The notes under the pieces were generated by a model. That model saw only the letters and a list, made by a program, of their open reading frames with translations. It did no database searches and had not been told where the DNA came from. A stretch of 63,838 bases of DNA, the filler included, from Bigelowiella natans CCMP2755 (lineage: Eukaryota > Protista > Cercozoa), in assembly GCA_000320545.1 (NCBI GenBank). It is 6 parts of 6 records of this genome, joined end to end, with 100 filler letters (N's around TTAATTAATTAA, not from the genome) between each part and the next. Parts side by side here need not be neighbours in the genome. Positions count along the whole stretch, not along the records: positions 38,125 to 48,148 come from ADNK01001972.1; 5 more parts are not named here. One strand, written 5' to 3'. Positions 1-63,838 of this stretch are shown piece by piece. Positions within the stretch are counted from its first letter, which is position 1, and each line of letters opens with the position of its first letter. The translations under genes were made by a program, and so were the position numbers.

Positions 1-263
1 AACCAAAACCTTTTTTTAGCCGAAAAAGTACGCATTCCCCTTTTTTCATAAGGGCCAACCCCACACATTTTTTACTCATCTTCAGGATTGGTGATGAAGC
101 ACATGAAGGCCCAGGGAGGCGCCATCAACCCCAGAAGGGTTAAAGGGTTATTTTCCCGAACTCCCTTTTCCGGGTAAACCACCCTTGGGTGAGCTTGCGG
201 CGCGGGGGTAGATTGAAATAGTGAATTTCCCCCCCCCCTTCCCCCCCCCCCCCCCCCCCAATA

Positions 264-797
264 GGTTTTGTGGAGTTTGTACAAGGAGTCTCGGAGACGA
301 GGAGGAATAGGTGAGCATGGCGCCATTTCTTTCTATGTGCGATTGATTGAAGGCACGAGTCTTTTTTTCATGATGACCACGACGATGACGATGATGATGA
401 TGATGATGGTGATGGTGATGGTGATGATGGTGATGATGTGGAGAAGGAGGAGGGGAGGGGAGGAGGAGAGGTTCTCCGTCTGGTTGGACAAAAGCCATTA
501 TGGACACAAAGATAGAACATTATTGATATATTAAGATTATCGTGACATTAATTTTATGTGCTGGAGAATGTGTGTGTGTGCGTGTGAATATGCCTGAATA
601 TGCATAAGCGTCGTTTCTCCGTGCATATAAGAGATGACAACAGAGGCTTGTTTATGTTTGTGATGAATGCAGGCTGTTCGCTCTTCTGGCATCGTTCGGG
701 TAGGTTACGATGTTGATGTGCTTGTTTTTCTGTGTGTGTGTGCGTGTGTGCGTGTGTGTGTGTGTGTGTTTGTTCTATGAATTTTTATCTTTCTCTC

Positions 798-874
<77 letters not shown>

Positions 875-1247
875 AATGTATGCGTGCTTACACGTGGGGT
901 TGTTCGCCATCACATGCACACAAATGCTGTTACTTCACGCATCATTGTACCAGACTCGTGTTTGCGGTGCGGAAGGCCACGTCAGGTCAATAGCACGCTG
1001 CTCGAATTTAACAAAAGAACCAAACTATAAGCAGTTGCTCTCAAATCAAGAATACATCGGGCGAATATCCATTCACGCGCACAGCGCACAGCACTGCATG
1101 CATATGTATGCATGCATGCGTACACGCTCATTCATATTTTCATTCAAATATTTCCTCTTTGATTTGCAGGAGAGGGTGTCAATGCGCTCCGCTGGTCAGA
1201 TCAGGTGGATTTACAAGATTAGTCGTAAAATATGTACAAGCATGTAT

Positions 1248-1291
<44 letters not shown>

Positions 1292-1918
1292 TACATTAAT
1301 AGTTGTACGATATGTAATATAGGAACATTCACTCTTGAGACCTTGCTCCCCAGATCGATCATCACCATGAAGATGATGGCAATGATGATGATGATGAGGA
1401 TGAGGATGATGATGATGGTGATGATGATAATTTGACAGATTGTAGATGCCGACGCCCGTGAATTGTACGGCATAAGAGAGCAAAACAGTGGCCCCTTTGG
1501 GAAAGGAGGGGTAGGAACAGCAATAGTAGTGGTAGTAATAGTAGTAATAGTAGTAGTAGTAGTAGTAACAGTACAAGTCCCAGCAGTAGTATAACAGTAG
1601 TAAGTAGTAGTAGTGCGAGTTGTAGTCGTTGTAGGTTCTAACAAATCGTACAGCGCACACACCCAAATCAATCCCGTACTAGTTATCCTAAAGATATGCG
1701 TTTTATATGAAATTCTTGTATTTGAACTATGATCTCCCCCCCCCCCCTCCCCCAACCCCTCCTTCCTTTTCCATAACGATGCGCGCGCGNNNNNNNNNNN
1801 NNNNNNNNNNNNNNNNNNNNNNNNNNNNNNNNNTTAATTAATTAANNNNNNNNNNNNNNNNNNNNNNNNNNNNNNNNNNNNNNNNNNNNGAGAGTGCTGT
1901 AGGAGATACAGAGCTCTC

Positions 1919-1949
<31 letters not shown>

Positions 1950-2234
1950 CTTAAGATTCCTTGTTGTATATTCTAATAATTCGCCATACTTACTACTACA
2001 ACCACTACTACTACTACTACTACTACTACTTCTGTTATGATACTCCAAACACGATAAGGAATTGAAATGGACGACGCATGAGCAGCAGCCTGAGTCCGCC
2101 TTCAATCGGTACATATGGGCGGTAATACACAATCTTCCCACCCTTTTTGTAAGAAGTATATTAATAAACATATGTGCGTTAAGGTGCGTTAAGGTCTCCT
2201 GCCCACTCCCCCCCCCCCCCCCTCTCTCTCTCTC

Positions 2235-2273
<39 letters not shown>

Positions 2274-2572
2274 TGCACAAGTGGAAGATAATCTATGATA
2301 TTAACGACACTGAACACTTTTTGCAGAGTAGCGTGATATGCACGAGGGGCTACCACAATAAGGACAAGGGTTGGTGATGACGACATCAACATCAATGATT
2401 GTATTATAGCGGCGGTGATGATGGTGATGAGGATGGTGATGGTGATGATGTTAAACATTGGGAGTACTGACAGGGATTATGGCAATGATAATGATAGTGA
2501 TGATAAAACAGGGCCGTATCTGATTCCTCTCATCGACCAGTTCAACCACGATCAAATTAACTTCTGCACTAG

Positions 2573-2613
<41 letters not shown>

Positions 2614-3119
2614 TGTTTGTGTGCATTGGATGATGACCATTCAGCTTCGTTCGTCATGCCCATCCTCCGTATTGTCTGCTTGCTCCTCCTCCTCTTCCTT
2701 TTTCCTCGTTTCTTCCGTGAACATCATTACTCATCGGTAGATTGAAATGTGCGGAGGGAGTGTTCCTCCAGATAGCCGATAAAGCAATCCAGGAAGGCCA
2801 ACAAATATGCACAACGTGATGATGATGATGATGATGATGATGATGTTGATGATGTTGATGATGTTGATGATGATGATAGCGACAACGCGAACAGCAGCAG
2901 CAATGGCTAGTAGCTGAGAAAATGACTAGGCATCACTCCCACTACATATATATATACAATATTAAATTTGGTGCCTCCCCCCATAACATGCGAGAAGAAG
3001 CGTGAGAATGCTGATTCAATGTACGTACAACGACGGTGATGAGCAGGTATGGGCAGTTCAGCAGCTTGCAGCTACTTCACACCTATGGGTTCGTTGACGA
3101 TGCCCCGAGTAAGAACAGG

Positions 3120-3163
<44 letters not shown>

Positions 3164-3862
3164 CAAACGCCTGTGCATAATGAAACAGCTGTTAAATTGT
3201 GTGGTTGTAATATATGTCGATGATGACGAGACGACAACGATGATGATGATGATGATGATGATGATGATAAACGATAATAATCCAGGCGAGAATGGCAGCA
3301 ATTTCGTCAGTCTCTCCGCTGAACAGGTTGTGATGATGACGATGATGAGAATAGCCTCCATCTGGATCGCTGCGACTTCCCCCATTATCACCTATCCTCA
3401 CGGGGAGGCTCGTGGTGGATACGTGAGCTCACCGACGACGACGATCATGATGATGATAATGATGATGATAAGGAGGAGGAGGTGTGATGATGCACACTGC
3501 GAGCGTCAGTCACATCATCACTATTAATATTCAATAAAACAACAACACAGATCTTGATACCGTGCATCGACATGCTATGCGAAGACGAGGACATGGTAGA
3601 GTACAGAAGTAGATAAGTAGTGTAGTAGCAGCAGCAGCTGCTGCAGTGATATCAGCCCCGCATACACGCCATCATTTCTTCAAGGTCCCCGAAGCCATCG
3701 CTGACGTAAGGAAACGGCTCCAGCGACTTCAGGTACGAGTACTCCTCTCAGGAATTCCAGGGGGGAAAGTCATATCTCACCCGAAAGAACACCGGAACAA
3801 AATGGGATATGATTGTGACGCAATTTTACCGCACGATCAACTGACCAAAATGCACGATGGAT

Positions 3863-3902
<40 letters not shown>

Positions 3903-4451
3903 TTCATATCGACATGCATGTGGGTGTAGTTGCATCCTTGAAATAAGAGGGCATATGCTTATGCTGGGATGCCTGAGATGATGCACGTTATCATATGTCT
4001 AACCCTCGATCAACCAATTGCACGACGTGAAGCTCCTTCGTGGCGAGTTCCGTCTAACAAAGGTATTTGCACTGCACACAAGCTACGCACGCATGCAAGC
4101 TCACACTCTCACACGCACACGCTCAATGCAGGCCAAGCCCGTTGTCCCTCTCGATCTGCTCGAGCACCTTACACTCTGCTTCCTACAGGATGGGTGAGTG
4201 CGAGAACGAGATAGAAGAAGATGATGAAGAAGAAGAAGGAGCGTCTAAAGCCCCCCCCCACCAACAACAACATCCGAGGTTGCCAACAATGATGAGGAGA
4301 TTTTTAGGTTGGGAAAAGATGACTATGGTTGAAAGGTTGGTTTTTATTTGTTGAATTTTCAGGGAGTAGGAGGATTTGGTGAATTTAATGCGGAGGACTT
4401 GTTGGTGGCCATAAGCATCGGTATTTTTTCCATAATGGTCACCCCCGTTCC

Positions 4452-4488
<37 letters not shown>

Positions 4489-4904
4489 GCCCCCTCAAGG
4501 TAAAATGAAAGGGTTTTCCAAAATTTTATAATCATCCCCGTCATGGTGGCCGTTGTGGTAATCTCTATCATCATCATCATCATCAACAACAACAATAACA
4601 ACCCCAAGCATCCCTTCCCTACTAGGGGGGTTATTATGACTTAGGACAGCTTACTCGTAAGGGCTTTTATCTGCGGTTTAGGGGGGATTAATCAGTAGGG
4701 AGACAGCGCCTCAATGAGTTCCTCCATAGCACCTATGCAGAAGGGGAATGAGGGCGATTATGCCGAATATGAGGACGATAAAGATGATGACGATGATGAT
4801 GATGATAATGATGAATATTTGGGTCCCTGATAAACCAATAATTTGGGGGGGTATCCCGTTGGTACCCCCCCCCCCCCCCCTCTCTCTCTCTCTCTTCTCT
4901 CTCT

Positions 4905-4935
<31 letters not shown>

Positions 4936-5279
4936 AGTGTGTGAGTGATCATTTATATCTCAACGTTAATTCTTTCCAAGTGAAAAAGCAATAAAACATA
5001 TTTGAGAGAAGATGCAAGAATTGACGTGTAACCTCGATTTGTTGCTGCACGCAGGCGTTTATAGCGTGATCTTGGAGGCCATAGAAGCTCGGCTGCAGAG
5101 CTATAGCGGAGCAACGGGGACAGCAGTGCGATCTTCTTCTGCAGCAAATGGTGGTGGTGGTGATGATGATGATGGCGGAGCTGCATTTAGGAGCACTTCT
5201 ATCGATGCTGCTGATGATCTGCAACAAACTACACCTTCGTCCTCCGATGCCGCATTCATTCAAAAGCAGATATCGAAGG

Positions 5280-5314
<35 letters not shown>

Positions 5315-5488
5315 TTCCGAGCTGCCACCGTGAGACTAAAAATTCAAGCGAGTCAACTTTATGATGGAAAAGGGATCGATAGATCCCTGTCATTATTCCG
5401 TATCTTTTTTCCAACTTTAATCGGTGCATACTCTTCACTCCATGCTGCAACTGGATGTCGCCGCTACAGCGCATTCCTTCCACCCTAG
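264..5488 (+). CDS. SET-domain protein-lysine methyltransferase (Rubisco-LSMT/SETD6-like), multi-exon, spans first assembly gap, 5' end uncertain
   Basis: Spliced exons read SSVICTRGYHNKDK (~2327), GPYLIPLIDQFNHD (~2512; SET LxPxxDxxNH motif), IADKAIQEGQQICTT (~2770), YGQFSSLQLLHTYGFVD (~3047; YG..LL..YGF motif) and ILEAIEARLQSYSG (~5070; LSMT substrate-binding-like). Exons before the gap at 1790 are assigned tentatively. Confidence 0.75.
1790..1889. other. Assembly spacer (N44-TTAATTAATTAA-N44)
   Basis: Identical 100-nt spacers also at 28913-29012, 31541-31640, 38025-38124 and 48149-48248; the 12-mer gives stops in all six frames. Confidence 0.97.
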
Positions 5489-6948
5489 TCCCCCCTCCTC
5501 ATTTCCTCCTTTGCGGGCTATCTCCCTTTCACTCTCATCATACGCTGTGCGTAATAATTCTGCAAAATCATTTGAATTAATTGCTCCTCGATTCCCCCTG
5601 TATTCTGTTGTAGTTGGTGGATTGCGAGAAAGCCATTCTACGTCTTGCAAGGGATGAGATGGTAAATATTGGGGTCATAAGGCTGTGCATGTCCATCATT
5701 GCCCTTCCTGGATGTTGTCGAATGAGTGAGTAACGTGTTGCTGCTTGCTTATATTGACGTGCTTTGTAGGTGACACAAATGCGCAACAACCTGCTTTCGT
5801 CGGCTTCATCTATGTCGTTACAACAATAGCAGGGTTTGATCGATGTGACGGCAGTAGCGCTGGAATAAACTGAATTGAACACTGGCACGTTTAGATGTGA
5901 GATGAGTAAATTGCATTGCTGCTACACTGTTTCTGGAATTGATCGAGGGTTCAAATTTAAATGAAACAGCGTTGTCTAGTCACTGTAGGCAGTTTACGGA
6001 TTTGCGAATTGAATATCCACGCTAGCTCATATCGCGCTACAAAAGCTAGTCATATGCTGCACATGTGCAACACCTTGTGCTACATGCGATTGCAGTACTT
6101 AGCATGACAATCTAGCCAGTTAGTCTAGCTTGCGAGCAACGCTAGAATGTCTAGAATGTTGCTCAGGAGAAACTATGATGAGAACTCTAGATCTAGCTAG
6201 CGAGACTAGACGAGGCACACACACATTCAAGACCGACAACATGTATACATGCATTTGATTGCGCATGAAACAAATCATTCTAGCATTGCATGAAACACGT
6301 CATATAGTGGTATACGGAGACCAGCGTAGCAGATTCAACATTAGCGCTGTCTGCTGTAGCCGCTGCATTGCTAGCGATCTAGAGATTGCACAGAGGTATA
6401 CTACATGAGGATGCCCATTGAATAACAAATTCAATTTGATTCATTACATCCGTGTCACATGTGCGCACGCAGCGATGACGATGATGATGATATTGATGAT
6501 GGCCGTTAGGTATAAATACGAGAAGCATGACGACGCGGATTTCTGCTAGCTTTCCTGATTCGATCTATAGCTAGCTAGGCTTTCTAACTTATAGATTGCA
6601 TGCTGTACGCTACGATACGAATTATGGGTGTCGTACGTATGACTAGCTAGAGTTTGTACGTGGCTAGCGATATAGCTACGTTCTGGGACAGCATGCACCC
6701 GAACGACGTACTTCTAGCCATGCATTTCTTACATCATTTGCATTTCCAAAACATTCCATACTTCGTATTCACGATTCATTCCTTCTATTCGTTATACAAT
6801 AATTCGCACACACCACCATTTGGATTACTCTAGATATAGATCTTCGTGGAGGTCTTATTTAAAAACAATTCATTAATCCAAACTCTCCCCTCTGTTGTAA
6901 ATGTGGACACGGATTTAACTGCAATCGAATGGGCAGCCTGCCAATCAT

Positions 6949-8118
6949 TTAAGAATCCTCATCGTCCAATTTTTTAACTTTTAAAGTTGCTTGTCTGTCA
7001 ACGTTCATCTCACGGTCGTCAGTAGTCTTTTCCTTAAACATCAGCCAGGAATTCCAAACGAAAGCCACGCAAGCGATACAGATTCCAACTGAACTTAGTA
7101 CGTTTAGTCTCTGGTGGAAGAACAAGAACGAGACTCCGAGGATCAGGACAGTCTTGAAGCTTCCTGCTATGGAGGAGTACACGGACGAGGTATTCTGGAT
7201 GAAACTGAGGAGGATCAGGTTGTAAGCGAAAGCAATTGCGCCCCCGGCGACGGTGAGGCCGAAGACTGACATGGCTCCCTGCTCTTCCACGTGTGTTTGG
7301 AGTTGGCGGTGTTCCCCGAGGATAAAGAGCAGGGGTAATAAAAGAAGAGAGTTTATGATAGAGGTGTGGTAGATGATGCTGAGGGGATCCAATTTGACGA
7401 TCTTAAGCACAGAGACCAAGACCGTCTGAACTGCATTACCAAAAACCGAGCCGAAGCAAATCACGGTTCCGAGGAATTCTAGATCAGGGGAGGTTGAGAT
7501 AGAAAGCGTCACACCGAACACAAGGCAAAAAATCGCGGTACCTCCCGAGAAGGAAGGCACCTTGTCCTCGATCAGATATGCGAAGAGAGCCACCGCCACA
7601 GGGCAGAAGCTCCGGATGAGCTGGTTCAAGGCTAGGGTCGTGTAGAGTAGGCTCAGATTGTTGAGAGCGATGTTTCCCACAAAAAAAAGTGGAATAAGGA
7701 ACAGTTTTAGACGGGAGCTATTCTCCTCTACTCTGCTGATTCGGACCCAAGGAGACAATGACCAGCAGCAGATGAAGCATATAATTTGGTGCGTCATCGT
7801 CACGTATATGGGGGTCTTTAGAGGACCATTAAAGAGCCATTTGTTGTAGACACTAATGCAGACATTTACCCCGTAAAATAATGCTAGCAGAGTGGCACTC
7901 TTGATGATCTCAGATCGAGAGCCTGCACGAACAGGCACTGCTACAGCATGTGTGTATCCCTTATTTGGGGACGCCACAGTCTCAGCGATAACAATCCTGC
8001 TTTCAGATTGGAGGAAGGGGACATCTTCCTCCACATCGCTATCCTCATAAGCTCCTGCACGACGCTCGTGCTGCAATGCAGCACTCTCGTCTCGCCCCTG
8101 GCCTGGCGGGTTCACCAT
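6949..8118 (-). CDS. Triose-phosphate transporter / nucleotide-sugar transporter family (DMT superfamily, SLC35E-like), single exon, 389 aa
   Basis: Uninterrupted ORF with about 10 hydrophobic segments and family motifs SVYNKWLF, TMTHQ, IALNNLSLLY, NQLIRSFCP, TSSVYSSIAGSFKT. Confidence 0.88.
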   Translation of the reverse strand: MVNPPGQGRDESAALQHERRAGAYEDSDVEEDVPFLQSESRIVIAETVASPNKGYTHAVAVPVRAGSRSEIIKSATLLALFYGVNVCISVYNKWLFNGPLKTPIYVTMTHQIICFICCWSLSPWVRISRVEENSSRLKLFLIPLFFVGNIALNNLSLLYTTLALNQLIRSFCPVAVALFAYLIEDKVPSFSGGTAIFCLVFGVTLSISTSPDLEFLGTVICFGSVFGNAVQTVLVSVLKIVKLDPLSIIYHTSIINSLLLLPLLFILGEHRQLQTHVEEQGAMSVFGLTVAGGAIAFAYNLILLSFIQNTSSVYSSIAGSFKTVLILGVSFLFFHQRLNVLSSVGICIACVAFVWNSWLMFKEKTTDDREMNVDRQATLKVKKLDDEDS

Positions 8119-9177
8119 CGACTCGCCCGAATGACTTTGAGATTTCAGACTTAAGTTTTCAGCTTGTCTTTAATATCGGTAAAAAACAGCTTTTGTTAAT
8201 ATATGCGCGACATATTGCACTGCCTCATGATTCAAAAATTCGCAGCAGACGCATTGCTGCAGCCGGAAATGTGTCGGTCTGCCTGCAAGCGATGATGTCT
8301 CCCGTATCTTTCAGATTGGTGGATTACGCTTAATCGTAGCGACAAAGTATAAATACATGCGTCTTATAGAAAAGACATTATCCTGTACGGAATATATTCT
8401 AGTTTCTTCGGATATTTTCAAAACGAAGTGCTGCAAAGAAAGGCTTATATTCGTCGTATTGAAAATCTCGGATTTTTTTTAAATCTGACATCTGCATCCA
8501 ATTGGAATGCAAAATCTTAGTCCATTTATACAGTGAATCTCTTTATGCCGGTCAGTGCCAGAGATATGCATGTGGGAGTTTTTCTTGCAGTCCAACGATT
8601 AGACGACAACCAACGCCGAAACCTCAGAGCGAACGCTTACAGAATGGCTAAAAAGTCCCATGTGATTCATGAAAACGTCACGTTTTACTAGTCGAAATCC
8701 AATGGAAATGGTTTCTGTCGTCTCTTGAATTATTTTTCGGACATCGAAGTTTGCTTTTCTGAAATTGGTTCTTTTTGTATCGGTAACTGATGAAGAGTTG
8801 TTGTGTGAAATGAACACATGTAGATCTAGATCTAGTTTCAGCTTCAACGACAACGAGAAAGTCCCGATTTCCCTCCGAGAAAATACCTGAAAAATCTCCT
8901 CGCATTTTTTTGCCAAACGCTCGCAACGGCAAGAAGAGTGTTGTTTGTGTAGCCTAGTATCTGTGTGCCAAAATAGAAAATAGGAATGCCATAATTCATA
9001 AACGACATCAAGATAGTCATTAAAAATTTTGTAAAAACGGGTTTTCGAATTAGCGGTGGGCTCAAACCCGATGCCTGACGATGGCCTGATAATTTACTCT
9101 CCCGTATCACCGTCCGATGGAGTGCCGCCTAATGCACGATAAGGCCTCGGGTTCACTTTAAGGGCTGATTGAGGAAA

Positions 9178-11761
9178 ATGATTACTCCCCCAGCAAAGAA
9201 GCTGGTTCTGAGGCGAAAGAAACTCAACAGCAAGCAAATCTCACGAGTGGTACCAAACTCGAAGCAAGAAGAATAAGTGTCTTGAGCTTGTACTACGTCG
9301 GCAACAACAACAACGACAACGACAACAAAATAGGAAAATAGAACTTTACAACATATTTAAACGTCCAACAAAAGGGTTGGCTAGTGTATTTGCACCCTTC
9401 CTTAGCAGAATTGGTTAATGTTCACCATTTTTTTAACAAGTAGTAATACGATGAATGCAGGTATCGAAAAAAGAGCGGGACTTCTGCAATGGAGTCAATG
9501 ATTTAGATGCATCTGAAAACAAGCTAACAACGCTCGGATTTCTGAGAAACTTCCCCGGGTTGCAGCAGCTCAATCTTTCACATAACGACATAGGTCGGAG
9601 ATTCGTCCGTGCAAGAATTTCACGTAAAATGCGTGCAAATGCACTTATGCATCGTTGTTCTCGTTACAGGTAGCCTGGAATCTCGATGCATGTCTCCGTC
9701 TCTGCAGAAGATCGACTTGTCATACAACAAACTGACCAAAACGCTGGGAATAGGAGAGCTGTCGGGATTGCTGGAGCTTGACCTGAGCCACAATGATATT
9801 TTTGATATATCGTCGCTTGGAGAGTGCAAAAATCTGAGGAAATTAATTCTAACCTCAAACCGAATATCGACCATCAACGGGCTCTCGACTCTCAAAAAGC
9901 TTCGAACGTTAGACCCCCCTTCCTTCTAGAGCATATTAATACTTCCTTGCATAATTGCTCTCTCGGATTTCACTCGTGCTCACAATGCTGTGTGTCCTTA
10001 CATGACCAGGCTTCACATAAGCATGAATAAGATAGCTACTACGGCAGCTCTGCACCCGTTGGCACATAACATCGCTCTAACGCATCTCGAGCTGGAAGGG
10101 AATCCGGTGAGTAAGCCGGGAAACTATCGAATCTCCGTGTTCCACTTGCTGCCGCACATCCGGGTGCTCGACGGCAGCACAACCCCAGGTATTGGAATGC
10201 GGGCAATGTCGCAGCTCACGCAGTCGGCTAGGAAGCCTTCTCGCAAGAATCAGCAGGCAAAGCGGGTACCACGCAGTACCCACAAGAGCGGGAGAGGGGG
10301 TAGGGGGTCGGCGTTAGAACAGTCGCTCCTACGACAGATCGATATGGAGCAGCAGGCAAGCAAGACCCAGGCACACCAGTTCAAAGTCATTACCCACGAC
10401 TACCAACAGCACGAAAAGCGTTTGCTCGCGCAGAGCAGATCAAGGTCCTACACGCACCTTGTCAATCGGAATCCCCCTTCTTTCAAAGCAAATGACACAG
10501 AAGGAAGCGGAGCAGATACTAGCAAAAATCTTTACTCTTCTTCGTTGACCAACGGTCCGAATGCAGTGCAACGCAATCTGCGAGCTGAAATCGAGCTGCT
10601 CGACGAGAAGCTCCGTTCATTCACATGGCAGCAGCAGCAGCAGCAACAGCAAGCATCGCCACGGCCTCTATCATCATCACCCTCGAAGCAGCACCACCAG
10701 CAGCTGGACAATGTCTCTCCGAAGTCGAGTTCCACCGTCTCCAAAAAGGGTCGGCAGTTCTCCTTCTCTGAATCCCTGTCAATACGAGGCGGCGGGGGTG
10801 GCAGATCTCCAAAGATGGCAGCCGCCCAAGAACCCAACAATTTCTTTCCCCCACCCTCCTCGGCTTCGAGGCCCCGTTCCGGGCAGGCGCTTTCACCAGT
10901 GTTACCACCTCCACGCTCACCCAAGGAGCATGCGTTTGCTAGCACTATCAACGATCAGGCGTGGGACCTTATGAGGGCGATTGAGGAGGAATTGGAGGTC
11001 GAGTCGGTCGCAGCAGCAAACCTGGAAGATGACGACGATGACACCGCGACTCCTCATGCTGCCTCTCTTGCCGATAATAAGGGCGATCAATTAGAGCAGG
11101 GTACTATACAAGGTGCTGAAGCAAGGGAAGCTACGGATAGCAAGGTATTTGCGTTTTTGTTTCCTGCGAACCTCTGTCTCTCCATCATCCCTCACATGGA
11201 AATCGCAATGCATATGCGTGGTTTGAAGACGGGGCGCAGTTTGTTTGAGATTCCTTTCACAGTCAAATGTCCGTTGTTGCATTCATTGACGGTGATTTAA
11301 CTTCGGCGCTATGGAACGTAATACAGGCCATCCATCGGAGAGGCCCTGTCCTAGTGGAAGGAGTTGCAGCACCAATCAGCAAAAATGAGGGGAGGGGAAA
11401 GAAGAAGGCGGTGAAAGAGGAACCCGAAGATGATGACGACGATGAAGGATCACAGGTATTCAACGACAAGGATGAGACGTTAATGTTGGGACTGGCATAT
11501 GCGCTGGCAGACGGCGGCGAGGGGGAGGCCGTGGAGGAGAATGCACGGATGCTCTCTGTGAGGAAAAAGAACCTCGATAAGCTGATGCACAAGTTTCTGT
11601 GCCTCAAGGCGGAACGTAAGTTGAACAAGAATGTCCTTCGCAGGAGCTTCCTGGCCTGGCGTTTCGAAAAGCACGTGCATGATGGCAAGGTCGTCATTAC
11701 AACCATATACTTATTGCTGGTCTCGTTCGGTCTTTTTTCAATGTTCCGCCGCTAACTATCC

Positions 11762-11813
<52 letters not shown>

Positions 11814-11888
11814 AACTTGTTTCTGTAAAGCTGCGAGAGTCGCGATTACGTCGGCGGATCAGGACTGCAAGCACGCTATGGTGATATA

Positions 11889-11925
<37 letters not shown>

Positions 11926-14363
11926 GGCAGACGCTCTTTCTTTCAACACAAATTATTCACATGACACGAACGGACAGGTCGATAGGTGTGCGGTTCTGGC
12001 AGTGTGCAGCCTCCGGAATGCACTTCGCCGATTTTTTAAGAGAGATCGTCGCTGCTGCTGAGCAGCTGTTCAAGCCAGTAGAATACCAGGACGATGATGA
12101 AGATGATGATGATGATGATGATGCTACGAATACAGAGCGCCATATCACTCTGAGCACTAAGGTAGAATGCAGCAGTGGTAGGTCGGTAGGTAGGTAGGGA
12201 GTAAGAGCAGCACATCCCCATCTCTGGGGGCGCATCATGATCGCCACCGCCTTTTTATAAATACTCCTCTCATCATTTGCGTTATGTACCCCCCGCCCCA
12301 CCTTTTTTTCGCAGGTCGCACTATACCTAATAGACAGCGAGAAGGAGGACGAGCTGCTCCTCATCGGCGACGAAGGTCGCATCGAGCAGAGATTTCAAGA
12401 GAGCACAGCAGATCGGAGTCGTACCAGCATAGGCAGCAGCACTAGTGGTAATAGTAGCGATTGCGGTAGTAACGGCAGCATCGCTGGGTATGTGTGCAAG
12501 AACTTCAAGTCCATTCTTGCTCACGATATGACCGAGGTTCAGTACTTCAATGCCTCTATTGACTGCGGGGCGGATGTAAGGTCGTTGAGGAGGAGGAGGA
12601 GGAGGAGGATGGAGAGAATTTATACTTCGTGCGTGTGTGTGTGGGGGGGGGGGGGGTTGTTATTGAGTGACCAAGAGAGATCTGGAACGTAACCTCTTCA
12701 CTCATACACACCCTAGTGTCAAACACGCACGCACAGCAATGTTCTCCTTTTCCCCAGCTGCATTACTGAAAGAAGTTGTACAAAACGTAAGAGAGGCACA
12801 TTGTCGTCTTCTTGTGGAGAAAACACCATGCTCCCCTTTTCATCCCAAGCTAACGGTCGTTGTCGTTGCAGGTTTCTGAAAGACCGCACTCGCAAGCTGA
12901 AGCCACGCGTATTCTGTCTGCCTATCATGCGGCCGGGGGAAGGTGGCGAGGTAGAAGTAATGGGTGCTCTGCAGGGATACGGCCTGCACTACGAGCCTTT
13001 TGGTGAGGAGGATCAGAAACTACTCTCTGCCTTCGCTGCACAGGTCGCCGTCGGGCTCTCAGTCATCAACAGAATCAACCTCCTCACCCAGGACGTATCT
13101 TCTTTCGTCACCACGGCCCAGCACTTCGCCAGCAGCTCTCCACAGGGACTCGAGGCCGGCAGTGGCAGAATGGGTGGGGGAAAGGAGGCGGCGGCGGAGG
13201 AGGAGGAGGACCGCGGCGACAACCAGCTTATCCGCACCGCGAATAGGGAGGGAGAGCTAGAGGAAGAGAAGGAGGCCCGCACCGTCCCGTATCCGCGATC
13301 ATCTATATTCGATGGAGGTTCACAACACCACGGGTTTGAAGGCAGATTTCAGGACTTATCGACCATGGAGGAAAAAGAAAGAGATGTTATAGTGCGGCAG
13401 GCCCTGGTGAAAATCCACGAGGCAGCGGCCTGGAGGCATGAGTCGCGCACGAAGAATTTCGGTCGCATCGTGGCCCGGAGAGAGGGCGAGCTGCGCTTCG
13501 CGGCCCTGCGAGCGGTTGAAAAATGGAGACGAGTGTGTGCCGCCCATGACAACAAGATGCTGGCTGAAGCCAGGTGTGACTACCGCACCTGCCTCCAAAT
13601 GCTCATCGAGGAACGCAAGAAGACGCAGAGGCTCGAGCGACAAATCTCGAAACTGAAAGAGCAGCAGGAGCGAAAGCAGCCGCAGTTTACGACCGTGGCA
13701 GCAGCATCTGGGTACCGATCGATGGCATCATCACGACAGGAACAAGCAGGTGTGCTCTCCTCGCCCATATCAGCACCAGCAACCTCTCCCAGTGAAGTCA
13801 CGGTGATTGGGGGACCAGGTGGCGAGGTGGGGCTCGCAGGAGCTGGTACACCAGCAACCACTGTCAGTGCCAACGCCGCCAAAGTGAAGAAGAAATTCAG
13901 GCCGCTGCTTAACGACGGCTCGAGGAGATCGAAGGATGACCAGGTCGATGGAATCGACATTGTAGCCGCTTGCGAAAGCGCACTGGCAAAGGCGAGGAAG
14001 TCCGGTCTGGCCGTGGCTTCAAGGAGGAAAAAGAGCAATGTGCGACGGAGTCGTGCGAACAATAGGCATGAACTCGTGCAGCCGAGCAGCAGTGGTGAGG
14101 CATTGGTGCCCCCCTTTTCCGAGGGAAAGGGGTGTGAGCAGAAGAAAGGCTCGAAGTCGGTGCCCATTAACAATATGAGCAATGGTTTTCGTGACAACGC
14201 TAGTCCAGTAACAGCAAAAGGATCTGCGTCAGTAGCAGAAAAAAATTCAAAGCTCTCTGCCGCCCAAGACATGTTATCAACACTACAGAATGAGCTTCGA
14301 ATAGCGGAGCAGGACAAAATGAGTGTCGAAAAGTTGCAGCGGACGCTGATGAACGACGCGTAA
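9178..14363 (+). CDS. Large protein with N-terminal SDS22-like leucine-rich repeats, a central GAF domain and coiled-coil/low-complexity regions
   Basis: LRR exons LQQLNLSHNDI, LQKIDLSYNKL, LLELDLSHNDI, LRKLILTSNRI, LTHLELEGNPV and LRR cap YRISVFHLLPHIRVLDG. GAF motifs SIAGYVCKNFKSILAHD..YFNASID (~12480-12570) and FCLPIM..VMGALQ..PFGEEDQKLLSAFAAQVAVGL (~12910-13060). Stop at 14363. Confidence 0.75.
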
Positions 14364-14459
14364 ACGAAAGAAGATGTAGACGCACTTCCTTTTACAAAAA
14401 TTAAATTGATGTCTAGAAATGGGCACAGTCTTTGTCCTACTGGTTTGAGTGTCAGAGTG

Positions 14460-14537
<78 letters not shown>

Positions 14538-15156
14538 TAACCATATGTGTATTTTCGATCACATGTGCAAATGTTCAATAGATGAAACCAATCGTGTTAC
14601 AACATCACAATGGCATGCTCATGTGGGCACTGTATTGTAACTGATGTGCGAAACATTCATGCACTACACTCTAGCACTACTTAGACCGATAGACACAGGT
14701 CAGCGCGCTAGGGCTCATGTCAGCTGCATTGAGGCATAGCTAGATAGCATGCCTTGCAAAAGGATGTCATTGTCCAACCTAGCCGGACATATCGGGAAGC
14801 GTAAAACCATTACATTGAAATTGAACGGGCTAGTGAGCCTATCTAGCTATGAGACGGATACGATGTAATAAAACGATTAAATTCTTTCAATGGTCATCCT
14901 AATGTATAGCTATCTAGCTATGCAAAGCAGCAGCGCTATACATCATCAATTTGGACATGGTTACACACACTGCGCTTGACCTAACGTAACTAGTCGCCAT
15001 TTGTACATAAGCATTAATAATGCAGACATAACAACTAATAAAGCACGCATGGCAACAATGTGTGAATGCATGTTCAATAAATATCTGTCCCTGTCGAAGC
15101 TTCTTTCCGTTCTTCCCTTAGTTCTTGGGCTGCTGAAAGCGTTTCCTCGATTCCGC

Positions 15157-17696
15157 TCATTCCTCCGGTTTTTCCTCTGTAGATGCGGGCCTCATCACCT
15201 GACGACATGAGTATATATACACCCCGTGCTCAGAAGGTGTAGGGCCTCTGAGGGCTCGAGTAAAAGGAGGCAGAGAAATGGTGACGACGGTGATGGTGGT
15301 GATAATGATGGTGATAATAAGCCACGCGCGCTCTGATTTGATCCTGCTGTTTTCTACTGCCTTCTCTCCTCCGAAGCATACCTCTGATAGCGAACATGTA
15401 GATGAGGAACCCGGCGAGAGGCAGTAGCCCGAAAAACGCCACCAATCCGACAGTGATGCCGATACACGTTTCGCCACACGAGTCTTTTGGGAGAAAGAAG
15501 AAGGCGTGATGGTTGATTAGAAACTTGATCGCCGAATGTATACGAAAACAAACGCACAGAGCGAGAATATGTCACACTAGTCTAATAATTCGGAAAGGCA
15601 CTTGGCGGTAGGTGCTTGAAGTAACAAGAGTATCAACGAGGCTACCCCGCCCCCCGAGTAGCGTCCTTTTCTCGTTGAAGAACTGTTCTTTTTGGAGATC
15701 ATCACCATTGCCACCACCATCATTGTTATCGGAACCACTACCATCATCATCGTCATCAAATCATCAAAAATGATGAAATCATCAAGGCATCAAATCATCA
15801 TCGGCTATTATCGTTGTTTGAGGACCGTCGTCCCTCGGCTGTGAGGATGGTATGACGGTAACTACTGGCAGGCCAAATTGAGCGGTGTTGAATCTACAAT
15901 GCAACGGGGGGGGTAAGCGAGGGAGATGTATGGGAATGTCCACACACGTACAGCAGCGACAGGCAATTCAGAAACCCGCTTTTCCATCATTTTACGAATG
16001 AAGATGTTCGACTTGACGTTTAAAACAACAACTGGTATTATCAACGCACCCTTAATAGGGGATACTGTGTATGTGTAGGCATTTCGTCGTTTTAAGAACA
16101 ATCTTATTTCTGTGCCGTCGTTGACGTCGTCCTCCCCCCCCCCCCCTCTCTCTTTCTCTCAGTTCCTTCCTAGTGTCACCCATTGCCCTCCGAGAAGATG
16201 ATCGAGGGGTTATTTGTAATCGTCTGACAAAACACAAAGGCAAGGTGAAGCGTCTCTGTAATTTCTGACTTTGCTGAGTCACGGATGCAACGAATGCTAG
16301 AAACTTCGTACGGAAATAAACTATGGAGAATGAAAATCTTTCTCTACTAGCCCAAAGGAGACTCCCCTTGCACCAGCGAAAGGAATCTCCCCCCCCCCTC
16401 CCCAACCTAACCCTAACCCTAATCCACCCCTCCCCAACAAATGACTATACGGAGGTAAAGGAGCTCTCTGCAAACGTATCATTAAATGTCACTGAAGTTT
16501 CCGCAATTGTAGATCTAAAGGTAAATTATAATTCGTGTGGTTAAGAATATCAAAGAAGTATAAATCGTGTTGTTAAGAAGATCAAAGAAGTATCAATCGA
16601 ATTAATCTCACATACTTCGACATCGCAACATTGCAGCAGGTAGGAATGAAGGGAAATGCTCTCTTCCCCCCCTACAATTCTAATCTTTCCACACAACATA
16701 CATGCATATGTACAACCCTGATCGGACTGCTGTCACCGTAGCGCAGGTGAAGTCGCCCCCTCGTAAAAAACTGCAAATAGTCCTCACGATGCTACCTGCA
16801 ACCAGTATTATTACTCTTATCGCTCGCTATGACGGGGTGGGGTGTGAATGAAGAGGATTCCTCCTCCTCGCCTCCTCGCCAGAATAAAACACCCTACAAT
16901 ATTTGTCTGGTTGTGGTTATAATACAACCATGCATGGCGGTCAAATGCGGAAGGGCGCAGTCCTTCAAGACGGCGGCGAGGACCTTTGAAATCGTCAAGT
17001 GTAGCTCCTGTTGGGAGGGTCAAGCTCGGGAAGGTGCAGGAGTAGCTCGTTGTGATCTGCAGAGGCTGAAAGGGGCCTATTGGCGCTGAAGTCGGAGATG
17101 AGGTCGGTGATGCAGATGGCGACGCAGACAGGCCGAGAAAAGGGCTGAGGGAAGGTGACAGCGACGGGCTTTGAGAGGGGTTCTGTGACGGCGCTGTTGA
17201 TGCTGCGATTGGGGATCCTGAAGGACTTGACGAAGGAATTCCAGTGGACGATAGACCGGGGGATAAGGTTGGGCATACGGATGGAGAACTTGTGGCAGTA
17301 GGAACTAACGGACTTAGTGAAGGCGTAGAGGTGGTAGCGAGGCCCACCGGAGTGAGGGAAGGTGTTGAAGTTGCAAGGCCAATGGGACTCAGAGAAGGTG
17401 CTGAAGTTGCAAGGCCAATGGGACCCAGAGAAGGTGTAGTAGTATCTGGGCCCAATGAAGGCGTTAAGGTTGAAAGGTTGTTCACCGGACTAATAGAAGG
17501 TGTCGATGTAGCCAGGCTCACTGGGCTTACTGGACTCAGAGAAGGTGAAGAAGAAGTACTTCCACTGACGCCTTTTTGTACACATATCGGATCAATGCAG
17601 ATTAGAACCATGTATTACCTTTAATTCTACTTTCCAATTTTCCCTACCCTGGAGACATCCAAGAACGACCATCAGGCTGGCAGGAAGGGAAGCCAT
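15157..17696 (-). CDS. Mucin-like single-pass membrane/surface protein with Ser/Pro/Thr repeats
   Basis: Hydrophobic start MASLPASLMVVLGCLQG; long exon of TPSLSP-type repeats; later exon CIGITVGLVAFFGLLPLAGFLIYMFAIR forms a TM helix; short tail ending at TGA 15157. Confidence 0.65.
17305..17560 (-). repeat. Coding minisatellite, about 36-nt (12-aa) unit TPSLSP(I/V)GLATS
   Basis: Near-identical units, e.g. gaaggtgttgaagttgcaaggccaatgggactcaga and gaaggtgctgaagttgcaaggccaatgggacccaga on the + strand. Confidence 0.8.
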
Positions 17697-17859
17697 TGTC
17701 AACAGGGATTCGGCAGCTTCTCTTACTGAAGAATCCTCTCCTCGCGACTTCCGAAGAGTCTGGATTATCTTTGATCTAAAACAGGTTTTCCAAGCGCTAT
17801 CACTCCGTTCTTTTTTGCAACCTCCCCTCCTCCTATCTACCCAGGACTTGGTACTACTC

Positions 17860-18900
17860 GTGCTGCACTATGGATGATCGGCAGCGGGTGTTCTCATGCA
17901 GAAATCGTATGAAAATGGCCTTTATTTCCCCATCACGACATGGAAAATGCTGTTGAGATGCGAATACCAGCATGCAAAACAGGCTGTCTTTCTTTCCTGA
18001 CATCTTCCATTGATTGATTTGGTCTGAGCTGCTGATGAAAATTTTTTCGATTGCACAATTGCGACGCCTGGTGCTCCCTGTCGTTGCCACCAAATCTCAA
18101 GAAATCCATTGCTCAATTTTGGGGGGGAAATCACAGTGAGAATGCCGAACAGAACTCCAAACTCGATTCGCTCGCACATGGATCAATGATCGTTTGTGTC
18201 TTCATGATCCTGTCGATACATCGATTCAACATTTGAAAACACTTGAGTCACCTTTCTTTCCTTGTGATGCAGATTTCATTCAGCACGAATCTTGAACCTT
18301 TGATCTCAACGCAGATCAGTCTTCGCATCCTCACAGCTGGCTCCAGCTGCACACTGACGTTTGAGGCACGTCGTCACTCTTGCATGCAGCGCAGCACGTT
18401 GTCCATGCACAGTGTTGATGAGCACCCAACTGTGATCGATGCATTTCAACACTTCAGTCCTTTCAACTTTTCTTCCAACAAAGCGTGCCTTTGGCACTGC
18501 TGACGTGACTGTCAATGTTCAAGATGATGGACATGCATGCAATGTGATGCATGTGTGATGCATGTACCATGTTGCTGTGTCCATCATCAAGGTGACAAAT
18601 CATGCTTCAAACAGCAATCATGCTTCTTCATTTTGTGGAAACGCTCAGCTGTTGGGAGAGTCCCAATGCAAATGCAATGCGTTGGTATCGGCAATCATCT
18701 AGATGATTCACCAGAATTGCATTGTCGCAGTCGAGAATCGCAGGAAATTACCTGCAGTCACTCTCAAGGCATTTATGAGCCTTGTCGCAAACTCACAAAT
18801 GAAGGGATTTCCTAGGATTTCTTCCATGGATTTTGAGGATCGAATCGTCAACGGTTTCAGCCCTTGCTCCACCACCACGCAACGAAAGTTATCAAAACCT
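17860..18900 (-). pseudogene. Decayed gene or mobile-element relic with extreme TpA depletion
   Basis: Broken reading frames rich in Cys/His and lacking Tyr (KCIDHSWVLINTVHGQRAALHARVTTCLKRQC; KKHDCCLKHDL). Only 2 TpA in 17967-18685. Family not recognisable. Confidence 0.45.
18524..18587. mobile_element. 64-bp MITE-like insertion, copy 1
   Basis: Perfect 10-bp TIR ATGATGGACA...TGTCCATCAT; flanking 4-bp direct repeat CAAG (18520-18523 and 18588-18591); related copy at 40509. Confidence 0.7.
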
Positions 18901-19106
18901 CATCGACAAGTAACAGGACGAGCAGTGAGTTGTCGAGGCTCGCCGTTGTGTCACAACCAATTGGAAATATTCACTGCGCGAGAGACTTTATTACAGGACA
19001 ATAGGATACTGTAAAGCGCCACCGATAGTTGCGCCCTCTTGCTGTGACCAACCCCCCGTTCTCACAAAAAACCGCGGCTACGTAGTCTTACCCCTCTTTC
19101 ATCAAA

Positions 19107-21366
19107 ATGGTGGAAAATCAAGCGCTTAAGGACACGGGAGCATATCTGGAGGCTATCATTTGCGTAAGTTTCTCCATGTAAACATTTTAATTAGCACTTG
19201 GCTGAAAGGTTCTACATTCTACAGGGCGTTGGGTTGTGCATTGCTCGGAAACTTCTAGACATATGTTCATTCAAACCTCTAGCTAAGATTGGGATGAAGC
19301 TGCCAAAGAACGCTGAGGTCTACATCATATTCCTGTTGTTCTTTCGCCCCACTTTTCCCTCTGGTCCCCACTGCAACCGTTGGCTCATTCTGGAACAATG
19401 GTTTGCAGGTTGCGGAAGTGAAGAGTAACTTAAGTCACTACTTAAGTCGCTTAGGAAATAAGAAGAATGGAGAGGCTGAAAAGTTAGAAGTCGATTGTAC
19501 GGAATTGTTGCAGGGAAGGGATGAGAACCTGCTCAAGTTTTGTGAGGCATGCTGGAGGGCAACGATGTATTCAGTTATGATATGGTTGGGCTATGAAGCT
19601 CTTCATTCAAGGGAGTGGTTTTTTCCAAATGTCGAGTAAGTTCCAACTCCACGAAGCAGATAATCCTTGAATGAAAGATAAGTCGCTCATGTGATTTTTG
19701 ACATAAATGTACTTGGAATACCTCAGGAAAGCGTTTATTCCAGGATCGCCAATGCATCGCGAGATCAGAACGTATATTATAGTATCTGTAGGATATTATA
19801 TACAACTCTTGGTCTACGTATTTGTCGAAACAAGGTCGCCGAGCACTAAATCTAACCTCTCGATTATCCTTTCCACTCTAGATTCCTGTCCCTCTTCCAC
19901 CAGCTACTCTTTCTTCTTCTCTCACCGAAACGTGAATCTCGTACTTGATATAATAGGAGGAAGGACTTCCTTGAAATGGTTATCCATCATGTGATAACTT
20001 TGACCTTGATCACAATTGCATGGTAATATAGAGGAGTGAAAAGATAGTTTGTTTTTGCAGTTTTTTGTCGTTGCAGTCTGCACTTGCCATGTTATTTGTG
20101 ATGGCATTAACCCACCCCGTTTTCCTTCCCTAAGGTTTTGCGATCAGTGGAAAATCGGCTGCGTAATATGCTTCCTCCATGATCTTTCTGACCCATTTCT
20201 TGAAGTGGCAAAGATCTTCAACTATCTCAAAGTAGGGCGCTAGAAGTAGCAACACGAATGTCAAAACAAACACAAAAGATCTACATTAGCGGACGAAGTT
20301 TACAAAGGCAACAATGAACACCTTCCAATATTAGTGCAATACATAAATTCATAATTAAGAGCACACAGGAACAGACAGTTGAGTTACTTTTTCGCTGCAA
20401 TTACTAATTAATTTTAACATTCCAGCCCACTCGCTCCTGGGCTGATCCCCTTAGCACGCTGTGCTTCGTAATCTTTATGACGATATTCGGGATCACAAGA
20501 CTGGTAGATAGAATAGTGGGAGGGAATAAATGCGTCACGGATTATATATTCAAATCAAGCAAAACAATTTGAGCCAAAGCAAAAATTTCGTCGTGAATGC
20601 TTCTTTCATCATTTCTGAGTGTCGAGAAGAGAAGAGAAAATTCTGTACTCTTCATTTTTTCATGGTCTCCCCCCGCCAGAGGGAGCATCAACTTTTAAGT
20701 ACATCAAAAACTTGTGCAACGTTTGCATTCCTTATACATCGTGCCTTTTTGCAGCTGTAGCCATCATCACAAAGCTCCTTGATCTAGCAAGTAGTCCACA
20801 GTTCATAACTGTTGCTCATCGTGCCATAACTTGATAATATACAGGGCATGTTTCCAATCTACGTGCTGCACCCCGTCAAAACCATTATCCCGGACTTCGT
20901 GATGTCGTTCTACATGCTCTCCATCCTTCAGGTAGCAGCAAACCAAGCTAGTGGTGCCCGTAGAACTCACAGCAGATTAGCAGTTTTTCAACCCAAAAGG
21001 ATCGTCCATCCTTCGCTCTTCCCATCAGTAGCAAGTACCCAACACCCTTGCCATAACTTCACGCCATCTTTACCGTGCAGGTCCTTCATATCTATTGGTT
21101 CTTCCTCATATTGAAAACTGCTAAGAAAGCCATAACCGGAGACCTGAATGATACCCGAGAAAAAAAGTCATCGGTAATTGCTGCAAGTCTTTTTTAATAC
21201 GTATTCCGTTTTTCTCTTCTTCGTGACCCTCCTAACCTACCTCGTACGTTATGACTTTCGTGTTTTTAAAACATGTCTCCTTTTTGCTCCTCAGTGGGAT
21301 CTTGGGAGATGGAATTCGGTACGCAAGCAAATCTTGGAGCTTGCAGGATCGAAGAAGGACAACTGA
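19107..21366 (+). CDS. Ceramide synthase (LAG1/CerS family, TLC domain), multi-exon
   Basis: Exons read KFCEACWRATMY, GYYIQLLVYVFVETR|RKDFLEMVIHHVITLTLI, IGCVICFLHDLSDPFLEVAKIFNYL, FGITRL and LQ|VLHIYWFFLILK, giving the Lag1p motif (RKD..HH..LHDxSD). Confidence 0.93.
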
Positions 21367-22465
21367 TTCAATGATTTATCTGAAGAAATAAAATGATATT
21401 CCATCTTCGAGTCGTTTATTTGGGTTTCTCTGACTAATACCCAACCTCCTTTCAAGCACAAAATTATTATCAACCTCTACAGCCAGCTCATGTGCTTCAA
21501 AAAATTTTAGCTGCTCTTCGAGTCGTCGCCCTTTCTAACGCTTCAGCACCACTGGCGCACGTTACATGTGTGCAACGGTGGGGAGAGACTGGGAAAGAAA
21601 TGACATGATTGGCGCTTGGTGCATTCTAAGCATTGTCTGTTTTAATTAGTCGTCGATATCAATAATTGTACACGCGTATTGTTACTCACATGACAATGAC
21701 ACATGATTACAAAGACAGCACATGTCACATGCGAAGAGTGGTTGCAGTGCCATCAACAGGCAAGCAGGCAGCGCTCGTAACGCCCATGCTCGACTACGCA
21801 ATGCATGCGTGCTTACGGTGGGTTGTGAATAGTCTACACTAGGCTGTAATAAAAAGTGTGCTGGCTGCTGACCATAACACCTCCTGCAAAAAATCAAGTA
21901 GGCCGCACAAATATACCTCACCATAGCATTGTGACTAAGACTATAAGACGGATGTAATGATTGCATTAAATTTTATATCAACGGTCACAAGTATCGATCG
22001 TACTTACACTATGCATGCATCGTGTACCTAGCTAGCAACGTAAAACGTACACTTCGCTGCGCGACGAATATATAGCTGGATACATATGTAATTGAAAAAA
22101 TTTAAACATTTCATTACATCCATCTTATGTATGTAACAAGTACATGTAGGCTATACATATGGATTAGTTATCTAGAATGTTTACATCGGATCGATGCCCA
22201 TGCCAATTAGTATCCAGCTGTGACGGCTGGACGATTGTGGCTGCGTTTGCGTTTGCGATTGCTTATCAGACCTTTATTCGAGAACTAACAAGTGACAGCT
22301 ACAATCGCCCGTACTGATTGCTTTGTATCCAAAGCTACGTTAGCGTAAATTGAGAGTAAAAGAACGAAAAAATCTCTTTACTCTTTTCTCTCTCTTGATT
22401 CTTGTGCGGTCGCTAAAGGTTTAACGCCGCAATATGGCACATATCCCTCGATGATATCAGGTGCC

Positions 22466-24143
22466 TCATCCACGTCTCAGGCCGGCGAGGAAACCGGCTG
22501 CAAACCCGCCGAGAGTAAAATTGTGCGTTATCAGTGTGTGCCCGTGCTTCACCTTCAAATCGAAGTTTTTTGGTGACATTCGCGTCAGGGGTGATTTGAA
22601 CACCATTCAAGCCATGGTGAGGTGAATGTAGTGCGACAAAGGTTATCTCTTGTAAGTAATAATAGAATGTGGGGACTTCTTTTATTCATGGTTGTGTTTG
22701 CGCTCGCCTCTTAATACATCATTCTTGCATCATGACTCATAACGTAGTAAACCTTCCAAACCACCATTATTACTACGAACTAATATTAGTAGTGGTAGTC
22801 GCCACAGCATTATCAACAGCTTCTCTTTTACTGTTGGTTTTCTAACACTAATCCTATGCGGCCACCTCTCAAAGAAAGTTTTTATACATTGAAAAAAAAT
22901 GGCGATAGAAATCATGTAGCACTCCGAGATAAAATACTAGTTACCCAGATGTTGAGATCCTTCTCGTCAACAGCCCCGTCTCCATCAAGATCGGCACTCT
23001 ACATATGACAGTAGATATGATAACGCTGACGATGATGAAAAACGATGGTGGGATAATGAAGAATTGCGGGTGTCGGAGACATAGTGTTGGAATTTCTATC
23101 TTTCCAAAGTTAACTAGTTGTAACGGCGAAGGCACCGCATTCTGTCAGAGTACCTTGAGGAAAGCCTCTTCGATCTTTTCCCAATGAACAGTTACGAAGC
23201 TATCAGCGGTAGAAGGTATGCAGAGAGGACAATGAAATGAAGATGAGAAAAGAAAGGAATAAGCATGCAGCTACACTTGCCAACCAAACACCCCTTCACT
23301 CCCTGTCTCTCTCTCTCCCCTCTCTTCTCGCATACACATGCTCTTGCATTCACATACGCTTTACCCATAATATGAAGCCGTTTGCAGCCCTATAAATGAA
23401 ATCCCAAACAGAATCGACGCGCCACGTCCGAAGACTCGCACGGTTGCGCCTGTACAGTAACCGGTAATCCCTCCGAGAGTAAGGGCCCCAGCTAACAACA
23501 GGCAAAAACATTATATACATTTTTATATGTGACAAAATACGCAACAGCAAGTATTTGTACCGTTAAAATGGGGACTCATGCATCAGCAGCATCAGCCATG
23601 CCCACATCTTCAAAATATTAGAGGACATGTGAGTGAGCAGTGTTGCCAAACCCATTGGTGCTATCTCCTCTGATGTCTCCTTCCCAGAAGCAAACATCCC
23701 TGGTTCATATTAGATCATAATCATAAGTGCAGAAGAGGTAGTCATTTTTAGAATAGTAACAACAGACAGTAGCTATAAACGCGCTCTTTTCAAGACAATC
23801 ATTTCCCTTCATTAATGATGATGAGAAATCTATCTCCAAAATAGTCATTATTTTCTTAAAAGAACAGGCTGGGGAAGCAAATTTAGACAATTTGGCTGTG
23901 GTGTGGCGAGGTCATCTATTGTCCCAGCATTGCGGAGGAGAGGACGTTCACAGTACTTTCAGCTTGTTCCCGAGTATCGTCTCCAGGCGCCGCTAGTGAT
24001 GAAGAAGAGAGTGTCGGAGTCACGAGGAGGGAACACAGAGTACTTCCAACCGCAGCGGTGAGAAGTTCTCGGCGGCGGATGCGGAAGGGACTCCGCGAGC
24101 TTACGATTCGCACGAAGCGCGCGACAGAAGCTTGTGCCGCCAT
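22466..24143 (-). CDS. FUN14-family (FUNDC1-like) mitochondrial outer-membrane protein with an EF-hand-like insert
   Basis: Exons LTLGGITGYCTGATVRVFGRGASILFGISFIGLQTASYYG|FVTVHWEKIEEAFLK|SADLDGDGAVDEKDLNIW and C-terminal GGFAAGFLAGLRRG*. Arg/Ser-rich N-terminus. Confidence 0.85.
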
Positions 24144-24324
24144 CGTCGCCGTCAGTAGTTCTTGCAAACTTCCGTAGAAACGCTAAACCAATGGCACTTT
24201 CGGAGCGCGACTTGCAATTTGCCTGGAAGTATTAAAAAACGCCCAGGAAAAAGGCATCGTTTGCCGAAAATAAGGAAAAGGAACACGTGCGAATTTTATT
24301 GCGCGACAATAGATTTCCTCGAGT

Positions 24325-25258
24325 ATGAGCCCCAATAGCTGGAAGACATCTTGCTCGTCGGCACGTGGGAAAATGGAGCCTGCCTGGCGGCGACGTGTGG
24401 TGGTGGGGCTTCTTCGTTCTCGTCCGACCATGGGATTAGTCCGCCGGCATCCCCATTTGTTATCCTATCGCTTTTTAAGTAAGGAGACGAAGGCGCAAGG
24501 GGAAAGACTTCCATCGGAGCTGTACCAAGCGCTTGTCGAGGCCAAGCGCCTGGAGCCCAACGAGGCGCAGCAGATCGCTTTACCTCAATTTGACAGGTCA
24601 GGCAAATCTTTTGTCCAAGGTGGACAACGATGATATGTAAACGATGTATAAGAACTAGTTCTTTAAAAGTATGCTATTCTCAAAGCACACACCTTACTGG
24701 TCCCCACGACCGTGTCCGAAACCGATAATTGTAAGAAATAGAAGAGGTATGCATTAACCGATCCCTTCGTACAGGCTAGCGAGGATGCTACCAGAGCACC
24801 AAGCGTCCATGACTTCGCACTGGCAAAAGCTGGACGCATGGATTGAGGAAAGGTTGCGATGTTCTCTCATTATGCATGTATTTCCGCCATCCGACTGTCA
24901 TTTCTTTGTCTCTCTTCTCTACCCAATTCTGCTTCAGGGAAAAACACGTGAGAAAAGAGGTGGAAAGTCGCCAAAAAATTGAGGCGGTATTCGCATACAC
25001 TAAAGTTTCGGTCATCGATAACCGATAGGGAAAGTGTGAGGGATTCCCTGAGGTTAGATTTAAACCTGTGTTTTTTATGCTCTTGTATCCCCCCCCCCCT
25101 CTCTTCCGGGTGTATTCCTACTCATCCCACCAGACATGGGCAGAAGAGCAACAAAGAATCGCAAGGAACCCCTTGCGGCGTGCCTATCGGACATTTAAAA
25201 AATGGGCAGGAAGGGGGGATGATGATCGTACGGTGGTGACGACAGGGTAGGTGGTCCC

Positions 25259-25293
<35 letters not shown>

Positions 25294-38873: not shown

Positions 38874-39731
38874 ATGTGTGTGTGTGTGTGTGTAATGAAT
38901 GCATTCCATGATATACAAATTCCTTTTGACCTCTCCACCCTCCAGGATGATCAGGACTTCGAAAAGGTCTTCAAAAAGGTCGGAGAGGGGGCGGAAACCA
39001 TCTCCAAGGACCTTTACATGAAGTGAGCAGCAGCAGTAGGCAGTTATAGTATTAGTAGCAGTGGTTGTGGTAGAGATAGTAGCAGTGGGTAGTTGTAGTG
39101 GTAGTAGTAAGGACAGGGGAGGAAACACATAATTTTGTTTCGAACGGGTAGAGCTGTGCCGTGAAGACACTTGATCAGCCTTCCTCCTCCTAGCAGCGAT
39201 TAGGGCGTTTTTGGAGAGAGCGCGTACTTTTCCTGTTTCTCCCCTTCTCTTTTCTCTTTTTCTCCCTTCTGCAAAAAAAAACCATGCTGTGTGTCGCCTC
39301 CATCGTCCAGATATATGAAGGCCATCAGCGAGGACAAGGGCACAGCGGAACAGGTGGTTATCGAGAAGGGGGGGGGGGGGGGGGAGGGGGGGGAGAGCAC
39401 ACCAAAAGAATGATATCATGGCGCCGTGCGCCTCACGATGTTAAGTAACACAACCGAACATCCCAAGATACAGTTGAAAAGGGGGAAGAAGATAGGACAT
39501 TGGAGGTGTGTTGTTTCTTTCACACGAGCCATGCTGATTTATCAACAACAGGTTGAGACTTCATTTATGGCGCTCGCGGACGGCAAGAGCTACATAACTG
39601 CTGAGCAGCTCGAAGGCCTGCCGGAGGAGGACAAGCAGTTTCTCCAGGACAACATGGAGGCGGGGGAGGAAAAGGGAGCCTTCAACTACAAGCAACTGGT
39701 CCAGAAAAGCTTCGTTGATGAAGCGGAGTGA
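38456..39731 (+). CDS. Alpha-actinin-like protein, C-terminal calmodulin-like (EF-hand) domain; 5' part lost in gap
   Basis: TPEQLQEFEESFNHFDDNS|DGTLNRDEFKAALSALG..YMKAISEDKGTAEQ|VETSFMALADGKSYITAEQL..AFNYKQLV, the alpha-actinin EF1-4 pattern including the Ca-insensitive EF pair. Confidence 0.85.
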
Positions 39732-39976
39732 TGATAGGATGGGTCACGAGAGTGTATGTATCATTGATAATAATCGGTATTTATTCCTTCACCTCGTCGT
39801 CTTTGACTTGTTCGAGTACTACTCTGCCACTATCACTACTACTACTACTACTACTACTACTACCACTACTCCTACTGCTACTGTTCCGGAATGGATTGCT
39901 ACTCCTGCCTCGATCACTCCGTTGGCTGCTTGTGTCCTGAGAGGGCGTTCTTCCGTATAACAGCTTCTTAATGCGA

Positions 39977-40013
<37 letters not shown>

Positions 40014-40508
40014 TTGTGTTTGTGCGGGGATGAGGGGGAGGGAGAGTTGGCGCGTTCCTTCGGTCTGCGCATGCATTCGCTTTGTAAGCTTTATTATTTA
40101 ATGTCTTCCAGAAAAGATCAAATGATCGCGAAACTGACTGCAGCTACATGCGCTACTGCGTGCAGACTTTGTAGCTTTGTTGCTAATTGCATGGGGGGGG
40201 GGGAGTCGTAAGAACAACGCGGTGAGCCTAGCTAGCTAGCAATGCAACGCGCTGCAAAATTTAAGTGACGTCTCGGCTCCCGGACGATCGAATTATTCGA
40301 AAATGAGTTAGGGGGTACGTCGGAAGCCGCTACTACGTTTGTTTTGACGGCCTGAGCAGCACGTGTGTGCTGTTGAATTGTGCTCTAGCGCTAGTTAGAA
40401 TCAACGCGCTACCTAGCTGCTGCATTGTTCGTCGCTTCGTGCTAGCTTTCAATTTTTGTTGGAACAAAATTGTGTGTCCGGACGCACTGAAAGTCAAAGC
40501 GGCGAGTC

Positions 40509-40578
40509 ATGATGGACATGCAACGCATGTGTCATGCACACATGCATGTCATGTACATTATGTTGCTGTGTCCATTGT
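40509..40578. mobile_element. 70-bp MITE-like insertion, copy 2
   Basis: ATGATGGACA...TGTCCATTGT (8/10 TIR); shares the 3' block atgttgctgtgtccat with copy 1; flanking 4-bp direct repeat AGTC (40505-40508 and 40579-40582). Confidence 0.7.
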
Positions 40579-41580
40579 AGTCAAATGCACATTACCTGAG
40601 CTAGCTAGATGCGATTGTTTCGCTACATGCAAATTCACAATCAAAACTTTGTTGAAATTTTGGCTGCAGTTCTAGCTTGCGCTTGCTTGCTAGCTTGGGC
40701 TCATTCATGGCAAAAATCAATTGCCGTCTTCGTGGTCTCTCTTGCCAGTAGCTTGATGGAATGTCAGTTAGCAAATTCGTTTGGATTGCAAAATGGCAGA
40801 ATCATCCGCATGCTGCTTGCACGTGATGGGCGAGCAATAGTCCATCAGTAATGCATGCTAGCATGACTGCCCTGCGCATGCAAGCTGGCCAAACGTGCAG
40901 CATTGACGCACGTGCACATGAGCAGCAAGCTAGCTGCGCTAGCGTGGCGTAGCTAGGTAGCATCCATTGTGGGCACGACTGTGCAGGCGTAAACTGCAGG
41001 CGTTGCTAACAGCCTCGCTTTATTTAGTTTTGTGCGTGTGGCCATTTGCAGCTACTTGCATTGGATGTGATGATCGATCATCGTTGCAACACGTGCTAGC
41101 GTGCGATGCATGGACTCAGCATGTCTAGATGTGCACGAATGCACATTAAGACAATGTGTGTTTGAGCATGCGGTGGTGGGTGTCACTGCAGTCGCGTACT
41201 GCCCGCGAACATGAGCGACGTAGCATTGTTATTCCCAGGAACAATGAAACAATGCGCTGCAATGTGAGGCGCAACACGCCATTAGCATCTTGCATGCCTA
41301 CACAACACAATGCGACTCTGTGTTGCATGGAATACGCATTAGCTGAGACTGACAGACATGATCTAAGGCTTGTAGCCACAGCTTTGCATTGCTACATTAG
41401 GATATCGGTTAATAGAATAATTAATTAATTCATTATTAGAAATCTCATTACATTCGTCCTACATTTCATTTGAACACTTCAACTCACGGCTTGCCTACTG
41501 CTAATACACTAATCCCATTTACTGGTAACAGAATCCTTTTTCAGGGGCTGTGAAGCTTTCGAGGTCAGCGTCACTGAAGC

Positions 41581-41784
41581 TTATCCGGAGGACTTCGACT
41601 GGGAAGCATTGCGTTTCTTCTCAAAAAACGCGGATATATCCTTGAATCATGGTGACAAAGATGTTCAGTGTTGACGATGCAGATAATAACACTGTATTTG
41701 CAAATAAATTAAGGAGTGGCGGCCTTATCGATCATTCACGATGTCCTTGTATAAACTACTCTTGAGGTGATACACACGCACATA

Positions 41785-41815
<31 letters not shown>

Positions 41816-41915
41816 TCACTCACACACACACACCCCGCCGATGTGCAGGCAGCGAGCGAGTTCCGGCGGCTTTTACTTTCGTAGAAATAAAAGTTTGCAA
41901 CCAAATATCGACATC

Positions 41916-41955
<40 letters not shown>

Positions 41956-43258
41956 TATGTAAATATAAACGTCGTTTCCGCGTAATTAATATTACTGGCT
42001 CTTGCCATACCTGTGTGAGGGCTTTGACGTTGACGGGTTTTCCGTGTATGCAGTCCGCACCACATTCTAACATCAACTTCCTGTCCTCAGAGATAATGTC
42101 TCCCGTGACCTTGAGAGGAATGATTTAGGGTTGTCAGGACTCAGGACAAGATACGGGGAGCGCGGCGTCACTTGTACTAGAATGGAATAGTAAACATAAC
42201 GTATTCGCAATTTTTGCTTTGTTTTTTCAATGTTTTCCTCCTCCTCCTCCTCCTCCTCCTCCGGTTTTCTCACCCCGATCATCATGGACTTAATCCCGTG
42301 CTCATCCCGCAGCTTGCGTATGCAGTCACGACCGAGCAGATTCGGCATTTGGTTGTCCATGAGGTAGACATCGTACGGGAAGGGGCCTTTATTCTGGCTC
42401 ATTCGTATTGCCGCAACCCCGTCCTCCGCTACGTCGCACACATACTTGGGCTTGCCGTTTTCCTGGAAGAGAGAGGAGTGTATTCAATCTGTACGACGAT
42501 TTTCACTCACTTACTTATACCCCCCTTCTCTCTCTCTACCTCTCCCCTCCCTTTCATCTTTCATAACCCCCCCGCCACCCCCCCCCCCTTCACCCAGACG
42601 CGCGCACACTGTAAGCTCAGAGCAAGGACGGGAAAAATACCACGAAGGCGAGAGGGAGATCGATGATTCTCATCATTTTTGTTTCAGACGACGACGACGC
42701 AGCCTACTACCTTCTTCATGCGTCTCAGCCTCTTGGCAAGAAACTCTCGATTCGACTTCACATCGTCTGTGACGAGTACGCGGAGAGGCGCTTCTTCGGA
42801 CAGCTTGTTCCCGTCCCCAATCGTTGCTTGTAATGGGCCATCCGGTATTACCTTCCTCGAAATTGCCTTTGGGAGCGGCAGGGTCACGTAGAAGGTAGCG
42901 CCTAGAATAGTTACCGACCGCCACCAGATGAATGAATTCAGATGACGATGAAGATGAAGATGAAGATGAAGGAAATATGCGAAGGAAAGAAGTGCCAAGT
43001 TGTGAGATGGTACGTGTTCTTTGTCTTCTCCTCTCCGCTCTCTACTGCTGCTGCTGCTACTACTACTACTACTACTACTGCTACTACTATTTCTTCTTTC
43101 TTTTTACCTTTGCCGATCATGGACTCCAGATGAACGCTCCCTCCCATTCCAGCTGCCATCTCCTTACAAATACTCAGTCCCAACCCTGCGAAGAGTAGAA
43201 GAAATACGAGGCCTATCATTATGTGCAACCGACACCCCGCCTCCCCCCCCCCCGCCCC

Positions 43259-43291
<33 letters not shown>

Positions 43292-43352
43292 AAAGAACTG
43301 CAGCAATTGCCGCTAATTTTCCCATATAAACACGCATAAACTCGCGCACTCT

Positions 43353-43411
<59 letters not shown>

Positions 43412-46156
43412 AGAAACTCGAAACACGGTGCAAGTCATCACCGGCGCCGCTGGAGTTCTTTTTAACTCCTGGCTCTATTTGAACGAAGGGGGTGAAGAGC
43501 AGCTTCTGGTTCTCCTCCGATATCCCAGCACCTGAAATCCAATGATATTTAGCAGATAGTTGGAGGATTGGGGGGGGGAGGGGGGGAGGGAAAATAAGGT
43601 GCTGCTCTCTGAACGAACATAGCTTGCATTCAACCACTGTACAAACTTCTACCTTTTGATCACAGATATACCTGTCTTGACTTATCTTCTCTTGCCCCCC
43701 CCCCACACCCCCTCCATTATATCCCTCTATTCTATGAAGACGGCAAGAGAAGAGAGAGAGTAGAAAATTGCTACCCGTATCTCTGCAGGAGAACTGAAGC
43801 CAGCAAATGTCCCCCTCCTCGAGGGCGTCTCTTATAGAGCTGTGCAGGTTGCTGGGCCTGTAGGAGCTGTTTGGAGGTGGTTGGATTTCCTCGACGACGA
43901 AGCTCACAATCCCGCCCCTGGGCGTGAATTTCATGGCATTCGATATGTAGTTGCTAGCGATTTGCACAATCTTATACTTGTCTGTCGTAGTATTGGAAAT
44001 AATATCACCAACAAACACGGGAGGAGGAGGAGGAGGAGGAGAGTGAGGTGAGAAGTACATCCTTCCGGGGAAAGAGAAGGGGACAAAGAAAAGGGGGAAA
44101 ATGAAAGATTCTGCCGCCGCCGCAGAGCATGTGGCTCGGTGCTTTTTTGCTGTTTGCCTTCCCCGGTGCTGCGATGTGGCGATCGACGTCAGAATCGAAG
44201 AAAGCGACGTATTCTCTTCTTTTATGGCTGTTTCATTCGTGAGCGTGCGAAATCGCTCAAGTCAAAGAATTCGAACGCGCCCCCCCCCCCAAAAAAAAGG
44301 TCATATTCCTTCCAAATCACGCTGGACGTGCTTCACCCAGCCGAACGCCTTTAATGTGTTTGCGTCATGCTTCTTCGTCAACTCAATTCTGTGTGTGGCT
44401 CGATGCAAAGACCTCCAATGAAGCTTGTATTCTTGACCCTTGCCTCCACCGTATATGTCAGATCGTTCTTTTCTGCGGTGGCTTTGAATCTGTGTAACAG
44501 GAAATCATAAGAATACAAAAAGAATAACAAATAATTGCTGTAGGAAATAAAATAAATATCAATGACAGGTTTCCTCGGACGATGCCGCAATCGATTCTAG
44601 AGTATATCAGAGCGAGGAGCTGTTGAAGAATAGACATACGGCTGGGATCTATCACCCCAGATCTCAACCCACCTGCTCGTGCATGCTGAGCAGCCGAGGA
44701 AGGAAAAGAGAAAGAGATCTGGCACCTCCTCACACGCACACATGCATGCCCCCCCTCTCCCCCCCTCCCCCCCCATCTCTACCGGGTGAGCAGCATATCG
44801 ACGATTTCCTGCAGAGCGAACGTTGCAACCTCGAATTTAAATTTGGAGATTTTACCGGCCCGCATCTTCTCCCACACCAAGTAGTCGTCGAGGATGTGCC
44901 GCATGCTGTCGCAGCTCGCCGCCAGTGTTTTCTTGACGGACTCAATCTCCTTCGCATCGTCAGACACATCGAGATTCGAGACCCCGAGGGAGATGGTATT
45001 GAGCGGCACGCGCGTCTCGTGGAATATGTAGCGCACAACGTCGCTCTTCAATCGCTCCTGTTCCAGGATTTTTTTGCACCAAGCAATCTCTTCGGTGGCG
45101 TTATTTATGTAGCGATAGGCCATGTTCACCAGTCCCACCTTGGCGCTCAAGTCGGCGTACGCGAACAGCTTGATCTCCATCCAAGGTTGTATGATTTCTA
45201 AGCTTCCCAAGACGTAAATCATCGGGAACAACATCCATGTCATTGTGTAAAATATTCGCAGGTTCGAATTGTAGGTATCCCACTCCCTTTGAAGCGGCTC
45301 GTCCCTAGACACCACCTTCGAGAACTTCAATAGCCTATCTTGTGAGTATAGATTTCCAATGAAGAAATAAGCGACAATCACTCCTTTGAGAAGGGTAGGC
45401 TTTCCCCACAGCCAACTTCCCGACGTGAACATTATGAAATTGAGAATCTGGGCTCGAATAACGACGATGCGCCTGCGTTTCGTCATCTCGGCAAAATGGA
45501 AGAGGGACTGAATCATCATCGGGGTGGTTGTGATCCACTCGCAGTAATACGTCGTGTAGAAAACCCTGCTGCCACCCAGGGTGTTCAGAGTATGTATTTG
45601 ACCAATTGCGGCAATGTAAATGTGAGTTGCCATGCAAGCAAATGTGACTCCGCATATGCAAAGAAAACCCACGTGGCTGCGACTGTATATCCCCACATGC
45701 TCCCCCTCTTTCGTAGCACGCTCCCAAAACAACGCATAAAAAGGACTCACAGAAAAAAAGAACGTCGTTATGGCAGCCGACACGACAATCGTTGTGTGGA
45801 CATCGGCAACGACACTGACAACTCCGTCAGTCGGGTAAGTGGAGACCATTCTAGCGTGAGCGAGGTAGCAAACTATCACAATCCCTGTAGTCGTCGCATA
45901 TTTTTGCATGTTCGGAAATACAGTTTCGATGAAACTTGCAAGAACGTCAAAAGGATACAGCAGCTTTTCAATATGACCGTATCCCTGAAATGAATAAAAT
46001 CAGAAACGCACCAGTCGTTCCCTACAAACAAATTGGTGTTCTTTTGTACTGTTCCCCAACCCCCCGTCGGGATCTAATGATTACCTGGTGCCCCTCATCA
46101 CCGACTTGAATGTGCCCACCTATTTTGGGTCGGACACTTGTGCGCATCGTTGACAT
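41581..46156 (-). CDS. Histidine kinase rhodopsin: microbial (type-1) rhodopsin + HisKA + HATPase_c + receiver, about 754 aa, 10 exons
   Basis: Exons 46156-46085, 45984-44783, 44489-44413, 43981-43775, 43531-43442, 43185-43108, 42901-42711, 42462-42274, 42109-42011, 41640-41581 splice in frame (2265 nt). Rhodopsin motifs YYCEWITTTP, WMLFPMIY, DLSAKVG. H-box FHETRVPLN, N-box SNYISNAMKFT, G1 DTGAGIS, F-box LFTPFVQ, G2 SGAGLGLSI. Receiver motifs VTDD, LMDNQMP, VTG, KP. First and last exons are less certain than the core. Confidence 0.93.
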
Positions 46157-46242
46157 CGTTCTTGTGATTAGTGGTCCTCGAGGTAATCAGTAGTCACGGG
46201 GTGATTGGTAGTCTTCTGAGGGTGATTTTTTACCCTCATCAT

Positions 46243-47640
46243 TCAATGCAGGAGAAATTGTACGAATTTTCGTTCCAACCCGTTGTCGCAAGAGCAAATT
46301 GTTATTGCGGTACCGGTAATCACCTAAAAAAGACACCCTCGCGCTCTGGCTTACGTGGTCAGTCGCGAGGGGCCGGAGCGAACAACAAAAGAAAGGGGGT
46401 TTGCTTTTCGAATGTACGACAACAGTTCCGTCTTGACGCATGTCCATATAATTACACACCAATCGCGGGTTTTTAAGTTTTTGAGGCTGGATGCCGAATA
46501 CTTGTACCTCCCCACCTACCTCGTTGTGATCCTGATCACTTTGACCAGTCGCACACCTGAAAAGCAGACCAGTCACTCTTTTTTTGGCAACAATACGGGG
46601 TAGGAGGTAGAAGGGCTTCCATTTCCATCCACCCCCAAACCAAAGTAGTGCGACATCAATTTGGCATTGTCGATTCGCAAAAAACACCTGCGGGATTAAG
46701 ATTGATTTCTCAGTATTTTCGGATCCCCCGTCCCCGTTCCACATTGTCGAATGAAGCTGATTCGAAGCTCGGAAGGGCTCCTGGGTGTTGCTAAATATCG
46801 GTGTCAGCATGTGCGAGGTTTTGCAAAGATGAAGCAACCGGAGAGCGTGATTTCAATGGGAAAGCGGGGCGGCAAGGTCCCTGCGGCGGTAAGTACCCTT
46901 GCTAGTTGTGAATCTTGGCATGCACAGCAAAATGTATATGTGTCTGCGGATGTCTATATTTCAAGGCTTGGCTGGAGCAGGGCCTAACTCGTACAGCGAC
47001 ACCGAAGGGGAAGCTAACCACTGGAATTCACAAGTAGGATGTGGCCATTGTAGCTGCCGTAGTGTTTTGTCATCATTTTCATCATCATGGCAGTCGATAG
47101 CAGTTGCAGTTTAAATATGTATAGGAAGTAGATGAATATGTTTCATGCTGAGCCGTCTTCACGTAGATCTTCATGATTCCTCTTTGCTTTTATGTAAGGC
47201 TAAACATGGACAACTGGCTGCTCTACGATCCCGAGGAAGCCAAGGTATGTACTCCGATAATTGTTGAAGGGGAGGGGACGGGGGAAAAGAAAGAAAATCA
47301 TTAAAAGCGTCACTGTGTTCCACGACAGCGAGAGAGTCTTCGTCATCGTTCGAGATATCAGTTGGTGCCATGAATATAAATTAACATTCATTTCCACCCA
47401 AGTACCACCTCCCCTCGCCCCCAACGAAGAGGATGAAGAATAAACACAAACGCACACACTACTTTGTGAAGCTCTAATATGTAACACGCTGCAAAGTTCA
47501 ACCGGTAGTGGCAGATAGTAGCGGTTAGTGTATCTGCTGTGTGTCGTTCAGGATATCTTGAAGCTAAAGGGAGAGATGCTAAGCGACGTAGAAACGCGAC
47601 CCTCAGTCTATCAATGCGCGGAGGACTCGCCTGCACCGCA
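46243..47640 (-). CDS. Unidentified multi-exon coding region directly upstream of the rhodopsin-kinase
   Basis: Exon-like blocks LQWPHPTCEFQWLASPSVSLYE, VLTAAGTLPPRFPIEITLS, EPFRASNQLHSTMWNGDGGSENTEKSILIPQ and VITGTAITICSCDNGLERKFVQFLLH*. Exon structure unresolved. Confidence 0.3.
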
Positions 47641-48148
47641 GCTGGAGGTCACTACAGCAATATTAAGTTTCAAAGCATAGTGTTGAAACACTGTGCCGCA
47701 CGTTGTGCGTCGCAACGATAAAAGGAGAAAATCAAAGGGGAGGGGAGAGAAACGACTATGGAAATGCTCCCCCTCGTTTTCACCCGAAGGAGGAGGAGGG
47801 GGGGGGGGAGGGGGAACGTTTCTCTCCCCTCCCCTTTGATTTTCTCCTTTTATCGTTGCGACGCACAACGTGCGGCACAGTGTTTCAACACTATGCTTTG
47901 AAACTTAATATTGCTGTAGTGACCTCCAGCTGCGGTGCAGGCGAGTCCTCCGCGCATTGATAGACTGAGGGTCGCGTTTCTACGTCGCTTAGCATCTCTC
48001 CCTTTAGCTTCAAGATATCCTGAACGACACACAGCAGATACACTAAACCGCTACTATCTGCCACTACCGGTTGAACTTTGCAGCGTGTCACATATAAGAG
48101 CTTCGACAAAGTAGTGTGTGCGTTGTGTTTATTCATCATCCTCTTCGT
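47424..48148. repeat. ~330-bp inverted repeat with a 62-bp spacer at a contig end (possible fold-back artefact)
   Basis: 47424-47754 is the reverse complement of 47817-48148; the inner part is identical and small indels and mismatches accumulate towards the gap. Confidence 0.9.
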
Positions 48149-48248
48149 NNNNNNNNNNNNNNNNNNNNNNNNNNNNNNNNNNNNNNNNNNNNTTAATTAA
48201 TTAANNNNNNNNNNNNNNNNNNNNNNNNNNNNNNNNNNNNNNNNNNNN

Positions 48249-48313
<65 letters not shown>

Positions 48314-48329
48314 GCTTTGATATAAACTC

Positions 48330-51239
48330 TCCCATGACACCGGATCCAAATCGTCGCAGGAGACAGACGATGACGACATCCGTTTGTCGCAGACCCAACC
48401 TCTTCTAAAGCCCCTTATACTCATTCGCCTCAGACCCAGTATATGCGATGCGATATGCGGGAAGCTCACTTCGGATTAGGTCACGGTTGGGAAGCATGAC
48501 GGCGATCCAACACAGAAATCCGAATATTAAATCAGCCAGGGCTGGCCTGCGCCTCACGAAGGCGTAGCGTCCAGCCAGCATATCCAGGCCAACTACGAAT
48601 ACCCACAGTGAAAAGACTGCGAAGTAGATGCGTGCGCTTGGCTTCGATGCAGCATCCATCATTCCACCGACTCCAATTCTGCAGAAGGGAAATAAGGTGG
48701 GATGGGGGGGGGGGGGGGGGGGGTGAAGAGGAAATATCAGCAGCTTTCTTCACCGCAAACGGGAGAGTGGGAACTGGAGTCAGCTTCTCAGCGAATATAC
48801 TTCGAATGCAGGCACACAGGAAGAATAAACATAAACTACTTGTTTGATATTGACTTAACAGCTATGCTGCTCTAGTTGACAGAATAGATACTACCCGAAC
48901 ATTATCCCTGCGAGGAGTAACAGGAAGAAGTGTTCCTGGTCGTAGAACAGATCTAACTCCTGAAAATTAACATTGGTAGTGACAATTAATGCATGGTAGT
49001 AATTGAAACGACGCGGGGAACAATAGTAACACAGGAAAAGAATCATCGGGTCGGTTTTCGTTTCATTTTCAGAAAAATTCCTCAAAAATACCACGCTTAT
49101 TCTTTGGAAGTAGCATTAGTATCAGTAGTAGTAGTAGTAGTAGTAGTAGTAGTTGTTGTTGTAACCACCGTGTCAAAGAACACGCCGAAAAAGAACTTTG
49201 GCAAGATGAGAACAAAGAAGCCAGAAAGAGACAGAACTGCACCAGTGGCAATTATGGGCCAGCCCTCCTTTAAACCTAGGGAAATTCACGAAAGGGGAAA
49301 ATGATCAAAAGATATTGCTGAAACGATTTGGCTGAATTTGTGTGTGTTTCCCCCTCATCATCACAGATAGATAGGCTTTCCGTGCTAATTTCCCATTCAT
49401 ATATGCGCTAAGCTGTCACCACAGCAGACCCCTTTAGAACCATCTAAAGATGGTCATTTACATATTCCCAACTTCGACAGAATCTCCAACCAGTCTCGCT
49501 TTTTACCTTCGTAAGTTGCCCATGCTGTCAAGTCCACCAGCCACGGCATGTCACCCTGCGATAACGTATTCCCAAGCCATCAGGTATGAAGAGCGAAGGG
49601 GGGGGACAAGAGTCTCCTCTCCGAACCTTTTCAAAGTTTGAGTGCAAGGCGAACAGCATGAGCGCGATAAAAAAGATGAGAAGCACGATCCAGGAGCTTT
49701 CTCCTGTGTTACTCGAATCTTTCCCAAAGGCAACCCACAGCAGGCCGCATAGGAGATGCAAAGACCATGTCACCTGCCAGGCATGCGCTCACGGTTGAGA
49801 AATTTATCTATACCATCAACTTGAAGCTGCATTCACACATCGTTTCGTGGAAGAAAAGAACGTACCAAAGAGGCTCGCTTAGGACCGAGATGTTCAGGAA
49901 ACAAGATCAAACCTAGAAAGGGGTGTTGTTGAAGCAGCAGCAACCCTTACGAAATTCGTATTATAAATGTGTGTGATGTGAATGCGTGGCAAGGAAGGAG
50001 AGAGAAGCCCACCTACGCCAAGACTTATGATCGCATATGAATACGCCTGGACGAGAAGATCTGCTGGGCCACTAGAAAAATCAAAGAAGATAAGAGGAAT
50101 GATATGAGGAAGTGCAAGACCGCGGTTTATCTTCCGACTTTTCCATCAAAGAAGCGCAAGTACCCGAATGGTAGAGGTGTTGGGAAGTAGAGAGAATTAC
50201 ACCATTTTGGTGCTACCCTCAACAAGAACCCGATAAATACTGAGCTCCATCCTGCGAAAGACAACCTCTTAGTGAGAGATTATAGGAAGAAGGATCGAGG
50301 AGGATTCAACCACCTTGGATTTTAGAGCAGTCTCCCGCATTGAAGATGGGAAAGAAGTCCTGGCTTCTAGACTCAGCTGTCGATGCCATGGTGCACTAGA
50401 GGTTGTTTGGTATTTATTCAGGATTCTTTCAACGATCTCTCTCTCGTATCGGTTTGGTGTGAAACAACTGCTTTCTTCCTCCTCTCGGCTAGCTCTTTTG
50501 TAGAAAGGAGCCGTTCGACTTGACAAGATCTCAAACCGAAGATGTTTCCCAAACCGAAAACAGAAAATCCAATACATTATTTATCTACGACAACCTCCAA
50601 ACGGACTCCGAAACGTGTACTCGAGTGCTTCCGAACGGAATCCGTTGGAATTAAGACCTGCGACTACGACAAAGGATTCCAAGTGTGATGTGGGTTTTTG
50701 CCCTGCACTCTTCCCGAAAGGTACCATCGATGCCTGTGCTCTGTGCTCCGATAAAATCGTGGTGAATTTTTGTCTAGCTCAATTCATCATTAACCCCAAA
50801 GTCGCAACGAAAGCGTCTACTCGTAATAAAATGTACATAAAAAATGAGTGGAAATTTGTCTGCGACAATGAAACTCGCCGAGGGGGGGAAAGAATAATAA
50901 TTCGGGGATTTACGTTTTCCTTCTACGACAAGGTTTTTGCGAAGACTCACACAACGAAGCTGTGCTGGCCTGTGTACAAGATCTTTGGTATCTCAACAGA
51001 AAGCTATGGAGCTTTATATCCAGGACGAAAATGGTATGAAGTTACCCAACGACTTCGAAAATGGATGTTTTTGGAGCATTTATTATTCTCTGATGGTAAC
51101 GCGTGCCTGAGAATAAGGCTGGAAGCTCATTATTCTAGAATGACGTCCTAGAAGGGGGGTCATAGAGTGGGAATTTGCAGCCCATTGTGAAGCCTAAGCG
51201 GCAGAGAGAAAGGTAGTTCCTTGATGCATCCTCCTGCAT
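48330..51239 (-). CDS. Hypothetical polytopic membrane protein, multi-exon, 3' end lost in gap
   Basis: Many hydrophobic spliceable exons: VTWSLHLLCGLLWVAFG..WIVLLIFFIALMLFALH, GWPIIATGAVLSLSGFFVLILP, HFFLLLLAGIMFG, IYFAVFSLWVFVVGLDML. Start position is tentative. Confidence 0.5.
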
Positions 51240-51428
51240 CTTAATCAAATTTTACGTATGGATTTTGTCTCTACCCGGGAATGAGCTCAACAAATGCGCC
51301 CCGGTGGAAACATATCGATTCTGTTCTTATTCGTCGTACTCTATACTCATCCCTATTCATTCCTCTGAAAAAATATCTATTTTCGAAACAGGCCCTTCGA
51401 TAGCGTGCGATACAAATTCCCTTCAAAA

Positions 51429-52958
51429 ATGTTGTTCCGGTGGCTTGTGCTGAGTCCTCTCCTTCTCTTATGCACCTGCGTTCCGGTTAATTTCGGAGTA
51501 CTATCACCAAAAAGAACGGCGCCAAACAGAGGAGGTGCGGCAGCCCAAACAAGACTTCTTCATCGAAGAATATCACTATTAAATGGAGGTCATCCAGATC
51601 GCATGGTGTTGTACGAAATCCCAGCACCCCGCTAGATCGACCCTGCTTGGCTTTGCACTAACAATTGCCATGGTTTTCATCACACACAGCTCCTACGTCG
51701 TGTAGACGGGAGGCGGGAAATCATTGGATTATCGGAAACCGTCCGTCGATAAGAATGTTTAGTAGCGAAAAGGTGACTTGATCATCAACAATACAACCAC
51801 CATCGTGTCCAAAACATAGCACATCAAACACACGATAGCAGCGTAAGATGTTTGTTCGTGCACACACACATTGTAGGCCCCCGAGAGTCCAGACACAAAG
51901 AGAAGGTACTGCTTTTATTTCGTCTCTGATCTTTCCCCATTGAATGAGATGTGTTGTGGGTCGTCGCCGCGGTTGCCATTGCCATCCATCCACTTCCATG
52001 CCATCCCACGACACCAGTGTCATCATCATCATCATCATCATCATCGTCCCGAGAGTGAGCTGTTCGCCGCATAGATATTCGCACTCGGAGGAGATGCGGA
52101 AAAGGATTTCTGAGAGAACACGAGAGGCCTTAGCGAGGCCTGAGGTATCGACTAATCTTCATGTATGTTTCTGTAGATATAGCGTTTACCTGTCCATCAT
52201 AAGACCACTGCGACACTTAGCAACAACCCTCCTCCCCACGTAACGTTCCTTGTTCTTTTTACTCCTCGTGGCGTTACAGGTCAAGAACAAGATGAGATCT
52301 AAATCAACCGGTGCGTTTTTAAAAAAATAGAAAATCGTATCATATAAAACGGTACCTCTTTCGCGATTTTCTCTCCCTCGCCATGTTAGCTGTGATCTAA
52401 TTTTTATGATAAATGAATGTGAATCTATAACATAATATATATATATATATATATATACACTTGTGCGCGTGTTCGCAGAGCTTTCGGCTAATCTGATGTT
52501 GCGCTTTGCGTACGTTTGCCTTTTCCCTGAGTAGGCGCCATATCTGCGGACACCAGAAAGAAAATCGGCGAATCCGTCGCCAAAGCTTATGCCAAGTAAT
52601 AATCCCTACCATCACAATAGATAGATAGAAGAAGCGAGTAGGGTGCTGCTGCCTGCTGGGAACACTGCCCCGCCACACTGATGCCCCGCCACACTGATTA
52701 TGTTGGTTTGATTTATTATTCGTGATATGGACAATGGAAAACGCACACCCCACGAATATATATGTTGTTGCTATGACTGCGACTACCAATGTACCGGCTG
52801 CTGCTACTAATGATGCTGACGACGATATGATGACGATGATGGCGAGAACAACGTTGATGACGCACAACCATATATATCAGCATGCCAGCCGAGAAGAAAC
52901 AGAAGTCTGAGGCACATAGGTAAACCGACGTTGTTGTTGTAGTAGTAGTGTATATGAC

Positions 52959-52989
<31 letters not shown>

Positions 52990-53334
52990 GGTATGATAAC
53001 ACGGAGAAAGGGAGGAGGAAACTAGTTGTGTGAAAATGAAGTCCGAGTTGTGCGTGGAAGAATGCATAAGATGTAGCAACGCTCGATGAATCAAGCTCAT
53101 GGAGGAGGAGGCTATGTCACCATTCAATACAACTACTACTACTACTACTACTACTACTATTACTTCTTACTACTATTACTACAACTGCTATTAACACCAC
53201 TTGGATGCTTGCTTTAGGAGGAAAATCGCTGAGTCAATTCGCAAAAAGTGGGCCGATGAAAACTATAGGAGGAAGGCTACTTCTGGTAATAATGCGTCAA
53301 TCAATGATTGGTATAGGTTGCTGCAGCCGTTGAT

Positions 53335-53366
<32 letters not shown>

Positions 53367-53532
53367 TGATTTCATATGCTCGAGCACTTGAGAATATGGT
53401 AAAACCTTCACCGAGGATATGCAACTCTATTGATAGAAAGGATCATGATAAGAATGGCTTGCGTATTGCTACTAATATTATTACCATCATGGGTATAATA
53501 TTCACGACGAACATAACCCCTCAGCGAACATA

Positions 53533-53582
<50 letters not shown>

Positions 53583-53986
53583 ATATCAGGAATGTCAAAA
53601 GCGATGAAGGAGAAGTGGGAAGATCCAAAATACAGGTAGGTGTGTGTGTGTGTGTGTGTGTGTGGCCAGGTAGTAGGAACTACGTCTTTGGGATTAAAAG
53701 GAGAACCATGATGCTGATGCTGATTTGATGACGATGACGGCATCTATGTGCTCGCAATAACGCAATTCTGGCAATGGCATTTCTTCTTCTGCACTTCTAA
53801 TTTTTCGTGTCCTTTTACCAGAGAGGCCAAAAGCAGTAGCACTGTCGTAGATATTTCCAGGTATGAATTTAACTTATTGTTTAACTTATTGAATGCCCTC
53901 CTCGCCAGTGAGAGACGGCGGTGATGATAGCGACAGATACAGATAGAAACTGTGGCTTTTCCCATATGTTTGCTTCAATGTGTAAA

Positions 53987-54033
<47 letters not shown>

Positions 54034-54319
54034 AATCAACTTCGCGGTGATTTCGCGTTGTTTTCCCGGCAATGTTGTGTGTTACTTGTAACTTTTATGC
54101 TTACCTACCCCCTATGCATGTCATCATCAATCTCAGCGCTGGTGGAGGGCGCAAAAGGGCGGGGGGGGCAAAGAAGAAAGTCAAACCTGCTGCAATCACG
54201 AAGGAAGCTGAAGCTATCATCAGCAGTGTGCGTAACATCATACACATGTGTCTTCTACCTATATTCTTCTGGCTACAACTGCCATTTACTGCTACAATTA
54301 CTACTACTCTCTCCCTTCA

Positions 54320-54364
<45 letters not shown>

Positions 54365-54519
54365 GTGTGTGTGTGCGTGTGTGTGTGTGTGTTTTTGATG
54401 CTGCTAAGTTGTTAATTGACCAACATTGCTGCTGGTAGGCGCAAAAGCTGCAAGATACGCGCACTAAAGTCATCCGCATCGCTAATGCTGTGGAACAACT
54501 CGCAAAGTCGCCCTTATCG

Positions 54520-54559
<40 letters not shown>

Positions 54560-54915
54560 GCGCGCGCGCATATATATATATATATATATATATAATGCTT
54601 TCTTGCATTTGATCATCATCATTATCATCATCATCATCATCGTCCCCCTTCTTCCCATCATCGTCGTTGTCTTTGCTACTCCCCGAACAGACAAGCAAAG
54701 ACGGAGAGCACCGAAAAGGCTATATCACAGGTAGTAGTAGTAGTAGCTCATTATCGGTTTTGACATTAATCATGATGGTGATGATGATGGTGATGATGAT
54801 GATGATGATGATGTTGCGGGGGGATTTGGACGTCCTGCTCCTTATTTCCCCACAGCTCATCCCCCTCCTCCTCCTCCTCCTCCTCCTCCTCCTCCTCCTC
54901 CCCCTCCTGCTACCG

Positions 54916-54948
<33 letters not shown>

Positions 54949-55348
54949 TCACTAACTACACAATTGCATTGGACGATGATACATCCTTCCTCTACTCCGA
55001 CAATCATCAATCATCCGCCGCCTCCTCGGCTATGATCGTGGTTGCTGGGGTCTCTCTCTAATCTACTGCATCCCACACAACACAACAAACAAAAAGGCGC
55101 GCACCAATCTCGACGCGCTTCGTAGCGGGATCGACAAGCAAAGGTACTACCTCTGATAGTGGTAGTAGTAGAAGTAGTAGTGCGAGGACTCGCAGCAGCA
55201 GCAGCGAATTGAGCCTTTCTGCTAGTCTGCGTGTTATGTAGCCGATGAAGCTGCTTTGTTGCTGATTAGAAGATGATGCTACTTCTCTAGCATCATCATT
55301 TTCTTTCCCCTGCTCTGCACCGTAGTAATATGTGACTGCCTGCTTGTA

Positions 55349-55387
<39 letters not shown>

Positions 55388-55948
55388 TGTGTGCGTTACG
55401 ATAATGTGTCGTTCCTTTAGAATACACTTACATCGTTCTTATACTCTTCGCCATCATTGTCATCATCATCATCATCATTAATTATCATTAATTATCATCA
55501 TTTTATCATGTTAGTGAGAAACTAAAAGACAGCCTCCGCAGCTACTTGGACATTCGGACCGGTGAGAAAGAGCCCTGACGTCGCTTTCCCATATTTCTTT
55601 TAAAACAAGGACGAGGAAAGGGAGGGGGGTGGGCCGCAGTGTTCTAGATCTTCCGATTCTCCTTTGCTTCTATCTACCAGTTATACACTGACATCGTCCT
55701 TGCGAAGACTAATAATAGCACATGCACGTTATACACTCTTCCTATTTTCCATGCGTCGGTCGGTGATAACCCCCCCGCTCTCCCCCCCCTTTTCTCTACC
55801 CTCGCATAATATCATCGGTCCACAAAGGGAAATTATCGAGGCGGTCGCTGATGACAGACGTCTTTGAGCAATTCAACCTGAAGCACGTTTACGACGAAGT
55901 GAGAGCTAGTTGCACTTTTATAAAGCTTAAACGCTCTCTCTCTGTCTC

Positions 55949-56018
<70 letters not shown>

Positions 56019-56021
56019 CGC

Positions 56022-56067
<46 letters not shown>

Positions 56068-56965
56068 GTGTGTGTGTGTGTGTGTGTAATTAAGTCTATC
56101 GCATAAAAATGTGGAAGATACTGCTTATGTCCAATATCTGAAACGTGTGCGTGTGCGCGTGTGTTGCGCAGGTCCTCGAGGAACTAGCACCAACGAAAAA
56201 GAAAACGGATGAGGTGAGATAACAATAAGAACAATAATAGTTGTAATAATGAAAGCTGCGGTCGTTTCGTAAACATGGTGCAATTACTTCCTCTCCCCCC
56301 ATTTCCTCGCTTTCCTCAAGCTAGTTAAACTTTTGTACAGCATCCTTAACGATTGCTATCTGGTCCCTCCCATTATTCTCCTTTCCTCCCTCGATTTTGC
56401 ATTTCCCTCGAATTCTAAAGGGAGTGAAGAAGCAATCAGCGCCCTCCCCCTCATCATCATCACCACCAACTGCTGCAACGGATGGCAATGATGCTGCTCC
56501 AAAGGAAGGTGCTAAGAACCCTTATTGTGCTGTTTCGCTTGTTATCTTGCAGAACTACTCTACCGTCACAGTGACATATGCTACCTGCCTTGTTGCTGTT
56601 TTGCTGATTAGGAGGAGGAGAAGGGAGTGAGGAGGAGTCTGATAAGATGACATCGAAAGATGAAGGCCTCGCTCCAAGTACTGATGATAAAGGGAGAGGG
56701 AAGGGGAGGGGGATTGCAGTGCTGTGGTGACGATTGGTGCTTACGTTATGATGATGATGATATGTGGGTGGTGGAAGAGGAGGATACGGGATGATGTGAC
56801 GAAGGCGATGGATGATGATAATAAGAATTAGTGCGGAGAGAAACAATCTTATGGGGGGGAGATACGTGAGCGTGTACCCTTCAATAACTACTGATAATAC
56901 TGCTATCAGATGGAGAGGGTCTGTGGAACTTAGACCTAGGCGCTATGACTCTCGAAGAATCCTGA
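51429..56965 (+). CDS. NUMOD3 (nuclease-associated modular domain 3) repeat protein with signal peptide plus transit-peptide-like leader
   Basis: Leader MLFRWLVLSPLLLLCTC followed by an Arg-rich stretch; exons HSEEMRKRISERTREAL, ISADTRKKIGESV, KSEAHR|RKIAESIRKKWADENYR, MSKAMKEKWEDPKYR; helical C-terminal half. Confidence 0.75.
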
Positions 56966-57293
56966 AGCTCGACGAAGAAGAAGAAGAATTATAGGGAGGA
57001 AGCGGACCACGTAAACGTCACTATTGGCATGCATGTGCATTCTTGCTTCTTGCTTCGTTGAACGATCGTAGTAGTGCTTCGTCACTTCCAGTGTAGCAGA
57101 TAATTGTCTAAATTCACTGCGATACGATGCAATCTGATGTTTGCTATCGCTAGATCGGGTGCACGTACACAATTTAATATGCCACTCTAGCATTGTTGCG
57201 TACGCTGTGTGTTCATCATTGTGCCACACGTTCTAGCGTCGATAGGTCGCGACAGCGCGCGTGCTCCCATCGCATGTGTGTGTGCGCGCGCGC

Positions 57294-57326
<33 letters not shown>

Positions 57327-58058
57327 CGTAGCACATGTACACCTATACACACTGTATAACTGCGCATGCTAGCTAGCTAGCATGTCTGGGCTGTTCTAGT
57401 GTGCGACGTTGCTGTCGATCATGTGCGCATGCATGGAATCTGCTTTCCAGCTAGTGTGTCGTCTCAGTGTTGCTAGTCCAGTAGGTCCATTTCAGATTCA
57501 CTTCACTGTACCTCCACAGATCATGCAACGCCTGCTTGCGCAGATCTCTAGATCTGCGATGAAGATTGTGTGCAATTGCAATCTGGCAATCTAGCAATGT
57601 CGTTCCTCTGGTCAATCGCTTGCATTCGCATTGACCTCAACTAGCTCAACGTGTGTAGCCGCCACAAACCATCTGAACTTCAACAATCTGTGCATCCTTC
57701 CTGATGTCCCTATAACAGCAGCATTGGTGTACTGGGTGTGCTGTCTAGCTGTGCTGCACATGCTAGACATCATGAATTGTGCATTTTCTCGGGTTTTGAG
57801 AACATTTGGCGTTCGGATGAACGCTCGTCGCAAGTTGTAAATCGAAGTAATTTCCATCTCATTTTGTTTTTGTCGAAAATTCCACGAAAGATCTCGAGGG
57901 GATTGTCGCAGAGAGAACATCCCCATGAGAATGCTGCTCTTGCTCGTATTTTCAGCAAATTGGCGAACTTTGCACGCATTTTCATCAGAAATCGCATGGT
58001 TTTTAATGTTCCTTCTCCCTTCTGCCTCACCGATGACCAATTTCCTCCGCCTCTGAAT

Positions 58059-59139
58059 ATGGTGACTCTGGTCATCGTTGTACTGGCCATGGGGGCCCTG
58101 GCACACATACACGTTCCTTCCCCACTAGGATCGCCTACGCAACTTGGAAAGGTAAGCCCGCTCTCTTGTCTCCCGCACCCCCTTCAATTTTACTGAGAAA
58201 GCCTGCAATGATGTGTGTCGGCAGGTTCGGAACGTGGCCTTGTCGCATCCGTGGTTCTTTATTTGGTGGATACTGCTGTTGAGCAGGCAGTCACTATTTT
58301 CGCTCTCACTGCGAGGAATTCTTATCACGGTGAGAGGAGTTCCGAGCAGGATGACACCCACTGATCCTGCGTTTTGTACCGATGTCTCATCAGACGGCGC
58401 TCCTGCTACATCTAGCGACAGCTGTAAAATTTGGCTTCACGTATCTTCAAGTCGCACGCCAACTTCTAGGGAAAAGGGGCTCCACACTGGTCAATCTAGC
58501 GATGTGTATGAAATGAAGCCCGCGTGCGTAGAACCAATGTCAAACCAATCCTCCTCAAGAAATGCTGCTAATTTAACTAGGTCCGGCGTCCTCTGCTGTT
58601 AGTCCTTTGGGCGCTCTCTCCGATTCGTCCATTTTTGCTAGGCCCGTTCCTCTTCATTGTACGTGATTCTATCGTCTTGTACGTGTCTTGATTCATGCAT
58701 GCAAACATCGGGTTTGGTGAGCTACAGCCACCACCAAAAACTGAATACAACAACAAGAAGAAAAATACCCACAACCAAACCTAGGTGGCACAGTGTGTCG
58801 GCATCGTGTCCACGACGTACGTGGATGCTGTGCGGATGAAAACGGAAGGGGAAGGAGAAGGGGGGGCTGTGCGACTTGCGATATACAGCTACAATACAGG
58901 CAAAACTAACGGATCCACCGGGGAGGCGGGGGGGGGGGGGGCGAGCAGTACGAATAGAAAGAGGAGTAACCGCTGCGGCGGACTAGAGGGCTCCTCTCCA
59001 GTAGTAATTCTGATTCATGGAGGGGGGTGGATCGGTGGCACAGCAAACTTCTTTGCTGGACTCTTGCAAGCGCTTTTCCTTGTCATACAAGGCTTTGTCG
59101 TGGTCAAATTTCCCCTGTTTCCTTCTTCCATTTCTCTCT

Positions 59140-59174
<35 letters not shown>

Positions 59175-59822
59175 CCTCCCTCCCTTCCTGCCATTCTTTC
59201 TTCCTTTGTTCCTGAGAGGTAAGAGAGTGGCGCACATAACAGCTCACATCCATTGTGTTGGCGTGGGCAAGGAGGTGGATAGAAGGGAGATGCGTGAGGC
59301 TCTAATTGTAGCACGTACAGACCGATGATAGGCACGAAATGACAGCGCAACAGCGACGAAGACGACGATAATGATGATGATGTAAAAGCTCTGACCAGCT
59401 GATTGAGAATGGTTTTACGAAAAAGGTTGTTCCAAAGTACCGTAAAGGCCTGAACTCATGGCCGATGCAGCTCGAAGACTGCAGTGCCACCCTCGACTGG
59501 GTATGCAAGCAGCTTTGCATATATGATGCAGCCAGCATACATTTGTGCGGCAGGGTGTTCTTGCGAACTGATCATGCACATTTCGCCGTTTCTCACCGCC
59601 CTTTCCGCCCTTCGTCGTCTCTTCAGCTTAGTTAACATACTTATCGATGAATGAAAAGGTGAGGGACAACATCGAGAAGGCACACGGAGGCGATCCGGAG
59701 ACAATACACTTGGTTGGGTATAGTGCGGGAGGGCACATTGCTTCATTGCTAGCCCTCGCTGGGGGAAACGAAACACGGTGAGGGAAGGGGGGTGAGCCAG
59801 GAGGACTGCTCTTTCTTCATCT

Positions 59823-59866
<44 letters not shown>

Positions 59867-59873
59867 CCAAACG

Positions 59874-59914
<41 letters not shown>

Positions 59915-59928
59915 ACACATATGTGTAT

Positions 59929-59971
<43 letters not shown>

Positions 59972-59974
59972 CAC

Positions 59975-60012
<38 letters not shown>

Positions 60013-61191
60013 ACGTTAATATCACTGAACGTGGGTATTATTTTTCGGCTGCTGCTACCATTTGTCGTTGTATTAGAGGGCTGAGAAGTATCGTACTCAA
60101 TTACCCTGCGCTGGACCTAGTAGGCGGCTTACGGTGAGGGAATCACAAAATCCTACTCTCTCGGTGTTTTAACCGCTATATGTTGCTGGCGTTATCCTGC
60201 ATGCCGCTCGTGTCCTCCTTCAGCCTCAAATCATCATTGAGAGTGACGTGTTTTCCTCTCCATGATTTTTATGCTACCATAATTTGGCCGTCATATGTTT
60301 TCGTCATATGTCGAATCAGTGAGGGCCGCAATGCTGCTAATGATGTGCAGGTTCCCTTTCAGCATGAAGGCCCTTGGGGTTGTCAGAGGCATGCCGTTAA
60401 TGCAATGGTTTTTCCAGAACTTGGTATTGCTACTTTATCATCATCATCATCATCATCATCATTCAGAAAACAAAATCCATCACAATGAGAAAGAAGAAGA
60501 ACAAGAGGAAGGAGAAGACTTGAAAGGCTTTCCAAGAGCTTTGTGCTTTTGTTGCGAGATGCAACGATGGTGATGATAATGGTGCCGACGAATGATGACA
60601 ATGTAGGTGATGCGAAGAGACCCCCGTCTTCTCGAATGCCGCGGTGACGGCGATGACGACTGTGCTGCGGCGAGAGTGCGATCTTGGTCAACAATCCAAA
60701 TCGTATCGGCGAGGGCAAAAGAAAACAGTGGCACTGCTAAGTCCGGCCCCGGTAAAGCCTCGGAGACCAGGCCGAGGGTGAAGGACGAGGAAAAGAAGAA
60801 AGAGTGCAACGGTAGCGACATCAGGAAAGGCAAGGTAGCGCTACCCCCCATGCTGGTTTTAGGGGGGTTGCGTGACAGCATCACTCCGCATCGAACAATG
60901 GCCGACTTTTGCGATATGATTCCCCTCATGGGAGAAGCAGCATCCGCCACTATGCACAAAGCAACTGCAACAACCATGCAGCCGTCTCGAAGAACGCATT
61001 GGGAAAGATCAGCAGGGAGAGGTGCGACGGGTCTTGATGCCTCGGCGGCGGCAGCAGCAGCAGCAACCCAGCCTGTGCTTGTCAGCATTCCTGGAGCGGA
61101 GCATGCGTTCGACATGCACCTCACGCCGACCACGCTGTGTGCAATGGAAGGGATTACGAATTGGTTGGAGCTGCACAGCAGTACAGTATAA
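58059..61191 (+). CDS. Alpha/beta-hydrolase, hormone-sensitive-lipase-like esterase family, with hydrophobic N-terminus
   Basis: ILIHGGGW (oxyanion hole), WPMQLEDCSATLDW, HLVGYSAGGHIA (nucleophile Ser), LPPMLVLGGLRDSI (Asp), IPGAEHAFD (His). Confidence 0.9.
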
Positions 61192-61903
61192 CAAGCAGAT
61201 TCTGATTCCCATGTAAAACTTGCGAGCGCTTAAGTGTTTTCGGTTACTTAGCAATTGCCATGTCTGTGCAACCTATCGAGCAATTCGTATCCTATGCTGC
61301 TATTGGACGTGACGGCGTTGTCATCACGCATTATTGCGCGCGTGCCGTCTATTGCTACATTGTGGCTTCACAGTGTCTACTGTGATGATCCCTGTTATAC
61401 TGTGCCTACTACTGGACTAGCTTATATCGACACGATGCGATGTGACTGCCCGCTTGTAGCTGGCGGGGTGCTCGATCCGACAAATGGGAGCCTAGTTCCT
61501 AACATGCGGCCGGTGTTGCTGTTATTGAGACAGATATATACTACTACATATATGCTTTGTCTCTTCCTGCTGACTTGCTGACTCGTGCGCACACGTGCAC
61601 ATATGTATGCGTGCATCTCAGCGCTGTAGCCGCCGCATTGCACGGCTACATTAGGACGACGATTGAAAGTTTCAAGAATTCATTACATCCGCCACAATCA
61701 TAAGCGTGTGTTTGTGCGCGCGTGTACGTGGCATGCAGGGATGACCAAATTTTCAATAGCGTTCCCGCGCCCTAAATATGAATAACCATTGCGACACAAA
61801 TACTTTCTGACAATAAAACAACTGACAATAATTCAACTAAAACTTTACAAAATCGATTTAAAAATATCATTCTTTCAATAATAGGTGTTATCAAATCCCA
61901 TGG

Positions 61904-62628
61904 TCAAGCAAACTGTGCAGACTCCAGTTCAACATCTTCCAGGATGTCCTCCCCCTCCTCCTCCTCCTCCTCCGCATGATTGTCTACAGCACTAGCAGCA
62001 GTGCCCATAACAATCCCAGCCGGGCGATCAGAAAGGCTGTTTTCCTGCAACTCCGAGCGCCGCGCGTACAAGTAAAACGCCACAAAGAACGTAGCCGCGA
62101 TTAAGTTCCCGCCAATTGCTGCACACACGGCTTGCCACTCCTCCACCGGATAATGCTCATTCCTAGGGTACAGAGCTTCAGCATAAGAAGAGTTGCGCAC
62201 GCGGGAGGCGAGAGAATAGAACACTGTTTGCGCGCGCTTTCGTACCCAAGAAACTCCTTTGCGCTCGTCGCTTTAAAATAGAAGAACGCCAGCATGAGCA
62301 TCACGACCCCGTGGGAGAACACCCCGTAGATCGACAGCGAGAGCCACGCCAGCTCCCGCACCATCAGCGAAAGCCCGTCTGCGAACGTTCGAGAGTGAGT
62401 TTATATCGAAGAAACGCAACAACGCAAACAAGAGCGAGTATAGGAGAAAGAGCCGAGTAAACAGACATGCTACCGGCGTACGACAGGACTCCGTAGCGCG
62501 CTCTACACGATAAAGCCTGCAATGCTCCTATCGCCTGCGGCCGACACAATAAAATTCAGCTAAAAAACGTTATCAAGACCCGCCCCGGCGAGGCAAGGCA
62601 ACCAGGAGCCCCCATCCCTCACTCTGAA

Positions 62629-62670
<42 letters not shown>

Positions 62671-63442
62671 CAACAACAACAACTACAACAACCACAACTA
62701 CAACCGTTTTGGAAATAAGAAGGAGCTCGCAGCATAAGCATAGAGAAACAAGATACTACCTGTACCACACACGCGAGGAGCGCCAGTTGGTGTAAAACTT
62801 GCTCGGTTCCCTCCTGCTTCAGCGAGTGATAGTACCACGTGAGCGCTGCTCCAAGGGAAGACACCACCAGTCCAATGTACGCCGATCCCTTCGGGAGACA
62901 GTCTCGACTCGCCAAGATCGTGGTGAGCGCCATCCAGAGGTACCCTGCGTAGAGCATAATGTGCGGCACCCCGTGCGAGACCGGGGGGCGGTGTTTATGC
63001 CAGAACGGTCGCCACGGATCCTCGACGAAGAAGCCAAAGCAAATGCATCCCACGACAGCGTGCCACACCCACCGCACCCTCTTATTTGTGAGGACGTCGA
63101 GTGGGTCAAGGGTGGTGGTACTACGAGGGAGAGAACGCTCGTCCTCGTCGTCTCCGCCGGCCTCGGATTCGAAGTCCTCCGTACCAAATGCTCCTTCAAG
63201 CTGAGATCGGTGCCAGATCGCCTCGCTGTATGCGGCCTTTCTCTCTACATACCCCTGCTCTCGACTTCGCACGATTTCGTACCCGCTTTTCTGCGCCGCC
63301 TGCGCCCTGAGTGCGGGCCCTTTTCACAGCGGCCTCGCTCCAAAATCGCCCATGCCATCCGTCGCAGGAGCAGGCACATCCAGAAAAGGGAGAAGCTCGA
63401 TAGGATTACCCCCGCCACCGTGTGCCCTGCGGAGGAGCCCAT
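61904..63442 (-). CDS. TMEM45-like (DUF716) membrane protein
   Basis: N-terminal MGSSAGHTVAG..FW, HGVPHIMLYAGY, YYHSL..EQVLHQL and several TM segments. Frame changes need introns or indels near 63194-63252 and 62224-62245. Confidence 0.65.
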
Positions 63443-63688
63443 TGATCAGTGTGCTCTGTCTAGCGATTGGATCATTGTGGAGAGAAAAAAAATACTGATA
63501 ATTTCCAATAATCCCATGGAATTTATGCCTGCGACAATGAATTTATCTCTTGTTTTCTAAGTTTCAACAGATTTTTAATACACAAATACCGCTGCAGAAG
63601 GAGCCTCTGCACCACCATCCCTGCCTGTGTTGCGAGCGATCATCGGCCATCATGGAAGGAGGTCGCAGCTAAGAGGAGAGGGAGAGAA

Positions 63689-63741
<53 letters not shown>

Positions 63742-63838
63742 GACTGGGGAGACTTGTGTTAAAAACCCCATGTGATCTCTCATCTCTGCATTGGTTTTCA
63801 ACAAGATAAATGTGTCTTTTACTATCCCCCCCCCCCAC

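What the first reader, a model, noticed from the sequence alone, without database searches (positions are those of the whole stretch)
41581..46156. Complete rhodopsin-histidine kinase-receiver photoreceptor without a cyclase domain
Seen: ten exons splice in frame into one protein. A microbial rhodopsin (retinal Lys in DLSAK at 45139-45141, probably with an extra N-terminal TM0) is joined by about 40 residues to the phospho-His (45019-45021), followed by intact N/G1/F/G2 boxes and a receiver with all catalytic residues. A stop follows directly after receiver helix 5. Known: characterised histidine kinase rhodopsins come from green algae (Chlamydomonas HKR1/COP family, Volvox 2c-Cyclop, Ostreococcus HKR), and many end in a guanylyl cyclase. 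Inference: this is a light-gated hybrid kinase signalling through a separate Hpt/response-regulator relay, in a host that looks like a complex-plastid alga. It may be an uncharacterised HKR lineage and a candidate optogenetic two-component tool.
Basis: partly seen in the sequence, partly recalled or inferred. Interest (0 to 1): 0.9.

Follow-up and report, generated by a model that had tools for sequence, protein, structure and literature searches.

The report
Rhodopsin-histidine kinase photoreceptor gene, Bigelowiella
This is a real, expressed ten-exon gene of the alga Bigelowiella natans. It encodes a light-sensor (rhodopsin) fused to a two-component kinase and receiver, with no cyclase: an uncharacterised, divergent member of the known histidine-kinase-rhodopsin family, not a new kind of system.

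Summary
RNA-derived contigs from three studies give a minus-strand transcript of ten exons with nine GT..AG introns (ATG 46156, stop 41583-41581) and a poly(A) tail added at 41409. No exon lies downstream, so there is no cyclase.

The 2265-nt coding sequence gives 754 aa. It matches, exon for exon, the public JGI model Bigna1 89464 of Bigelowiella natans, a chlorarachniophyte with a complex green plastid.

Pfam finds Bac_rhodopsin, HisKA, HATPase_c and Response_reg, and nothing else. The retinal Lys (K306), counterions E173 and D302, phospho-His H346, the N/G1/F/G2 boxes and receiver residues D621/D622, D675, T704 and K726 are all present. An AlphaFold model adds a probable extra helix (TM0) and shows TM7 running as one helix into the kinase's dimerisation helix.

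The only close relative (about 45-50% identity) is from another chlorarachniophyte, Norrisiella. The kinase groups with rhodopsin-linked kinases of other marine algae, not with bacterial hybrid kinases.

A cyclase-less rhodopsin-kinase is already known from Ostreococcus. Similar proteins sit unstudied in databases for pelagophytes and a raphidophyte.

Verdict: a new, uncharacterised member of a known kind, of moderate interest. Light gating and the Hpt relay remain inference.

The parts
41409..46182 (-). Whole transcription unit of the HKR gene: 5' end at or beyond 46182, poly(A) addition at 41409
   Evidence: The 2892-nt contig of run X3 spans 46182-41413. Overlapping contigs of X1 and X5 link all exons. 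Poly-T loose ends lie before 41409 in X22 raw RNA reads and in an X1 contig.
46085..46182 (-). Exon 1. ATG at 46156-46154, preceded by an in-frame TGA 33 nt upstream and no ATG in the 26-nt leader. Encodes residues 1-24.
44783..45984 (-). Exon 2 (1202 nt), residues 25-424: N-terminal helix, probable TM0, the whole 7TM rhodopsin, the linker and HisKA/DHp
   Evidence: tblastn of P0120 residues 24-425 is 100% identical. Pfam gives Bac_rhodopsin 6e-11 and HisKA 5.6e-6 on the ORF 44779-45909.
45838..45909 (-). Probable extra N-terminal transmembrane helix TM0 (residues 50-73)
   Evidence: AF2 helix 50-73 with pLDDT 50-57. Kyte-Doolittle peak of 1.21 at 54-72, and Norrisiella also has one hydrophobic segment before TM1. 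Low confidence.
45109..45795 (-). Seven-helix rhodopsin core (residues 88-316)
   Evidence: AF2 helices 88-115, 126-151, 168-186, 193-216, 221-246, 254-285 and 291 onward. Pfam Bac_rhodopsin 126-316. PDB sequence matches to rhodopsins down to 3.2e-8.
45538..45549 (-). Helix C motif Y170-Y171-C172-E173. Y170 sits where bacteriorhodopsin has R82; E173 sits where it has the counterion D85.
   Evidence: Three independent HMMER alignments to solved rhodopsins place Y170 opposite the Arg and E173 opposite the Asp. Family alignment.
45139..45153 (-). Helix G motif D302-L-S-A-K306: second counterion Asp and the retinal Schiff-base Lys (45141-45139)
   Evidence: Aligned to the DxxxK of solved rhodopsins. 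Lys is present in 66 of 69 family members.
45019..45021 (-). Phospho-accepting His346 in the H-box
   Evidence: Invariant H346/E347/P351 in alignment A1; H in 69 of 69; Pfam HisKA 337-401.
44413..44489 (-). Exon 3 (residues 425-450), the start of the catalytic ATP-binding domain
43982..44412 (-). Intron 3 (431 nt), retained in a sizeable share of assembled transcripts. Retention adds 11 residues and then a stop, giving a rhodopsin+DHp-only product of about 461 aa.
   Evidence: Continuous contigs cross it in X3 (the 2892-nt contig) and in X1 and X5 (489 nt, depth 71 and 20). The spliced form has depth 172 and 16. Stop position.
43775..43981 (-). Exon 4 (residues 451-519): N box (N465) and the start of G1 (D518)
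43442..43531 (-). Exon 5 (residues 520-549): G1 (G520, G522), F box (F532, F535) and the start of G2 (G548)
43108..43185 (-). Exon 6 (residues 550-575): the rest of G2 (G550, G552)
   Evidence: 78-nt side of the 43184/43441 joint; tblastn 100%; GT..AG
42711..42901 (-). Exon 7 (residues 576-639): end of HATPase_c, a disordered linker (591-611) and the receiver start with D621/D622
42274..42462 (-). Exon 8 (residues 640-702): receiver core with the phospho-accepting D675 (42357-42355)
   Evidence: Pfam Response_reg on the exon ORF, 1.1e-5
42011..42109 (-). Exon 9 (residues 703-735): receiver T704 and K726
41409..41640 (-). Exon 10: residues 736-754 (end of receiver helix 5), stop at 41583-41581, a 172-nt 3' UTR and the poly(A) site

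Best explanation
The locus is the nuclear gene of Bigelowiella natans for a 754-aa histidine kinase rhodopsin (JGI model Bigna1 89464).

Likely mechanism:

1. A membrane-embedded microbial rhodopsin, probably 8 TM with a cytosolic N-terminus, binds retinal at K306. E173 and D302 act as counterions.
2. Light-induced movement of TM7 passes along an unbroken helix (residues 291-360 in the model) into the dimerisation/phosphotransfer helix that carries H346. This changes the autophosphorylation rate of the attached ATP-binding domain.
3. The phosphoryl group moves from H346 to D675 of the C-terminal receiver.
4. The protein stops right after the receiver, so output must leave it. The most likely route is a separate Hpt protein to response regulators, as proposed for Ostreococcus Rhod-HK.

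Shown here: gene structure, expression, single-transcript linkage of all domains, absence of a cyclase, and presence of every catalytic and chromophore residue.

Inferred only: retinal binding, the direction of light regulation (light inhibits the kinase in 2c-Cyclops) and the downstream relay.
For: - Spliced RNA contigs from three studies plus a poly(A) tail at 41409.
- All nine introns are GT..AG, and the CDS is 2265 nt.
- P0120, the JGI B. natans model, matches every exon.
- Pfam gives Bac_rhodopsin, HisKA, HATPase_c and Response_reg only.
- Rhodopsin residues align to solved structures.
- H346, E347 and P351 are invariant across 27 rhodopsin-kinases.
- The AF2 model (mean pLDDT 75) has helix 291-360 continuous from TM7 into DHp helix 1 and a canonical CA and receiver fold. 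Foldseek's top matches are full-length and cytoplasmic histidine kinases.
- The Norrisiella orthologue keeps the same architecture and residues.
- The kinase domain groups with other rhodopsin-linked kinases and is split (SH-aLRT 97) from 20 other (non-rhodopsin) hybrid kinases, most of them bacterial or metagenomic.
- Precedents: the Rhod-HK/HPT/TOC1 hypothesis in O. tauri (PMC4343026) and light-inhibited kinase signalling in 2c-Cyclop (PMC6284317).
Against: - There is no biochemical evidence for retinal binding or for light-dependent phosphorylation.
- HisKA scores just under Pfam's gathering cut-off (25.3 against 26.9 bits).
- The Arg equivalent to BR R82 is replaced by Tyr (Y170). That Arg is conserved in all functionally characterised rhodopsin clusters except pump-like channelrhodopsins (PMC13739731).
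- The H+4 position of the H-box is Val rather than the Thr/Asn usually linked to phosphatase activity (my knowledge; the family distribution is).
- No Hpt or retinal-forming enzyme of B. natans could be looked for with these tools.
- A sizeable share of transcripts retains intron 3 and would encode only the rhodopsin plus DHp.
Confidence: 0.8

Rival explanations
1. The receiver is not a relay station but an intramolecular regulator or phosphate sink. The real output would then be direct phosphotransfer from H346 to a separate response regulator, or a phosphorylation-dependent protein interaction of the receiver itself, with no Hpt.
For: The protein ends 17 residues after the Pfam receiver match, so nothing in the sequence fixes the route. 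H+4 is Val, not Thr/Asn, which hints at weak phosphatase control (my knowledge of HisKA kinases).
Against: In eukaryotes, hybrid kinases with a fused receiver usually signal through Hpt proteins (established knowledge). That route is the one proposed for Ostreococcus Rhod-HK (PMC4343026).
Confidence: 0.15
2. The rhodopsin domain has lost photosensory function and serves only as a membrane anchor. The protein would then be an ordinary, light-blind hybrid kinase.
For: The rhodopsin part is very divergent: 34% identity to Norrisiella over the tree's columns, on a long branch. Pfam E is only 2e-10. It lacks the R82-equivalent Arg.
Against: - The Schiff-base Lys, both counterions, and W174, P179, W274 and P278 of the retinal pocket are kept in both chlorarachniophytes.
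- Among 69 related rhodopsin-kinases, 66 keep the Lys, and only 20 have the Arg and 4 a Lys, so loss of that basic residue is a family trait rather than decay.
Confidence: 0.08
3. The functional product is mainly the intron-3-retaining isoform: a truncated rhodopsin+DHp protein of about 461 aa that lacks the ATP-binding domain and receiver. It would modulate the full-length kinase by heterodimerising with it.
For: Intron-retaining contigs have depths comparable to the spliced form in X1 (71 against 172) and X5 (20 against 16), and retention is the form assembled in X3. The stop comes 11 codons into the intron.
Against: The contigs cannot separate mature mRNA from unspliced precursor. Weaker retention is also seen at introns 4 and 9, as expected from general incomplete splicing. 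The spliced form is present in all three studies, and the full architecture is conserved in Norrisiella transcripts.
Confidence: 0.07
4. The gene model is incomplete, and a cyclase or other effector domain is encoded by further 3' exons.
For: Many chlorophyte HKRs carry a C-terminal cyclase (PMC6284317).
Against: - There is an in-frame stop at 41583-41581.
- A poly(A) tail is added at 41409 in two independent runs.
- Depth is zero at 40600-41199 and 0.15 in one run at 41200-41399.
- The next coding signal is a plus-strand EF-hand ORF at 39426-39731.
- Among the relatives scanned with Pfam, those with a complete receiver end within about 110 residues of it, and none shows a cyclase domain.
Confidence: 0.02

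Closest known systems
Ostreococcus tauri Rhod-HK / Ot-HKR
   Same: A rhodopsin fused to a histidine kinase, treated as the sensor of a two-component cascade with a separate HPT and a response regulator (TOC1). No cyclase is part of the proposed signalling (PMC4343026). It is a marine picoalga, and the plastid of B. natans is also of green-algal origin.
   Different: No Ot-HKR sequence was on hand, so similarity could not be measured. It was not recognisable among the 119 best hits of an exhaustive search, of which only 28 were looked up by name. The 2026 rhodopsin survey puts Ot-HKR in a cluster that keeps the R82-type Arg (PMC13739731); the B. natans protein has Tyr there.
Chlamydomonas/Volvox 2c-Cyclop (Cop6/Vop6) and Cop5/HKR1
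   Same: The same order rhodopsin, DHp with phospho-His, ATP-binding domain, receiver with Asp. They have an extra N-terminal TM helix (8 TM, type Ib) shown experimentally (PMC6284317), and one is predicted here.
   Different: They continue into a guanylyl cyclase domain and are far longer. This protein stops after the receiver. In them, light inhibits the kinase-dependent cyclase; the sign of regulation here is unknown.
Norrisiella sphaerica MMETSP0113 protein (CAMPEP_0184479632; P0002/P0122, 757 aa)
   Same: The only close relative: 44-49% identity overall and 54% in the kinase. It has the same four Pfam domains, the same Y/E/D/K rhodopsin residues and a near-identical H-box.
   Different: It has a roughly 50-residue C-terminal tail after the receiver. 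It has Ala where B. natans has T178 and S184.
Uncharacterised rhodopsin-kinase-receiver proteins of stramenopile algae (Aureococcus anophagefferens KAH8058328.1, Pelagophyceae sp. CCMP2097 KAJ1458261.1, Chattonella subsalsa MMETSP0947)
   Same: The same cyclase-less architecture. Their kinases fall in the same clan as the B. natans one.
   Different: Only about 21-30% identical to the query over the matched stretches. The rhodopsin tree does not resolve how they relate to the chlorarachniophyte pair.

Membership tests
Histidine kinase rhodopsin (HKR, enzymerhodopsin) | Microbial (type I) rhodopsin domain with a Schiff-base Lys in helix G | tested here: met
   Pfam Bac_rhodopsin 2.1e-10. K306 aligns with the retinal Lys of three solved rhodopsins. 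Seven core helices in the model.
Histidine kinase rhodopsin (HKR, enzymerhodopsin) | HisKA/DHp with a phospho-accepting His, fused directly after helix G on the same polypeptide and mRNA | tested here: met
   H346 lies 40 residues after K306 in the same exon. HisKA 1.6e-5, 25.3 bits, just under the cut-off of 26.9. His is invariant in 69 of 69 relatives. One contig spans all exons.
Histidine kinase rhodopsin (HKR, enzymerhodopsin) | Intact ATP-binding domain (N, G1, F and G2 boxes) | tested here: met
   HATPase_c 3.6e-21. N465, D518/G520/G522, F532/F535 and G548/G550/G552 read from P0120. Foldseek matches to histidine kinases.
Histidine kinase rhodopsin (HKR, enzymerhodopsin) | C-terminal receiver with the acidic pocket, phospho-Asp, Thr and Lys | tested here: met
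   Response_reg 2.6e-10; D621/D622, D675, T704 and K726.
Histidine kinase rhodopsin (HKR, enzymerhodopsin) | Kinase domain related to those of other rhodopsin-linked kinases rather than to unrelated hybrid kinases | tested here: met
   In the kinase tree, the B. natans + Norrisiella pair sits with two other rhodopsin-kinases (SH-aLRT 93). That group lies inside a set of 39 rhodopsin-kinases plus 10 others (mostly rows with a weak or no rhodopsin match), split at 97 from 20 non-rhodopsin hybrid kinases plus one rhodopsin-kinase (P0116). No named chlorophyte HKR was in the set.
Histidine kinase rhodopsin (HKR, enzymerhodopsin) | Retinal binding and light-regulated kinase activity | not testable with these tools
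   Needs expression with all-trans retinal, spectroscopy and phosphorylation assays.
Type Ib (8-TM) enzymerhodopsins | [quoted passage not shown] | tested here: inconclusive
   Model helix 50-73 lies before TM1 but has pLDDT 50-57. Hydropathy is moderate at 1.21, and Norrisiella also has one such segment.
Two-component cyclase opsin (2c-Cyclop) | A guanylyl cyclase domain C-terminal to the receiver | tested here: not met
   The stop comes 17 residues after the receiver, the poly(A) site is at 41409 and there is no downstream coverage. Pfam finds no cyclase in P0120.
Functionally characterised rhodopsin clusters (canonical and noncanonical HKRs included) | A conserved Arg at position 3.42 (BR R82) | tested here: not met
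   Y170 aligns with the Arg in three PDB alignments. PMC13739731 reports the Arg conserved in all characterised clusters except PLCRs. Among 69 related rhodopsin-kinases here, only 20 have Arg and 4 have Lys.

The most novel reading that the evidence does not exclude
Chlorarachniophyte HKRs (Bigelowiella plus Norrisiella) may be a separate, ancient clade of Arg(3.42)-less, Glu/Asp-counterion rhodopsin kinases. They would share ancestry with the many unstudied rhodopsin-kinases of stramenopile and other marine protists rather than being a simple hand-down from the green endosymbiont. Their photochemistry or sign of regulation would differ from the green-algal models. That would make this the first tractable compact (754 aa), cyclase-free HKR outside Viridiplantae and a candidate light-switchable two-component module.
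Probability: 0.3. Interest if true: 0.55.

Novelty: new member of a known kind. Interest (0 to 1): 0.35.

Why it matters
Only green-algal HKRs have been studied (Chlamydomonas HKR1, Chlamydomonas/Volvox 2c-Cyclops, Ostreococcus Ot-HKR). How a rhodopsin drives a histidine kinase is still poorly understood.

This gene gives a short, complete, transcript-verified HKR from a rhizarian alga that has a sequenced genome and can be cultured. The rhodopsin-to-kinase connection is a single predicted helix of about 40 residues, and no cyclase complicates the assays. It is also a divergent variant that lacks the nearly universal R82-type arginine.

The exhaustive search further shows that rhodopsin-kinase-receiver proteins form a large, mostly unnamed family in marine protist data: at least about 100 clusters at 50% identity among the nearest hits alone. 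The green-algal examples are therefore a small sample of that family.

The practical value is as a candidate for optogenetic two-component tools and for comparative photobiology. It does not open a new category.

Tried and rejected
- **Cyclase downstream:** rejected by the stop codon, the poly(A) site and the lack of downstream coverage.
- **Word-index protein searches.** The whole protein and a 27-member HKR alignment were swamped by bacterial hybrid kinases and named no green-algal HKR. A search restricted to residues 120-410 found only the protein itself and Norrisiella. Chlorophyte reference HKRs therefore could not be put in the trees, and the question of a green endosymbiont origin stays open.
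- **Apparent close matches.** The kinase's matches to P0074/P0052 and the receiver's matches to P0096/P0373 come from multi-kinase or five-receiver proteins whose scores add up. They are not close kin.
- **Protein atlas look-alikes** scored below 0.9 and were rhodopsin fragments only. The structural rows had TM below 0.5, so nothing was taken from them.
- **Foldseek on the whole model** returned kinases only, with no information on the rhodopsin part.
- **Other blanks.** Luck et al. 2012 is not held. Literature searches for a described Bigelowiella or chlorarachniophyte HKR found none, which shows absence in this library only. Rfam found nothing in the piece.
- No complex prediction was run, because no binding claim is made.


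Full report
**Scope.** Only places 38125-48148 of the window are genome. All work was done there.

Exons were searched one by one by reference. For whole-protein analyses I used the database protein P0120, which a tool returned and which matches every exon.

**1.

The minus strand carries a 376-aa open frame (44779-45909) and smaller frames further on. Taken separately, these hit Bac_rhodopsin (6e-11), HisKA (5.6e-6), HATPase_c (two pieces) and Response_reg (1.1e-5).

*Transcript evidence.*
- Contigs from runs of three studies (X1, X3, X5), plus raw RNA reads (X22), were laid on 40600-46590.
- The contigs skip the same intervals. One 2892-nt contig runs from 46182 to 41413.
- Loose poly-T runs before 41409, in X22 reads and in an X1 contig, mark a poly(A) tail on a minus-strand RNA.
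- Depth is zero from 40600 to 41199 and 0.15 in one run from 41200 to 41399.

*Gene model.*
- After the 1-2 nt shifts that the tool flags, all nine introns are GT..AG.
- The coding parts are 72+1202+77+207+90+78+191+189+99+60 = 2265 nt, i.e. 754 codons plus a stop.
- The ATG at 46156 follows an in-frame TGA 33 nt upstream. The 26-nt leader holds no other ATG.

**2. Identity**

An exhaustive HMMER search with the large exon found only five proteins below 1e-10 among 1.84 billion representatives. Cluster look-up of the top hit gave a 754-aa member from EukProt/JGI: Bigelowiella natans, model Bigna1 89464. tblastn of that protein (P0120) covers all ten exons; mismatches occur only where alignments run a few residues into introns.

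The second hit (about 45-49% identity) is from Norrisiella sphaerica, another chlorarachniophyte (MMETSP0113). Its 757-aa form, P0122, has the same four domains.

**3. Anatomy**

*Domains.* Pfam on P0120 gives four matches and nothing else.

| Domain | Residues | E-value |
|---|---|---|
| Bac_rhodopsin | 126-316 | 2.1e-10 |
| HisKA | 337-401 | 1.6e-5 (25.3 bits; cut-off 26.9) |
| HATPase_c | 450-586 | 3.6e-21 |
| Response_reg | 617-737 | 2.6e-10 |

*Rhodopsin residues.* Alignments to three solved rhodopsins give these equivalences to bacteriorhodopsin (BR):

| This protein | BR equivalent |
|---|---|
| Y170 | R82 |
| E173 | D85 |
| W174 | W86 |
| T177 | T89 |
| P179 | P91 |
| S184 | D96 |
| D302 | D212 |
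| K306 | K216 |

The retinal pocket and both counterions are therefore present. The proton-donor Asp is absent, so this is not a BR-type pump. The near-universal Arg is replaced by Tyr.

*Kinase residues.* H346; N465; D518/G520/G522; F532/F535; G548/G550/G552.

*Receiver residues.* D621/D622, D675, T704 and K726.

*Structure model.* An AlphaFold2 model built on a 27-sequence alignment has mean pLDDT 75.
- Helix 28-46 is followed by helix 50-73, a candidate TM0 with low pLDDT (50-57).
- Seven core helices follow, with a beta-hairpin in the B-C loop.
- One unbroken helix runs from 291 to 360, from TM7 through the linker into DHp helix 1 with H346.
- After that come a standard ATP-binding domain, a disordered stretch (591-611) and a receiver that ends in helix 730-753.

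Foldseek's best matches are histidine kinases, led by full-length ShkA.

**4. Relatives and placement**

Rhodopsin-kinases are thus a large family in public protist and metagenome data.

*Named members found here.* Chattonella subsalsa, Aureococcus anophagefferens (named 'phosphorelay sensor kinase') and Pelagophyceae sp. CCMP2097. Of the relatives scanned with Pfam, the complete ones are rhodopsin-HisKA-HATPase_c-receiver, and none shows a cyclase domain.

*Rhodopsin tree.* Bigelowiella and Norrisiella pair at SH-aLRT 99 on a long branch (1.58). Their position among the others is unresolved.

*Kinase tree.* The pair joins two unnamed rhodopsin-kinases, P0003 and P0004 (SH-aLRT 93). That group lies inside a set of 39 rhodopsin-kinases plus 10 others, mostly rows with a weak or no rhodopsin match. 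A branch with support 97 separates this set from 20 non-rhodopsin hybrid kinases, most of them bacterial or metagenomic, plus one rhodopsin-kinase (P0116). The H-box has an aromatic or aliphatic residue before His-Glu, not the Ser of 23 of the 35 non-rhodopsin kinases.

*Key positions across 69 distinct rhodopsin-kinases.*

| Position | Count of 69 |
|---|---|
| Glu at the D85 position | 51 |
| Asp at D212 | 41 |
| Lys at K216 | 66 |
| Arg (plus Lys) at R82 | 20 (plus 4) |
| Val at H+4 | 32 |

The B. natans residues are typical of this unstudied family. They are not a private oddity.

**5. Mechanism**

See Best explanation for the full chain. The chain of parts, their integrity and their linkage on one mRNA are shown. 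Retinal binding, light control and the Hpt relay are inferred from architecture and from two precedents:
- O. tauri, where Rhod-HK, an HPT and the response regulator TOC1 are the proposed cascade (PMC4343026);
- 2c-Cyclops, where green light inhibits the kinase and phosphotransfer through H352 and D1092 is required (PMC6284317).

The sign of regulation cannot be predicted here.

**6. An isoform**

Intron 3 (43982-44412) is read through in the long X3 contig and in 489-nt contigs of X1 and X5. Their depths are comparable with the spliced form. Read-through adds 11 codons and then a stop, leaving the rhodopsin plus DHp. Weaker read-through is seen at introns 4 and 9.

Contigs cannot tell precursor from mature RNA, so I treat this as incomplete splicing until shown otherwise.

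**7. Comparison with the known, and novelty**

The architecture without a cyclase is known from Ostreococcus. The family is recognised as a major rhodopsin cluster in a 2026 survey of about 40,000 sequences (PMC13739731). The 754-aa model has long been in the JGI catalogue.

I found no paper in the held library that describes a Bigelowiella or chlorarachniophyte HKR. A metatranscriptome study does mention 'sensory rhodopsin' transcripts of Chlorarachnea (PMC8017926).

What is new is modest: a transcript-verified, compact, divergent HKR clade restricted so far to chlorarachniophytes, which lacks the R82-type Arg that characterised clusters keep.

The main limit is that no named chlorophyte HKR sequence could be fetched. 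The origin of the gene (green endosymbiont or another source) is untested.

**Verdict.** It is a new member of a known kind, interest 0.35.

Noticed in passing
window 47468-48104: A near-perfect inverted repeat close to the end of the piece. The arms 47525-47754 and 47817-48046 are 230 nt and 100% complementary, and they extend to 47468-47526 and 48046-48104 at 97%. The spacer is 62 nt, and the same ORFs appear on both strands. It could be a fold-back element or an assembly artefact at a scaffold end.
   Followed up: partly
window 39426-39731 (+), perhaps also 38769-39026 (+): A plus-strand ORF matches Pfam EFhand_Ca_insen (1.7e-8), the C-terminal EF-hand of alpha-actinin/spectrin-type proteins. 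It is probably the last exon of a neighbouring gene that converges tail-to-tail with the HKR gene.
   Followed up: partly
window 41772-41967, 42236-42262, 42940-43089, 43260-43397: All microsatellites inside the gene, namely (AC)31, (AT)24, (TCC)9, (AGATGA)5, (CTA)16, (AC)15 and (CT)24, lie within introns 9, 8, 6 and 5. None lies in an exon.
   Followed up: yes
window 42574: A G>C difference appears in all 3 raw RNA reads of run X22 that cover this intron-7 position. It is probably a strain difference seen in unspliced RNA.
   Followed up: no
window 43503-43802 and 41613-41769: Low-depth contigs run through intron 4 (X1 at depth 6.5, X3 at 7.8) and from exon 10 into intron 9 (X5 at depth 33). 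Incomplete splicing is therefore not limited to intron 3.
   Followed up: partly
proteins P0096/P0373 (metagenomic, 1743/1797 aa): A kinase with a weak rhodopsin-like N-terminus is followed by five receiver domains and a PDE8A_N-like end. This is an unusual multi-receiver relative in the same kinase clan.
   Followed up: no
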